64,000 nt of DNA from Promethearchaeota archaeon (GTDB lineage Archaea > Asgardarchaeota > Lokiarchaeia > Sigyniarchaeales > SOKP01). The stretch spans positions 64,001-128,000 of the forward strand of contig JBHLNS010000003.1 in assembly GCA_048941285.1 (NCBI GenBank), written 5' to 3'. Shown piece by piece: positions 1 through 64,000 of this stretch. Below the pieces are notes generated by a model. That model was not told the DNA's origin. It searched no databases and was given only the letters and a program-made list of their open reading frames with translations. The first letter of the stretch is position 1, and each line of letters opens with the position of its first letter. A program made the translations under genes and the position numbers.

Positions 1-1022
1 TCACTGTTATAATTTAATTCTTCAATTACATCAAAATTCTTTAAAAATTCGATATTTTCCATTAATGATTCTAAAGACTTTTTAGACACTAATTTTGGTA
101 ATTTATCTTTTGATATTAATCCATTTCTTAATTCTGATAGAACATTATACTTTTTTGGATCTGCCATAATTTGATACAAAGTGAAAGCATCTTCTTTTAT
201 TTCTTCCCGAGTTTTCTTTTCATACTCACTAAAATATTCTTGAACTTTAGGGAGGAGTAATTCAATCAATTCGGGTTTATCATCGATATATTCAATAATA
301 CTATCTGGTGGTATTCTTTCAGCATTTACTTCTTTTACTAAAAGTACATACTTCTCTACTAAACCAATTTGATTAATAAAAATAAATTGCCGTTCATCTA
401 AAATTTCAATAATTTCATTAAAATCTTTTTCAGGATAATTTTCTATAAACCATTCTCTAAGCCCTTCTAATAAGATAGGACCTTCTGATAACTTCTCTAA
501 TGTCATAAATATATGCTTGTCATTTAATAAGATAGCAATTTCTTCTTCTTCGGTTTTTTCCCTTGTATCTTCTAAAATGACCCAATATAGATTTTCTACC
601 CAGGCTTTTATCAAAACCTCATTTTTTATTATTTTTTCCTGATCTTCTTCATCAAAATTATTTATATCATTTATATAAAATGCAGTATAAATTTCTTCAT
701 TTGATTGTAACTGCTCTGAAAACTCTGTATACAGAATCGAGATTTTTTCCTCGTCTTCTGTTGTGATTTGCTGATCGAGAATTATTGAAACCATCAACAT
801 TTCTTTATTTCCTCTTGCCCAATCTGAATGAATCTCAAAATAATAATTCAATGATTTTAGGTTTTCGAAAGAATGTGTAAAAAAACCTTCATTAAATTGC
901 TGATCCATAATATTAGCAATTTTTAGTGCTAATTCCCTTTCTAACATGTCTCGCGGATAAGAATAAAAGACTAATGGGCCAATTTTACGATGGAAATACG
1001 ATAAAGCGATGATGGTTTTCAA
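1..1022 (-). CDS. uDENN/longin-like (NPRL2-like) domain protein with probable C-terminal winged-helix repeats; 3' end runs off the window
   Basis: Not in the ORF track because it is open at the edge. Manual translation from TTG at 1022 (GGAG upstream): MKTIIALSYFHRKIGPLVFYSYP...YFEIHSDWARGNKEMLMVSIIL..., with no stop seen through position 3. The FHxxxGP start resembles NPRL2/uDENN N-termini. Confidence 0.65.
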   Translation of the reverse strand, partial: MKTIIALSYFHRKIGPLVFYSYPRDMLERELALKIANIMDQQFNEGFFTHSFENLKSLNYYFEIHSDWARGNKEMLMVSIILDQQITTEDEEKISILYTEFSEQLQSNEEIYTAFYINDINNFDEEDQEKIIKNEVLIKAWVENLYWVILEDTREKTEEEEIAILLNDKHIFMTLEKLSEGPILLEGLREWFIENYPEKDFNEIIEILDERQFIFINQIGLVEKYVLLVKEVNAERIPPDSIIEYIDDKPELIELLLPKVQEYFSEYEKKTREEIKEDAFTLYQIMADPKKYNVLSELRNGLISKDKLPKLVSKKSLESLMENIEFLKNFDVIEELNYNS

Positions 1023-1229
1023 TAAATGAATCTCCAATAAGATTTAGTACTTAAATTGAAAGAACAGCTTTTTTTTCTTTACAACCTAGAATAAATTAAT
1101 ATTGAAGATTATATATTATTAAAGATAAATAAATTTATCTTAACTTAACATCTAGTATCTTAGAATACTTAATATTAGCAACAAACATAAATATTTTTAA
1201 TGAATTTTTGATAAAGTTAGAATCTGAAT

Positions 1230-1982
1230 ATGAGTCCTATAAAATTAATTGGGTTTGACCTAGATGATTGTCTTTTTGATTCAACCGGATTGTCTGAAAG
1301 AGCTAGAATTAAAGGTATTGATGCGATGATTAATTTGGGGTTAAATATAGATAAAAAAAAAGCAATTCGGATATTGAAGGAAATTGTGAAAGAATATGGT
1401 TCAAATTCATCAAAACATTATAATTATTTCATTAGAAGACTGAACCAAATGGAGGATAATATAGAATATATCTCATACAATGATCGATATAAATTTATAG
1501 CAGCAGCAGTAATGGCTTACCATGCTGAAAAGGTTAATTCAATCACTCTTTATAATGATGTAGAAGAAAGTTTAAATAAAATCCAGGAATTGTCAATAAA
1601 AACAGCGATTGTAACTGATGGAATTCCCATAAAACAATATGAAAAGATTTTAAGGCTTAATATCGATAAATTAATTGATTTAGTTGTTATTTCAGATGAA
1701 ATTGGTATTAAAAAACCAAATCCAGAACTTTTTAATTACTGCCTAAAAAAATTTGGTGTTAAAGGGCGAGAAACAATATATGTGGGAGATCGTATCGATA
1801 AAGATATAATTCCTGCTAATTTGAATGAGATATATAGTGTATACCTTCATCGTGGAGGCAAATATGACACTTATCATTCTGAAGATATTATTCAAAGAGA
1901 TATAAAACCAAATTATGAGATTACCAATTTAAATCAACTATTTCATATAATAGAAGAGATTAACAATAAAGAAAAAATCTAG
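1230..1982 (+). CDS. HAD-superfamily hydrolase (archaeal HAD-IA phosphatase type)
   Basis: Motif I FDLDDCL, motif II VTDG, KKPNP, motif IV VGDRIDKD. Confidence 0.9.
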   Translation: MSPIKLIGFDLDDCLFDSTGLSERARIKGIDAMINLGLNIDKKKAIRILKEIVKEYGSNSSKHYNYFIRRLNQMEDNIEYISYNDRYKFIAAAVMAYHAEKVNSITLYNDVEESLNKIQELSIKTAIVTDGIPIKQYEKILRLNIDKLIDLVVISDEIGIKKPNPELFNYCLKKFGVKGRETIYVGDRIDKDIIPANLNEIYSVYLHRGGKYDTYHSEDIIQRDIKPNYEITNLNQLFHIIEEINNKEKI

Positions 1983-1993
1983 TAATATTTAAA

Positions 1994-2812
1994 ATGAGAG
2001 TCGCTTGTATTCAACCAGAATTATTTAAAAATAGAACAAAATGTTATAATGAAATAGAACAAATTCTAAAAGAATTACTAGAATCTCAGAAATATTGTGA
2101 TATTATATGTCTCCCCGAAAGATGGGTTCCTTATCTTAAAAACCCAACTCAGAATTTCCAAGAACAAAGAGGTACTGATTATTCTTTTGTAAAAAATTTA
2201 GCTAAAGAATATAACATAAAATTTATATCTGGTGGAATTTGGGAAAAGAGAACTAGTTCAAAAAAACCTGCAATCACTTGTTATTTTTTTGATGAAAATG
2301 GTGAAGAAATTGGAAGACAGGATAAAATCCACTTATATGGTTATGAACGGGAGCAATTTGAGCCAAGTAAAGAATTACAACTGTTTAAGTTTAATGATTC
2401 CTACTCTTTTGCAATTCTTATTTGTTTTGACATGGCTTTTTTTGAAACACCTAGATTAGCGGTTGAAAGCGGGGCGGATATTTTATTTTCACCCACTCAA
2501 ATAAGAAATGATGGAATGGAAAATTGGAATGTATATTTAAAAGCACGTGCTCTTGAAAATCGAGTTCCTATTGTGGCTTGTAATACTTTTGGGCATTATT
2601 TAAGAAGAAAATTTCTAGGTAACAGTAAAATTATTTCTTTTTATAGAGGAAATATATCTCCATCTAAATTAAAAATAATGGAAGGACCAAAGAGCTCAAG
2701 TGGTTTTATTATTGATGAGATAGACTTAAATTTTCCAAGAAAATTACGAAAAATTCGGTTTAAAGAAAAAATCGATAAATCAAAAATAAAAGTTAACATA
2801 GCTAATAAATAA
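1994..2812 (+). CDS. carbon-nitrogen hydrolase (nitrilase/amidase family)
   Basis: Glu-Lys-Cys triad: CLPE, QDKIHL, LICFD; RALEN motif. Confidence 0.9.
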   Translation: MRVACIQPELFKNRTKCYNEIEQILKELLESQKYCDIICLPERWVPYLKNPTQNFQEQRGTDYSFVKNLAKEYNIKFISGGIWEKRTSSKKPAITCYFFDENGEEIGRQDKIHLYGYEREQFEPSKELQLFKFNDSYSFAILICFDMAFFETPRLAVESGADILFSPTQIRNDGMENWNVYLKARALENRVPIVACNTFGHYLRRKFLGNSKIISFYRGNISPSKLKIMEGPKSSSGFIIDEIDLNFPRKLRKIRFKEKIDKSKIKVNIANK

Positions 2813-2840
2813 ATGAATTCAATATTTTCCTATAAATGAT

Positions 2841-3797
2841 ATGAACGAATCAAGAGATTATAAAAAAATACTATTTTGTGGTTTAGAAAATGGTGGAAAA
2901 ACATCAATTTTATTAATATTAGATAAAAAATTTAGTTTACTAACTACTGTTAAACCGACTATAAAAGCAAGAAGAACTATCCACACAAACTCATTATTAG
3001 GCACCACTATTGTCCGGTGGGATTTAGGTGGTCAAAAAGTTTATAGAAAAATATATTTAGGGGATAAGAGTAGGTATTTCACAGAAATGCAATCAATTTT
3101 TTACGTTATTGATATCCAAGCACCTAAAAAATTTGAAGAAGCTATAAATTTTCTTAAAGATATAGTAAACATCACCTCAGATTCGCGCCCCGATAATTTT
3201 CAACTTTTAATTTTACTTCATAAATATGATCCAGACATTAAAAACAATAGTAATATTATAACTAACGTAAAATTTTTAGAAAATGAGATTTCATCAATTA
3301 TTAAAAACATTAAATATTCTATATTGAAAACCTCGATATATGATGAACCAAGTCTGTTAAAGGCTTTTTCTGATGGTGTTTTTTATGCCACTCACAAATC
3401 TGAAATGTTCCAAACTTTATTAAAAGATTACATGGGCAAAACTTATAATAGCTCTACGCTATTATTGGATCAGAATTGTTTTATTATTGCTAGTAGAAGT
3501 ACAAATCAAGCTTATCAAGAAATATGTGAGTCTATAGCGCCAAGGTTAACTCAAGCATTAGAAAAACTAGAAGAATGGGATATAAATACAATAGATATTG
3601 TAACAAACATAGAATTTCCAGAAAAACATTCAGAATTTCAAAAAGAAGGCATTATTTTTCTTAGAAAATTAGATATTGGAGAAACTCGACTATACTTGGT
3701 CGCACTTTGCTTAAATAAGAAGGTCAAAATTAAATCCTATGAATATTTGCCATTATTAGCAGAAAATTTAAAAAATCTTTTAGAGAGTTTTGGTTAA
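2841..3797 (+). CDS. Rag/Arf-like small GTPase with C-terminal roadblock/longin-like domain
   Basis: G1 GLENGGKTS, G2 PTI, G3 WDLGGQ, G4 HKYD, G5 TSIY. HKxD and TSI[WY] are Rag/Gtr-like. ~130-aa alpha/beta C-terminal extension. Confidence 0.8.
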   Translation: MNESRDYKKILFCGLENGGKTSILLILDKKFSLLTTVKPTIKARRTIHTNSLLGTTIVRWDLGGQKVYRKIYLGDKSRYFTEMQSIFYVIDIQAPKKFEEAINFLKDIVNITSDSRPDNFQLLILLHKYDPDIKNNSNIITNVKFLENEISSIIKNIKYSILKTSIYDEPSLLKAFSDGVFYATHKSEMFQTLLKDYMGKTYNSSTLLLDQNCFIIASRSTNQAYQEICESIAPRLTQALEKLEEWDINTIDIVTNIEFPEKHSEFQKEGIIFLRKLDIGETRLYLVALCLNKKVKIKSYEYLPLLAENLKNLLESFG

Positions 3798-4014
3798 TTT
3801 TAGATTTTAATTTTAAGTTAAGTTTTTAAAATCTGATTTTCATCTTAGAGCAACTAATTATGTCAGATTTATTGTAACTTCTTAAAATTATGAAAAACAT
3901 CAATTTTGAAACAGAAATCTAAAAATATAATTTTTAATTTTACTTCCAATCACCCCTCTGTGGGAGGGGTTTAAATATATATTTTTAAAGTTATTATAAA
4001 AAAAGGCAAAAAAT

Positions 4015-5208
4015 ATGATTATAAAGTCCAATGTAAACAAAAATTATATAGGCCCTAAAGCACTCTTTGACCCAAATTATGTACCACCTCGCTTATTGTA
4101 CAGAAAAAAAGAGGAGAACTCCTTACATTCAATTTTAAATGATTCAATTTCTGACCAATTTTCACTTAACATTCTTTATCACGGAATGAATGGGATAGGT
4201 AAAAAAGTAATAGTGAACAAAGTTATAAACGATCTTTTAATAGAAAAAGGAGATTGTTTAAAAATCAATAAAATTAGTGTAGATTGTAAAGAAAAAGAAA
4301 TTGATGACTTACTTTTATCATTATTAAATGAATTAACAAACTGTTCTGATGTTAATTTCAATTATCAAACTATTTTAAATTCAAGTCTTTCACATTTATG
4401 GAATACCTTTAAGTTCATTTGTAATAAACTTGATTCTCATCTATTTTTTATATTTAATAATGTTGAATATTTAGATCCTGAAATATTTCAAAAATTCTTA
4501 CTTTTCAGTAAAGAAACAAATATTACTTTAATTTCTACAATAAATAAATTTTTAAAACCAGGTTATATGGACTTACTTTCTGAATTTGATTTTAAGCATA
4601 AATTAAACTTCTTCTCATACCACGAGCTTTATTCTATTCTTAAACAACGAGTTCTTTTAAGTTTTTCAAATGAAATTGATAAAGACTTAATTAGATATAT
4701 AACAGATTTAATATGCGAAGAATATGCCCCTGTTCCAGGAAAAGGCATTGAAATTCTTCGAGATATATATCCAATTATAAAAAATAATAAAGAATACCGG
4801 AATTTTGAATTATTAGAAATTTGTCAAAATGAGTTTGACTCATTTCAAATCTCTGATGAATTTAGCTTAATAAATTATCTTTCGGAAGAGGATATGCTTA
4901 CTGTGATATTCTTAGATAATCTTTCTAATCATTTTATGCATAAGATGAATTATTATATTTCATTTAATAAATTAAGGGAATCCTATGAACTTTCATGCGA
5001 AACATTAGAATATAAAAAAGATATTAATGAGTTTTACTGCCTAATTGAAGAGTTGTTAAATATGGGTATTATTAAACCCTCAAAAAGAACAAAATCCAAA
5101 AATAATGTTAATAACGGTTTTAATAATAGAAATTGTGATTTTTTCTTTACAATAATAAACCCAAAACAGATAAAGGTTATAATTGATACAATTTTTAACC
5201 AATATTAA
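4015..5208 (+). CDS. Cdc6/Orc1-like AAA+ protein with degenerate ATPase motifs
   Basis: N-terminal FDPNYVPPRLLYRKKE typical of Orc1/Cdc6; Walker A HGMNGIGKK (T->K); Walker B FIFNNVE (DE->NN); ILKQR; C-terminal WH-like EELLNMGII. Confidence 0.75.
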   Translation: MIIKSNVNKNYIGPKALFDPNYVPPRLLYRKKEENSLHSILNDSISDQFSLNILYHGMNGIGKKVIVNKVINDLLIEKGDCLKINKISVDCKEKEIDDLLLSLLNELTNCSDVNFNYQTILNSSLSHLWNTFKFICNKLDSHLFFIFNNVEYLDPEIFQKFLLFSKETNITLISTINKFLKPGYMDLLSEFDFKHKLNFFSYHELYSILKQRVLLSFSNEIDKDLIRYITDLICEEYAPVPGKGIEILRDIYPIIKNNKEYRNFELLEICQNEFDSFQISDEFSLINYLSEEDMLTVIFLDNLSNHFMHKMNYYISFNKLRESYELSCETLEYKKDINEFYCLIEELLNMGIIKPSKRTKSKNNVNNGFNNRNCDFFFTIINPKQIKVIIDTIFNQY

Positions 5209-5377
5209 AAAAATTTAATATATAATCTTAATATTAGTAGGCTGAAAAGAAAAAGTTAATTGGATATGATTTAAAACCCCAGAAAACGGATTTCAGTTTT
5301 TTTTTTATTATATTATATATTTATAGGTGTAATCACACTATTTTTTTAATAATGAAGAGTACAAATGGAGATAAATT

Positions 5378-8300
5378 TTGACTTACATTAAAAAAATTTC
5401 CATGAGTGGTTTTAAGAGTTTTGGAGATAGAACTGTAACAATTCGACTTTCAAGTGGATTTACATGCATCGTCGGCCCAAATGGGGCAGGTAAGTCTAAT
5501 ATTATTGATGCTCTTTGTTTTGCATTAGGCCGGTTAAGCAAAAAAACAATGAGAGCGAAAAGTCTTGAGGACCTGATTTTCGCAGGATCCAGAGGAAAAA
5601 ATCCCTCTCAAAGAGCATCTGTTACGTTATATTTTGATAATTCTGAGAACGTATTTCCAGGAGGCACAAGTGATTTTGAGATTACACGAACGATTAAGAT
5701 AGGAGGCGGTGGTGGTTATAAAATGAATGGAAAAAAGGCTACGCGCCAACAAATTCTTAACGCTTTAGCGGCAGCTAATATTGATCCAGATGGGAGCAAT
5801 CAATTTGTCCTTCAAGGAAAAATTGTAGAATTAACTCATATGAATGCAGAAGAACGTAGAAAATTTATTGAAGAATTAATTGGACTTCAAAAATATGACG
5901 AAATGAAAGATGCTACCTTAAAAGAACTAGAAAAAGCAGAAAGAGATTTAGGACAATTTGAAGCGATCTTTAAGGAAGTTTCTGCTCAGTTAAAAAAAGT
6001 TGAAAAGGAGAAAAATGATGCTTTGGCTTGGAAAGAATTAGATGAGCAAATTAATTTTTTAAATTCTCAATTAATTGCATTAAAAATTTCAATATTACGA
6101 CAAGAAGAAGAAGATCTGGAAAGAAAAATCGAAAATTCTTTAAAAATTATTGAAGAATTGCAAGAAAAGATTAATAGACAGGAAGATGTCTTAAAACAAG
6201 AATCACTTGTTATGGATAATATTCAGAAAACAATTTCAGAGAAAGAAAAAGAGAGAGAGGAGATTGCAGAAAATATCACTCAAATAAAAACTCAGATTTC
6301 ATCAAGTGAGACTACTCTTAATTTAGCGCAAAAATCAATTGAAAAATTAGTAAATGAAATTGAAACTTTAGAAAGTAAACAAATGAAACTTGAGGAAGGT
6401 CAAACCTTTGATTCATTAATTGAAAACGTTTCAAATGAAATCTTAGAATATGAGAATCATATCGAAGAAACTAAGAAAGAAATTGAAAAACGGCAGCAAA
6501 ACCAAGCTGAATTAGAACTTCAAATTAAAAATACTGAGGATGAAAATTCTCTTTTTAAAGCCGATATTTCCAAAATACAACAAAATGTTTCGTCTAATAA
6601 TGCTCAGGTCAAGATGCTCAAAGGAACTATAAAAAAAAATGAAGAAAAGAAACAAAAATTAGAAGTTGAGTTAGAGAAATTGAAAAGGGATGCAGAAAGT
6701 ATTGATGAAGCCATCGAAGCCGCCAAAAAGGAAGAAGCAGATATTAGAACTCGTATTAATGATTTAAATACTAAAATCTCAAAAGAAAACCAAAATCAAA
6801 AAGACTTAGAGAACGATATAAGTAGTCTTCAAGCAGACAAGAATCAATTAAATTCAAAATTAACAGATTTTCAAGCTTCTTTATCCTCTTTAAACACAGA
6901 AATTAAAATGAATCAAGGGACTATCCAAGAACTAAATGAAAAGAAAATTTCTATCAAGAAGAAAATTACTGATTTAAGCAAAGGTAGAGATGCTGAAAAG
7001 GCTGTAAAAGAATTACTAAAAGATAATGAGGGAATTAATAAAGATTTAAGTGAATTAAAAGCGAAATTGAAGCAAGAAAACTCAAACTATAGAAAAAATG
7101 AGCACGATTTAGAATTAATGAATATGAAGAAATATTCATTCGAATCAGAAATCAATGATAACAATGCAAAGATTGATAATATCAATACTGAACTAAAAAT
7201 TCTTTCAAAAGAATTAAAAAAATTGGATCGAGAAAAAAATAATATAGAATTGCAAGTTGACTCTTTAAGTAAAACGCTCTCAACGACAACAAGTGAATCC
7301 GAAAAATCTCAATTAAAAAAAGAAAATATTCAAAGAAGATTACAGGATCTTTCTGAAGAAAGAGAAAATTTAGTTAAGAAAATCGAGATTTCTGAAGAAG
7401 AATATGATAAGAATACAAAAGATATCACAGGAATTCTCCAAATTTTAAATATGCTCACTCAAAATATTAACATTTCGGTAGAGTCGATTAAAAGTAATAT
7501 CCAACAGTCAAATGCAGAAGCTATTGAATCCTCCGCAGAAGATTTCAAAAAATTTATTCTAGATATAATTGATATTATGAAATCAGTTGAGGATATTGGT
7601 ACAGATGAAGAAAAACCCACTGAAATGACCAGTATGCTTAGTTCTATCATGCAAACTCTAAAATTATTTACAGATAATGCCGATGATACAATTAATCAAC
7701 TAATTGAAAGAGTCAAAGAGTCTGCTGACGTTGAAGTTCAATCGTCAACAAATACATTTGATAATTTTGTTCAAGACTTAATGGAAATTCTTGAAAATGT
7801 ATATCTCTCCTTAAGGAAATTGACTATGTCTAAAAGTCAAGAATTATATAAACAATTAGAAGAGATTTCAGCAAGCATTAAATCTCAAACAGATGAATTC
7901 AATAAAAATGAACAACTATTAACTGAAACCAGAATTCAAGAGAAGCATTTTTCTGAAAATCTTTCATCCCATAATAAAAGACTTGAAGAAATTAATAAAA
8001 GAAATACTGAATTAAATCAAAGAATTAAAAAAGCAGAAGACGAAATAAATGAAAGAAGGGATATTATTAATAATCGGCAATTAGAAGTCAATAACTTGGA
8101 TTCCGAGATTAGCAAATTAAAAGAACTTAAGGATACTTTTTGGGATAACATATCTAAAATCCAAGATGATATTGATAGAAAGCAAAAGGACTTAGAAATT
8201 TTAAGAGAAAAGCTTCAAGAATTACATGGTATTCAGAATTTATTTGATAATATCGTAGAAATTGATGCTAATATAGAAAAATTAAATAGTTTTATTGAAG

Positions 8301-9829
8301 AAAAGAAAAACATAATATTAAACACTGAAGAGAGCATTAAAAATATTCAAGTTGATCAAAATTCAATCCAAAATAGCATAAATGAACATCTTATTAAAAA
8401 AGAAAAATTTTGGGGAATAACTGAGAATTTACGAAAACAGATAGATGTTGAAAATAAAAGCCTTGAAGAAACTATGGATCGTCTAAGAGCACTTGAAAAT
8501 GTGATGAGGATAATCACATCTATTGAAGATATTAAAAAAGAGAATATAGATGCAACTAATCGAATTAAAACTTGTCAAGATGATATAGAAAATCTTAATT
8601 CCCAAGTTCAAGAAATTCAAAAAAATGTGGATCAAAAACAGCTGGTTATAAACTCCTTAAGAGATGAAAAATCTCAAGAATTAGAATCCCAAAAAGCAGC
8701 TCAGAAAAAATTAAATAAACTGAATAAAGATTTACAGAGATCTCAAGGTAAACTAAATGAATTAAATAAAAACAAGGAGAGAGAACAAAAGATTCTTGGG
8801 TTGAATCAGGATATAAAAGACACTGAAGAACAAATTGAATCAATAACAAAAGAGTTAGAAGTTTTTAAAGAAGATTTAACTAATGAAAATTTGAAGAAAG
8901 ATGAAAAACAAAAAGAGATTGATAAGTTTGTACAAGAAAAGGATGAATCATGGAAAAAGCAAAAACAATATCAGAAAGTTATAACTGATTTAAAATCTGA
9001 TCTCTCCATGGAAAATTCAAAAATAAACAATTATGAATCTAAAAAGATTATGTGTACTGACCAGATAGAAACCTTATTTCAACGTTCTAAAGAATATGGC
9101 TCATTACCACCTGTAACTGGTGATCTTGTTGAAGCAGAATTGCAATCAGATATCGTAGAATTAACAAAAAAAAAGAAGGCTCTTGAACCAGTGAATTTAA
9201 AAGCAATTCAACAATATGACGCAGTTAAAGAAAGATTTGATGAGATAGATATGAGGCGTCAAACAATTCAAAGAGAAAGAAAGTCGATTCTTGATGCAAT
9301 AGATAAAATTGAATTAGAAAAAACTCGAACTTTTATGAAAGCTTATCATGAGATTAATAGGGAATTCTCAAGGATTTTTCAAAAGTTATCTCCAGGAGGT
9401 TCTGCAAAGATGATTTTAGATAGACCAGACAAACCTTTTGAGGGAGGCATTTCTATCGAAGCAAGACCCAGAGGTAAAAAAATTAGCTCACTAGAAATTT
9501 TAAGTGGTGGCGAAAAAACATTAGTTGCGTTATCTTTCATTTTTGCGGTTCAAGAATTTTATCCTGCTCCATTTTATGTGATGGATGAAATCGACGCTGC
9601 TTTAGATGGCCCAAATGTACACCGTGTTTCAATGGTTATTAAGGAATTTGCTTCACAAGCTCAATTTATGGTGATTAGCCATCGTGAGGAAAATATAGTA
9701 AACGCAGATAGAATTTATGGTGTTTCAATGCAACAAAGTGGAATCACTGATATTTTTAGCGTTGACTTAGAAGAAGAAGCTAAGAGACTCCTTGAACTTG
9801 AAGATATAGAACCAACAATTACAGAATAA
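5378..9829 (+). CDS. smc: chromosome segregation protein SMC (long, non-canonical apex)
   Basis: GFKSF, Walker A GPNGAGKSN, Q-loop VLQG, PVNLKA, signature LSGGEKT, Walker B/D-loop MDEIDAALD, QFMVISH; long coiled coils; TTG start with GGAG upstream. Confidence 0.95.
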   Translation: MTYIKKISMSGFKSFGDRTVTIRLSSGFTCIVGPNGAGKSNIIDALCFALGRLSKKTMRAKSLEDLIFAGSRGKNPSQRASVTLYFDNSENVFPGGTSDFEITRTIKIGGGGGYKMNGKKATRQQILNALAAANIDPDGSNQFVLQGKIVELTHMNAEERRKFIEELIGLQKYDEMKDATLKELEKAERDLGQFEAIFKEVSAQLKKVEKEKNDALAWKELDEQINFLNSQLIALKISILRQEEEDLERKIENSLKIIEELQEKINRQEDVLKQESLVMDNIQKTISEKEKEREEIAENITQIKTQISSSETTLNLAQKSIEKLVNEIETLESKQMKLEEGQTFDSLIENVSNEILEYENHIEETKKEIEKRQQNQAELELQIKNTEDENSLFKADISKIQQNVSSNNAQVKMLKGTIKKNEEKKQKLEVELEKLKRDAESIDEAIEAAKKEEADIRTRINDLNTKISKENQNQKDLENDISSLQADKNQLNSKLTDFQASLSSLNTEIKMNQGTIQELNEKKISIKKKITDLSKGRDAEKAVKELLKDNEGINKDLSELKAKLKQENSNYRKNEHDLELMNMKKYSFESEINDNNAKIDNINTELKILSKELKKLDREKNNIELQVDSLSKTLSTTTSESEKSQLKKENIQRRLQDLSEERENLVKKIEISEEEYDKNTKDITGILQILNMLTQNINISVESIKSNIQQSNAEAIESSAEDFKKFILDIIDIMKSVEDIGTDEEKPTEMTSMLSSIMQTLKLFTDNADDTINQLIERVKESADVEVQSSTNTFDNFVQDLMEILENVYLSLRKLTMSKSQELYKQLEEISASIKSQTDEFNKNEQLLTETRIQEKHFSENLSSHNKRLEEINKRNTELNQRIKKAEDEINERRDIINNRQLEVNNLDSEISKLKELKDTFWDNISKIQDDIDRKQKDLEILREKLQELHGIQNLFDNIVEIDANIEKLNSFIEEKKNIILNTEESIKNIQVDQNSIQNSINEHLIKKEKFWGITENLRKQIDVENKSLEETMDRLRALENVMRIITSIEDIKKENIDATNRIKTCQDDIENLNSQVQEIQKNVDQKQLVINSLRDEKSQELESQKAAQKKLNKLNKDLQRSQGKLNELNKNKEREQKILGLNQDIKDTEEQIESITKELEVFKEDLTNENLKKDEKQKEIDKFVQEKDESWKKQKQYQKVITDLKSDLSMENSKINNYESKKIMCTDQIETLFQRSKEYGSLPPVTGDLVEAELQSDIVELTKKKKALEPVNLKAIQQYDAVKERFDEIDMRRQTIQRERKSILDAIDKIELEKTRTFMKAYHEINREFSRIFQKLSPGGSAKMILDRPDKPFEGGISIEARPRGKKISSLEILSGGEKTLVALSFIFAVQEFYPAPFYVMDEIDAALDGPNVHRVSMVIKEFASQAQFMVISHREENIVNADRIYGVSMQQSGITDIFSVDLEEEAKRLLELEDIEPTITE

Positions 9830-9857
9830 TCACATCTATTTAAAATGGTGATTAAAT

Positions 9858-10859
9858 ATTTCAGAAAAAGAAATAGATTCTACTAAAGAATATAATTTTA
9901 AAGAATGGACTGTTAAAGATCTCAGAGAATTTGCTTCGAAAAATAATATAAAAATACCTATCAAGTCTAAGAAAATAGAAATAATTGACTTACTCCAAAA
10001 GGTTGTGTCACATCCCGAGTTTATCGATAGATCTCAAGAAGTTAAAGAATTAGAAGAAGAGCTTGTTGCTGGATTTGATGATGAGGAAGATCTTGCATTA
10101 TTGAGAAAAGAAAAACTTGAATTGAAATTCTGGCAAAAGCCACCGTTTTCTAGTTTATTAGACTCGGAAATTGCAAAAGAATCTGAAATTGCTTTTTATG
10201 ATTTAGCAAAATTAGTTGATGAATTTTTTGATCAAATGCTCCACGAAGAATTAATAAATTATAAAATTTCTGGAATTGCGCTTAAAACTTCAGCAACTTT
10301 ACATCATTATAAAATATCTAGCATAATTAGAGAGGAAGAACAAATTCAAAAAAGAGAAGAATTAGAGAAATTCAGACAAGCACACAGTAGGACTATTCCA
10401 AAAGCATTGCCTCAACCAATTCAGCCAAAAATGCAAATAGCTACAAAAGATGAATTGTTTGATGCGATGAGATCTGCTATTATAGAAGTAATGCAGAATA
10501 AAGAAAAATTAAGAAGGAGACGCATGAGAAAAGAAGAACTAAAACAACACAGAATTCAATTGAAATCTAAAGCACAACTCCCTAAAGAACTTTTAAAACA
10601 CATAAGTGGAAGAGAACAAACGATAGAAGAATTGCATGATTCATGGTTTAATCGAATTAAAGCTACTATTAATCTAAATAATAAAGAAACTACTTTTTAT
10701 GAGTTAGCAAATATTATAAAAAGTGAGGAAAAAAGCGATATTGGGCGGAAATTTTCTTTTGTCCGTATGTTTTTAGCATTAATGTTCCTTTCTACAGGGA
10801 ATAAGTTAACTTTATCTCAAGATGAAGATTTTCAAGATTTTAATGTCAATATTAGATAA
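9858..10859 (+). CDS. scpA: ScpA kleisin, probably with N-terminal SAP/HeH-like extension (track start 10005; frame open from 9852)
   Basis: Directly downstream of smc. Kleisin N-domain DLAKLVDEF...ISGIALKTSATL..K; C-terminal WH FVRMFLALMFL...QDEDFQD. In-frame upstream ATT 9858 with GGTGA at 9847-9851. Confidence 0.8.
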   Translation: MSEKEIDSTKEYNFKEWTVKDLREFASKNNIKIPIKSKKIEIIDLLQKVVSHPEFIDRSQEVKELEEELVAGFDDEEDLALLRKEKLELKFWQKPPFSSLLDSEIAKESEIAFYDLAKLVDEFFDQMLHEELINYKISGIALKTSATLHHYKISSIIREEEQIQKREELEKFRQAHSRTIPKALPQPIQPKMQIATKDELFDAMRSAIIEVMQNKEKLRRRRMRKEELKQHRIQLKSKAQLPKELLKHISGREQTIEELHDSWFNRIKATINLNNKETTFYELANIIKSEEKSDIGRKFSFVRMFLALMFLSTGNKLTLSQDEDFQDFNVNIR

Positions 10860-10900
10860 TAACAAAATTAATTGGATCTTTTATATAATAGGGTGATATT

Positions 10901-11728
10901 TTGGAAGAAAATAATGAAAATGATATTAAAGAAAATTCAGAAGAAGACTTAGAAAAATTAGAAGAAATCGACTTAACTGAAGATTTAAGTTTAGAATCAG
11001 AAAATCTATTGACAGAAGATTTTGAGGAAGATCAAGATATTGGAAATGATTTACAAACCGATCTTGATGATAATTCCTCCGAGACAACTATTCTTGATGA
11101 GGAATCATTAAAGAACCAAGTAAGGATTTTCCATCGAAATTTGATTGAAGCTTCTTTGTATGCTGCTGGAAGTCCATTAACTATTGAAGAAATCTCAACA
11201 AAATTGGAAATTCCTAAGAAAGAAGTGGAAGAATTAGTAAATGAAGTAGCTTTTGATTACTTAGACCGCACTACTGCTCTTGTCATTGCACAAATTGGAG
11301 AAAGATATCAAATGCAAATTAAACCAGAATATACAGAAAAAGTTTCTAAATTTGCTAAAGGAGGAGCAATAGCAGAAAGGTATTTGAGAACTTTAACGAT
11401 TATCGCTTTGAAACAACCAGTCTTAAAATCAATGGTTATTAAATTGAGAGGTACTGGAGCATATGAACATATAAAGTATCTTATAGATAATGGTTTTGTA
11501 AATGCTGTAAAAAAAGGAAGATCCCATGAATTAACTACCACCGATAAGTACGCAGATATGTTTGGGCTACCAAAAGATAAAACTGAATTGAAACGTGCTA
11601 TGGTCACACAATTAGGAATTGAAGAAATATCAAGTAGTGAAACTCCAGACGATAATGAATTTTCTGATGATTCAGAACCCTTTAGCGAAACTGAATCAAT
11701 AAATGAAGATGAAGAAGGAGAAGAATAA
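10901..11728 (+). CDS. scpB: SMC-Scp complex subunit ScpB with acidic N- and C-terminal tails
   Basis: IEASLYAAGSPLT, LRTLTIIALKQPV, LRG, TTTDKYADMFGL; follows scpA. Confidence 0.9.
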   Translation: MEENNENDIKENSEEDLEKLEEIDLTEDLSLESENLLTEDFEEDQDIGNDLQTDLDDNSSETTILDEESLKNQVRIFHRNLIEASLYAAGSPLTIEEISTKLEIPKKEVEELVNEVAFDYLDRTTALVIAQIGERYQMQIKPEYTEKVSKFAKGGAIAERYLRTLTIIALKQPVLKSMVIKLRGTGAYEHIKYLIDNGFVNAVKKGRSHELTTTDKYADMFGLPKDKTELKRAMVTQLGIEEISSSETPDDNEFSDDSEPFSETESINEDEEGEE

Positions 11729-11750
11729 ATATTTTTTTAAAAAAAATAGA

Positions 11751-14351
11751 TTACTTAAAAATATAAGTAGTAATATTCAAGTCTTCAATTATTAGCTTTA
11801 AATCTGATTTTTCTTTAATGTTCTTTTCTTGTAATTTTTCGATTATTTCTAAATTATCAATTCTAAGAGTATGTATAATATCCTCTTTTAGTGTATCAAT
11901 TTTTTTCACTTGCTCTATATCTGAAATCAAAATTACTCTACTTATACTTTGGTTTAAAGGTATTTGAAGCTTTGATTTTTGCATCCTTAGAAATTTAATT
12001 ATTTCAATTATTAGTTTTCCATTATTAGCTGAATCTTCTGAAATCTTTTCATAGTGCAACGGCCAAACCTCTAAATGAACAGACTTTAGATTTTTAAATT
12101 GTTTAAAGAGTATTGAGAAAATTTCTTCTGAAATATATGGCATTATAACGGATGAAATGGTTATTAATTTGTAAAAGAGGTTTAATGCATTCTTTAAGGA
12201 ATTTTTTCTTATATTTTCATTATCAGAATAGAATTTATGCTTTATAGCTTCAACATAATTATCGCAGACATCATTCCAAAAAAATGTACGTAAAACCATC
12301 ATAGCTTCATGCCAATTATATCCATCAAAGTAATTAGTAATAAGATCTAAATTTTTGTTAAATTCTGAAAAGAAATAACTCTCTATAGGTGATATTAGAT
12401 CAGGATTAACATCGATATTATCAATCTTAATTTTATTCAAATTTAAAAATAAAAATCTACAAGCATTCCAAATCTTAGTTAACAATCTTGAAGCACCAGT
12501 TAACTGTTCAAAATTTCTCCTGTATTTCTTATGAAATTTATCTTCTGGAAGTTTTTCTCTCTCTAGCAATATAAATTCATTTGAAACAGGTTGTTTGGTT
12601 TGTAAATTTATCCAAGTAAATTCAAACGGATAATCATCACCTAAAGAGCCCATGGCTGTCCAGTATCTTATAGCATCAGCCCCAAATTCTGGCATTACTT
12701 CTTCCGGAGCAATATAATTCCCTAGACTTTTAGACATATGTCTTCCATCTGGGCCAGCAACCATTCCATTAATCATTGCTTCATAAAATGGAGCTTTTCC
12801 AGTTAATATTTTACATCGAAATAACGTGTAAAACAACCAAGTTCGGATTATTTCATAACCTTGGGAACGATGAACTTTAGCATCCATATAAGCTCTTTTA
12901 AAGAATTCATCATCCTCTGTCCATTTTGAAATTTCTAGGGGTGTAAGACTAGAATCAATCCAACAATCACATACATCCTTTTCCCCTATAATATTTTTAC
13001 TTTTACATTTTGGACATTGTTTGACAGGAGGCATAGTTTTCGCTGGATTTAACGGTAAATCCTCTCTTTTAGGTGGGATAATTTCACCGCAATCCTTACA
13101 ATACCAAAATGGAATAGGCGTACCAAAAAAGCGTTGACGTGAAATAACCCAGTTCCAATCTAATCCCTCTGCCCAATCTATTAATCTTTGCTTTTGTTTT
13201 TCAGGATACCATTTCATAATTTCTCCAGATTCAATAATTTCTTGTGTAAAATCTTTTACATTTATAAACCACTGATAAACGGGTAAATATTCTATTGGTT
13301 TGCTACAAGATTGTCTTTCTGAATGAATTATTAGATTATGCTCATAATCTTCAACTTTTTCAATTAATCCTTTTTTATCAAGGTCTATGACTATTTGTTC
13401 TCTTGCTTCCATGATAGTTAAACCTTTATATACAGAATTTTCATTCATATGCCCATCTTCGGTGAAAATTTGAATTTCATCCAAATCATATTCAAATTTC
13501 CATTTAATGTCCATCTCATCTCCATACGTACAGACATAGACCACACCAGTGCCAAAATTCATATCAATTGAAGAATCCATATAAACTCTGACTGTTCTAT
13601 TTGTAAATGGAATTTCAATTTTAGCAGCAGAAATATCGTAATAACGCTCATCATTCGGATGAACCATTATGGCAACACATGCTTCCATATATTCAGGACG
13701 AGTTGTGGCAATAGTAATAAACTCATTATCTCTATCTGCAATAGGTAATTTTATGTACCATAAATTACCTAATTCTTCTTGATAACCTACCTCTGCTTTT
13801 GCAACAGATGTTTCACAATTTACACAAAAATGAGTAGGAAACTTATCTCTATAAAGCATTCCTTTTTCATAGAATTCTAAGAGTGATAGTTGAACTTTTC
13901 GTTTGTAATCATCATTCATTGTTCTATAAGTATATTCCCAATCAGTTGAATACCCTAAATCATTTAATTGCTTTGTCATATTTTTAATGTTATTTTCTAC
14001 CCATTCTCTACATTTCTCTAAAAAATTCTCTCGATCATCCTTAGAAATTCCATAATTTTTTGTAACAGCTAACTCAACAGGTAATCCATGGCAATCCCAT
14101 CCTTGGGGAAAATATACGTTTTGGCCCCTCATTCGACGATATCTTGCTACAAAATCAATCCAAGCATAATTTAAATACTGTCCTATATGCAATACGCCAC
14201 TAACAAAAGGAGGTGGTGTATCAATAGTAAAAATTTCATCTTTTCGGCTCTTTTCAAAAGCATAAATCTTATTTTCGTCCCAAAATTTTATCCACTTTTC
14301 TTGAACTGTTTGAAAATTGTACCGTTTTGGATAATTTGTTTCCTCTGCCAT
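11751..14351 (-). CDS. valS: valyl-tRNA synthetase (archaeal type)
   Basis: IDTPPPFVSGVLHIGQ, GWDCHGLP, TTRPE editing motif, WVISRQRFFG, HMSKS, FGADAIR. Confidence 0.93.
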   Translation of the reverse strand: MAEETNYPKRYNFQTVQEKWIKFWDENKIYAFEKSRKDEIFTIDTPPPFVSGVLHIGQYLNYAWIDFVARYRRMRGQNVYFPQGWDCHGLPVELAVTKNYGISKDDRENFLEKCREWVENNIKNMTKQLNDLGYSTDWEYTYRTMNDDYKRKVQLSLLEFYEKGMLYRDKFPTHFCVNCETSVAKAEVGYQEELGNLWYIKLPIADRDNEFITIATTRPEYMEACVAIMVHPNDERYYDISAAKIEIPFTNRTVRVYMDSSIDMNFGTGVVYVCTYGDEMDIKWKFEYDLDEIQIFTEDGHMNENSVYKGLTIMEAREQIVIDLDKKGLIEKVEDYEHNLIIHSERQSCSKPIEYLPVYQWFINVKDFTQEIIESGEIMKWYPEKQKQRLIDWAEGLDWNWVISRQRFFGTPIPFWYCKDCGEIIPPKREDLPLNPAKTMPPVKQCPKCKSKNIIGEKDVCDCWIDSSLTPLEISKWTEDDEFFKRAYMDAKVHRSQGYEIIRTWLFYTLFRCKILTGKAPFYEAMINGMVAGPDGRHMSKSLGNYIAPEEVMPEFGADAIRYWTAMGSLGDDYPFEFTWINLQTKQPVSNEFILLEREKLPEDKFHKKYRRNFEQLTGASRLLTKIWNACRFLFLNLNKIKIDNIDVNPDLISPIESYFFSEFNKNLDLITNYFDGYNWHEAMMVLRTFFWNDVCDNYVEAIKHKFYSDNENIRKNSLKNALNLFYKLITISSVIMPYISEEIFSILFKQFKNLKSVHLEVWPLHYEKISEDSANNGKLIIEIIKFLRMQKSKLQIPLNQSISRVILISDIEQVKKIDTLKEDIIHTLRIDNLEIIEKLQEKNIKEKSDLKLIIEDLNITTYIFK

Positions 14352-14383
14352 TTAAAATCTCCTTCAGATGTAAAATAATAGAA

Positions 14384-14485
14384 TGGACCTGACGGGAATT
14401 GAACCCGTGACCTCTTGAATGCGAATCTTGAAATTAAGTACCCTACTTAATAGAATCAAGCGATCTTCCACTGATCTACAGGCCC
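14384..14485 (-). tRNA. tRNA-Ala(CGC) with 30-nt intron (14425-14454), inferred position 32/33
   Basis: Minus strand folds as acceptor GGGCCTG/CAGGTCC (G3:U70 Ala determinant), D-arm GATC/GATC, anticodon stem CTTGA/TCAAG, T-arm ACGGG-TTCAATT-CCCGT, discriminator A. No encoded CCA. Intron hairpin ATTAAGTA-GGG-TACTTAAT. Confidence 0.9.
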
Positions 14486-14572
14486 AACTATAATTATTAT
14501 CTATTTATATTGTTAAAATCAGAATACCTAAAATTTTTTATTATTTTTATTAAATATTATAAAAAATTAGGA

Positions 14573-16951
14573 TTAATATTGAGTTCTAGCAATAATATCA
14601 TTTTGTGCAGCTTTTGTGAGCTCTGTAAACAAAACTGAATAACCTGCAATTCTTACAACTAGACCCCGATAATCATCAGGACTTTGTTGGGCTTTACATA
14701 ATGTATCTTTACCAATAACGTTAAATTGAATATGATATCCACCTTTAGGTTTAAAATATGATTTAATCAATGGAATAAATACCTCTTCTTTAAGCGAATT
14801 TGGGTGAAAGTCTAAAAGTAGTGAAGTTCCATTTGTAATAAGTTCATTATTTAGCTTTTTTACTGAATTGAGAATTGCAGTCGGACCTTTTTTATCTCTT
14901 CCATGAGTAGGGCCTACACCATTTGAAAGTGCGTCTCTAGATTTTCGACCGTCAGCAGATGCGGCTGTCCAAGATCCAAATGCTATATGAAAAGATGTAG
15001 AATATATTCCCGGATTAAATATTCCAGCACGAAAATTTTTATATTTGGAAATTTCATTACAATACTCTTTAACAATATCTACAGCAATTTGATCTACGTA
15101 ATCATCATCATTTCCTAATTTTGGAACTTTATTAATAAAAAGTTCTCTCCACTCAGATCCCTTTTTTCCCAGGTAAATTCCTCTATAATTCTTCATAAGC
15201 ATTGTGACTATATCCTCAAACGATATTATATTATCTTCAAAAACAAATTTTTTAATAACAGCTAGACTATCTACTAGTGTTGCTAAACCAATTAATTGGG
15301 GGCCAGTAAAATTGTATATAGCACCGCCATTAGTTACGTCTAAACCACGATTAATGCAATTATCAACAGTTGAGGATAAATATGGTTGAGGATTGTTTTC
15401 AGCAATAGTTTTATCGAGGGTGTTCATTGTTAAAACCATATTTTTAATGAAAAATTTCATTTGCTCTAAAAGTGAATTCCAGAGGTCTTTATAAGATGTA
15501 ATTTCTTTATCGTTTTTTATTCCAATTTGTCTTCTGATAAACATATCATTTCCATTTGTTAAGGCTAATTCCAAGCATTTAACAATATTGAGTTGACATG
15601 CATTTGTTGAACCAAATGATTTACTAGGGTGTTGAGGTTCTACACATCCGATTGGAGCATATTCTCGTGCATCCTCGAGAGTAAAACCACGTTTAACGAG
15701 CCCTTGAATCATTACATCGTCATTAAATAAAGCTATACTAGTACCTAATTTAACTGATTTTGCAATTTTAGTCAAAAGCTCTACCGGAGTACTTTCATGA
15801 ATTCTTATTGAAAATGTTGGTTGAACTGTTTGCAAATGGGAGTATGCATCTAATATAATGTATGACAAATCATTTGTGGCATCATTTCCTTGCCTATCTA
15901 ATCCACCGATAGTAACATTTTCTGTGATTGGAGGACCCTCTCCCGCATTAATTGCTAAATAAAAAACATAATTCCATAAAGTTGTTAATTTCAAAAAGAA
16001 GCATTCAATCAAAAATTGGATCTCTTCTTTTGTTACAATTCCTCTATTCATATCATTCATATAAAATGGATAGAGCAATTGGTCAAGACGCCCAATACTC
16101 ACAGCATATCCTCCATCTTCTAGCCCACATATAAGATGATTGAAATATAATAGTTGAAGTGCTTCTTTAAAATTCTTTGGTACGTTTTCAGAAATATTAG
16201 AACAAATTTCTGAGATTTCTAACAGTTCCTCTTTACGTTTAGAATTAAGTTCTTTTTTTGAAATTTCTATCGCTAATGAAGAAAACCTTTTTATAAAAGA
16301 TTTAGCAGCATTACACACAATAATAACAGATCGTAAAAAATTTGTTTTTTGAATGTCGTTTTGAAAATCTATCATCTTGCTATTTGCCCTTTTAATCAGA
16401 CCATTTAATCCAAATTTTAAAATATTTTCATGTCCTGGGAAAAAATGACCAATTCCATTAGTTAATTCGGTTTCAACTAGAAATACTAATGTATCCATAT
16501 TTTCTTTCACTTTTGGGTCTAAATTCTTTATAAATTGCTCTTTTAAAGTATAGTCCTCATTTTTCCAATATGGAATTATTTTTTCTTTTAAGATTCGTTT
16601 TTCATCATTTTCAATTAAGAATTTTTGTGCTGGGCGTTTGTCATAAGTGTCTACATCCTGCTCTATAAAATCTACTCTAATTTCAGGATAAAGTGGAGTT
16701 CCAACAAATTTACTACACCTATTTCCGACAATAAACTCATCTTCCCAAATTCTAATCGACATATTTGTTAATATAAGGTCTAAAGCTTTTGCAAAACGAA
16801 TAATTGGATTTTCTCCTTTAGTATTTTTATATGACTCGGTAATTAAACTGGCTCTTTCAATACAAATTTCACGTGGCTGCCTTACCACTTTATCTTTCAT
16901 CTTTAATATTCTTTCAGTATAATATGAAGGAGGAGGTTGTTCTAATTCCAT
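14573..16951 (-). CDS. glycyl radical enzyme (PFL2/dehydratase-like, single-Cys type)
   Basis: Cys loop IGCVEP, Gly loop VVRIAGYS, SIGRLDQ, GNDDDYVD, HIQFNV. Confidence 0.92.
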   Translation of the reverse strand: MELEQPPPSYYTERILKMKDKVVRQPREICIERASLITESYKNTKGENPIIRFAKALDLILTNMSIRIWEDEFIVGNRCSKFVGTPLYPEIRVDFIEQDVDTYDKRPAQKFLIENDEKRILKEKIIPYWKNEDYTLKEQFIKNLDPKVKENMDTLVFLVETELTNGIGHFFPGHENILKFGLNGLIKRANSKMIDFQNDIQKTNFLRSVIIVCNAAKSFIKRFSSLAIEISKKELNSKRKEELLEISEICSNISENVPKNFKEALQLLYFNHLICGLEDGGYAVSIGRLDQLLYPFYMNDMNRGIVTKEEIQFLIECFFLKLTTLWNYVFYLAINAGEGPPITENVTIGGLDRQGNDATNDLSYIILDAYSHLQTVQPTFSIRIHESTPVELLTKIAKSVKLGTSIALFNDDVMIQGLVKRGFTLEDAREYAPIGCVEPQHPSKSFGSTNACQLNIVKCLELALTNGNDMFIRRQIGIKNDKEITSYKDLWNSLLEQMKFFIKNMVLTMNTLDKTIAENNPQPYLSSTVDNCINRGLDVTNGGAIYNFTGPQLIGLATLVDSLAVIKKFVFEDNIISFEDIVTMLMKNYRGIYLGKKGSEWRELFINKVPKLGNDDDYVDQIAVDIVKEYCNEISKYKNFRAGIFNPGIYSTSFHIAFGSWTAASADGRKSRDALSNGVGPTHGRDKKGPTAILNSVKKLNNELITNGTSLLLDFHPNSLKEEVFIPLIKSYFKPKGGYHIQFNVIGKDTLCKAQQSPDDYRGLVVRIAGYSVLFTELTKAAQNDIIARTQY

Positions 16952-17060
16952 TTATATCCCTAAATATTATCATTTATTCAGTTTAATTAAAAATATAATT
17001 GCTTTATGTAATAAAAGTTTTTATTATATTTTTTCACAAAAAATCTGGAATTCCATGGAT

Positions 17061-17897
17061 TTAAATAAATTTCATTAGGTCATTATTAGCTTCTGGAGAA
17101 AATAAAAGCTCTTTCTTATTTTTATCTCTAAATCTATTAATAGCTATTTCCAAGTATTCTTTATTTGAATCAATTCCAATAAATTTTCTATTTAAAATAC
17201 TACATACAATACCTGTTGTACCAGATCCTACAAAAGGATCTAATACGCAATCGCCTTCTTTTGAGGAGGACGATATTATTCTATTTAACAATTCCAATGG
17301 TTTTTGAGTTGGATGTTTACCATATTCTTTCTCATTATGAGGTAATAAAGGAATGGACCAAACACTTCTCATTTGTTTATCTTTTTTCTTTAATTTATCT
17401 TTAGGATTGTTCCAAGTCTTCATTATCTCATAATTAAAAGTATGAAGTGAATTTTTTGATTTACGAGCCCATAATACTATTTCATGACTATGCGTAAAAT
17501 ATTTACAAGATAAATTCGGTGGAGCATTTGGCTTATACATCACGATATCATTAATAATATCATAACCATTTTTTTCTAATAGATAACCAAGTTTATAGAT
17601 TATATGCATGGTTCCAGAAATCCAAATACTCCCATTTTTACTTAAGACTCTCTTACAAGCTCTTAACCAAGATTCAGTAAAATTAATATCTTCTTCGAAA
17701 CCTTTTGATTTATCCCATTTTCCTTTATTAACCGAAACCATTTTTCCTGATTTACATGTAATGCCATCATTTGACAGGAAATAAGGCGGATCAGCAAAAA
17801 TTAAATCAAAATTTTCATCTTTAAATTGGTTAAGTACTTCTAAAATGTCTCCATGATATAAGATAAAATCTTTCTCCGCAAAATAAGGTTTAATCAT
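17061..17897 (-). CDS. beta-class N6-adenine DNA methyltransferase, DpnA (M2.DpnII)-like
   Basis: IFADPPYFLSNDG, VSVNKGKWD, PPNLSCKYFTHSHE, KHPTQKP, DPFVGSGTT closely follow DpnA-type sequence motifs. Confidence 0.88.
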   Translation of the reverse strand: MIKPYFAEKDFILYHGDILEVLNQFKDENFDLIFADPPYFLSNDGITCKSGKMVSVNKGKWDKSKGFEEDINFTESWLRACKRVLSKNGSIWISGTMHIIYKLGYLLEKNGYDIINDIVMYKPNAPPNLSCKYFTHSHEIVLWARKSKNSLHTFNYEIMKTWNNPKDKLKKKDKQMRSVWSIPLLPHNEKEYGKHPTQKPLELLNRIISSSSKEGDCVLDPFVGSGTTGIVCSILNRKFIGIDSNKEYLEIAINRFRDKNKKELLFSPEANNDLMKFI

Positions 17898-18057
17898 ATC
17901 TAGATAAATTTCTCTTAGGAACTACAAAAATTCAAATAAACTGGTTAAGAAAATATAATATCTTTTAATTATTAACTTTAAAGTTTAATATTAACAAAGA
18001 CTTAATATTCATGTAAGAAAATCGTAATCTTACTCAAAACGCTTTAGAGATAGAAAT

Positions 18058-18999
18058 ATGATAAACAAACAACGGTTTGAAGAGCTATTTAATCAACACA
18101 TAATAAAAGACATTTCAGAAGAACAAATTGATATTGTTCTTTCAGGCCAATATGGCAAAGCATTAGAATTATTAAGAGATGCAGAATCAACTGGTTTATT
18201 TCCCGCCTTAGTTGGACCACCTGGTGTTGGAAAAACTATATTATGTCGGTATTTTGCTAGTTTGAGGGCAAAGGAAAATAAAAACAAGAGCTTTCAATGG
18301 TTAACTATGGATGAAAGTATCAAACCTTCACATTTTGTCGGTTCATTTGATCCAGCAATTACATTAAAGAAAGGATTTGTCTTGGAAGCATTTAACCCCG
18401 GCCCATTATTAAATGCTATGCTAGAAGGAGGAACTTTCTTAGCTAACGAAATTAATAGGGCAACAGAATATTCTCAAAATACTTTATTAGAGCCTTTAGA
18501 AGAAGCATCAATAGGAATCCCTCATCTAGGGAGAATAAAAGCTGATAAAGACTTCTTTTTTATATGTGCAATGAATCCGGAAGAATTATCGGGAACACAT
18601 CGCTTATCTGAAGCGTTAAAAGATAGAATAAAAGTTTGGATTAAATTAACCTATCCAGATAAATCTACCGAATTAGATATTATAAGAATTAATTTACCTG
18701 AACATTTTATTATTGAAGAGTCCGAATTAGAATTAATATATTCGATTATTAAAGAAACTAGACAGAATAAAATTGATATTGAAATTCCAGCCTCAATTAG
18801 AGCCGGAATCGCTATTGCCAAATTACTAGCTAGAAAAAGAATTATAGAGAAGGAAAAAAAGGTAAAAGAAAAAGAATCTGTATACATTTATCTTTCTGAA
18901 ATTGCTCAGCACGTACTACTCGGAAGCTTAAAACCAAAACCAGGGGTAAAAGTTGAAAATGTAATAGAAAATATTATTCATAAGACTTTAGGAGGCTAA
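18058..18999 (+). CDS. MoxR-family AAA+ ATPase (CoxD/CbbQ-like)
   Basis: Walker A GPPGVGKT, GPLLNAM, Walker B variant FLANEINR, AMNP, LSEALKDR, lid SIRA. Confidence 0.85.
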   Translation: MINKQRFEELFNQHIIKDISEEQIDIVLSGQYGKALELLRDAESTGLFPALVGPPGVGKTILCRYFASLRAKENKNKSFQWLTMDESIKPSHFVGSFDPAITLKKGFVLEAFNPGPLLNAMLEGGTFLANEINRATEYSQNTLLEPLEEASIGIPHLGRIKADKDFFFICAMNPEELSGTHRLSEALKDRIKVWIKLTYPDKSTELDIIRINLPEHFIIEESELELIYSIIKETRQNKIDIEIPASIRAGIAIAKLLARKRIIEKEKKVKEKESVYIYLSEIAQHVLLGSLKPKPGVKVENVIENIIHKTLGG

Positions 19000-19003
19000 A
19001 TTA

Positions 19004-21493
19004 TTGGGTGTATTTCCTGAAAACCCATGTGAGTTTGCAGTAGAGTTTATAAGAAGGATGAGAAATCATCCTGATATAATCCAAATGCCATCTCCACGAC
19101 AAGTATTATCCATCCCGAATTTAATTATATCAAGGTATTATCGTAAAGGATCAATTACACCTAACGATTTTATAGAAATTAGTACTGTTACCTCTTTTCC
19201 AGACAATCAAAATTTAGCAAAAGACATTGCCTTTGAGATTCTCTTCCCAAATTACAAGAAAAACATAATGAAATCATTCTTCAATGAGGACGGAATTGAT
19301 AATTTTGAAAAAGAATTACCAAATTCCGAAATCAAATCAGAATTAGACCAATTACAAGATCTAATAGATGAGATTGAATTATCCAAATCATTTGATACAG
19401 ATATGATTCAGCAATCAGAAAAATTCATTGAAGAATTAAATCAAAAGAGGCATGAAGAACCTTATAAATCAGCACTTAATTTCTTTAATGATGATTCTGA
19501 GCTATATAAAGAAGAAATAACTTCATTTGAGAAATTACTTGAAGAAGCAAAAAAACGGATGCTTCAAAAAATTAATTCTTTAGATCCTAAAGATCTTAAA
19601 GCAGGTACAAAATTAGGGTTAAATGATTTAATCCAAGAGCAATCATTAAGAGAATGGGAAAAACTTACAAGTAAAGCACTTAACAATCAAAATATTAAAG
19701 AAGATCTGAATAAATTATTAAAATCAGGGAGTTTAGATGATTTACTTCAATCTATGAGATTTTTAAAAGAAAGTAATGCCATTTCTAAAGATCAATTAGA
19801 GAATCTGAAAGATAAACTACAAAATAAAATTGATAATTTAGACCAATTATTTCAATCAGCAAAACATTTAAAAGAATCTCCAAAATTTAATTCAGATAAA
19901 ATTTTAAACAATAGCATTAAGCAATCTTCTTTTGAACATAATTTTAATTTGGCAAATTCACTTGATCAATTTTTTGGAACGAATCTAAGAACCTCATTAT
20001 TAGATAAATATGATCAACAGTTTAAAAATTCCCAAATGAACCTTTCACTTGAAACATTAACGAAAACATCATTTGCAAGCAAATCATGGAATTCATTGTT
20101 TAATCAAGCACTTAAAAATGCCATTAATGAAGCAATGAGCCAGACTAAAAAATTTGAAGCTTTTAAAACCCTAACTCATCAATTACAACAACTAGCTAAT
20201 AGCTCTCCAAATATGCATTGTAGCCAAAAAATGGCACAAAACATTCCAAATCTTACTTCGTTAACTTTAGATTCATGTGAAAATCCCTATCAACTACGAA
20301 ATGCTACAGAATTTTTAAGAAAAATTGGATTAAATATTGAGTCAGAACTAATTGAGAAGATTGGAAAGAAACTTCAAATGCCTGAGGATGAAATTTTTGA
20401 ATTAATTGAACCAACATACCAATTATTAAAAAAATTAATTGAAAAAAATAAAGCAGATTTTCAAAGAATTAGTAATTTAATGAATCAGATTCAAGATCAA
20501 TTGAATTTCGAGAGGATAAAAGAATTAACAGCTAGTGCATTAGCTTCAAATAATAGAGATGCATTAGGAGCTCTAGGAAATTTTAATTTAAGTGATGCTT
20601 TAAAAAGCGCTCAACAAATTGGAGGTCAAGAAGGAGAAAATAAAATGATTTCGTGTTTATCAGCAGGTAGTGGTGAAAATCTTCTTAAGCAATGGTTTAT
20701 CCATCGAAACAGTTTACAAGAAAATACTAAACAGAAAGTAAAAGAACTTGCTAAAAAAATGTTAATTGAATTAGGTATTTATTATTCAAGAGCCCATTTA
20801 GGAAGTTCTACAACTGGACCAATACCAATTAATATAGTAAGACCATATTCAATTGGAGACGATTTTGAAAATATTGACCTAGAAGAGACAATCAACAATA
20901 TCTTAGAAAAAGGTAAAAAATTAGATTATATTAAATATGACGACTTTTTTGTCTTTGAAACGGCTAAAGGACTAAGAACTGCTTGTTTTGAGCTTGATAT
21001 TTCAGGTAGTATGAGTGGTGATAAACTTGCTTATATGAGCATATGTATAACAATGTTATGTTATGGGATGCGTAAAGATGAACTTGGTATCACTTTTTTT
21101 GAATCCAATACTCATGTTTTAAAAAGATTAGATGAAAAAATCGATTTAGAAAAATTGGCAGATGAACTACTCTCTGTTACTGCTCGAGGGGGAACACGAG
21201 TACAAAGTGCCGTTGAGTGGGCGAATAAACAATTTAAAGAATATTCAACTTCACGTGAAAAACTAAATGTATTGTTTACTGATGCTGAAATTTTTGATCT
21301 AAAAGAAACTATCCCAGAATTTAGAAAAATGCGTTCTTTAGGAGTTGATTTCATACTTGTATGCCCTGAAACTTCTTTCAACTTGAAAGAAGCTAAAAAG
21401 ATGGTTAAAGTAGTAGGAGGACAAATGCTTACAATAAAAGATTGGAATGAGTTTCCCAAATTAATTTCAGAAATAATAAAATCAAGATTCTAA
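19004..21493 (+). CDS. vWA-domain protein (CoxE-like C-terminus, long helical middle)
   Basis: IDLEET, MIDAS DISGSM, GGT, FTDAE; 4 nt downstream of MoxR. Confidence 0.85.
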   Translation: MGVFPENPCEFAVEFIRRMRNHPDIIQMPSPRQVLSIPNLIISRYYRKGSITPNDFIEISTVTSFPDNQNLAKDIAFEILFPNYKKNIMKSFFNEDGIDNFEKELPNSEIKSELDQLQDLIDEIELSKSFDTDMIQQSEKFIEELNQKRHEEPYKSALNFFNDDSELYKEEITSFEKLLEEAKKRMLQKINSLDPKDLKAGTKLGLNDLIQEQSLREWEKLTSKALNNQNIKEDLNKLLKSGSLDDLLQSMRFLKESNAISKDQLENLKDKLQNKIDNLDQLFQSAKHLKESPKFNSDKILNNSIKQSSFEHNFNLANSLDQFFGTNLRTSLLDKYDQQFKNSQMNLSLETLTKTSFASKSWNSLFNQALKNAINEAMSQTKKFEAFKTLTHQLQQLANSSPNMHCSQKMAQNIPNLTSLTLDSCENPYQLRNATEFLRKIGLNIESELIEKIGKKLQMPEDEIFELIEPTYQLLKKLIEKNKADFQRISNLMNQIQDQLNFERIKELTASALASNNRDALGALGNFNLSDALKSAQQIGGQEGENKMISCLSAGSGENLLKQWFIHRNSLQENTKQKVKELAKKMLIELGIYYSRAHLGSSTTGPIPINIVRPYSIGDDFENIDLEETINNILEKGKKLDYIKYDDFFVFETAKGLRTACFELDISGSMSGDKLAYMSICITMLCYGMRKDELGITFFESNTHVLKRLDEKIDLEKLADELLSVTARGGTRVQSAVEWANKQFKEYSTSREKLNVLFTDAEIFDLKETIPEFRKMRSLGVDFILVCPETSFNLKEAKKMVKVVGGQMLTIKDWNEFPKLISEIIKSRF

Positions 21494-21497
21494 AAAA

Positions 21498-23846
21498 ATG
21501 GTTGATAACTCGATATCTAGTCTAATAATTGATAAATTTGGTTTAAATCTATACCAAAAATCACTTAAATTCCTTTCTAATAAGATCAATATAATTAGTA
21601 TTGAAGAAGATCCCCTATTAATTAGAAGTCTTATCTTGGATAATGAACGTGAATTTCATCTTATAATAGACGAAAAAAATAATGAAATTTTTCACGATTG
21701 CCCATCATTTTTAATTCATTCTGAAAAAAGTAAAAAAATTTGCGTTCATTTAATAAAAATATTATCAATAATTAAGATTAACATAGCTCAAAAGATTTTA
21801 GACAATTTTAAGAGTTACCTTTTAACTTCTGAAGATTTAGGCTCACAAAAAAAAAGCAAAAATTTTCTTTTATTAGCTAATAGATGTTTCAAAGACGAAA
21901 ATTGCGTAGAGGCGCTAAACTATATGAATAAAGCAATTTATAATCAAGCTGAAACTGAAAATATAATTGAAAGCTATCTCAACACAGCTATAAATAATAA
22001 TTTATTTATTGAATTTTTTGAGTTTTTGAGAAATGGGTATGAGAATGATTTAAAGAAAAATTTTTGGACTTTTAACAATTATATTGAAAAGGGATTTAAG
22101 AAGTTTCTAAACATTATATCAAAATACTCCTTTTTTGATCTTCTTAAAATTATTGAATCTATTAACAAAATACTAGAATTTAAAGATATATCGTTTATAG
22201 CGGCCCATTTTAATAAGCTTAAAGTTTTGATTGACAGTAAAAACTTTAATAATCAATATTTTTCAACTTATATAGTAAAGAGCAATTATTCTGACCTTGT
22301 TAAGCTAAATCCATTATTTAAGGAATTAATATCTGAAACTTTTTTAAAGTCTCTTAAAACCGAATTGTTAAATTATTTCTTTTCTGAAATAGATAACTTT
22401 TGTATCCTTGATAAGTTAAAGATATTGAAAAAACAATTTCGAGTTATAAGCATTCCGAAGGAACAATATTATAGTGAATATAATAAGTACAAAAAAGAAA
22501 TTAAGGAATTGGAAAGAAAAGTTTATCTTAAAAAATTTGCTTTCTTAAAATTTTTAATGGAAAAACATAACCTTATAAGAGCTAGAGGGGAGTTTAGGAA
22601 AAAAAGAAACACATATATAGTACAGCATAATGAAGAAAATTTAAAAAATCCTGTATACCATTATATTGTTTCTCGTATTGGCTTTTTTGGATTAAATGAC
22701 CAAACAATTAAGTCATCTGAAATGGGAATCAATTACTTTATAATGAAAGAATTATTTTCAGATGATTTTAGTAGTTTTCAAGACGTTTATTATTATAGAC
22801 AACAATTTTGGGGAGAAACTAATGATTATGAAATAAAATCACTTGATGGTTTATCATTACTAAGTGAAAAAATTGAATATAATTATGATATAGTTCATAA
22901 TGAATCGGAGGACGTAATGGTAATTGAATGGGATCTAGCAAATAGATCAATTCAAGGAAGCCTAGTTAATGCATATGGGTCTCAAATAATCATTCCTGAT
23001 TACAATAATCCATTATTTTATGATTTAAAACCATTTGATCTTTGTTATTGCAAAAAAACACCGATTAAAATCGAAAGTAATATTATTAAAACGATTAATG
23101 TAATTACAAAATGCTCATTTGAAGACGTTATTAAGAATATTTCAAAAGGTATGGAATTTATTGAAGGTTACTATCCATTATCACTTATAAGAGCAGTTTT
23201 GAATAAAGAGATTAATCCCTTTCAAGCTAATGAAATTGTGGTAAATAATCCAAATAGAGTATTCGTACCTAATTATAGCGTCTTTATTAAGGCATTTAAA
23301 AAATTTTTACTAGACTATATTTTTACCGAAAGAGATGAAATTTTTGAAGACATGAAAAAAGATATTGATCTTAATGCTGATCAGCTTTTGAGCTTACTAA
23401 ATTTAAATAATGAATTAGCTGGATTAGATCTACCATACATTGAAATATTAAACAGATGTATTTATCCAAATATTAAAATAAAAGAATTTAAATCGAGGTT
23501 CTTAAATGAAATCCACTTATTTATTAAAGATTTATTAAATAAATCTAAGCTTGGAAGTACGAAAATATTTGATTTAAAAAAAATGCAACATACACCCTTT
23601 TTCAAATATTCTAATAAAATTCTTGAAATTCGAAAAGATGAGTTTGAAGCCTCTGAAATAGTTAGATTTTATGATAAAAATAGAGTTTTTTATAATATGT
23701 CAGGCATTTATAAGACATTTTATGGAAGAAAATTCTTTGAAATTCTTCAATTTAAGGAAGATTTAAACCTTCAGCCAGATAAATTTAAGAAATTCCGTGA
23801 TTTTAGTTCCAAATTAAATCTGAAGTTAAACATCATTGAAGCATGA
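21498..23846 (+). CDS. large helical protein with N-terminal SWIM-like zinc finger
   Basis: HDCPSF-x8-ICVH (HxC...CxH SWIM variant), then TPR-like helices; 4 nt after the vWA gene. Confidence 0.65.
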   Translation: MVDNSISSLIIDKFGLNLYQKSLKFLSNKINIISIEEDPLLIRSLILDNEREFHLIIDEKNNEIFHDCPSFLIHSEKSKKICVHLIKILSIIKINIAQKILDNFKSYLLTSEDLGSQKKSKNFLLLANRCFKDENCVEALNYMNKAIYNQAETENIIESYLNTAINNNLFIEFFEFLRNGYENDLKKNFWTFNNYIEKGFKKFLNIISKYSFFDLLKIIESINKILEFKDISFIAAHFNKLKVLIDSKNFNNQYFSTYIVKSNYSDLVKLNPLFKELISETFLKSLKTELLNYFFSEIDNFCILDKLKILKKQFRVISIPKEQYYSEYNKYKKEIKELERKVYLKKFAFLKFLMEKHNLIRARGEFRKKRNTYIVQHNEENLKNPVYHYIVSRIGFFGLNDQTIKSSEMGINYFIMKELFSDDFSSFQDVYYYRQQFWGETNDYEIKSLDGLSLLSEKIEYNYDIVHNESEDVMVIEWDLANRSIQGSLVNAYGSQIIIPDYNNPLFYDLKPFDLCYCKKTPIKIESNIIKTINVITKCSFEDVIKNISKGMEFIEGYYPLSLIRAVLNKEINPFQANEIVVNNPNRVFVPNYSVFIKAFKKFLLDYIFTERDEIFEDMKKDIDLNADQLLSLLNLNNELAGLDLPYIEILNRCIYPNIKIKEFKSRFLNEIHLFIKDLLNKSKLGSTKIFDLKKMQHTPFFKYSNKILEIRKDEFEASEIVRFYDKNRVFYNMSGIYKTFYGRKFFEILQFKEDLNLQPDKFKKFRDFSSKLNLKLNIIEA

Positions 23847-23860
23847 TATTAAATAATGAT

Positions 23861-25051
23861 TTAATTTTCAAATTGTAATTTTCCATAAACAGCATCATGA
23901 CCCGGTATAAACCAGAATTTCCCTTTTCTTATTTTTCGAATCGCTTCAATTAAATTTTCAGGGATATTATCAAAATTACTTTTACCTTCCCAGATTGCAT
24001 ATTCGTTATCATTGTTTTCAATTAATTTATAATATATGGATAAATTTCTTTTATCATATTCAGATCTCCCTAATACAATTGAAATCACATGTAATAATGG
24101 GACAATATATTGAAAGTTTATTTTGAAAGGATTTATTTGGTCTCTTAAATCTTGAACTCGCGCTAATACTCCTTTAGTTAGTTGCTTTTTGCAATAAGGA
24201 CAAATATTAATATTAAGTTTTGGACTACAATAATAATCTTTATTATCAAAATGTCGTTCTGGTCTATGACCATTATAGTAATATTTACCGTGTGATGGTT
24301 TAAACTCATAACTCTTAACAATTTTGTTTCTTTTAATTGAATCTATCAAATTATGGTAATTTAATTTATTAAGATTAATTTTCGTAGCTTCTCTTCCCAA
24401 TCTATGAAAATTTGTTGAATGACTATCAGAATTAGATATAATTGACACTTTATTTAATTCTGAAATACTCCTAACCATTAATGGATCTGCACTCAATCCA
24501 GTTTCAATACAATTGATAGAACTCGTTGCATAACCTAACGCATCTTTCATAGTATTAAAATGAGATTGATTACCAAATATGCCGAAATAGGGAGTAAAAA
24601 TATGTGCGGGAATTATCTCAATATACTCATCAATAGATTTCAATCCAAAAATGAGATTTTCTGCAGATTTATAGATCTTTGGTCTACCATCTTGTGCTAA
24701 ATTGCCAAATTTGGAAAGATAGTTAAAGCTTTCTTCTAATTTTTCAAAATTTGGAAAAAGAATAACGAAATGTATCTTTTTAACTGGTGTAATATTTTTC
24801 CAAGTTGCCTCAATTTCTGTTTGTAATATGAAATTAACATTTGGTATTTTTGGCGTATAGAATATTCCATCTGAATGTTCAATCAAATTGTTCTTTAATT
24901 CATTCAACCATAACGGGTGGAGACAATCGCCTGTTCCTACTAATTGAATTCCTTTCACGCTGCAATTAGCAGCAATTTTATAAATATCAATACTTTTGCT
25001 AGCTCCTCCTGAAAATTTACTATGGATATGTAAATCACATATTTTATTCAT
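23861..25051 (-). CDS. endonuclease Q family / PHP-domain protein
   Basis: DLHIHSKFS, VGTGD, PAHIFTP, ETGLSAD, NSDSHS, LGREAT, GKYY, CPYC..KGV, PGHDAVYG. Confidence 0.85.
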   Translation of the reverse strand: MNKICDLHIHSKFSGGASKSIDIYKIAANCSVKGIQLVGTGDCLHPLWLNELKNNLIEHSDGIFYTPKIPNVNFILQTEIEATWKNITPVKKIHFVILFPNFEKLEESFNYLSKFGNLAQDGRPKIYKSAENLIFGLKSIDEYIEIIPAHIFTPYFGIFGNQSHFNTMKDALGYATSSINCIETGLSADPLMVRSISELNKVSIISNSDSHSTNFHRLGREATKINLNKLNYHNLIDSIKRNKIVKSYEFKPSHGKYYYNGHRPERHFDNKDYYCSPKLNINICPYCKKQLTKGVLARVQDLRDQINPFKINFQYIVPLLHVISIVLGRSEYDKRNLSIYYKLIENNDNEYAIWEGKSNFDNIPENLIEAIRKIRKGKFWFIPGHDAVYGKLQFEN

Positions 25052-25310
25052 ATTATTAATTCATTTTCGTTGAAATTTGTAATAATGTTTCATTTAACTT
25101 ATTTAAAATCATAAATAAATTAAATTAGATTATAGTAAATTTAGTCAACTAGGCAAAAAAATTCAAAGCTTCCACTTAATCACAAAACTAATACTATATT
25201 TTTAAAAGAATAGTAAAAATTGTATCAGTAGTTTTTTTATTAATGCATAAATTTTATTTACATAGAATCTGAAAGTTTAATTGAAAATTACTAAATAAAA
25301 TTATTACAAC

Positions 25311-26597
25311 ATGACAAAAAATAATTTTCAACACCCTTCAAAGGATATAACAGAAAGTAAAGGTACTATTCTTAGAGGTAAAACCATTTGTATGTGTTTA
25401 ACTGGATCAGTAGCAGTAATATCCTCTCCTATTGTAGCGCGAGAGCTTATGAGATTAGGAGCTGAAGTAATTTGTGTTATGTCTAAAGCTGCTACAGAAT
25501 TGATCAATCCTGCTTTAATGGAATGGGCAACAGGAAATAAAGTTATTACAAGATTAACGGGAGCGGTTGAACATGTTTATCTAGCAGGTGAAAGGCCTAA
25601 AACTGTTGGAAAAGCTGATTTAATCTTAATATGTCCCGCTACAGCAAATACAATTTCAAAAATAGCTTGTGGGATTGATGATACCCCGGTAACAACAATA
25701 GCTTCAACAGCATTTGGATCATCTTTACCTATTGTTATTGTACCTGCAATGCATGAGAGTATGTATAAACATCCTGTCTTAGAAAAAAATGAGCAACAAT
25801 TACGTGAATGTGGTGTAGATATATTAGGCCCTAGAATTTCTGAAGGTAAAGCTAAAATAGCAAAAATTGATGATATAATCGATAGGGTAATCGATTTATT
25901 AGTTACTAAGAAGGATTTGGATGGAAAGAAAATTCTCATTACTGCGGGGCCAACAAGAGAAGCAATAGATTCAGTTCGATTTGTTTCGAATAAGTCATCT
26001 GGAAAAATGGGTATTGAATTAGCTAAAGAAGCGTCTGCTAGAGGAGCTGATGTATTGTTAATTGCTGGTGAATGTACTGCAAAACTTCCAAATTATATAA
26101 AAACTAAACACGTCATTTCAACAGACGATTTTATCAATTCCGTGAAAGATGAAATCTCATTAAACAGTTATGATTTTTTCATTTCAGCGGCTGCGGTAAG
26201 CGATTACAAACCTACTGAATATATTGAAGGAAAAATTTCTACAGATAATGTAGAAGAGCTAAAAATTAATATGAGATTAACTCCTAAAATAATAAACGTT
26301 GCTAGAAAAAAGGACTATAACTTATTTATTGTAGCATTTAAAGCAGAAACTAATGTTTCTAAAAGTGAACTTATAGAACGTGCGTATAATAGACTCATTA
26401 AATCTGAAGTTGATTTGATTGTAGCAAATGATATTGGAAGAGAAGATATAGGATTTAATAGTAAATATAATGAAGTTTTCATTATAGATAAGAAAAAACA
26501 TATAACTCATGTTGAGAGAAATACTAAACGATATATTGCATCAAAAATAATAGATGTTGCTATTGAGGCATATCAAAAAAGAAATTCTTCAAATTAA
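25311..26597 (+). CDS. coaBC: bifunctional phosphopantothenoylcysteine decarboxylase / phosphopantothenate-cysteine ligase
   Basis: TGSVA, EH, PATANT, PAMHESM, ITAGPTRE, NKSSGKMG, AAAVSDY, FKAET, VANDI. Confidence 0.95.
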   Translation: MTKNNFQHPSKDITESKGTILRGKTICMCLTGSVAVISSPIVARELMRLGAEVICVMSKAATELINPALMEWATGNKVITRLTGAVEHVYLAGERPKTVGKADLILICPATANTISKIACGIDDTPVTTIASTAFGSSLPIVIVPAMHESMYKHPVLEKNEQQLRECGVDILGPRISEGKAKIAKIDDIIDRVIDLLVTKKDLDGKKILITAGPTREAIDSVRFVSNKSSGKMGIELAKEASARGADVLLIAGECTAKLPNYIKTKHVISTDDFINSVKDEISLNSYDFFISAAAVSDYKPTEYIEGKISTDNVEELKINMRLTPKIINVARKKDYNLFIVAFKAETNVSKSELIERAYNRLIKSEVDLIVANDIGREDIGFNSKYNEVFIIDKKKHITHVERNTKRYIASKIIDVAIEAYQKRNSSN

Positions 26598-26870
26598 GGT
26601 TTGTAAGAATTTTAAATAATATTTCCTAATATAAACCCGATGATTTTTATAATTTAATATTCGATGAAAATATTTAAATACTAATTTATTTACTGTAAAC
26701 AGTGAATATTATTATAAAATTCGAATAGATAATTAAAAACTATGAAATTTAGATATATATCATATATCTTATAGTTTTTTTAATTAATTTGCAAATAGAT
26801 GTATATATTTTTATAGATTGCTGTAATAAAGGTTTATTAAAGAATTTATCATACGAGTGCGTCTAAAATT

Positions 26871-29800
26871 ATGTCAAAAGAAGAAGGTAAAATTAAACAA
26901 GGCACAATAGCAGAGTACATGCGTAAGCGAACTCAACTAGTTGGTTTTGAATTTGGTTATTGGAAACATGTTCAATATTGTGCTGAATTTATTGATAATG
27001 CCTTAGACGCCATTGAAAGTTTTCAATGGAAAGAATTAAAAAAAACAGATTCTAAAATAAAATTCTCTTTGGATCAAGAATTATTCCTAGAAAAATTTTC
27101 TATTGTTGACACCGCTAAAGAAGAAAAAAAATCTCAACATTTAAATAATGGAGCAAAGCAAACATTAATGCAGGAGTTAGGTATTGAAATTATTGAACCA
27201 AATTCAAAAGATATTCAAGAATTAGAAGAAAAAGAGGAAGAATCTGAAGATGTAATTACCACGGAAGAATTAGAAGTAGAAGAGGAAGTTCAAAGAATAA
27301 TCGATGACATGCAAGAAATAATTAAACCCGTTGAAAATGTAATTGATGTAGAACCAATAGTAGTGGTTCGTATAAGAGAATATGAAGCACCCTCTTTTTT
27401 AACATCTGAAATCAGTCAAAAAAATATTATGAGTTATACATTTGAAATTTTTGATAACGGGACAGGAATGTCAAAAATTGATCTTAGAAAATTTGGGAGA
27501 TATCTTGCTTCTTCAAAATCTATGGAATTAAAACAAACTCGAGGTAGTCAAGGTTTTGGTGCCCCAAGCGCTTTTAGTGATGCTCAAAATACAACTGGCA
27601 AACCTGTTATCACAGTATCGAAGTCTGTCGACAATATTTATGCAACTGTAACAGAATTTTTTACGACTTCCAAAAATGAGAAAAAATATTTAATTCACCC
27701 AACTGATATTGACAGCTTTTTTCTTCATGGTACGTATATTAAACTAAATTATCTAAATGTAAAATATGTCAAAGGATTTGTTGAAAAATATATTGAAGAG
27801 ACTGCATTTATGAATCCTCATGTCACAATAATTTACATTGATCCTGAAGGGAAGGAAAAAATTTACCGAAGATTAGCTACATCTTTCCCAGATGAACCCA
27901 AATATGCTAAACCTCATCCTTCCTCGACAAATATAGGGGATCTACAAGATTTAATTACAAAATCAGAAAATAAATCAATTTCTGCATTTCTACAAGATAA
28001 TTTTGTAAGGATGAGTTCAAAAACAGCAAAAGAAATAGTAGACATTGCTGAAAGGGATTTACAGGATCAATTAAAACTCCTAATTTTAGAGGATGGATTT
28101 GTAAATATAGCAGAAAAGAAGACAGATGACATTAACTTCATGAGATATGAAAAACGGGTTTATGGACGTTCTGATAACCCCAGAGACAAATTAATTATTT
28201 ATCAAGTCGAATCAGAAGATTTAAAGGAGAAATATTGGAAATTAGTCAATAATTATAACAAATTCATTAAAGATTATGAAAAAATAAATAAAGAAATAAA
28301 GAAACTAAATAATCGCATTGAAAAAACTGAGACTCAAAAAGAAATAAAAAATATTGAGAAAGATATTAAAAAACTCTTAAACGAGATAGATACTATTAGA
28401 ACTCAAAAAGATAAAATCAAATTAGATTTGAATATATTGTTTAAAAATGCAAAAGAAGGATTAATTGAATTAAAAAAGTTAAAAAACAGAACAGATTTTG
28501 AAGATGTTCTCAATAAAGTTCTTATTTCAAAAGTAAAGCCAATTGAATTAACGAAAGAACAATTTAATTCTCTATTTCTAGCTTTTAAGTCTGTTAAGTA
28601 TATGGCACCTCCAACAGATACAGCAATTCCCGTAGGAGAATCAACTCTAGAAAATACTTTAATTAAAGAAATCGGATTAAGAATTTCAGAAAATATTGAT
28701 GATTTTGCAGGTCACGTTGAAAATGTTAACCAAACCTATGAATTATTACGCGAAGATAAAAAAAAAACCCCATTTGTAGAAAGTAATGAAATTGATGATG
28801 ATGCAATCAATAATATTTCAATACAGTCAGAAGAAGTTATCAATTTAAACTCAGAAATATTAGGAACTATTGACATTGTTGATGAAGTTATTGATCAAGA
28901 GCAAAAAAAGCAATACATCGATGACCTTATCCTTTATTCTGATACTGTTTCCATAGATACATACCAAACTGTATTTGAATATTTCATCGAGAATTATACA
29001 AAGGATGATGATTTTGTAGCTGCAGAAACTAGAGCTCCCACAAGTGGGAAAGGATTAGCTTATGTTGTTGAAGCTGTTATGGCATATTCAAGAAATCTAG
29101 AAGTACCCAAACGATCTAGGGATGTTTTATCTAGATTCGTAAATAGAACCCCAAAATTAAGAGATAGTGCAGACTGCGCAATCACCAAAGCAGTTCAATC
29201 AGTTAATTGGAAAAACTACAATCTCGATACATATGATAATAATTTACCAAAAGGACCAATTAAATTATTAGTTAATGTTTCCGGACCTTTTGTACATCTA
29301 ATGTTTAAATCCCAATCAAAAAACGCATTAGCTGATGATGAAGATTTAATTAAAGAAATTAAATATTGCTTGGAAGCAATAGGTAGAAGATTGAGAATAT
29401 ACATTAATAGAAAAGCAAGTCTTCATAAAAGTGAGAAAAGGGCTAGTTTAATAGAAAAATATATACCACTCTTTGTTAACAGCTTATATAATATTGCCTC
29501 TCAAGGCGAAAGTATACATAAATCAAAGCTGGATAAGAAAGAATTGGAGGACTTAATGAAGAATGCAATAGGTAAAAAACCAACTCCTATTTTGAAAGCT
29601 ACAGAACCAGTAGAAATTAAAGAAAAGGTAATTAAAGAAGAAAAAGTGATAGAAAAACCATCTGAATTACCCCCTGTTGATAAGGAGGTAGAATCTAAAA
29701 AAGAGCTATTTTCTGAGAAAACTCTTAAAAATTGGACAAAAAATGAGTTAATTGAATATTGTAATGAACATAATATTAACGTGTTATCAAAAGATACAAA

Positions 29801-30221
29801 AACTACTATTATTAGCAGAATTATTGAATCCTATAAAAAACCAATTGAAGTAAAACCTATAGAATTAAAAGTTCCAGAACCTCTTGAAGTAGGTCTTGAT
29901 ACAATACCAGGAAAACAAGTACAACTGCCAATTTCTAAAACAAAAGCTTCAACTATAGTATCTCCTAAAAGAATCCCTCCTAAATCTAAACCAAAACCAT
30001 CAAAACAAACCCAAACAACATTACCTATAATAACCACCGAAAAATTATTAAATGTTTTATCTTATGACTGGCAAACTATTAAACATCTTATTTTCAAATT
30101 AAAAATTAAAGATATGATGGATGCTCGGTATCTACAGCTTAAACTCAAGGAATTAGAACGAAAAGGACAAGTTCTAGTTGAATCAAAAATGGGTAAAAGA
30201 CAATGGAAATTGAAAAAGTAA
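26871..30221 (+). CDS. top6B: DNA topoisomerase VI subunit B, enlarged by insertions and C-terminal domains
   Basis: GHKL motifs EFIDNALDA, DNGTG, TRGSQGFG, HGT; NPH; KPHP; RFVNRTP; WKNY; adjacent to top6A. Confidence 0.92.
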   Translation: MSKEEGKIKQGTIAEYMRKRTQLVGFEFGYWKHVQYCAEFIDNALDAIESFQWKELKKTDSKIKFSLDQELFLEKFSIVDTAKEEKKSQHLNNGAKQTLMQELGIEIIEPNSKDIQELEEKEEESEDVITTEELEVEEEVQRIIDDMQEIIKPVENVIDVEPIVVVRIREYEAPSFLTSEISQKNIMSYTFEIFDNGTGMSKIDLRKFGRYLASSKSMELKQTRGSQGFGAPSAFSDAQNTTGKPVITVSKSVDNIYATVTEFFTTSKNEKKYLIHPTDIDSFFLHGTYIKLNYLNVKYVKGFVEKYIEETAFMNPHVTIIYIDPEGKEKIYRRLATSFPDEPKYAKPHPSSTNIGDLQDLITKSENKSISAFLQDNFVRMSSKTAKEIVDIAERDLQDQLKLLILEDGFVNIAEKKTDDINFMRYEKRVYGRSDNPRDKLIIYQVESEDLKEKYWKLVNNYNKFIKDYEKINKEIKKLNNRIEKTETQKEIKNIEKDIKKLLNEIDTIRTQKDKIKLDLNILFKNAKEGLIELKKLKNRTDFEDVLNKVLISKVKPIELTKEQFNSLFLAFKSVKYMAPPTDTAIPVGESTLENTLIKEIGLRISENIDDFAGHVENVNQTYELLREDKKKTPFVESNEIDDDAINNISIQSEEVINLNSEILGTIDIVDEVIDQEQKKQYIDDLILYSDTVSIDTYQTVFEYFIENYTKDDDFVAAETRAPTSGKGLAYVVEAVMAYSRNLEVPKRSRDVLSRFVNRTPKLRDSADCAITKAVQSVNWKNYNLDTYDNNLPKGPIKLLVNVSGPFVHLMFKSQSKNALADDEDLIKEIKYCLEAIGRRLRIYINRKASLHKSEKRASLIEKYIPLFVNSLYNIASQGESIHKSKLDKKELEDLMKNAIGKKPTPILKATEPVEIKEKVIKEEKVIEKPSELPPVDKEVESKKELFSEKTLKNWTKNELIEYCNEHNINVLSKDTKTTIISRIIESYKKPIEVKPIELKVPEPLEVGLDTIPGKQVQLPISKTKASTIVSPKRIPPKSKPKPSKQTQTTLPIITTEKLLNVLSYDWQTIKHLIFKLKIKDMMDARYLQLKLKELERKGQVLVESKMGKRQWKLKK

Positions 30222-30222
30222 T

Positions 30223-31416
30223 ATGGTAGATAATATGGCTAAAAAAGAAAATAAAAAAGAATTACAGGCAGCGAGAGAATTATTTAATTCTTATTTAGAA
30301 AAAGGTAAAGAAGAAAAACTTTTCGAATTACCAAATGGTACTGTTAAAATTGATGATCTTAACAGAAAGCAAACTGTTGAGAGATTATATAAATTAGTGG
30401 ATAACGTTATTACGCAAATTTATAACTCAGGTCGTCCATCAATTCATCTTCCTGCAAGAACAAGTTCTAACATAATATGGGATGAAGAAAATGATCTTTT
30501 ACTTTTAGGTGAACAGATTGTAGAAAAACAATTTCATACTCTAACAAGTGTAGCAGATATTACAAGATTAATGCGTGTTCTTGAGATAGTAAACGAGTTA
30601 TTAGGAAAGGATATCCACGCTACAAAAAGGGAAATTTTCTATACGGATGTCAAATTATTCACAGAACAGAAGAATAGTGATAAAACCATCGAAGATGTGG
30701 CTACAATGTTATATACTACTAGAAATGCAACTCATATAGTCGCTTCTGCAAAAGGAATGTGTGTTGGAAGACTCAGAATAAGAGATCGAAATGATATAAT
30801 AGATCTTGAAGGTTTAGGCAGTGGAGGTTGGATGATATCACCTATGTTAGATAATATAGAAATAATAGAATCAGATGCAGAATTTATATTAGTAGTAGAA
30901 AAGGATGCTGCTATGATACGTTTAGCGGAAGATAGGTTTTGGAGGAAATATCCTTGTATTATACTTACAGCGAAAGGAGCAGCAGATATTGCTACGCGCA
31001 TGTTCCTAAAGCGTTTAAGTAAAGAATTGAAGTTACCTGTTTTTAGTTTAGTAGATAGCGACCCATATGGGCATTATATTCATAGTGTTTATTTAAGGGG
31101 GTCAAAAAGATTAAGTTACGAATCTCCTTTCTTAGCTACTCCAAATATTAAATTACTTGGCGTTTTGACACGAGATCTCGATAAATATAATATCCCAGAA
31201 GAAGTGAGACTCCCTATGAAACCAATGGATATTAAACGAACCAAGGAATTATTAAATGAAGATTTCGTCAAAAAGAATAAACACTGGGAGACTGATTTAA
31301 AATTGGCTCTAAAAATTAAAAAAAAAGCGGAAATTCAAGCTCTTTCGCAACATGGATTTGAATTTCTCACAAATATTTACCTTCCAGAAAAATTAACAAC
31401 TGGTGATTGGATATAA
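30223..31416 (+). CDS. top6A: DNA topoisomerase VI subunit A
   Basis: Catalytic Tyr in TKREIFY; TOPRIM VVEKDA, KG, DSDPYG; KAEIQAL. Confidence 0.95.
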   Translation: MVDNMAKKENKKELQAARELFNSYLEKGKEEKLFELPNGTVKIDDLNRKQTVERLYKLVDNVITQIYNSGRPSIHLPARTSSNIIWDEENDLLLLGEQIVEKQFHTLTSVADITRLMRVLEIVNELLGKDIHATKREIFYTDVKLFTEQKNSDKTIEDVATMLYTTRNATHIVASAKGMCVGRLRIRDRNDIIDLEGLGSGGWMISPMLDNIEIIESDAEFILVVEKDAAMIRLAEDRFWRKYPCIILTAKGAADIATRMFLKRLSKELKLPVFSLVDSDPYGHYIHSVYLRGSKRLSYESPFLATPNIKLLGVLTRDLDKYNIPEEVRLPMKPMDIKRTKELLNEDFVKKNKHWETDLKLALKIKKKAEIQALSQHGFEFLTNIYLPEKLTTGDWI

Positions 31417-31802
31417 AACTATTTTATAAAGAAAACGGTAGTATTGTTCAGCTTATTGAAATGGAAAAAATTCAAGAATGGCCATTAGAATTGCCGTTTA
31501 TTTTCGTTGAGTATATAAAAAGTAATAAAATTAGATCTTATAGAGATGCGAAAGTAGAAGCTGAAGTTTCAAAATATCTGAATGAAATTTTAACCAAAAT
31601 AGCAATTCCAAAAATTAAAGACATTTTCGAAACTTCTAATCAAGAAGAAATTCTCTCTACTCTTTCTATTTTTGAAGAACTTTCAGAAACAAATTCTAGA
31701 GCTGTGAAACCAATTGAAAATATGCTTGAAAATTTAGTAAAACAAACTGATAAAAAAATTGGATCAAAAGCTCAAAAAATTCTTACTAATATCAAAAAAT
31801 AA
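31407..31802 (+). CDS. hypothetical helical protein, translationally coupled to top6A
   Basis: 131-aa ORF with TTG start overlapping the top6A end, GGTG upstream; HEAT-like last helices. Confidence 0.6.
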   Translation: MDIKLFYKENGSIVQLIEMEKIQEWPLELPFIFVEYIKSNKIRSYRDAKVEAEVSKYLNEILTKIAIPKIKDIFETSNQEEILSTLSIFEELSETNSRAVKPIENMLENLVKQTDKKIGSKAQKILTNIKK

Positions 31803-31880
31803 ACCAAAAAATAAGTAATAAATAAAGATTAATAGAATTGAAAACTATTTCTTCTAAAAAATATAAATTCTATATTAAAA

Positions 31881-32558
31881 TTGAAATTTATGAAATGGAA
31901 CCAAGAGAATTTCAATGAATTTATAAAAATAAATAATGTAGTTGGCTTTTTTGATGAACCAATAAAACTTAACTCTGGAAGGTTATCTTATTGGTATGTA
32001 AATTGGAGGAATATAACTTCAAATGTCTACTTAATTGATAAATTGACAGATTATATTATTTCATTTACTCAATACCTAGGTTTAAATCCTAACTGTTTCT
32101 ATGGCGTCCCAGAGGGTGCTACAAAATTAGGCATTATAACTCAATTCAAATGGGCAAAAGGACAAAATAATTATGACTTGGGAAAATACCCTCTTGCAAT
32201 GGGAAGAGGAAAACAAAAAGAACATGGAGATATTAAGGATAGAATATTTATTGGTGTACCTAAAGGAGATGTTGTTATTCTTGAAGATGTTACAACTACT
32301 GGAGGTTCTTTAATTAGTACTATTCAAAAGTTACGCAATTCTAACATAAAAATAATCGCCAGTATTGGATTAACTAATAGAAACGAATTAAGAGATGATG
32401 GTAAAAGTGTAGAAGAAATTATCTCACAATTTGATATCCCATATTATGCAATGAGTAATGCAATTGAATTATTACCTCTTTTAAATATGAATCAAGAAGT
32501 AAAAAACCATATCAAAGAATATTTTAAGAGATATGGAGTTACACAGATAGATCTCTAA
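31881..32558 (+). CDS. pyrE: orotate phosphoribosyltransferase-like type I PRTase
   Basis: LNSGRLSYWY, KEHG loop, PRPP-binding VILEDVTTTGGS. Confidence 0.75.
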   Translation: MKFMKWNQENFNEFIKINNVVGFFDEPIKLNSGRLSYWYVNWRNITSNVYLIDKLTDYIISFTQYLGLNPNCFYGVPEGATKLGIITQFKWAKGQNNYDLGKYPLAMGRGKQKEHGDIKDRIFIGVPKGDVVILEDVTTTGGSLISTIQKLRNSNIKIIASIGLTNRNELRDDGKSVEEIISQFDIPYYAMSNAIELLPLLNMNQEVKNHIKEYFKRYGVTQIDL

Positions 32559-32580
32559 TCTATTTGCTAATAATACCCAG

Positions 32581-33156
32581 CTATACAAAATCAAATTGAA
32601 AGAAATTTCTCCATATTTTAATAAGTTTGTATAAATTTTCATAAAGAACTTTTTCAGAAATCGTTAATCTCCTTTCATCATCTAATGATAGTTCAGCCAT
32701 AGACAACTTTAAGATTTTCAATAAACGGCTATTTATAATATTAAAGGTATATGATTGATATCTGTCGATATCTATCTTTGGTTTATGTTTTTTGATTATC
32801 TCATTTTCCATGAATCTCCTGAATTCTCTTATCTTGTTTAAAAAATATTTATTAGATCTTTTTATGAGCATTGAATCATCTCTTTCTTCTATTGCATATC
32901 TTTGAACATCAATATTGTCACATTTATCAATCAGAGCTACTTGTAATATGCCTTTTTCAATGAAAGGAATTGCACTAAATAGTGGTAATTTATATTTTTT
33001 ACCTACCTCAAAAGGGCCAAAATTTTCACCAAATAAGGATAAGACTCCATAATCCTTAATGCATTCAGTTACGACCATTTCATGTAGAAAAACAAAATTT
33101 AGACGATTTAATGAACTAGAAAAACCATCTTCAATTACTAGCAATAAAAAATACAC
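32581..33156 (-). CDS. GINS subunit (Gins23/Psf2-like, B-A domain order); start uncertain
   Basis: FGENFGPFEVGKKYKLPLFSAIPF resembles the Psf2 B-domain; C-terminal RLLKILKL...LTISEK; near MCM. Confidence 0.7.
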   Translation of the reverse strand: MYFLLLVIEDGFSSSLNRLNFVFLHEMVVTECIKDYGVLSLFGENFGPFEVGKKYKLPLFSAIPFIEKGILQVALIDKCDNIDVQRYAIEERDDSMLIKRSNKYFLNKIREFRRFMENEIIKKHKPKIDIDRYQSYTFNIINSRLLKILKLSMAELSLDDERRLTISEKVLYENLYKLIKIWRNFFQFDFV

Positions 33157-33250
33157 CAGATTTATTATATTAATAACTTTTTATATAATATGCAAATGTA
33201 ATGCAAGAGAAATAAACATAACATTAACTTATTAATAAAATCAAAACTGC

Positions 33251-36200
33251 GTGAAGATCTTGGTAATAGAAATAATTCTTCTTTCAGTGTTCTTATTTTT
33301 TTTTACACTTGGATTTTATTTAATTTATAAGCAAGTATCTTTAGTTAAGAAAGGAGAAATGCGTAATAAGGACATATTTCAATGTATTATTTATGGACTC
33401 ATTTTTAGCTTGTCAATTCTGTTAGTATTTACCGTTGCTGTAATTTTTGCTGTAAGATCGCCTGAATTATGGGATCCAGCAACTACCCCTCCAGATGTAC
33501 CTCCTTTATCACTTCTTATACCTTTTATTTTTTGCTTAATATATATTACATTTTATCCTATGGTAGATTTTCTATTTATCGCGTTGAGTAAAGAATCAGA
33601 TGAAGGATTAACACCATTTCACAAATTTATTAACATTAAGATAATAAATTTGTCAAGAAAGAAAATCATAAAAGTATTAATTGCTTTAGTTTTTTATTTA
33701 TTGGTTTTTATACTCCCTCCTATACTCCTGTCAATATTAGGAGTACCTCTTATTATAATTTGGATAACTTGGATGTTGGTTTATCCACTTATGATATTGA
33801 CTTTTTATGGATCTAAAGGTTACATTGCTGGTATCTCAGATGCCTATTACCACATTCCTGATATAAAAAGATCTATATTCCTTAATTTCGAAAATAGTAA
33901 AAGAGGAATGAAACAATTCTTATCCCAACCTATACATTATATTATACTAGGATTGATGCTATTTGTATTTGTATGGGCATGGATCTCATTATTCCAAACT
34001 ATAATCTTCTTTTTCACAGGAACATTAGCAATATCGACAATGTCTTCTGTCTTTGTATTTGTAACCCTTTTTTTTGGAATTTTAGGATATTTTACTCGTT
34101 TTTGGGGACGTAAAATAAAATATAGAGGAATTGATATTTATTTCGCTGCCTATTTAATGGCATCTATAGGAATCAATGTTTTGGTCAATTTTCTAATTGT
34201 AAATCCTGAAAAGTTACAATATACTTTTAATTTATGGATAGTAACAAGTGAAATTTATCCCGATAATAGTTCGAGTTTAGCGTGGGCAGCTGTGATTGAA
34301 GAAATTGTATTGATAATTTTTACTTCATATTATTTTTTAGCCATAAATAGTGATTTTGTGATGAATATCAAATATTCAAAAATTACTAAATCTGGACAAA
34401 CATTTGATCCTATCCCGCTCTTTAATTTTATTAAGCATAAAAATCCCAAAATAAGAGAACATGCTGTAGAGACTATAAATATGATGTTTGAACGAATTCC
34501 TTTAAAAGATGAAACAATTCTCAATGATTGGAAATTTAAAAATTCATTACTGGACGGAGTAAGTGATTATAATACACATTCTAGAAAAATTTGTAGCCAA
34601 TTATTACTTAAAATAGAAAATGATGTTCCATTGCTTCTACTGGAATGGGTAATAGAAGCATTGCAATCTCCAAATTACGATAAAAGTATCCCTATAGCAA
34701 GAACTCTTTTAAAGGCAGATTTTAGTTTCATAGAAAAAATACCTCAAGAGTTAATACTTAATCTCATTGAAGATTCAGAATGGAGATTAAGATTAATAGC
34801 ATTAAAGATACTGGCTAGATCAAATACTAAAATAAAAAGTTTAATTCCAAGTTTAAACATCAAAAGTTTAATAAATGACCCAAATAGCGAAATAGTGGTT
34901 GAGATTTTTAATCTATTAGCTAATTGTTCCTATAAACTACCTATTAATCTAATAATTGATAAAATTTTTCACGTTAATAATGAAATTAGTGCTGCAGCAA
35001 TTAAAAATATAAGAAATCTCGACATTAAACAAATTGATCGAAAAATCGTCTCTAAAATTATTCCCTTAATTAAAGATCCATCTAGTTCTGTAAGAGCATC
35101 GATTTTTGATGTCCTTGCGAATATTGGCAATTTCAAAAAAAATAGTATACCAATTTTACCATTTTTAGAAGGTTTAACTGATTCGAACGAAAAAGCAAGA
35201 CATGCAGCAATAAATGCTCTTGAAAAGTACTTTGAAGAAGAACCTGGACTATTAGATATTGATGCCATTATTAATAGAGTTGATCCAAATAATTTTGAGA
35301 TTTTAAATGATATTGTTAAACTTCTAAGAAAACTATGGAAATTTGATTCAGAAAAAATTTTAACTACTTTTCTGATATTAATAAAATTTGAGAATGATAA
35401 ATTAAGAGAGAATATTTCCGAGATCTTATCAGAAAAATCTATTAAAAACCCTGATTTAGTAATTACGAATTTGATTAAAATACCAGATGTTACAACTTAC
35501 ATAACTAAAGGAATTATTTCAAAAACACTAATAAAAATTGGAAATAAAAACCCTGAAACTGTTATTCCTGTTTTATTAAAATATTCAACTGCTGAAGATA
35601 TTGAGGTACGATTAAATGCAATCGAATCAATTGATGGATTAATAGAAGAATTCATTAATTATATTGATGTAAAGCCAATTATTTCAATTCTGCAAAAAGA
35701 TGAGAATTACCAAGCAAAGATAAAGGCTGCAGGTATAATTTCAAAAATAGCTCAAAAAGATGCTTCTTTAATGAAGCCATTCATTTCAGATTTTTTCTCA
35801 GCTATAACTGGACAAGATTCAAAAGTAAAGATTGTTCTTACTAAATCACTACTTGAAATAGCAAAAAAATCCCCAGAGATTATTCCAATCAACGATATTA
35901 TGAATTTACTTTATGATAAAGATTCCTTTATACGTGAAACATGTGTTAAAATATTAGGATTTGCAGGACATAAACTTCCAATATCAATTATTGATGTTTT
36001 AATAACTACCGCTTTAAATGACGATGAATGGATTGTAAGGGAAGCAACAGTGACAAGTTTAGGAAAAATAATTGGTTTTATCGATAATAAAGAAAAAATC
36101 ATTGAAAGACTTATTTCTCTCCTTGACGATGAACAAAGTTGGGTCCGCTGGTCTGCTTTAAATATATTATCTAATATCAGTGAAGTGAGTAGCTCTCATA

Positions 36201-36607
36201 TTCCATTTAATAAGCTACAAATTAATTTAAAAAGCGATGATCCTAAAATCAGAGAAGCATCCGCTAGATTAAGTAAGATTTACAGCAATAAAATTGAACA
36301 AGTAATTGACGAATTAATAAATATCCTAGGGGATGAATCAAAAGAAGTTAGAACTAGTATGATTAATACTTTTGTTGAGATTATAAAACGTATAGGACTT
36401 AATCGAATATTAAGTAGGCTTTTAGAAAATTTAAGTGGAAAAGGTTCTTTAACAACTCAACGTTCAATTGCTTTAATTTTAGGTAGAACAGTTAATTATG
36501 AAAATGAAAAAATTAAGAAGAGAGTAATATCCCTTTTAAAAATAAGATGTGAGATGAGTCAAGACCCGCTAATTTGTGAAACACTCCAAAATTTAAGGGG
36601 AAGTTAA
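33251..36607 (+). CDS. polytopic membrane protein (~9 TM) fused to long HEAT-repeat solenoid
   Basis: Hydrophobic segments over residues ~1-365; HEAT motifs LIEDSEWRLRLIAL, LIKDPSSSVRASIF, LTDSNEKARHAAI, LNDDEWIVREATV, LDDEQSWVRWSAL, LGDESKEVRTSM. Confidence 0.8.
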   Translation: MKILVIEIILLSVFLFFFTLGFYLIYKQVSLVKKGEMRNKDIFQCIIYGLIFSLSILLVFTVAVIFAVRSPELWDPATTPPDVPPLSLLIPFIFCLIYITFYPMVDFLFIALSKESDEGLTPFHKFINIKIINLSRKKIIKVLIALVFYLLVFILPPILLSILGVPLIIIWITWMLVYPLMILTFYGSKGYIAGISDAYYHIPDIKRSIFLNFENSKRGMKQFLSQPIHYIILGLMLFVFVWAWISLFQTIIFFFTGTLAISTMSSVFVFVTLFFGILGYFTRFWGRKIKYRGIDIYFAAYLMASIGINVLVNFLIVNPEKLQYTFNLWIVTSEIYPDNSSSLAWAAVIEEIVLIIFTSYYFLAINSDFVMNIKYSKITKSGQTFDPIPLFNFIKHKNPKIREHAVETINMMFERIPLKDETILNDWKFKNSLLDGVSDYNTHSRKICSQLLLKIENDVPLLLLEWVIEALQSPNYDKSIPIARTLLKADFSFIEKIPQELILNLIEDSEWRLRLIALKILARSNTKIKSLIPSLNIKSLINDPNSEIVVEIFNLLANCSYKLPINLIIDKIFHVNNEISAAAIKNIRNLDIKQIDRKIVSKIIPLIKDPSSSVRASIFDVLANIGNFKKNSIPILPFLEGLTDSNEKARHAAINALEKYFEEEPGLLDIDAIINRVDPNNFEILNDIVKLLRKLWKFDSEKILTTFLILIKFENDKLRENISEILSEKSIKNPDLVITNLIKIPDVTTYITKGIISKTLIKIGNKNPETVIPVLLKYSTAEDIEVRLNAIESIDGLIEEFINYIDVKPIISILQKDENYQAKIKAAGIISKIAQKDASLMKPFISDFFSAITGQDSKVKIVLTKSLLEIAKKSPEIIPINDIMNLLYDKDSFIRETCVKILGFAGHKLPISIIDVLITTALNDDEWIVREATVTSLGKIIGFIDNKEKIIERLISLLDDEQSWVRWSALNILSNISEVSSSHIPFNKLQINLKSDDPKIREASARLSKIYSNKIEQVIDELINILGDESKEVRTSMINTFVEIIKRIGLNRILSRLLENLSGKGSLTTQRSIALILGRTVNYENEKIKKRVISLLKIRCEMSQDPLICETLQNLRGS

Positions 36608-36777
36608 AAAATAATTTTTCTAATTAATAGTTTCAAATATAATTCAATAAATCTTACGACAGTCTTAGGTTTTTTATAATTGATTATTTACCTTTTAATA
36701 AAATATGTCATTAATATCAGAATTAAAAAATCACCAAGAATATTTTAGGCATATTAGAAAAATTTGAGTTTTTTATC

Positions 36778-38904
36778 ATGACAACTCCTCTTTCAACGCC
36801 TAGTAGCCCAATTAATAAAATTCAACGCTTTGAGGATTTTTATCGACTATTTCAAGAAAGTCCGGGTATATATAAATATCAAGATCAAATTAATGACATC
36901 TATGCAAAAGGTGGAAATACACTAATAATACTATTTGAAGATCTATTAGCGAGTGATCCCGACATTGCAGAAATGCTTAAAAGAGATCCCGAAGCGATAA
37001 TTGAGGATGCAGTTGACGCCTTCAAAAATTTGTTAAAATTTCAAGGCTTAAAATTAACTAATAAAGACTACTTTGTAAGAATAACAACGAAAGATAAAAA
37101 TAGTCCCCTTTTTCTTCCTTTAAGAGGTTTAAGAGCAAAACACATTGATACTCTTGTTTGGTCTAAAGGGATCTTAGTCAGATGTTCTACAATAAGACCA
37201 AAAATTATAAAAGCATCTTTTGAATGTAATTTATGTGGAGCTCAATTCGATGTTATTCAGTTAACTTCAAGAATAAGATGGCCCAAATTTTGTACAAATA
37301 AACGGTGTAAGGCTAAAGCTCAGACAGATTTTAGACTAATATCAAAACATTCAGAATTCATCGATTGGCAGTCAATAATGATACAAGAAATACCAGAAGA
37401 TTTACCTCCTGGTAGAATTCCCAGATCAGTTCAAGCTATTTTAACTCATAATTTAGTTGATACAGTAAAGCCTGGGGATAGAGTTAAGATGATGGGTATT
37501 TTTAAATCAGTTTTAGCTCAATCAACTAAGAGCAATAATTCTACATTATTTAAGACATTCTTTGATATCAATTTTATTGACCCTGAGGATAAAACTGAGG
37601 ATATCATTGATCTTACCAAAGAGGATAGAAAAAAAATAGAGGACTTGTCTAAGGAGCCTTTTATACAAAAAAAAATCGCAAGATCAATTGCTCCTGACAT
37701 ATATGGGAGAGAAGATCTTAAAATTGCATGTGCTTTAAGTTTATTTGCAGGAACAAGAAAAAAGAAACCTGGAGGAGGCTATAAAAGAGGTGATATCCAC
37801 ATATTATTTGTTGGAGACCCTGGAACTGGAAAATCAGAGATTCTAAAAAGTGCCATAGAAGTATCTCCAAGAGGGTTATATACTTCTGGGAAAGGTTCAA
37901 CAGCTGTAGGTTTAACTGCTGCTGTAATTAAAGACACAGACACTGGTCAGATGAACCTTGAAGCAGGTGTGGTTGTGTTAGCAAATGGAGGTGTCGCAGC
38001 AATAGATGAATTTGATAAAATGGATACTGCAGATAGATCTGCTCTTCACGAAGCTATGGAACAACAAACTGTAAGTATTGCTAAGGCGGGAATTGTTGCT
38101 ACATTGAAAGCCCAAACTGCAATAATTTCGGCAGCTAATCCTTATTCTGGAAGATATGATAGATATAAGACACCTACCCAAAATATTCGACTACCTCCTT
38201 CTCTTTTATCTCGTTTTGATTTAATTTTTGTGGTTGTTGATAGACCAAATCCAGCAGATGATGCACAAATGGCTGAATTTATATTAAAAAATTCTATGTT
38301 AGATCCAGAGGAATCAATGGATGAAAATGATACTTCTATAGCTCCAATCTCAAGTGATCTTTTAAAAAAATACATCAAACACGCTCGTAGAAATTATAAT
38401 CCAATATTGTCAGATGAGGCTAAGGAAAGAATAAAAGAATTTTACTTAGAATTAAGGGGCCAATATGATAGTGAAGATGCAATTATTTCAATTTTGGCAA
38501 GAAATTTAGATGCCTTAGTAAGACTCAGTGAATCCTATGCAAAAATGGCTTTAAGAAATAAAGTTCTAAAAGAAGATGTTGATGAAATTATTAAACTATT
38601 TAAAAGATATTTAAAAGATACAGGTTATGATGAAACAACTGGCAAAATTGATATGGATAGAATATTCGTTGGGCAATCCAGGAGCAATCTTAATAAACTA
38701 GAAACTCTAATGAATAGATTAAAAGAAATCTTTGAAGAAAATAATTGGAAAGCTCTTGAGAAATCAAATGTTATTCAAATTCTAGAATTAGAAGAAAATT
38801 TAGATAAAAAATTTATTGAAACTGCTCTAGAAGAATTACTAAAAGAAGGAACTCTATATGAACCAAAAAGTAGCCAGATCAAATTCACAAACAAAGAAAT
38901 TTAA
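36778..38904 (+). CDS. mcm: MCM replicative helicase
   Basis: Zn finger CNLC..CTNKRC, QEIPE, GDPGTGKS, IDEFDKM, HEAMEQQT, SRFD, C-terminal WH; no intein seen. Confidence 0.97.
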   Translation: MTTPLSTPSSPINKIQRFEDFYRLFQESPGIYKYQDQINDIYAKGGNTLIILFEDLLASDPDIAEMLKRDPEAIIEDAVDAFKNLLKFQGLKLTNKDYFVRITTKDKNSPLFLPLRGLRAKHIDTLVWSKGILVRCSTIRPKIIKASFECNLCGAQFDVIQLTSRIRWPKFCTNKRCKAKAQTDFRLISKHSEFIDWQSIMIQEIPEDLPPGRIPRSVQAILTHNLVDTVKPGDRVKMMGIFKSVLAQSTKSNNSTLFKTFFDINFIDPEDKTEDIIDLTKEDRKKIEDLSKEPFIQKKIARSIAPDIYGREDLKIACALSLFAGTRKKKPGGGYKRGDIHILFVGDPGTGKSEILKSAIEVSPRGLYTSGKGSTAVGLTAAVIKDTDTGQMNLEAGVVVLANGGVAAIDEFDKMDTADRSALHEAMEQQTVSIAKAGIVATLKAQTAIISAANPYSGRYDRYKTPTQNIRLPPSLLSRFDLIFVVVDRPNPADDAQMAEFILKNSMLDPEESMDENDTSIAPISSDLLKKYIKHARRNYNPILSDEAKERIKEFYLELRGQYDSEDAIISILARNLDALVRLSESYAKMALRNKVLKEDVDEIIKLFKRYLKDTGYDETTGKIDMDRIFVGQSRSNLNKLETLMNRLKEIFEENNWKALEKSNVIQILELEENLDKKFIETALEELLKEGTLYEPKSSQIKFTNKEI

Positions 38905-39425
38905 TAAAATTTATTTAATACAAGTTCAGCTATCATTTCAAAGGCACTTTCAACATTTTCACCTGTTTTAGCAGAAGTATATATAATTGAAATCGCATTA
39001 ATTTCTTTCCCTAAAGAATAAATCTCTTTGTCACTCAATTCTTTTTCTAAATCAGTTTTATTAGCTATTAGTACAACAGGAGCCTTTTCGCAATATTGTT
39101 TTATATCGGGAACCCAAAAATGATTAATTTGATCAAATGTATTTTTTCTCGTTAGGTCACCCACAATGAGTACTCCTTTTGCTCCAACATAATAAGAACG
39201 TCTCATATTTATCCAGCGTTCTTGTCCAGCTATATCCCACAGTTGAATTCTTACCTTACCTAAATTTTTAATATTAACTTTCTTGATAAAAATATTAGTT
39301 CCAATACTTGATCGATAATCTTTGGCAAATTGCCCCGATACAAACTTTTTGACTAAACTAGTCTTGCCTACAGCAGGTTCTCCAACAATGATAATTTTTA
39401 TACTAAGTTTCTTAACTTTTTTCAT
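38901..39425 (-). CDS. Rab-like small GTPase
   Basis: GEPAVGKTS, SIG, WDIAGQE, YYVGA, NKTD, SAK; no C-terminal prenylation motif; stop overlaps the mcm stop. Confidence 0.88.
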   Translation of the reverse strand: MKKVKKLSIKIIIVGEPAVGKTSLVKKFVSGQFAKDYRSSIGTNIFIKKVNIKNLGKVRIQLWDIAGQERWINMRRSYYVGAKGVLIVGDLTRKNTFDQINHFWVPDIKQYCEKAPVVLIANKTDLEKELSDKEIYSLGKEINAISIIYTSAKTGENVESAFEMIAELVLNKFY

Positions 39426-39543
39426 ATTTAACTACATCTATGAAGAAAATTTTATAAGTATATATGTAAATATTAAAATAATTGAAGTTTAAAATTATTG
39501 ATTTGAATTCAGAAAATAAATAATAAAGTAAAACTTCGTAATT

Positions 39544-40635
39544 ATGACAACTGGAATAGTATATGATAATATTTACTTGGAACATAAAATAGGAACCCAT
39601 GTAGAAAGCCATGAAAGATTAATCGCAATTATGGATTTTTTAAAAGAAAAAAAATTACTTGAAGACCCCAGTTTTAGAATTATTAAGCCAAGGAAGGCGA
39701 CTCTTGACCAGATAAAATATGTACATAATGAAGGTATAATAAAAGAAATACAAGAAATTTGTGAATTAAGTGCTAAAACGCACCGTCTTCAATATATAGA
39801 CATGGACACCATCGCGTCTCCTAGAACTTATGAAGCTTCGTTATTCTCAGTAGGTGGAAATTTACAGGCTGCAGATGAAATTTTAGACGGTAAAGTAAAG
39901 AATGCTTTTGCTTTAGTTAGACCCCCTGGGCACCACTCTAATTCTCATCGATTCGCGGGGTTTTGCATTTTCAATAATATTGCTGTTACTGCGGAATACC
40001 TCTTTAGAGAAAAAGCTATAAAAAAAGTAGTTATTATTGATTGGGATTGCCACCATGGAAATGGGACACAAGATATATTTTATCAAGGTTCTAAATCCGA
40101 TTCTGGTGAATTAGTAATATTTAATTCTCATCAATATGGATACTTCTATCCAGGATCTGGAAATTTTGATGAAATTGGTAATGGTAAAGGTGCCGGTAAA
40201 ATCATTAATTATCCAATGCCTGCTGGCTCAGCAGATGATGTAATACCTATTTATTTCAACGAAATAATTAAACCTATCTGTGAAGAATTTAAGCCAGAAT
40301 TCATACTAATATCTGCAGGTTTTGATACGCATTGGACAGATCAGTTAACGAATATGAACTGGACTTATCAAGCTCCTGCAGAATATTTACAGAAAATCAG
40401 AACAATAGCAAAAAAATATGCTAACGAAAGAATTTTAATTACTTTAGAAGGTGGATACCAGATAGATAAACAAGCGAGAGCAGTTTATAATTGTCTAAGA
40501 GTTCTTAATAACGATGATAATAAAATGGTAAAAGAGGAAATTAGGTCCTCAGGACAAAAATTACTAGATTATTATTATAACAAATTAATTCCGGCTTTAA
40601 AGGATAAATTAAATCCATATTGGAATTGTTTTTAA
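39544..40635 (+). CDS. histone deacetylase family (class II-like) Zn deacetylase
   Basis: HVE, RPPGHH, GFCIFNN, DWDCHHGNGTQ, SAGFD, LEGGY. Confidence 0.93.
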   Translation: MTTGIVYDNIYLEHKIGTHVESHERLIAIMDFLKEKKLLEDPSFRIIKPRKATLDQIKYVHNEGIIKEIQEICELSAKTHRLQYIDMDTIASPRTYEASLFSVGGNLQAADEILDGKVKNAFALVRPPGHHSNSHRFAGFCIFNNIAVTAEYLFREKAIKKVVIIDWDCHHGNGTQDIFYQGSKSDSGELVIFNSHQYGYFYPGSGNFDEIGNGKGAGKIINYPMPAGSADDVIPIYFNEIIKPICEEFKPEFILISAGFDTHWTDQLTNMNWTYQAPAEYLQKIRTIAKKYANERILITLEGGYQIDKQARAVYNCLRVLNNDDNKMVKEEIRSSGQKLLDYYYNKLIPALKDKLNPYWNCF

Positions 40636-40742
40636 GTTATAACATACAAACACTTTTATATTTACATTTATGCTATAATCATAATTACTCCTATAAAATT
40701 ATAGAAATATTTTTAATGTAATTAAACAATAAGGAGATTAAT

Positions 40743-41657
40743 ATGTCGTACGAATATGAAAGAAATGATAATGATAAAGAAAAGAAAAAAAAACAAGCCT
40801 CTTTTCCATCAATGCCCCCACCTTCGGTAACTCCATTAACACCACCTCCTTCTATGGGTCCGCCTTCAAGAACGCCTCCAATGATGCCTCCCTCTACTTT
40901 ACAACCTCCTACTCCTTCAGCATATGAACCAACTCCTCCCCCTACTATGGAATATATAGCTGAACCAATTAGTCAAACTATTCCTTCTATTTCCACAGGA
41001 CCTTCACAAGATGAATATAATTCAATATATTCCCAACTACAAGAAAAAGATTCAAGTTTAAATCAATTGCAGTCCCAAATTAGTGATTTAAGCAGTCAAA
41101 CTTCCCTATTAAATGCTCAACTTAAAGAAAAAGATAACCAAGTAAATAGATTAACAAGTCAATTACAATCTCTGCAATCTTCAAATGAATCCTTCCAGCA
41201 ACAGGTTCAACAATTAACCAATCAAAATGCCCAGTTGCAAGCCCATATCCCGGGATTGGAACAACAGGTTCAAGAGTTGCAGCAACATAATTCAATTTTA
41301 CAGCAACAAATTGGTCCTTTACAAGCACAGATAGCCAAATTACAAGAAGAAATATTATATAAAGAAAAGCGAATACAAGAATTAAAAGAACCGAAAGCAG
41401 TTATGCCTTCTAGTTTAGCACAAGGGATCACAAATCAATCAACAACTTATAGTACTACTCCAAGTATGTCCGCCACCCCGACATCAACTCCAACACCATC
41501 CACTTCGATGGGATCAGGAAGAAGACTATGTCCTAATTGCGGAGCGAGTGGATTTGCAGTGAAAGAAGTAGAAGATAGAACAAGAATCATTAGCTATATC
41601 CCCAAACCTATCTACGCAAAAAAGCTAGTATGTACTAAATGCGGATTTGAATTCTAA
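40743..41657 (+). CDS. proline-rich / Gln-rich coiled-coil / C-terminal zinc-ribbon protein
   Basis: PPPS/PPM-rich N-terminus, ~130-aa heptad region, S/T/P linker, CPNC...CTKC; GGAG upstream. Confidence 0.75.
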   Translation: MSYEYERNDNDKEKKKKQASFPSMPPPSVTPLTPPPSMGPPSRTPPMMPPSTLQPPTPSAYEPTPPPTMEYIAEPISQTIPSISTGPSQDEYNSIYSQLQEKDSSLNQLQSQISDLSSQTSLLNAQLKEKDNQVNRLTSQLQSLQSSNESFQQQVQQLTNQNAQLQAHIPGLEQQVQELQQHNSILQQQIGPLQAQIAKLQEEILYKEKRIQELKEPKAVMPSSLAQGITNQSTTYSTTPSMSATPTSTPTPSTSMGSGRRLCPNCGASGFAVKEVEDRTRIISYIPKPIYAKKLVCTKCGFEF

Positions 41658-41907
41658 GATTATCAACTGTTCTTTTAATACTTGAATATTTATCGCACTT
41701 CTTTATAAAGAGCATCATTAATCTTAACTTTATTGAAGATTTCTTCAAACTGATTTTTTCTTTTCAAATACATTTAATTACTTCAAAAAAAAATATATTT
41801 AAAGATCCAAACAGTTTAAAAAAACAATTGGAAAATTATATATAAAAAAATTATTATTAATATTCTAAACTTTTTTTGGAAAAATTAAAGCTTCAATTTA
41901 GAATGAT

Positions 41908-44900
41908 ATGTCAGATTTAAGAGATGAATTATTAAAAGGCGGTATCAATAAAAAAAGGGTTATAGGAGTAGCATTAGTCGCAATCCTTTTGATTGGTATG
42001 TTTGCGTTCTCTACAGTTCTACTTAGTTTTCTTTTTGGAACTCAAAGACCAAACCCTAATAAGGAAAAAGCTGATACTCCATGGGAAGATGCCGATTTAA
42101 TTGATAATTATCCCTTTGATGAGGATTTTTGGCAAGATTTGTTAGATCAAGTAGATGATCCCGCTTCTCTTCTTGATATGTTATCAGAAATGTTTGATGG
42201 AAATATTGATGATTTAGATTTAGGTAATTTTTCTCAAGGATTACTTGATCTTCTCTATTCAGGAGCGGGAGAAATTGAAGTTTTTAGAGTGTATAACTAT
42301 CTCTTATTTGATAATATGGAAGATGTTTTATGGAAATATGAAGCCTTTGATGAATACAATGGTGAGGGTTGGACGTCAAATGCAGTTAGTAATCTTTACA
42401 ATTTCTACACTTACGGTGATTATCTCGCAAATTATTTCCCCGATCCTGAAATTTTAAAATTAAAAATGCCTTTATCTCCTAATATTGGGCTTAATTCGAT
42501 GAATCTACCTACTCTCTTTCCTAGTCCTTTTGTTATGGATACAATTTCTGCACCTAATTTAAATCCGACTCCACGTACATTATATAAAGATGAATATAAT
42601 TGTACCACAATAGATCTTTCATTTTCTTCTGCTGATGATGTAAATATGACATTTGAGATATTTGGTTTTTATAATTCCTTACCATCAAATGAAGAATTGA
42701 ACAATAGTGCAGTTATTGTTACTAATCCTACGCCTGAGTATTTGAGTTTAAAGAATAAATTTTTACAATTACCTCCTACAATTCCAGTCTATAAGACTAA
42801 TAATCCCTATTTTACTAATCACTTTAATATCCTTAATAATCAAATAAATGTAAATGATCATGCTTTTTGGAAAGCAAATAAAATCAGAAATTATTTGCAA
42901 ACTCAATTTTCATTTCCAATGAATCCTACCGACTTTAATCCTGCTCCAGATGGAAGAGACATTGTTGATTGGTTTTGTCAAACTCAACAAGGATTATGGT
43001 CTGATTTTGCTTCAGCTTTTTGTGCTTTTGCAAGAGCTTTTGGAGTTTTGTGTCGATTTGTTGATGGCTTTAATAGTATGATGATTGAAGAAATTTGGGA
43101 TAATGATGAAGGTCAATGGGGATTCGCGATAAAATATAAAAATCTTTATAATTGGGCAGAGATATATGTCCCAACCGATATTTATGGAAATGGAAAATGG
43201 GTACAATTTGATATTTTTGACAGCTTTGGAGGTGGAGGAAGCCCAATAATTGGAGGGAATTATAACATTACAGTTTCAACCGATCAAGCTGCCTATAACC
43301 GACCAGATACAGCTAGTATAACGGCTAGTGTTAATTCAAACACAAACCCAATAAATAATTTAACTATAACTTTCAGAGATTATACTACTGGGAGAATACT
43401 AGGACAAGATGATACAGATTTGAGTGGAATTGCTACAATCCAGACTAATTTTAATGCTACTGACATCGTTGGTCCTCATTTAATTGAGGCAAGATATGAT
43501 TTTTTTAATGCAGGTTATAATCTTACGACTATATTGGGAGATATTTCAATTGCTTTAACTAATGTTAACCCTGGACAAATAAATGTCTCTGATTATCTAC
43601 CAGATGTTACTAATGTTGCAGGGTTTGTATATGATCCATTAAATGGAAATGGAGTAAAGGGTCCTGAATTAAATATCCGCTTGTTAAGAAAGGGAACCAA
43701 TAGTGAAATAATTAATCCATTTTCGCCTTCAGCAATAAATACTACATATGATGGTGATTTCAGTGATTTCTTGAATCTTAATCACAATACTGCTGGAAAT
43801 TATGAAATCCGAGCTGATCTTAACGGAACTTGGTGGGTTGACACTCCTTTTGGGCCCTATTCATACGCTCTCTTATCTTTCATATTTCAAGTTCCTTATT
43901 TCTATATATCAAATTCAAGCAATAGACTTGATTTTAATATCACAAAATCTTTAGATGTGTGGTTTTATATCGATGGTTCACCATCGAATTATCCGAATAT
44001 ACCTAGAGTTTCTAGATACCATAATTTAAATCTAACTGCGGAGGTATTTTCGGTTACTTCGGGACCAATATCAAACAAACGTGTATTTTTTTATGATCAT
44101 TCAAGAGGAGATATTCTGATTGGCTCTGACATTTCAGATCTAAATGGGATTGCCTCAATTATTTATTCTGTTGGAGATAATTGTGCTGCTGGACCTAATT
44201 TATTATATGCAAACATTGGTTTACAAAGTAATTATTCTTATTATATCTTAGATGAACAGCCTACAATAAATATACTTTCTGGCCCAACACCTCGTATTAT
44301 AAACCGTACGGGTGGTGGTGCGACGGAATTTAATATTATTGGAGAAATTGTTGATAGCACAAATAACTCTTTACCTATAAAATATTCTGAAATTAGCTTA
44401 ATTTTATTGAAGAGTGGATTGGATTATTCATCATATTTAAACCCAAGTGATAGTTATCCTTATCAAACTGATGAAACAGGTACTTTTGATTTGACATTCG
44501 GAGTAGCTGCCAATATACCCCCTGGTAATTATACACTAAGATTAGATTTTAATGGTACTATTAATCTTTCATCCTATCCTTATTCGTATCTTTTCAATAT
44601 ACCTTACTTAAATACTTCTACTTACTTTGTTAATGAATTACAAATCGATTCACCAACCAGTTTACAATTTGATTTTTGGATAAATGGAATTGCATCTGAT
44701 GATGCGATCAATCCAGTTATTAATCGTAATGATGATCTTAATCTCACAGTATTGATTCAATATAGTGGTATGCCAATAGACGATGGAGAATGGGTTTACT
44801 TCTATGATTTCACTCAAGATAATCTGTTTATTGGTTCAGATCAAACAAGTTCAGGGAATGCTGAAATTATTTATTCTACAGGATTGAATACTACAGCAGG

Positions 44901-46386
44901 CCCACATCTGATTTATGCCACATGGAATAATAAATATAATTATTCTTATTTTATTTTGGATGCCCCTATAAATGTGAATCTTGATATCTGTCCACAACCT
45001 AGGGAAGTCAATCGCAGTGGAGCAGATGGGAGAAATTTCTTAATTCATGGATATCTAAATGATGCTTTTAATGGAAATCCAATAAAAAATGGAGAAATAA
45101 ATGTCTTTATGTATGATGGACCTACTGACGTATCATTTTATTTAAATCTAGTTTCAGGCTCTTTACAATTAGGGTCATCAGGAGAAATAGATTTAACTTT
45201 TTCCGTTTCAAGCTCAACTCCCGCTAAAAATTATACTTTACGAGTTAATTTTTATGGTATTTTTATATATACAAATCCTTATTATCCTCAATTTTTCAAT
45301 TTATGGTATATAAATAATTTTACAGATACAGCTCCTGGTTTAAATGATCTCAGAGTTATCGATCCAAATGATGTAGATATTTACTTCTTTATAGATGGAA
45401 ATCCAACACAAACGTTTTATTGGGATGGGAATCCTCCTGAGATATATAATCGAGGAGATCTAATCAATTTCAGTGTATTTATTCTTCAAAGTGGACTTCC
45501 AGTTAGTTCTGGTACTGTTTCATTTACAGATATTTATACGGGTACCCCATTGGGAACTCAATCTGTAATTAATGGAAATGCTTCTATTATAGTTGATACT
45601 TCTAGTTGGCATGCGGGACTTCATCAAATAAGAGCTCAATGGTCTGGATCTGATACAACAAATATGACATATGTGGTGATAAATGAACATATTAACATTT
45701 TTAGCAATACAGATCAAAGTTCAATTTTAAGAGATATTGATAATTTTATTGTTTCAGGTACAGTCAGGGAACATGGAGAATTTTTAAGAGGCCTAAATCT
45801 AAATATTGTTTTATTAGATAACTCTTATTCTGACGTTTCAGGTCTATATTTAATTGGTGCTCAGACATTAACTATTAATAATGATGGAACTTATCAATTT
45901 TTTAACTCAATCGCCTTATCTTGCCCACAAGGAGATTATTTTATTAACATTAGTTTTACAGGTGGTTTAAACGCTCCAGGAATATCTATGAGTGATTATA
46001 TGGTTCATAATAGTAGCTTACTAATCTCAATTGATATTACCGCAAGTACTTATATTCTTGGAAATTATGAGACTAACGTCGTTAAAGATGATTGGTATTA
46101 CGGTGACGATTGTTATGTGTATGGAAATCTATATTGGGATAATGGAACTGCAATACCGTTTATGGAAATTAATGTGACTATTAGAGATGGAACGGGATCA
46201 ATCTTAGCTACTCAAGTAGGATTTACTGATATCAATGGATTTTTTAATCTAACTTTTATTGTCGGAGATTGGTTAGATAACACCGAAGTTTGGGTCAACT
46301 TTTATCCCGATGATCCAGACAATTTTGGTGTTCCTGAGGGATTATTTATTATTTTAACAGAGCAAGAAGTGTTTAGGCAAGTTTAA
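41908..46386 (+). CDS. large membrane-anchored surface protein: transglutaminase-like domain (degenerate) plus Ig-like repeats
   Basis: N-terminal TM; GLWSDFASAF..RFVDGF..YNWAEIY..WVQFD TGase-like core; GGGG linker; repeated GPHLI and GNY..R..F.G beta modules; many NxS/T sequons. Confidence 0.8.
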   Translation: MSDLRDELLKGGINKKRVIGVALVAILLIGMFAFSTVLLSFLFGTQRPNPNKEKADTPWEDADLIDNYPFDEDFWQDLLDQVDDPASLLDMLSEMFDGNIDDLDLGNFSQGLLDLLYSGAGEIEVFRVYNYLLFDNMEDVLWKYEAFDEYNGEGWTSNAVSNLYNFYTYGDYLANYFPDPEILKLKMPLSPNIGLNSMNLPTLFPSPFVMDTISAPNLNPTPRTLYKDEYNCTTIDLSFSSADDVNMTFEIFGFYNSLPSNEELNNSAVIVTNPTPEYLSLKNKFLQLPPTIPVYKTNNPYFTNHFNILNNQINVNDHAFWKANKIRNYLQTQFSFPMNPTDFNPAPDGRDIVDWFCQTQQGLWSDFASAFCAFARAFGVLCRFVDGFNSMMIEEIWDNDEGQWGFAIKYKNLYNWAEIYVPTDIYGNGKWVQFDIFDSFGGGGSPIIGGNYNITVSTDQAAYNRPDTASITASVNSNTNPINNLTITFRDYTTGRILGQDDTDLSGIATIQTNFNATDIVGPHLIEARYDFFNAGYNLTTILGDISIALTNVNPGQINVSDYLPDVTNVAGFVYDPLNGNGVKGPELNIRLLRKGTNSEIINPFSPSAINTTYDGDFSDFLNLNHNTAGNYEIRADLNGTWWVDTPFGPYSYALLSFIFQVPYFYISNSSNRLDFNITKSLDVWFYIDGSPSNYPNIPRVSRYHNLNLTAEVFSVTSGPISNKRVFFYDHSRGDILIGSDISDLNGIASIIYSVGDNCAAGPNLLYANIGLQSNYSYYILDEQPTINILSGPTPRIINRTGGGATEFNIIGEIVDSTNNSLPIKYSEISLILLKSGLDYSSYLNPSDSYPYQTDETGTFDLTFGVAANIPPGNYTLRLDFNGTINLSSYPYSYLFNIPYLNTSTYFVNELQIDSPTSLQFDFWINGIASDDAINPVINRNDDLNLTVLIQYSGMPIDDGEWVYFYDFTQDNLFIGSDQTSSGNAEIIYSTGLNTTAGPHLIYATWNNKYNYSYFILDAPINVNLDICPQPREVNRSGADGRNFLIHGYLNDAFNGNPIKNGEINVFMYDGPTDVSFYLNLVSGSLQLGSSGEIDLTFSVSSSTPAKNYTLRVNFYGIFIYTNPYYPQFFNLWYINNFTDTAPGLNDLRVIDPNDVDIYFFIDGNPTQTFYWDGNPPEIYNRGDLINFSVFILQSGLPVSSGTVSFTDIYTGTPLGTQSVINGNASIIVDTSSWHAGLHQIRAQWSGSDTTNMTYVVINEHINIFSNTDQSSILRDIDNFIVSGTVREHGEFLRGLNLNIVLLDNSYSDVSGLYLIGAQTLTINNDGTYQFFNSIALSCPQGDYFINISFTGGLNAPGISMSDYMVHNSSLLISIDITASTYILGNYETNVVKDDWYYGDDCYVYGNLYWDNGTAIPFMEINVTIRDGTGSILATQVGFTDINGFFNLTFIVGDWLDNTEVWVNFYPDDPDNFGVPEGLFIILTEQEVFRQV

Positions 46387-46396
46387 TAGTTTAAAG

Positions 46397-48007
46397 ATGG
46401 TGAAATTAAAGATAATGATAAATTTCAGAATTCCAAAATATATAAAAAAAAAATCTAAAATATTATGGATTTCTGTTATGTTATTAATTATTTTTTTTAA
46501 TATAACACTATATACTAATCTTTTTTCGAATAGTTCTTACCTTAAACCTAAAAATAACCCAAAAATGTCTTGGTTTTGGGCAACATTAGATCTTACAAAT
46601 CCAAGTGAAGTTAATAATTCAAGGTTTACTCACTCTGAGTTTATTTCTGTTAAAGGACATGTCTATAACAAAATTGATAAAACTAATAAATCAGGAATTA
46701 ACGTTGCTATTGAAATAGATGATAGTGTTGATCTGAGTTATACAGATATAACCGATGGGTGGGGTAGATTTAATATTAATTATATGATTGATCCCTTACT
46801 TGATATTTATTCAAGTCATAAAATAGAAGTGATAGTAACAGATACAGAACCAGGAGGGCCTGGAAGTGAAATCGAATATCACCATTTCTATATCATAAAT
46901 GTAAATGCTACATCATATTTTGATATTATTTCGTATGATGATTTATCAAACCCTAAATTAACTGAAGAAGATTTTAATTTAAATGGATTTATATATTATG
47001 ACAATGGAAATGGAATCCCTTTTGTAAGTGTTAGCTATTATTGGCTAGATGGACCTTCAATTATCTCTCAAAGTTCTTTTTTTACTGATGCTACAGGTTC
47101 ACTAGAAAGCGTACAAGTTCCGATCACAGCTTCAAGTCAATTGTCTCTGAAATTTAATTACTCAGATACGCCATTTGTTGAATACTCAGAAATCTCAATT
47201 TCAAATATTAAAGTATTTTCTGATGTAGCATGGAATTTAGACATTGAATATACAACGAGAGAAGGAGCCGCATATGATTTAAGTGGGACTCTAACATCTC
47301 TAACAGATCCTACACTAAGAATTAGTAATAGAGATGTTGAGGTTTATTTTAATGGTAGCTATGTTGATACAGCAACAACGGGGTCTAATGGTAGATTTAC
47401 CTCTAGCTTTCAAGTTCCACAAGGTAATGGTACAGCATCTATTCAAGTTCAATTAGTTAATTCAGCAGGAAAAGACATTAGATCACCTGTCCAATATATA
47501 TTAGTGGAACCAGCGCTTCCATCAAATCCAGGAGGAGGTGATTTGCCCCCATTCTTGATTTTTTCTTTAATATTTTTTCCAATTTTGGCGGGTATTGTTG
47601 CAGGCTTAGTAGTATATGGTTTAAAATATTATAAAAAACAAGAAAAAGAATCCCGGGTGGTAAATCTACCACTCGAATCAAGAATTAAAAATCTTAAAAT
47701 TTTAAAAGATTCAGGAAGATTAGAAGAATCGATATCGTATTTATTTAATGCTATTTATATGGATTTAATTAATGCTAAATATAATAGAATAAGAAAAGAA
47801 AACGAGACAATTAGAGACTTTGCAATTGTTTCAGTAAAAGAATTAAAATTAACACCATCCTCAATTTACCCTTTTATTCAAAAAGTTGAGGAAATAATAT
47901 ACGCAAAACCTTTTAAAATAACAGAAAAAGATTTCTATAATACTTGTGAATTATTTTCACCAATATACTTCCAATTAACTGGATTTAATTTTACTTTAAA
48001 TTTTTAA
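46397..48007 (+). CDS. membrane protein with extracellular Ig-like domains and cytoplasmic DUF4129-like domain
   Basis: N-terminal TM, beta-rich TDxxGxF modules, second TM, ETIRDFA...VEEIIYA. Confidence 0.7.
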   Translation: MVKLKIMINFRIPKYIKKKSKILWISVMLLIIFFNITLYTNLFSNSSYLKPKNNPKMSWFWATLDLTNPSEVNNSRFTHSEFISVKGHVYNKIDKTNKSGINVAIEIDDSVDLSYTDITDGWGRFNINYMIDPLLDIYSSHKIEVIVTDTEPGGPGSEIEYHHFYIINVNATSYFDIISYDDLSNPKLTEEDFNLNGFIYYDNGNGIPFVSVSYYWLDGPSIISQSSFFTDATGSLESVQVPITASSQLSLKFNYSDTPFVEYSEISISNIKVFSDVAWNLDIEYTTREGAAYDLSGTLTSLTDPTLRISNRDVEVYFNGSYVDTATTGSNGRFTSSFQVPQGNGTASIQVQLVNSAGKDIRSPVQYILVEPALPSNPGGGDLPPFLIFSLIFFPILAGIVAGLVVYGLKYYKKQEKESRVVNLPLESRIKNLKILKDSGRLEESISYLFNAIYMDLINAKYNRIRKENETIRDFAIVSVKELKLTPSSIYPFIQKVEEIIYAKPFKITEKDFYNTCELFSPIYFQLTGFNFTLNF

Positions 48008-48121
48008 AATCAAATGTAAAAAAACTCAAAATAAAAATTAAAAATAAGTACAAAGAATTATAAATTCAAAAAAAATTAATAATTAAATTATTCGAAAAAA
48101 TATGAAAATAGGTAGAAAATA

Positions 48122-48499
48122 ATGGCACAAAAGAAAAAAAAGCAGGCAGAACCAGAGATTAATATTAAGCAGAAATTTGATAACGTGAAGATTTTAGTTG
48201 ACACTAACAGACCCAAGGAGGCAATAGCTTATATATATCTAGTATATGATGATCTAATTAATATAAAATTTAAAAAACCCAGATTAGCTCATCAAACAAT
48301 TCGCGAATATGCTATCGCCTGTGTAAACCAATTAGAAAACAAATTAAAACCAGAATTTGTGTATCCATTTATAAAAAAAATAGAAGATATAATCTATGGT
48401 GGGGTTGAACCTACAACTAAAGACTTAAATTTTACAATTGATTTGTTTGCTAACTTATATAACGAAATAACGGGGAAATCTTTCACTTTTAGCCTGTAG
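48122..48499 (+). CDS. stand-alone DUF4129-like helical protein (paralog of the preceding C-terminal domain)
   Basis: EAIAYIY..DLINIK..QTIREYA..YPFIKKIEDIIYG aligns with the C-terminus of 46397..48007. Confidence 0.7.
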   Translation: MAQKKKKQAEPEINIKQKFDNVKILVDTNRPKEAIAYIYLVYDDLINIKFKKPRLAHQTIREYAIACVNQLENKLKPEFVYPFIKKIEDIIYGGVEPTTKDLNFTIDLFANLYNEITGKSFTFSL

Positions 48500-48554
48500 G
48501 TTTAATGTGAATTATTATCTGCTATAGACTCAAAATATTAAAAAGTAATCACAT

Positions 48555-50339
48555 ATGGTAAAACAAGCAAAAGCATCTCAAAAGAGTATTAATATTTCAA
48601 AAGGTATAGTTTTTTCTTTCCTAACTATATATTTAGTCGTTTTTGGAGTTATCATTAGTGATTTTGTCATCCACATTCAACAAGAAAATCCAACTGAATT
48701 GCCCGTTTGGTGGGGTATTTTATCCTATGTTCCCCTTTTATGTTATTTTGGCGCAATTTTTAGTGGAGTTTTTCTTATCATATTTTTAAGAAATGCTACA
48801 AGTGCAAAAATTCGTCAAACACAATCAAGAAAGAAGATTAAATCGGGTTCAATATATAAACAAGCGTTATTTGTCATTATTTTTATCTTTGCTTTTGTTC
48901 CTTTACTTTCTCCTATAATTGATCAAGGAGTTAATAATCAGAATTTTTCAGTTTATAATTCCGCTTGGAATGGGGCTTCAGACTTTAAAAAAGCTATTGA
49001 AGATGATGGGTATGATGTTATGACGGTACAATCAAGTCTGAGTGCTACTGATCGTTTAATAAATACAACCATTAATAATAATAGAAAGGAATCTATATTG
49101 TTGATTTTACTAGGTCCAAATCAATTTTATGATCCTATTTTTGAGATACCTTATTTTATTGAATTTTTTAAAGGAGATAATTCACTTCTAATATGTCATG
49201 ATCATGGATCCACAAGTACGTTATTATGGGAAATTCTAGTCGCAAGTTTATTTGATCCCACTATTAATATTCCATTAACAATATTTCCTAATGGGATTTT
49301 ACGAGATAATGAATCTTATAACCCTACCCCTGAATTTCCCGTGATTAAGAATTTTGCTTCTCATCCAACAAGAGATACTCCATACTTTATTAATGAAGTT
49401 ATACTTTCAGTTGCTTCTTGTGCTGTAGGAGGACCTTTTCTTAGTGGATTCGGTTGGACTTCTGTAGGTACTTCCCAACCTCATTCATTTGTAGATAAAA
49501 ATAATGATGGGAGATATTCCGAACCTGAAGATGCCCTTAATTTGGGTTTTATGAGTCTTATAGACTTAGGTTTCCCACTTCCTACCACATTTCCGCTTGG
49601 AGTATATGAACAGCATGTATTTCTAGCCAACGATATGGGAAGACAACGATTATTTGTATCTGCTGATGCTAGCTTGTTTAATAATGAATTAATTAATGAA
49701 CCTGGTTATGATAATATGCTATTTGGATTAAATATTATCCAATGGCTAACTCAAGTAAATGAAGGAAAGACTAGAGAAGAATGGATTGTTGTTTTTGATG
49801 AAGCCCATATTAGACCAGAATATTCGCGAGACCTTTCATCAGCAGGAATTTTTGGATATGTTATGCAATACATTGTACATTTATCAACAAATCCTATCAC
49901 AGCATGGATTTATCCTCTACTTGCTTTTTATACATTAAGAAAATACCTTCCAAAAAAAGATAAAAAGAAGGAAGAACAAAAAATAGCAGAACAAGAAGAA
50001 AAAAAAGAAGAAATAGCTAGATTTAGAACCTCTTCCTTTTTTGCACAGAAAATTGAGGAATATAAAGATAAAATGAAATACGGAGATGCATTGAAACTGC
50101 TTTATAGAAGATTAGAAAGAAAATTAAATAGTCAATTAGGAGGAGCAAAAATTACAACACAAAATGTGGTAGATTTAGTTATTGCTAAAGACCCCTCAAC
50201 CACCAAATTAAAAACTAGGAGATTGAGTAAGTTTATAGATAAGATTTTAGCAATTAAAGAAGGAAAAGATAAAGTTAAAACTGAACAAGATTTCGAAGAA
50301 TTGTTTTTCGAAATGGACTGGGCAGTTAATAATATTTAA
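48555..50339 (+). CDS. membrane protein with DUF4350-like extracellular domain and helical C-terminus
   Basis: 3 N-terminal TM, FSVYNSAWNGASDF, ADASLFNNELI, VVFDEAH, TM, LYRRLERKL tail; operon context with MoxR/DUF58. Confidence 0.7.
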   Translation: MVKQAKASQKSINISKGIVFSFLTIYLVVFGVIISDFVIHIQQENPTELPVWWGILSYVPLLCYFGAIFSGVFLIIFLRNATSAKIRQTQSRKKIKSGSIYKQALFVIIFIFAFVPLLSPIIDQGVNNQNFSVYNSAWNGASDFKKAIEDDGYDVMTVQSSLSATDRLINTTINNNRKESILLILLGPNQFYDPIFEIPYFIEFFKGDNSLLICHDHGSTSTLLWEILVASLFDPTINIPLTIFPNGILRDNESYNPTPEFPVIKNFASHPTRDTPYFINEVILSVASCAVGGPFLSGFGWTSVGTSQPHSFVDKNNDGRYSEPEDALNLGFMSLIDLGFPLPTTFPLGVYEQHVFLANDMGRQRLFVSADASLFNNELINEPGYDNMLFGLNIIQWLTQVNEGKTREEWIVVFDEAHIRPEYSRDLSSAGIFGYVMQYIVHLSTNPITAWIYPLLAFYTLRKYLPKKDKKKEEQKIAEQEEKKEEIARFRTSSFFAQKIEEYKDKMKYGDALKLLYRRLERKLNSQLGGAKITTQNVVDLVIAKDPSTTKLKTRRLSKFIDKILAIKEGKDKVKTEQDFEELFFEMDWAVNNI

Positions 50340-50405
50340 TCAATTTTGAAATAAAAAATAAAAAAAAAAAAAAAATTAATTAAAAAATTTAGAGGTTATA
50401 AATAT

Positions 50406-51386
50406 ATGGAAGCTCCGGATAAAGCAAAATATTATGACCATGAGGAAATTGATGTAGCACCTATAAGAGAAATAGCACAGGAAGTTTTAAGTGAAGTAAG
50501 CCGAGTTATTGTAGGAAATGGTGAAATTTTACAGCAACTCTTTATAGCTTTACTTGTAAATGGGCATGTACTATTAGAAGGAGTACCAGGTCTGGGTAAA
50601 ACGGTAATGGCTAAAACTTTTGCCAAAACTCTAGGTATTTCATTTCGAAGAGTTCAATTTACTCCTGATTTGTTACCTGCAGATATTACCGGTACAAAAA
50701 TATTTGATCAGAATGAAGGTGCATTTGTACTTCAAAAAGGACCGCTTTTCGCTAATATGGTACTAGCTGATGAGATTAACAGAAGTGCACCTAAAACACA
50801 AGCAGCTCTACTTGAAGCTATGGCTGAACGACAGATAACAATTGAGGGTCAGACTTTACCGCTTGAAAAACCCTTTATTGTTGTTGCAACAGAAAACCCT
50901 GTAGAAATGGAAGGGACTTATCCACTACCAGAAGCTCAAGTTGATCGATTCTTATTTAAACTATGGTTAGATTATCCTGAACAAGACGAAGAAGTAGAAA
51001 TTATGCGACGGCAAATTTCAGGTGAATCACCATCAGTTGAAATAATCACAACTGGCGAAGAAATCCTCGCAGCACAGAAAATTATGAATTTAGTCTATAT
51101 TGACGATCGAATTTTAAAATATGTTCGTGATATCATTTTAAAAACTAGAAATCATCCTCAGATAGCCCTTGGTTGTGGGCCAAGAGCCAGCTTAACCCTT
51201 ATGAAGTGTGCTAAAGCCCGTGCTGCAATACTAGGCCGATCATACGTGACTCCTGATGATGTACGAGCATTAATCGTACCAGCATTAAATCACAGAATTC
51301 TTCTAAAACCAGAAGCAGAATTGGAAGGACTTGATACAAAGGCTGTTCTAAAATCAATTGTTGAAGAAATACCAATCCCTATCTAA
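50406..51386 (+). CDS. moxR: MoxR-proper AAA+ ATPase
   Basis: GHVLLEGVPGLGKT, RVQFTPDLLPADITG, LADEINRSAPKTQAALLEAMAE, EGTYPLPEAQVDRF. Confidence 0.95.
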   Translation: MEAPDKAKYYDHEEIDVAPIREIAQEVLSEVSRVIVGNGEILQQLFIALLVNGHVLLEGVPGLGKTVMAKTFAKTLGISFRRVQFTPDLLPADITGTKIFDQNEGAFVLQKGPLFANMVLADEINRSAPKTQAALLEAMAERQITIEGQTLPLEKPFIVVATENPVEMEGTYPLPEAQVDRFLFKLWLDYPEQDEEVEIMRRQISGESPSVEIITTGEEILAAQKIMNLVYIDDRILKYVRDIILKTRNHPQIALGCGPRASLTLMKCAKARAAILGRSYVTPDDVRALIVPALNHRILLKPEAELEGLDTKAVLKSIVEEIPIPI

Positions 51387-51454
51387 ACCAATTTTTTTAT
51401 GGTAAAGTATTTAATCATAATTGGAACAAAAAATATTAAGCAAGGTGGAGTTTT

Positions 51455-52783
51455 ATACTAGGAGGTAAAGGTAGAAGTTTAATTTTATTTGCTGTTTTTT
51501 TTCTTACAGCTGGATTTGCATTTGTAAATTATTTCTTAATTTATTTCGCAATTTTACTATTATTTAGTACTATCATTAGTTTACCAATTTTCTATTATAA
51601 AATGAATATAGAAGAATTACGAGTGCATAGAGAACTTGAAAAGGAAAAAATATTCAAAGATGATTTCGTTCATGTCAAAGTAGTAATAGAGAATATTGGA
51701 CGCAACAGTTTTGATTTTATTGAAATAAGAGATAACTACAATCCTCAACTTTTTAGGTTAATTTTAGGTGAAAATTTTATCTCTACTAGAATTGGCCCAA
51801 AAGATCTAATTAAATTTTCTTATGTCCTTGAGCCAAAAGTAAGAGGAGAATACGCTCTTGGGCCTTTATCAATTATTGTGAAAGATAGATTAGGATTTAA
51901 TTCAGTTGAAAGAATCGTACCAGATAGTGTTACTGATATTCTCATTTATCCGCCTTATGAAGACATTAAAAGAATTGAAATTTTAGGTTCAAAACGATCT
52001 TTGCAATTAAATTATGGATTACAAAGATCGAAGCAGAAAGGTCTTGGATCAGAGTTTTATGGAATGAGGAAATATGTTTTTGGAGATCAATTCAGATTGA
52101 TAGATTGGAAAGCAAGTGCTCGATCTCAGACCTTAATCGTAAAGGAATATGAAAGTGAAAGGGATGTAACTGTAATGATTATAGTAGATTCATCAGATAC
52201 AATGGCAGGAGGAGCAATTGAAAATACAAAATTTGAATATGCAATAAGGGCCTGTATGCTTCTAACAAAAGTAGCATTGACACGAAGAGATAATGTAGGA
52301 GTTTTTACTTTTTCAGATAAGAAGAATTTAAATTTTTTAAGACCGAATAGTGGAGAAGACCATTTTTATAAAGTTCTAGATTTTGTCGCAAGGATTAAAC
52401 CTCAAGGAAGGTGTAAATTCATTGAAGCTATGGATAATTTCACAAAACGCTTTCAAAAACGAAGTTTAGTTTTTGTTATATCTGATTTGGAAGCAAATCC
52501 TAAGGATATTTCTGAGGCTGTTAGAAAGTTAGTCCCATTTAACCATACTATTATAATTATTAATCCATTCAGCCCTTGGTTTGAAATTCATGAAGTAGAC
52601 TTATCTTCAACAGATAAAGCATTAGCAGAAGCAATTAGTGAAGAGATGATGGAACACATTTTATCTATTAGACAAAACCTTCGAAACTTAGGAATTAATA
52701 TAATAACTTGTGGACCTGATGATATGATGAATCAAGTTTTGAGTAATTATATGGAAGCAAAAAAAAAGGGGAAGGCGTATTAA
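51455..52783 (+). CDS. DUF58 (vWA-like) protein with N-terminal TM hairpin (track start 51602)
   Basis: EFYGMRKYVFGD..IDWKASAR, VKEYE, DSSDTM, ISDL. The upstream in-frame hydrophobic segment begins at ATA 51455 behind GGTGGAG. Confidence 0.85.
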   Translation: MLGGKGRSLILFAVFFLTAGFAFVNYFLIYFAILLLFSTIISLPIFYYKMNIEELRVHRELEKEKIFKDDFVHVKVVIENIGRNSFDFIEIRDNYNPQLFRLILGENFISTRIGPKDLIKFSYVLEPKVRGEYALGPLSIIVKDRLGFNSVERIVPDSVTDILIYPPYEDIKRIEILGSKRSLQLNYGLQRSKQKGLGSEFYGMRKYVFGDQFRLIDWKASARSQTLIVKEYESERDVTVMIIVDSSDTMAGGAIENTKFEYAIRACMLLTKVALTRRDNVGVFTFSDKKNLNFLRPNSGEDHFYKVLDFVARIKPQGRCKFIEAMDNFTKRFQKRSLVFVISDLEANPKDISEAVRKLVPFNHTIIIINPFSPWFEIHEVDLSSTDKALAEAISEEMMEHILSIRQNLRNLGINIITCGPDDMMNQVLSNYMEAKKKGKAY

Positions 52784-52786
52784 GAA

Positions 52787-54253
52787 ATGGCTCGTGGGTA
52801 TTTATTATCACTAAAGATAATCAATCTTGCCGTATTCTCCTGGCTATTTATTATTTTCCTTACTTCAATTTTTGATTTTAATGCTGTAGTTGTAACAGCA
52901 GATAATCAATTCGTGATATTTGCCTTTTTAGGAGCATTAAAAAATGTTTTCTCATATTTGATTTATGGATTATTTTTCGTTATTGCTTATGGCTTAGCTT
53001 TTATTTTTGGAGGTGTTTTTAACAGCTATTTGTTTAATTTTGTTGAGGGTTTTTTTCAGGGATATTTGAGTAAATGGTTTTCAATTCCTCAACCAGAATT
53101 GCAAAACATTCCTACTTTAATATTAAACGAGTTAGGCGTCCTTTTTAATGATTTTTATTTATTTATTTTTCAAATTTTATTTGTTATTTCAATCATTTAT
53201 GCTATTAGAGGTTTCTTCAAAAGTGATCCAAGAAATTCTTTTATTGCAATCGGATCAATCGTACTTATGATTATAGTTCCTCTAATGGTTGTTGGGTTAA
53301 AAGAGATGTTAAATCTTTTTATAGGAAATCTCCCTCCAGAAAGTAGACCAGATTATGTACAATATATTTATGAAATGGCTTCAACGAATCCTCTCAATGA
53401 CAGCCTAACTCAAATTCCTATTGATAATTTGTTCCAGTTTTTAGCAAATCCAGTTATTTTATTTGCTATAATATCATATGTTTATCTCGAATTAACATTT
53501 CAAATTAATTACGCTGATACGGTTACTAAACCTTCATTAGAGAGAAGTGAAAGATTGGAAGCTCAACTGAATATTCTAGCAAGAGAATCACATTTTATCA
53601 CTGCTAATATTGATAAAATAAAAACGGAAGCCAAGGAAAGAATGAAAGAAATTGAAGCAGAGCAACAAGAAGATTTGATTGTTGGGAAATTTTTTGCAAA
53701 GACAGGTAAGCGATTTTCCTATGTAAAAGAAATGATAGAAAAGAAAAAATTAGAGGAAGAGGAAAAAAAATTAGTAACAGCAGCTTCAAAAACGAGAAGA
53801 CTTGGGCGGTATATAGATCGTCTATTTCGAGAAGATCCTGAAGCAAGAGATACATTAACTGCAAGTTCTTCTGCTCCTAGAGCTCGTAATTTAGCAACAT
53901 CTACATTATTTAACTTTATTTATCGCGTAGGTTTACTTATGATCATAAGTTTTATCATTATTCACCCACATTGGTTTTTGGCTACAGTTATTCAATTACC
54001 GGATGCAATTACCGAAAGTGTTGCAATGTATTCTCCCGAAGTCATTATTATCTTACTCCTGCCAATTATGTTAATTTTTCCAGTAATATCAAAATTAATT
54101 TCGTTTATCAAACATAGAAATTTGATAATTCGATTACAACAAGAAGGACGGATAAAGGAACTTCTGATTTCAGTTGGAGATTATGTTATAAAGGAAGAAG
54201 CTAAAGCTGCTATGGACGAACAAACTGAAGAAGTAGTAACTGAATCTACCTAA
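52787..54253 (+). CDS. polytopic membrane protein with cytoplasmic coiled-coil loop
   Basis: Multiple hydrophobic segments and a charged helical loop; 3 nt after the DUF58 gene. Confidence 0.7.
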   Translation: MARGYLLSLKIINLAVFSWLFIIFLTSIFDFNAVVVTADNQFVIFAFLGALKNVFSYLIYGLFFVIAYGLAFIFGGVFNSYLFNFVEGFFQGYLSKWFSIPQPELQNIPTLILNELGVLFNDFYLFIFQILFVISIIYAIRGFFKSDPRNSFIAIGSIVLMIIVPLMVVGLKEMLNLFIGNLPPESRPDYVQYIYEMASTNPLNDSLTQIPIDNLFQFLANPVILFAIISYVYLELTFQINYADTVTKPSLERSERLEAQLNILARESHFITANIDKIKTEAKERMKEIEAEQQEDLIVGKFFAKTGKRFSYVKEMIEKKKLEEEEKKLVTAASKTRRLGRYIDRLFREDPEARDTLTASSSAPRARNLATSTLFNFIYRVGLLMIISFIIIHPHWFLATVIQLPDAITESVAMYSPEVIIILLLPIMLIFPVISKLISFIKHRNLIIRLQQEGRIKELLISVGDYVIKEEAKAAMDEQTEEVVTEST

Positions 54254-54271
54254 ATGTTTTTCTTTTTCTAA

Positions 54272-55201
54272 TTATAAACTTAACACAAAATTAGCTAAAT
54301 TTATCTTTTTTTTTTTATTTATCATTAAAGTATCAAAACAATAAGTCCTAATTCCCAATTCTTCAATTTTAGCTTTAAGCTCACAATCCTTATTATCTAT
54401 AATAAAATTTCCTAAAAATTCATCATAAAAACTTGCAACTCCTACACACGAGACTTCGAATCCATAAAACTTCATCATCTTATCTGCTGGGCCTTTAACA
54501 GTGGTACCTTCTATAATTGGACTTATCCCAAAAACTTTATCTTTGGCTTTAGAAAGTGCATCCTTCAATCCTTTCACTTGGAGTATAGTTCCTATTGATA
54601 CAATTGGATTGGATGGACAAATTATTACTTTATTAGCTCGTTTTATATATTCTAATACATTTTTAACAGGTAATGCCTGTTCGATTCCTTTAAATTCAAT
54701 ATTAAGAATTTCAGGTAAACATTTATACTTAATAAAGTATTCTTCGAAATGCATTGATCCTAATGGTGTTTTAATAAAGGTCTGGACTGTTTCATTCGAC
54801 ATTGGAATAATATGAGATTTAACACCTAAATTTTGACATATCATTTTGGTTATCTCTGCCTTGTTAAAACCTTGTTTGAATAAATCGGTACGATAAATGT
54901 GAGTAGCTAGATCTTTATCACCAGCATTAAACCATCCGCTATCATAATATTTCTTTAAAATACTTAAGCAATTAAAAGATTCATTAGTAAAGCCCCATCC
55001 CTTTTTCTTATCAACCGAATTTGCTAAAGTATAAGTTATTATATCTAAATCAGGGCAAATTTTAAGGCCAAATAAGTCAATATCATCACCAGTATTTACA
55101 ATAATTTTAATTAATTCTGGTTCGATTACTTTCGCTAATCCCTGAATAAATTTCGCTGCTCCTATTCCTCCCGCTAAAAGCACATAATAATTTTCACTCA
55201 T
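54272..55201 (-). CDS. cofD: 2-phospho-L-lactate/PEP transferase CofD (FbiA)
   Basis: LAGGIGAAKF, VNTGDD, CPDLD, GDKDLATH, HFEEYF, PSNPIVSIG, VKGPADK. Confidence 0.93.
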   Translation of the reverse strand: MSENYYVLLAGGIGAAKFIQGLAKVIEPELIKIIVNTGDDIDLFGLKICPDLDIITYTLANSVDKKKGWGFTNESFNCLSILKKYYDSGWFNAGDKDLATHIYRTDLFKQGFNKAEITKMICQNLGVKSHIIPMSNETVQTFIKTPLGSMHFEEYFIKYKCLPEILNIEFKGIEQALPVKNVLEYIKRANKVIICPSNPIVSIGTILQVKGLKDALSKAKDKVFGISPIIEGTTVKGPADKMMKFYGFEVSCVGVASFYDEFLGNFIIDNKDCELKAKIEELGIRTYCFDTLMINKKKKINLANFVLSL

Positions 55202-55207
55202 AACTTA

Positions 55208-56626
55208 TTACCATTGAGTATTGCATTCATATATTATTTCCTTTAAACTTTTACGCTTCGGGGCTTGAATAGTTTTCAAAGGGTATCCAACAGTAAAAAA
55301 TGCCATGGGAATATATGTTTCAGGAAGTATTAAATTTTTTCTTATTGTATTCTTAGCAAAAAGAGGAGCACAATACCAGCACGCTGCCAATTTTCTCATC
55401 TCAAATGCTAGGAGTAAGTAAGTTGCTGAACTACTGATACTTTGGATCCCTAAAATGAATTCATTTTGTGCCCTTTCTGGATCAGCATATTTTTCTAAAT
55501 CTGAAGTATCTAAGCACAATAAAATTAAAATGGGGGCATCTATAAAATTATTTCTTGTTTTTTCCACCTTAGACATAATAAAATCTTTTGATTTTCCGTC
55601 TTTCTCTAAATCGAGTCTTAATTTTTCATTCATTTTTTCTATTAAAACATTACGGATCTTACCTTTTTCAAATATTATATATCTCCAAAATTGTCCATTA
55701 TGCGCACTTGGAGCCCATTTAGCAAGGTCAATGCATTCTTCAATAATTTTTTTTTTAACATTTCTTTGTGAAAACGCTATTTTGTAACTCCTCCGATTTT
55801 TTAGTAATTCATTCATTCTTGTTTCTTCATTGTACAAAAACAAATCATCTTCCTTCCTTCTTAGAATATGTTTAATTGAAGTCTTCTCATTAAATTCAAA
55901 ATTATATCCTCTTATTAAAACAATTGGAATACCTTCATCTGATTCTCCCATAACTAATTGTGCGGCAGCAGCAAGACTATCAACCTGTCCAATAATAGTT
56001 GTTTGAAGTTGATGACCAAATAGATCTTTCTTTCCTCGCATATCTAAAATTGGATTTATTCCTGAAACTCCAATAGCAGTTCCAACGGCTCCTAATCTAA
56101 AAGGTCTACCAAATGAATCAGATATAATAACTGCAATCTCTTTTTTAGTTATTTTTTTCAACATTTTTCTTATTTTCTCGGCATCTTTATCTGGGTTTTC
56201 TGGTAACAAACTTACAAATCCTTCACCCTCAATGTTGGACTTATCTATACCCGCATCAGCACAAATGAATCCATGTTTAGTTTCAGTGATCAAAACATGT
56301 TCATGCTTTACAATTTTCTTAGACTCATCTAATATTAATTGTATCAATTCCGGTTTTTTTTCTGGTAATCCATGATTTTTTGCTTTTTGCTTCAATACTT
56401 TGTATAATTCAATAGCTCTTTCACTTGGTATTATATCATTCAAATTTCTTGTTGTACCATTACTTTTAGAAATGATTGTTTGAGCAATGATAATAATATC
56501 GCCTTCTTGTAAAATTAATTTATTTCGACTTAAAGCATCTATTATAATTTCAGAGAGATTGTCCCCTTTTTTAATTATAGGAATTTCTTTTAAACCAATA
56601 ATTTTAACTTCATCTTTAAAATTCAT
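55208..56626 (-). CDS. cofE: F420-0:gamma-glutamyl ligase CofE fused to nitroreductase domain (FbiB-like)
   Basis: ADAGIDKSN, LPENPD, SDSFGRPFRLG, MGESDEGIP; then RRSYK, WAPSAHNGQFW, LAACW, VGYP nitroreductase motifs. Confidence 0.9.
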   Translation of the reverse strand: MNFKDEVKIIGLKEIPIIKKGDNLSEIIIDALSRNKLILQEGDIIIIAQTIISKSNGTTRNLNDIIPSERAIELYKVLKQKAKNHGLPEKKPELIQLILDESKKIVKHEHVLITETKHGFICADAGIDKSNIEGEGFVSLLPENPDKDAEKIRKMLKKITKKEIAVIISDSFGRPFRLGAVGTAIGVSGINPILDMRGKKDLFGHQLQTTIIGQVDSLAAAAQLVMGESDEGIPIVLIRGYNFEFNEKTSIKHILRRKEDDLFLYNEETRMNELLKNRRSYKIAFSQRNVKKKIIEECIDLAKWAPSAHNGQFWRYIIFEKGKIRNVLIEKMNEKLRLDLEKDGKSKDFIMSKVEKTRNNFIDAPILILLCLDTSDLEKYADPERAQNEFILGIQSISSSATYLLLAFEMRKLAACWYCAPLFAKNTIRKNLILPETYIPMAFFTVGYPLKTIQAPKRKSLKEIIYECNTQW

Positions 56627-56636
56627 TCTAAATCAT

Positions 56637-57692
56637 TTAGATGTTAGAGTATTTTTTAATATCTGATTTTTTACTTTGAGCTAATTCTTCAAATTTATTA
56701 GGAATTGCACAACAAGCAGAAAAAAACTCGAATTGGATTTTAGAATTATATTTTTTTAACCACCTTAAAGTTTCTTTGGATGGAATTTCAATTCTAGTTA
56801 TCCCCGCTTTAATAGCTGCTTTTTCAATTTCAGTTTTAAATTTTCCTCTGGGTCTCATGCATCCTAAAGATATCTCTGTTTTAGGAAAAGCAATTCTTAC
56901 AATTGCTATAACTTTTGCAATATCTTCCGGAGTAGGGGACTCAAATTTGATCTTCGAAACCTTAGGAGGTATTAATACAATAATTACTATTAGAGATGGA
57001 TTAATTTTAGAATCTTTAATAAATCTTATAGATTCTAATTCTTTATTGAGTTTTCCATAATGTAAACCAATACATATATGGGGTACAATATTTAAATTGT
57101 ATTTCTTTAATATTTCTATTGCTCTTTTATATTCCTTTAATTCAATATCCAAATGATAAATGTTCTTTACAACTGCTTCATCCATATTTATATCAAAGGA
57201 TACTATATCAACATTTGCATCAACAAGCTTCTGTGCCGTTTCTTCATTTAGTAACCCTGTATGGGTATTTATAATTAAATTTGTATCTTCTTTCACTTTT
57301 TTAATAGTATCTAAAAATTTTAATAATGGAACTGACCCATCAACCATACTTCCTCCTGATATTAAAGCACCTACTCCACTTTTACCAGAAAGTTTCATCA
57401 AAAATTGTTCTAGCTCCTTATTTGTCAATATAGGCTTCATCCCTTCCAAATATTTCTTGTTACAATGTTCACATTCTAAAGCACATTCACTCCCCGTAAT
57501 ACTGATTGCTGGAAATTTTATAGTGGGAATATAAATTTTTAAAACATTATTAAAGTTGGTGCGAGTAATCTTTTGAGAAAGATTAAAGAGTTGGTCTAAA
57601 TCTTCAGATTTCAGTTCTAACAATTTCTGAAAATCTTCCCATGATACGGATTCAGATCTTAATTTCTCTAAAAATTTTTGAGTATTATTCAT
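56637..57692 (-). CDS. lipS1: radical SAM lipoyl synthase subunit LipS1-like
   Basis: CALECEHC, LISGG, GCMR and C-terminal CC motifs of archaeal LipS1; clustered with ligase and LipS2. Confidence 0.8.
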   Translation of the reverse strand: MNNTQKFLEKLRSESVSWEDFQKLLELKSEDLDQLFNLSQKITRTNFNNVLKIYIPTIKFPAISITGSECALECEHCNKKYLEGMKPILTNKELEQFLMKLSGKSGVGALISGGSMVDGSVPLLKFLDTIKKVKEDTNLIINTHTGLLNEETAQKLVDANVDIVSFDINMDEAVVKNIYHLDIELKEYKRAIEILKKYNLNIVPHICIGLHYGKLNKELESIRFIKDSKINPSLIVIIVLIPPKVSKIKFESPTPEDIAKVIAIVRIAFPKTEISLGCMRPRGKFKTEIEKAAIKAGITRIEIPSKETLRWLKKYNSKIQFEFFSACCAIPNKFEELAQSKKSDIKKYSNI

Positions 57693-58464
57693 ACTTCTTT
57701 AACCAATTCAAATTTGAATATTTCTCTAATATTAATTGTTCCGCTAAATCTTTTTCCATTTCAGAAATAAGCCCATCCTTTAAAGTTATTCTCAATACTC
57801 TTTCAAATCCTTGTTTCAATGAATTAATTAGTTCGCTTTCTTGAAAATTTACGATATAATTTGCAATACCTATGCATTTAGCGCGAACAGACCTTACCAT
57901 TCTTGACTTACCTACATTTGCAGGAGCTTTCAATACGGAATACATTAAATCGGGATCAAGATCTAATAAAATGGTGCCATGTTGAAGAAGATGTCCCATC
58001 TTTCTAACTTGCGCATTTCCAGAGAACTTTTTTCCATCTAGTAAGATAGCAGGGCAATGAATAATATCTTTTTCTGTATTTAGTCCAAAGATATTTAAAC
58101 CCTTAATTATCCCCTGAGTAATAATCTCAAATTGTTCTATTACCTTATTAGCACCCAAATTCTCAAGAAATTTAATAGGACACACAACTGAATATGTAAT
58201 TTCTCTAGTTTCGTCGTGAAAAACAGCACCCCCCCCAGTAATGCGTCTTACAATTGTGAATCCTTGTTCTTCTGAAAATGGAATATTAATCTCATTCTTT
58301 AAACTCTGATTTCTTCCTATGCTAGCGGTTGAAGGTTTCCATTTATAAAACCTTAGAGTATTCAGAGATTTCCCCTCTATTACCATTCTTAAGACTGCTT
58401 CATCTAAAGCCATATTCCAAAATCCGTTATTAATTTCTAATGGTAAAAATCTCCAAACATTCAT
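57685..58464 (-). CDS. lipoate-protein ligase / octanoyltransferase family protein
   Basis: NMALDEA, LRFY.W, RRITGGGAVFHD, KKFSGNAQ, LQHGT. Confidence 0.9.
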   Translation of the reverse strand: MNVWRFLPLEINNGFWNMALDEAVLRMVIEGKSLNTLRFYKWKPSTASIGRNQSLKNEINIPFSEEQGFTIVRRITGGGAVFHDETREITYSVVCPIKFLENLGANKVIEQFEIITQGIIKGLNIFGLNTEKDIIHCPAILLDGKKFSGNAQVRKMGHLLQHGTILLDLDPDLMYSVLKAPANVGKSRMVRSVRAKCIGIANYIVNFQESELINSLKQGFERVLRITLKDGLISEMEKDLAEQLILEKYSNLNWLKKYE

Positions 58465-58480
58465 TTTTTGTAATAGAATT

Positions 58481-59491
58481 TTATTTTACAAATTTATATA
58501 GTAGTTGGTATAATTCTAATTTTTCATTTTCAGTTAATGCTCTTGGATAATTATATATTGGACCTGATGGTTTAGATGTGTAATAAGGGCGATTACAATT
58601 AGGGCATCCTGAAGTTAAAAAAGCACTTGTATTATTAATAATCCAATCAAGGTCTTTTTTACTGATATTGAAGTTAATTATTCGACCTCCCTTATTAAAT
58701 GTAATATCTTTTAAATCTCTTTTATTATTAAAGATCAAATATCTTCCTAGCTGTAATTTTCTATAATTTAAAATTTTAGGTTGCTCCATATTTTCAAATT
58801 TTGTACCTTTTATAGGCGTAAAGGCAAACAATGAGACAATAATCCCTAATTTATATAATTTGTCAATAAGATGAATTACCTGTTTTTCTGTTTCTTCCAA
58901 CCCGATAATTATATGCGTACTAACAAATCCAGGCGAAAAAATTTCAAGGGCTTCATTTAATTTTTGAAAATGTTCTTCCCATGTATAAGGACCCCCGATT
59001 TTGCAACCTTTAATCTTTTCAAAAACTTCAGATGTGGCACCATCTAAAGCAATTCCCACTCTTTCAACCCCTTTATTTTTGAGTTCTTTCAATTGTTGCT
59101 TTAAGAAAGGAGGAATGGCAACCGATATTGGAATATCAGTATAAGTTCTGATCTGGGTTATAATCTCTATTAAATCATTAAAATTCTCTGGATAATTTAG
59201 AGTTTGAATACAAATTCGTTCAAATTTTTTTGAAAATGGCATATATTTCAATTTTGTTAGAAAATCTTTAAAGGAGAATATAGGCCAATTGACTCTAGAA
59301 AGTTTTTCTACTGAACTTTTTGATGATCGTGCTTGAGGACAAAAACCACAATTTGCAGTACAATGACCTTCCGTGAACGTCATAATATAACAGGTAGTTG
59401 GGGGAATTTTGAATTGAGGGAATACACCTAATCCTAAAACAGAAGCACTTCCAACAGAAACCCTTATTTTTTCTATTGTCATTGATCTCAC
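58481..59491 (-). CDS. lipS2: radical SAM lipoyl synthase subunit LipS2-like
   Basis: CTANCGFC, LSRVNWP, TSGCPNCNRPY motif of archaeal LipS2. Confidence 0.82.
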   Translation of the reverse strand: MRSMTIEKIRVSVGSASVLGLGVFPQFKIPPTTCYIMTFTEGHCTANCGFCPQARSSKSSVEKLSRVNWPIFSFKDFLTKLKYMPFSKKFERICIQTLNYPENFNDLIEIITQIRTYTDIPISVAIPPFLKQQLKELKNKGVERVGIALDGATSEVFEKIKGCKIGGPYTWEEHFQKLNEALEIFSPGFVSTHIIIGLEETEKQVIHLIDKLYKLGIIVSLFAFTPIKGTKFENMEQPKILNYRKLQLGRYLIFNNKRDLKDITFNKGGRIINFNISKKDLDWIINNTSAFLTSGCPNCNRPYYTSKPSGPIYNYPRALTENEKLELYQLLYKFVK

Positions 59492-59679
59492 TAGTAAATT
59501 GGTAAAATTAAGTTTTATTGCTTCAGTTTATAAATTTTATAATCATTTTAACTAGTATTTCTTTAAGAAATATCAAGCTTTACCATTTATAAATAACGAC
59601 GTAAAAAATTTATTAAATCAATTATTAAAATATTAAATATTGAGTGTATCTCCAAACTTAAGAAAAGTGTTATAATTTT

Positions 59680-62469
59680 ATGGTTGAATATGACCCACAA
59701 AAAATAGAAACGAAATGGCAACAAAAATGGGAAAAGGACAGAATTTTTGAAGTTGATATAGATAGAAAGAAGAAAAAATACTATGTTTTGGAAATGTATC
59801 CCTACCCTTCTGGCAAACTCCATATTGGGCACCTCAGGAATTATACAATTGGAGATTGTTATGCTAGATATAAAAGAATGAGTGGTTTCAATGTACTCTA
59901 CCCTATGGGTTATGATTCGTTTGGAATGCCTGCAGAAAATGCAGCAATAGATCACGGGGCTAATCCAGAAGAATGGACTAATAAAAATATAAAAACAATG
60001 AAGAATCAACAAAAAAGGATTGGTCTCTCATATGATTGGACAAGAGAGATATATAGTCATGATCCTAACTTTTATAAATGGGATCAATGGTTTTTCTTGC
60101 AGATGTTAGATAGGGGATTAGCATATAAACAAGAAGGTTATGTTAACTGGTGCCCTAAATGTATTACGGTTCTAGCAAATGAACAAGCTCAAGGAGGAAG
60201 ATGTTGGAGATGCAACTCTAGAGTTGATCAAAAGTTTTTATCACAATGGTTCCTTAAAATAAGAGATTACGCTGAAGAGCTAATCGAAGGTTTAAATCTA
60301 GTTGATTGGCCCGATAAAGTAAAAGCTATGCAGCGCAATTGGATAGGAAGATCAGAAGGAACAATTATAAAATTTCCAATTAAAGGAGAAAGTAGAACTA
60401 TCGACATATTCACAACTAGACCAGATACACTTTATGGGGTCACGTTTATGGTTTTCGCTCCAGAACATCCTTGGGTCCGTGAATGGGTGAATGATACTGA
60501 ATATGAGAGTGATTTCAATAAATTGTATGAGGAAGTAATGCATCAAGATAAGTTTGAAAGAACTGATATTCAGATTGATAAAAAAGGCATGTATATTGGT
60601 AAAAAAGCTATTAATCCAGTTAATAATGAAGAAATTCCGATATTTATTGGTAATTTTGTTATTTATGAATACGGGGCTGGTGCTGTTATGGCAGTACCTG
60701 CGCACGACCAGAGAGATTTTGAATTTGCTAAAGAATTTGATATTCCGATTAAAATAGTAATTCACCCTCATGATTATGAATTAAATGAAGCTAAAATGAC
60801 TCGCGCTTATGAGGGAGCCGGAGTTCTCGTCAACTCAGAAGAATTTGATGGCCTAGATAATCAAACTGCTACTTATGAAATAACTGAAAAATTAGATAAA
60901 CTAGGTATGGGACATCTTACTATAAATTATAAGTTAAGGGATTGGGGAATTTCACGTCAACGTTATTGGGGCTGCCCAATTCCAATTATTTATTGCACTA
61001 AATGTGGTATGATCCCAGTACCATATGAAGATTTACCTGTTTATTTACCAAAAGATGTTGAATTTACTGGAACGGGTAATCCTTTGAAAACAAGCAAAAA
61101 TTTTGTTAATATCCAATGCCCGAAATGTGGGAATAGTGCAAAGCGAGAGACAGATACTATGGATACTTTTATTGATAGTTCTTGGTATTTCTTAGCTTAT
61201 TGCGATCCTCCATCGGTTAAATCAAAAATACCTTATAGCAAAAATCTAGTAAATTATTGGGGAAATGTTGATCAATATATTGGAGGTATAGAACATGCGG
61301 TCATGCATTTAATATATGCCAGATTTTTCACAAAAGTAGGCCGAGATTTAGATCTTCATAAATTTGATGAGCCATTTCAATCTTTATTAACCCAAGGAAT
61401 GATTAACAAGGCTCATCCATTCTGTAATAACTGTAATTCCTTCCTTATGAAGGCAGATTTAAATACAATGAGGTGCAGAAAATGTGGAAATGTAAATCTT
61501 ATTCAAAAATCAGTAAAGATGAGTAAAAGTTATGGAAATACTGTAAATCCCGGAGATATAATTAAAAAGTATGGAGCAGATGCAGCCCGATTTTTCATTT
61601 TATTCGGCGCCAGCCCAGATTCAGGATTAGAATGGTCCGATGAAGGTGTGGATTATGCATATCGATTTATAAAAAGTACATTTAAGTTATTAACTGACCC
61701 ATTAACAAATATTAGAAATTCAACTAATATCCGAGATACATTAATTAGATATTATCTAAATAAAACTGTTAAAAAAGTTACTGAGAATATAGATAAATTA
61801 GAAATAAGAAATGCGGTGAATAACATTATTCAATTCACATCTGAATTAATTAAGTATAAAAGCGAGGGTGTTAAAAAGGAATTTTTTGAAGAGTGTAGGG
61901 AAAAATTTATATTATTACTCCATCCAATTGCACCTCATATAACAGAAGAAATATGGGAAATAATTGGTAGAAAGGATTATGTAAGCTTAGTATCATGGCC
62001 ACATTATGATAAAAAACTCCTTACAAAAGAATCGGATCATAAATGGAACCTTATGAATAATATCATTGATGATATAAACAAAATTAAAATAGCAATGAAA
62101 ATAGATTCCCTAAATAAAATCTCTATAATAATCGCAGATCAATGGAAATTAAAATTTTATAATAGACTTATGGCTATATTAGATGAAACTAAGAATCAGG
62201 GAGAAATAATGAAAATTTTGATGCAAGAGAGTGAATTAAAAAAATATGGCAAATTGGTCAATCAAAATATTATTAAAATACTAAAAAATGTAGGAAAATA
62301 TCCAAAATTTACATTATCTACAGATGATGAATATTACTTCTTTAATGAAATAAAACCTATAATAGAGGATAGATTTCACTCTGAAGTAGAAATCAAATTT
62401 GAGAAAGACTCAACTGCACAAAAAGCAGCCCAAGCCCTCCCTAGTAAACCAGCAATTATTATTTTTTAA
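59680..62469 (+). CDS. leuS: leucyl-tRNA synthetase, bacterial-type body with archaeal-like C-terminus
   Basis: MYPYPSGKLHIGH, PAENAA, QRNWIGRSEG, TTRPDT, ISRQRYWG, GGIEHAVMHLIYARF, KMSKS; C-terminal KAAQALPSKPAI. Confidence 0.93.
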   Translation: MVEYDPQKIETKWQQKWEKDRIFEVDIDRKKKKYYVLEMYPYPSGKLHIGHLRNYTIGDCYARYKRMSGFNVLYPMGYDSFGMPAENAAIDHGANPEEWTNKNIKTMKNQQKRIGLSYDWTREIYSHDPNFYKWDQWFFLQMLDRGLAYKQEGYVNWCPKCITVLANEQAQGGRCWRCNSRVDQKFLSQWFLKIRDYAEELIEGLNLVDWPDKVKAMQRNWIGRSEGTIIKFPIKGESRTIDIFTTRPDTLYGVTFMVFAPEHPWVREWVNDTEYESDFNKLYEEVMHQDKFERTDIQIDKKGMYIGKKAINPVNNEEIPIFIGNFVIYEYGAGAVMAVPAHDQRDFEFAKEFDIPIKIVIHPHDYELNEAKMTRAYEGAGVLVNSEEFDGLDNQTATYEITEKLDKLGMGHLTINYKLRDWGISRQRYWGCPIPIIYCTKCGMIPVPYEDLPVYLPKDVEFTGTGNPLKTSKNFVNIQCPKCGNSAKRETDTMDTFIDSSWYFLAYCDPPSVKSKIPYSKNLVNYWGNVDQYIGGIEHAVMHLIYARFFTKVGRDLDLHKFDEPFQSLLTQGMINKAHPFCNNCNSFLMKADLNTMRCRKCGNVNLIQKSVKMSKSYGNTVNPGDIIKKYGADAARFFILFGASPDSGLEWSDEGVDYAYRFIKSTFKLLTDPLTNIRNSTNIRDTLIRYYLNKTVKKVTENIDKLEIRNAVNNIIQFTSELIKYKSEGVKKEFFEECREKFILLLHPIAPHITEEIWEIIGRKDYVSLVSWPHYDKKLLTKESDHKWNLMNNIIDDINKIKIAMKIDSLNKISIIIADQWKLKFYNRLMAILDETKNQGEIMKILMQESELKKYGKLVNQNIIKILKNVGKYPKFTLSTDDEYYFFNEIKPIIEDRFHSEVEIKFEKDSTAQKAAQALPSKPAIIIF

Positions 62470-62631
62470 AAAACCCTATTGATGTGGCCAAACCAATTAT
62501 CTAACCGATTATTTTATATAACTATTTTATTAACTCAAAATTAAATAAATTATTATAAATTTATTTATATTAAAATTAGGTAAAAAAGCAGTAAATTAAT
62601 TAAAATTACAATAATTTTGTTCTGGAAATAA

Positions 62632-63501
62632 ATGACTATATATGAATTTAGTATTATCTCTACTACTGGTTTTCCTTATTTTAATTCAATAATTAATCCT
62701 GTACCAGAGGGAATAAAACTTTTTCTAAGATTTTTTGATTTTTCAGAGGATAAATCTGTAAATCAAAATCAGTTAGACCTTACTTCAAAATTCGATCTAA
62801 CCGCTGGTTTAATATCTGCTCTATTTGAATTTGCTAAAAACATAGATAAAAAAATAGAAGTCCTTGAATTTAAGCCTAAAAAAGATAAAGAACAAGATAA
62901 AAGGCATCAAAAAAATTTAGAATATCATGGTGATGTCTTAATTACAACACAAACTGAAACCTTCTTATTGCATAAGGCGGTCAGAGAAAAAATTAAACTA
63001 ATTTACAGAAATTATGTATATTCTAAAATTCCTCTTGACTCTGCTGATTCTATTTATCAAAATGAAGAAAAAAAAATTAGAGAGATCTTAACAGATGAAA
63101 AGGCTAGGAAAAAGATATCAGAACATCGAAACGATATAAAACAAATAGCAAATGACTTTTTATTTGAGATGAAAGATTATGGTTTATGGGGGATATGCAT
63201 AGCATCATTCGATCTTTCCCCAATTGTATCTTATGGGAAGAAATATTCATTGCAAAGTATATATGATATTTTAAGACATATTGGATATATACCTGAAATT
63301 GCTCCATTGGATTGGATTTATAGACAATCTTTTTTTTCTGATGAATCAATTCAAGTTTGTATCATTAAATCAGATTCTGGTATTACAGTTGAGAATATCC
63401 TTTTTGAACCTTACTTTTATTTACTTTTTTCAGATCCTCAGAGCTATTTTGGAGAGTTTCCAGGAAAAGTTGCCTCTGCTTTCAACAAAGTTCTTGAATA
63501 G
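62632..63501 (+). CDS. hypothetical protein, longin/roadblock-like
   Basis: YEFSIISTTGFPYF...LTAGLISALFEFA pattern resembles longin-type N-termini; second alpha/beta half. Confidence 0.5.
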   Translation: MTIYEFSIISTTGFPYFNSIINPVPEGIKLFLRFFDFSEDKSVNQNQLDLTSKFDLTAGLISALFEFAKNIDKKIEVLEFKPKKDKEQDKRHQKNLEYHGDVLITTQTETFLLHKAVREKIKLIYRNYVYSKIPLDSADSIYQNEEKKIREILTDEKARKKISEHRNDIKQIANDFLFEMKDYGLWGICIASFDLSPIVSYGKKYSLQSIYDILRHIGYIPEIAPLDWIYRQSFFSDESIQVCIIKSDSGITVENILFEPYFYLLFSDPQSYFGEFPGKVASAFNKVLE

Positions 63502-63591
63502 ATTATTCTCAGAAAAAATTGGAAAAAAAATTATTTTTGGTTTAGAAAAATTTCCTAATAATTATTAAATATAGGATCATCCTTAACTAAA

Positions 63592-64000
63592 TTATTTATT
63601 TGCAGCTTTTATTATTTGAAATAAAGAATCTGATTGAAGAGAAGCACCTCCAACTAACCCGCCATCAATATTTTTTTTGCTGAACAAATCTTCAGCATTA
63701 TCTGGTTTAATGGATCCACCATATTGTATCCTTATAGCCTTAGCAGTCTCCTTATCAAATTTTCTAGTTAAAATTTCCCTTATAAAAACATGAATTTCTT
63801 CTGCTTGATCTGGAGTAGCAGTTTTTCCTGTTCCAATTGCCCAGATTGGTTCATATGCTATTATTGTTTTTAAAATCTCTGCTTTCGTGAGATTTTTAAA
63901 CGTTTCATTCATTTGATATTCAATGATGTACTTTGTTTTTCCAGATTCTCTTTCATTTAGATGCTCACCGATGCAAACAATAGGTTTTAATCCCATGGAT
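63592..64000 (-). CDS. tpiA: triosephosphate isomerase, bacterial/eukaryotic type (5' part outside window)
   Basis: CIGE, IAYEPIWAIGTG, QYGGSIK, DGGLVGGASL. Confidence 0.92.
   Translation of the reverse strand, partial: SMGLKPIVCIGEHLNERESGKTKYIIEYQMNETFKNLTKAEILKTIIAYEPIWAIGTGKTATPDQAEEIHVFIREILTRKFDKETAKAIRIQYGGSIKPDNAEDLFSKKNIDGGLVGGASLQSDSLFQIIKAANK

What the first reader, a model, noticed from the sequence alone, without database searches (positions are those of the whole stretch)
7430..7801. SMC without a recognisable hinge: duplicated all-helical apex at the midpoint
Seen: the head motifs are canonical condensin-type and scpA/scpB follow. The centre has neither the Gly-rich alpha/beta hinge signature (GX6GX3GG) nor a Rad50 CxxC hook. 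Instead two 53-aa segments align without gaps: res 685-737 GILQILNMLTQNINISVESIKSNIQQSNAEAIESSAEDFKKFILDIIDIMKSV and res 756-808 SIMQTLKLFTDNADDTINQLIERVKESADVEVQSSTNTFDNFVQDLMEILENV (shared I.Q.L...T.N, S......SS...F..F..D...I...V). An acidic loop joins them at the protein midpoint (~742 of 1483). Known: Smc-ScpAB dimerises through the hinge. Inference: a different helical-bundle dimerisation module, i.e. a distinct condensin architecture. I cannot confirm that it is unreported.
Basis: partly seen in the sequence, partly recalled or inferred. Interest (0 to 1): 0.85.

Follow-up and report, generated by a model that had tools for sequence, protein, structure and literature searches.

The report
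Hinge-less long-armed SMC of Lokiarchaeia
This Asgard archaeon's only condensin-type SMC protein has lost the usual hinge domain and instead carries a strongly conserved, internally duplicated helical hairpin at the tip of unusually long arms, so it is a natural test of whether an SMC complex needs a hinge.

Summary
The ORF at 5378-9829 (1483 aa) is a true SMC with canonical heads, followed by a kleisin-like gene and ScpB. No hinge is detectable by Pfam, PDB sequence search or profile-profile comparison with Asgard hinges. AlphaFold2 predicts residues 600-900 as one all-helical hairpin that turns at 742-746.

The two 53-aa segments are true repeats (hhalign 97.6%, E 3e-12; arm controls at most 4%). 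The tip is as conserved as the ATPase heads.

It is not a chimera. Orthologues of about 1475-1510 aa occur in 131 of 154 genomes of four families labelled as one Asgard order, and in 2 of 246 others.

The long SMCs form one clade nested among canonical Asgard SMCs. Six of 28 relatives keep a canonical hinge-bearing SMC as well. This genome does not.

The arms are about 1.5 times the normal length, apparently through paired tandem duplications.

The claim that the tip is the dimerisation module is a reasonable inference but is not shown.

I found no published description. I rate it a new variant of a known kind, interest about 0.65.

The parts
5378..9829 (+). SMC gene, 1483 aa, TTG start; long hinge-less paralogue
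   Evidence: ORF; translation. Pfam SMC_N 141 bits over residues 3-1457. TIGR02168 609 bits (cut-off 567) and TIGR02169 632 bits (cut-off 729).
5378..5887 (+). N-terminal half of the ATPase head (about residues 1-170; Walker A GPNGAGKS, Q-loop)
   Evidence: Mean column entropy 0.34 across 106 relatives.
5888..7429 (+). N-terminal arm strand (about residues 171-684), with ~98-aa tandem repeats
   Evidence: Aligns with the arm of the canonical paralogue up to that protein's hinge start. Entropy 1.09. Repeats at offsets -98 and -195 score 57-72 and 37-42, against other offsets up to 41.
7430..7588 (+). Helical repeat unit 1 (residues 685-737)
   Evidence: Entropy 0.41. Helix in the AF2 model.
7589..7642 (+). 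Acidic, variable linker (residues 738-755) holding the predicted apex turn at 742-746
   Evidence: Entropy 1.91. 33% D+E. The break between the two long helices falls here in the AF2 model.
7643..7801 (+). Helical repeat unit 2 (residues 756-808)
   Evidence: Entropy 0.68. Helix with a kink at 767.
7802..7867 (+). Highly conserved helical segment after unit 2 (residues 809-830)
   Evidence: Entropy 0.35 and identity 0.94.
7868..9187 (+). C-terminal arm strand (about residues 831-1270), with ~90-aa repeats
   Evidence: Entropy 1.26 for 831-1300. hhalign 95.5-96.2% between successive 90-aa windows. Residues 1130 onwards align with the canonical paralogue.
9188..9829 (+). C-terminal half of the head (signature LSGGEK, Walker B DEIDAALD, H-loop) and the stop codon
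   Evidence: Entropy 0.29 for 1301-1483.
10005..10859 (+). Kleisin (divergent ScpA-like), 284 aa
   Evidence: Pfam SMC_ScpA E 0.064, below cut-off. The G144 orthologue gives ScpA 0.0018 and Rad21_Rec8 0.0059. A profile of 13 orthologues against the PDB: all 4 hits at E <= 1 are kleisin fragments, N-terminal matching N-terminal and C-terminal matching C-terminal (E 0.02-0.32). Present downstream in 52 of 61 loci with room.
10901..11728 (+). ScpB (kite), 275 aa with an ~80-aa N-terminal extension
   Evidence: Pfam SMC_ScpB 9e-34 over residues 81-230. TIGR00281 96 bits, over cut-off. It is the only ScpB match in the genome. Present in 46 of 55 loci with room.

Best explanation
The gene encodes a lineage-specific paralogue of the archaeal condensin-type Smc. 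It works with its own kleisin and ScpB. Shown: the alpha/beta hinge has been replaced by an all-helical apex. The apex is made of two homologous ~55-residue helical units, one on each strand of the antiparallel coiled coil, joined by a short acidic turn. The arms have been lengthened to roughly 490-550 residues per strand, against about 340 in canonical Smc. The apex is under purifying selection as strong as that on the ATPase heads. The paralogue arose from a canonical Asgard Smc. It is confined to four families that the genome tool labels as one order, whose records are titled Promethearchaeota or Promethearchaeia (= Lokiarchaeia). In this genome, and in 22 of the 28 in-order genomes examined, it is the only condensin-type Smc found. 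Inferred: two hairpin tips associate, most simply as a four-helix bundle, to hold the Smc homodimer together at the end away from the heads. That would do the job of the hinge, as a Rad50 zinc hook can do in an engineered Bacillus Smc. The complex would then act as a normal DNA-entrapping or loop-extruding Smc-kleisin-kite ring or rod with a larger lumen. The apex is acidic and poor in Lys/Arg, so it probably does not bind DNA as hinges do.
For: The protein is an SMC: SMC_N and TIGR02168/02169 matches; 31-33% identity to the canonical paralogue over heads and proximal arms; adjacent kleisin and ScpB. There is no hinge: no PF06470 match at E <= 1; none among the precomputed Pfam domains of the 120 listed relatives or in 6 distant relatives; the PDB sequence search gives only ApoA-I, tropomyosin and chemoreceptor; the centre profile against an 18-sequence Asgard hinge profile gives probability 3%. 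The AF2 model of residues 600-900 (41-row alignment, mean pLDDT 84.7, 71-83 across most of the module, 60 at the apex linker) is entirely helical with the turn at 742-746. Its best PDB matches are long helical hairpins: chemoreceptor 2ch7 (TM 0.46), the MukB elbow, Smc arm fragments and Rad50. The duplication is real. Conservation: entropy is 0.41, 0.68 and 0.35 in the module, against 1.09-1.26 in the arms and 0.29-0.34 in the heads. The module has extra hydrophobic surface: 36-40% large hydrophobic residues against 26-28% in the arms, 21-26% charged against 39%, and hydrophobic residues at 12-13 of 37-38 non-a/d heptad positions against 1-7 in four arm windows. Distribution: 26 of 151 genomes, then 133 of 400 Asgard genomes with a profile, almost all in f1, f2, f28 and f29. 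The long clade has 100% SH-aLRT support and lies inside the canonical Asgard SMCs. A canonical paralogue co-exists in 6 of 28 in-order genomes and was not found in the others, including this one. A hinge can be functionally replaced by another tip dimeriser: a figure legend of PMC5344682 describes a functional Smc(Zn hook) chimera (passages seen).
Against: No result here shows dimerisation at the tip. AF2 models a monomer only, and as a plain hairpin rather than a bundle. The heptad analysis used one fixed register per segment, so stutters could inflate the count of 'extra' hydrophobic positions. The position of the long clade within the canonical SMCs rests on a weak branch (82% SH-aLRT) and a long stem of 1.53. 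TIGR02169 scores below its cut-off. The kleisin assignment rests on weak E-values. In 9 of 61 loci with room the kleisin is not next to the SMC. No expression data were obtained.
Confidence: 0.6

Rival explanations
1. The apex does not join two Smc molecules. The protein is held as a dimer only by ATP-engaged heads and the kleisin. The conserved helical tip instead docks another partner or folds back on the arm or head to regulate the ATPase.
For: Nothing here shows tip dimerisation. The module also occurs, twice in tandem, in a non-SMC protein family of the sister family f2, so it can work as a free-standing interaction module. The tip is conserved on polar as well as hydrophobic positions.
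Against: To my knowledge (recalled), all characterised SMC, MukB, Rad50 and RecN proteins are joined at the end away from the heads. No partner gene co-occurs with the long Smc in f1 apart from the kleisin, ScpB and an upstream Orc1/Cdc6-like gene. The non-SMC module protein was not found in this genome. AF2 predicts no fold-back.
Confidence: 0.25
2. The long Smc is a neo-functionalised paralogue, for example for defence or repair in the manner of Wadjet, Lamassu or Rad50, and not the housekeeping chromosome condensin.
For: It arose by duplication and sits on a long branch (stem 1.53). In 6 of 28 in-order genomes the canonical Smc is kept beside it.
Against: It is the only condensin-type Smc and ScpB found in this genome (94% complete) and in every examined genome of genera g1, g2, g4 and g5 that had a match. 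It is nearly universal in the order. It lies next to an Orc1/Cdc6-like gene in 68 of 68 loci, not in a variable island. No nuclease or defence partner was seen.
Confidence: 0.1
3. A normal hinge is present but too divergent for the profiles, or the gene is an assembly chimera.
For: Pfam can miss divergent hinges. The SMC5/6-like paralogue of the same genome scores only 24.9-30 bits.
Against: The model is all-helical (mean pLDDT 84.7), with 3 Gly and 1 Pro in about 400 central residues. Profile-profile probability against Asgard hinges is 3%. The same architecture is seen in 80 fetched loci and 133 genomes, including closed single-contig genomes. Contigs from independent runs cover parts of the module with no insertions, deletions or joints reported.
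Confidence: 0.03

Closest known systems
Canonical archaeal/bacterial Smc-ScpAB (Pfam SMC_N + SMC_hinge; TIGR02168/TIGR02169)
   Same: ATPase head motifs, antiparallel coiled-coil arms, and kleisin and ScpB genes downstream. It lies phylogenetically inside the canonical Asgard SMCs.
   Different: It has no hinge domain. The apex is a duplicated helical hairpin. The arms are about 1.4-1.6 times longer, giving 1483 aa against about 1185-1234 aa in other Asgard families.
Engineered B. subtilis Smc with its hinge replaced by the Pyrococcus Rad50 zinc hook (Burmann et al. 2017, PMC5344682; passages and figure legends seen)
   Same: An Smc whose hinge is replaced by a small coiled-coil-tip dimeriser can still function. 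That paper also describes periodic limits on arm length.
   Different: This one is natural, not engineered. It has no CxxC and so no zinc hook. Whether its tip dimerises is not shown.
Zinc-hook SMC relatives: Rad50/SbcC and the archaea-specific ASRP/ClsN/Sph family (PMC9389158; passages seen)
   Same: Head, long coiled coil, and a non-hinge apex.
   Different: No CxxC motif. Rad50 and ASRP models score far below their cut-offs (106 against 1087; 152 against 300), while the SMC models score above 600 bits. It also has kleisin and kite partners.
'Hinge-less' SMC homologues of marine Actinobacteria (PMC12153180, 2025; passages seen)
   Same: Natural SMC-family proteins with a head and coiled coil but no hinge.
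   Different: Those are bacterial and come from ocean gene catalogues, and the passages I saw describe no conserved duplicated tip module or partner genes. I did not compare sequences because none were in hand. The present family is archaeal, confined to four families labelled one order, and sits in an Smc-kleisin-ScpB operon.
RecN and the chemoreceptor cytoplasmic hairpin (all-helical tip or bundle association; the RecN part is recalled, not tested)
   Same: These are the mechanistic analogy. Helical hairpins associate into four-helix bundles. The chemoreceptor 2ch7 is the best structural match of the model (TM 0.46).
   Different: There is no sequence relationship, and the match reflects only the generic long-hairpin shape.

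Membership tests
Prokaryotic Smc of Smc-ScpAB | Split ABC-type ATPase head (Walker A, Q-loop, signature, Walker B, H-loop) | tested here: met
   The motifs are readable. SMC_N scores 141 bits over residues 3-1457.
Prokaryotic Smc of Smc-ScpAB | Curated equivalog scores (NCBIfam) | tested here: inconclusive
   TIGR02168 scores 609 against a cut-off of 567 (passes). TIGR02169, the archaeal type, scores 632 against 729 (fails).
Prokaryotic Smc of Smc-ScpAB | Central alpha/beta hinge dimerisation domain (PF06470, Gly-rich motifs) | tested here: not met
   No match at E <= 1. No GX6GX3GG. The AF2 model is all-helical. hhalign against Asgard hinges gives 3%. The PDB search finds no hinge.
Prokaryotic Smc of Smc-ScpAB | Long intramolecular antiparallel coiled coil | tested here: met
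   The AF2 hairpin for residues 600-900 matches Smc and MukB arm fragments. The arms align with those of the canonical paralogue.
Prokaryotic Smc of Smc-ScpAB | Kleisin (ScpA) and kite (ScpB) partners | tested here: met
   ScpB 9e-34. The kleisin is weak but consistent. Synteny holds in 52 of 61 and 46 of 55 loci.
Prokaryotic Smc of Smc-ScpAB | Descent from canonical SMC rather than from SMC5/6-like or Rad50 proteins | tested here: met
   In a tree of 31 rows the long clade has 100% SH-aLRT support and lies inside the canonical Asgard SMCs when rooted on the SMC5/6-like paralogues. The exact sister group is weak, at 82%.
Rad50 / SbcC / ASRP (zinc-hook proteins) | CxxC zinc hook at the coiled-coil apex | tested here: not met
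   There is no CxxC. The 4 Cys lie at residues 30, 47, 1066 and 1226.
Rad50 / SbcC / ASRP (zinc-hook proteins) | Family profile score | tested here: not met
   Rad50 models score 40-106 bits against cut-offs of 700-1087. ASRP scores 152 against 300.
MukB-type hinge | Small alpha/beta hinge fold | tested here: not met
   The model is all-helical. No MukB hinge appears in the PDB sequence search at E <= 10. Only the MukB elbow, which is coiled coil, matches structurally.
Tip-dimerising helical hairpin (functional class, not a family) | Homodimer formed through the apex | not testable with these tools
Solution or structural experiments are needed.

The most novel reading that the evidence does not exclude
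A natural Smc-kleisin-ScpB complex that has given up the hinge altogether. It closes its ring through a new four-helix-bundle tip built from a duplicated helix, on arms about 1.5 times the usual length. It is the sole condensin in most members of the Asgard order whose records are titled Promethearchaeota/Promethearchaeia (closed genomes in the sister family also carry it). If so, the hinge's proposed roles in DNA binding and gating are dispensable for a housekeeping SMC. A related free-standing module protein in the sister family may dock on the same tip.
Probability: 0.4. Interest if true: 0.8.

Novelty: new variant of a known kind. Interest (0 to 1): 0.65.

Why it matters
The hinge is regarded as a defining and mechanistically important part of SMC complexes. 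It is credited with dimerisation, DNA binding and a possible DNA gate. Here a whole archaeal order carries an Smc-ScpAB whose hinge is replaced by a conserved helical tip, and in most of its genera no canonical Smc was found. The order belongs to the Asgard archaea, which the papers read here treat as the closest prokaryotic relatives of eukaryotes, and it includes closed genomes. This is a natural experiment on which hinge functions are essential. It also bears on how arm length is tuned, because the arms appear to have grown by matched ~98-aa and ~90-aa duplications on the two strands. It adds a third kind of SMC complex to the Asgard repertoire discussed in work on the origin of eukaryotic cohesin, condensin and SMC5/6. 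It is directly testable with a tip fragment, with chimeras in Bacillus, or in cultured relatives.

Tried and rejected
Homodimer prediction of residues 640-860 (two copies, 41-row alignment) gave no verdict: scores 0.00 and 0.01 against a mark of 0.42. It is evidence neither way.

The protein atlas search with residues 670-835 gave only unnamed clusters at 0.88-0.89. The Rad50_zn_hook and SMC_hinge clusters at 0.76-0.78 are in the chance range, so I did not use them.

I ran an AF2 model of the N-terminal 461 residues of the non-SMC module protein (7-row alignment, pLDDT 83.4). The aim was to see how four units pack in one chain. It gave four long helices, but I could not inspect coordinates, and Foldseek matches were poor (TM <= 0.24). 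Nothing can be concluded about packing.

PF24161, which appeared in the precomputed domain lists, is a CCDC39 coiled-coil model. It has no match in this genome and I dismissed it as coiled-coil noise.

Sequencing runs: no RNA holder was listed, so nothing can be said on expression. The contigs of four DNA runs are short pieces that cover parts of the stretch without indels or joints. No piece spans the whole stretch.

The weak hit of the unit HMM to a 1003-aa ORF on contig C66 (E 0.012) had no BLASTP similarity to the module protein and was dropped.

I considered and rejected four readings: a divergent hinge, an assembly chimera, a Rad50/ASRP protein, and an SMC5/6-like paralogue (that one is a different gene, on contig C24).

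Literature searches (plus passages) found no description of a hinge-less Asgard Smc. The supplementary text and tables of bioRxiv 10.1101/2024.01.07.573240, which mention additional Asgard SMC-complex duplications, could bear on novelty and I could not see them.
Full report
WHAT IS THERE. The finding lies inside a 1483-aa ORF (window 5378..9829, + strand, TTG start). Pfam finds SMC_N across residues 3-1457 (141 bits) and the usual P-loop models, but no SMC_hinge even at E <= 1. NCBIfam scores it as chromosome-segregation SMC: TIGR02168 gives 609 bits against a cut-off of 567, and TIGR02169 gives 632 against 729. The Rad50, ASRP, RecN and SbcC models score far below their cut-offs. Two genes follow on the same strand. 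The first is a 284-aa protein with a sub-threshold ScpA match (E 0.064). The second is a 275-aa ScpB (9e-34; TIGR00281 over cut-off). A profile of 13 orthologues of the 284-aa protein finds four PDB sequences at E <= 1, and all four are kleisin fragments. ScpA N-terminal domain matches the N-terminus; Scc1 and ScpA C-terminal domains match the C-terminus (E 0.02-0.32). I therefore call it a divergent kleisin.

THE OBSERVATION. Residues 685-737 and 756-808 align without gaps: 13 of 53 identical, BLOSUM62 score 77, and 0 of 20,000 shuffles as high. On raw score two charged, repetitive arm segments do better. With profiles from 106 full-length relatives the two units match at hhalign probability 97.6%, E 3e-12, over 58 columns in register. 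Against 24 arm windows neither unit exceeds probability 4%. The same duplicated pattern holds in relatives that are only 20-40% identical. There is no CxxC and no GX6GX3GG, and residues 560-960 hold only 3 Gly.

STRUCTURE. AlphaFold2 was run on residues 600-900 with a 41-row alignment. Mean pLDDT is 84.7, with 71-83 across most of the module and a dip to 60 at the apex linker. The model is entirely helical. One unbroken helix runs 601-741, the turn is at 742-746, and the chain returns as helices 747-766, 768-816 and 819-899. Foldseek's best PDB matches are long helical hairpins: a chemoreceptor cytoplasmic domain (TM 0.46), the MukB elbow, Smc arm fragments, Rad50 and Smc5/6 arms. No hinge appears there, in a PDB sequence search, or in a profile-profile comparison with 18 canonical Asgard hinges (probability 3%, coiled-coil columns only). 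So unit 1 sits on the outgoing strand and unit 2 on the returning strand. The two homologous helices pack antiparallel at the very tip.

IS THE TIP FUNCTIONAL? Across 106 full-length relatives, column entropy is 0.41 (unit 1), 0.68 (unit 2) and 0.35 (residues 809-830). That compares with 0.29-0.34 in the heads, 1.09-1.26 in the arms and 1.91 in the linker. The module has more large hydrophobic residues than the arms (36-40% against 26-28%) and fewer charged ones (21-26% against 39%). It is net acidic, about -16 over residues 685-808. It carries hydrophobic residues at 12-13 of 37-38 non-a/d heptad positions, against 1-7 in four arm windows (one fixed register was used, so this is indicative only). 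A two-helix coil cannot bury all of that. This is the main, indirect, argument that more helices pack there.

NOT A CHIMERA; DISTRIBUTION. A word-indexed search with residues 640-860 found 170 proteins. Nearly all full-length ones are 1474-1487 aa, 65-91% identical in the centre, and none of the 120 listed carries PF06470. An exhaustive HMMER scan of 1.84 billion representatives found only 31 clusters at E <= 0.001. Six distant ones that I scanned lack a hinge. In GTDB species genomes, 88 stretches encode a relative. In a sample of 151 Asgard genomes the module occurs in 26: f1 23 of 25, f2 2 of 2, this genome, and 0 of 123 in 25 other families. With a 7-row profile and 400 genomes it occurs in 133. 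These are f1 113 of 134, f2 14 of 14, f28 1 of 1 and f29 2 of 4, plus this genome. All four families are labelled 'same order'. Only 2 of the other 246 genomes match, and one of those has three near-identical fragments, which looks like mis-binning. Hits include closed single-contig genomes. Contigs of four independent runs cover parts of the module without indels or joints.

PARALOGY. This genome (94% complete) has one PF06470 match, a weak one (30 bits), in a 1153-aa SMC on contig C24. That gene is a distinct, SMC5/6-like paralogue. The genome has one ScpB, the one in the window, and no other full SMC. Across 151 Asgard genomes, other families have a ~1185-1234-aa SMC with a strong hinge (E about 1e-31 to 1e-39). 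Within the order such a gene was found in 6 of 28 genomes: genera g3 and g6, and G089 of f2. It was not found in g1, g2, g4 or g5. There only the weak SMC5/6-like hinge appears. Where both exist, each has its own partners. The long SMC is followed by a kleisin and ScpB, and the canonical one by its own short ScpB. In a quick maximum-likelihood tree (31 rows, 1180 columns, rooted on the SMC5/6-like genes) the 11 long SMCs form one clade (100% SH-aLRT) on a long stem (1.53). The clade sits inside the canonical Asgard SMCs. It is sister, with weak support (82%), to a group that includes the order's own canonical SMCs. The simplest reading is a duplication of the whole Smc-kleisin-ScpB set near the base of the order, then hinge replacement in one copy, then loss of the canonical copy in several genera. 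This matches published evidence that Asgard genomes carry more than one SMC complex (bioRxiv 10.1101/2024.01.07.573240 and PMC8665677; passages seen). Neither main text mentions a hinge-less form.

ARMS. BLASTP aligns residues 3-571 with the canonical paralogue up to that protein's hinge start, and residues 1130-1473 with its C-terminal third (31-33% identity). Each strand is about 490 residues without the module, or about 550 with it, against about 340 canonically (344 in B. subtilis, PMC5344682). By inference from the helical rise, that is about 70-80 nm. The N-strand shows ~98-aa tandem repeats: hhalign scores are 57-72 at offset -98 and 37-42 at -195, while other arm offsets also reach about 40. 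The C-strand shows ~90-aa repeats. The most basal member of the clade (1296 aa; frames of 1307-1349 aa in family f29) lacks 97 residues of the N-strand and 90 of the C-strand relative to this protein. This fits arm growth by matched duplications on both strands.

MECHANISM. Shown: a housekeeping-type Smc with kleisin and kite, no hinge, a conserved duplicated helical tip and extended arms. Inferred, at about 55-60%: two tips associate, most simply as a four-helix bundle, and so replace the hinge as the constitutive dimer contact. A hinge can be swapped for an unrelated tip dimeriser, as the functional Smc(zinc hook) chimera of PMC5344682 shows (figure legend seen). The acidic tip argues against hinge-like DNA binding. 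The main rival, at about 25%, is that the tip binds something else or folds back, and that dimerisation relies on the heads and kleisin.

NOVELTY. Known already: multiple SMC complexes in Asgard archaea; zinc-hook SMC relatives (PMC9389158); 'hinge-less' SMC homologues in marine Actinobacteria (PMC12153180); and the engineered hook chimera. Five full-text searches found no description of this Lokiarchaeial hinge-less Smc-ScpAB. I class it as a new variant of a known kind.

Noticed in passing
window 4015-5208 (+): The 397-aa gene directly upstream of the SMC is a divergent Orc1/Cdc6 homologue. Its PDB match is 2qby_A, E 4.6e-4 over residues 18-305, and it has weak AAA_22 and Cdc6_C matches. It precedes the long SMC in 68 of 68 related loci with room, so a replication origin may lie nearby.
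   Followed up: partly
L007:5178-8255 (-) (G089 contig C26); also P0141, P0143, P0144, P0148, P0150: A non-SMC protein family of about 925-1180 aa, seen only in sister family f2, carries the same helical module twice in tandem (four units). After the modules come a beta-rich region, a short coiled coil and a Lys-rich histone-H1-like tail. No SMC head is present. It could be a partner that docks on the SMC tip, but this is untested.
   Followed up: partly
window 6455-7340 and 7955-9140 (about residues 360-653 and 860-1255): The arms contain ~98-aa (N-strand) and ~90-aa (C-strand) tandem repeats. The basal 1296-aa relative P0139 lacks one unit on each strand, which suggests arm lengthening by paired duplications.
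   Followed up: partly
L002:5754-9215 (+) = G000 contig C24: The genome's second SMC (1153 aa) has a weak hinge (24.9 bits) and is followed by 218-aa and 171-aa genes with no significant Pfam match. This is probably the SMC5/6-related complex described for Asgard archaea. An ArsR-type regulator lies upstream.
   Followed up: partly
window 2841-3797 (+): A Gtr1/RagA-family small GTPase (Pfam 4.7e-23), a eukaryote-like signature protein typical of Asgard genomes.
   Followed up: no
L064; G167 and G183: One locus with a 70%-identical module and the matching kleisin and ScpB sits on a contig filed under an actinobacterial MAG ('Candidatus Nanopelagicaceae'). Two genomes of other Asgard families (G167, with three fragments, and G183) also hold the gene. 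These look like mis-binned contigs rather than transfer.
   Followed up: no
window 10901-11728 (+): The ScpB linked to the long SMC has an N-terminal extension. Its ScpB domain starts at residue 81 here, 170 in G144 and 133 in G089. The ScpB next to the canonical SMC is only 189-196 aa.
   Followed up: no
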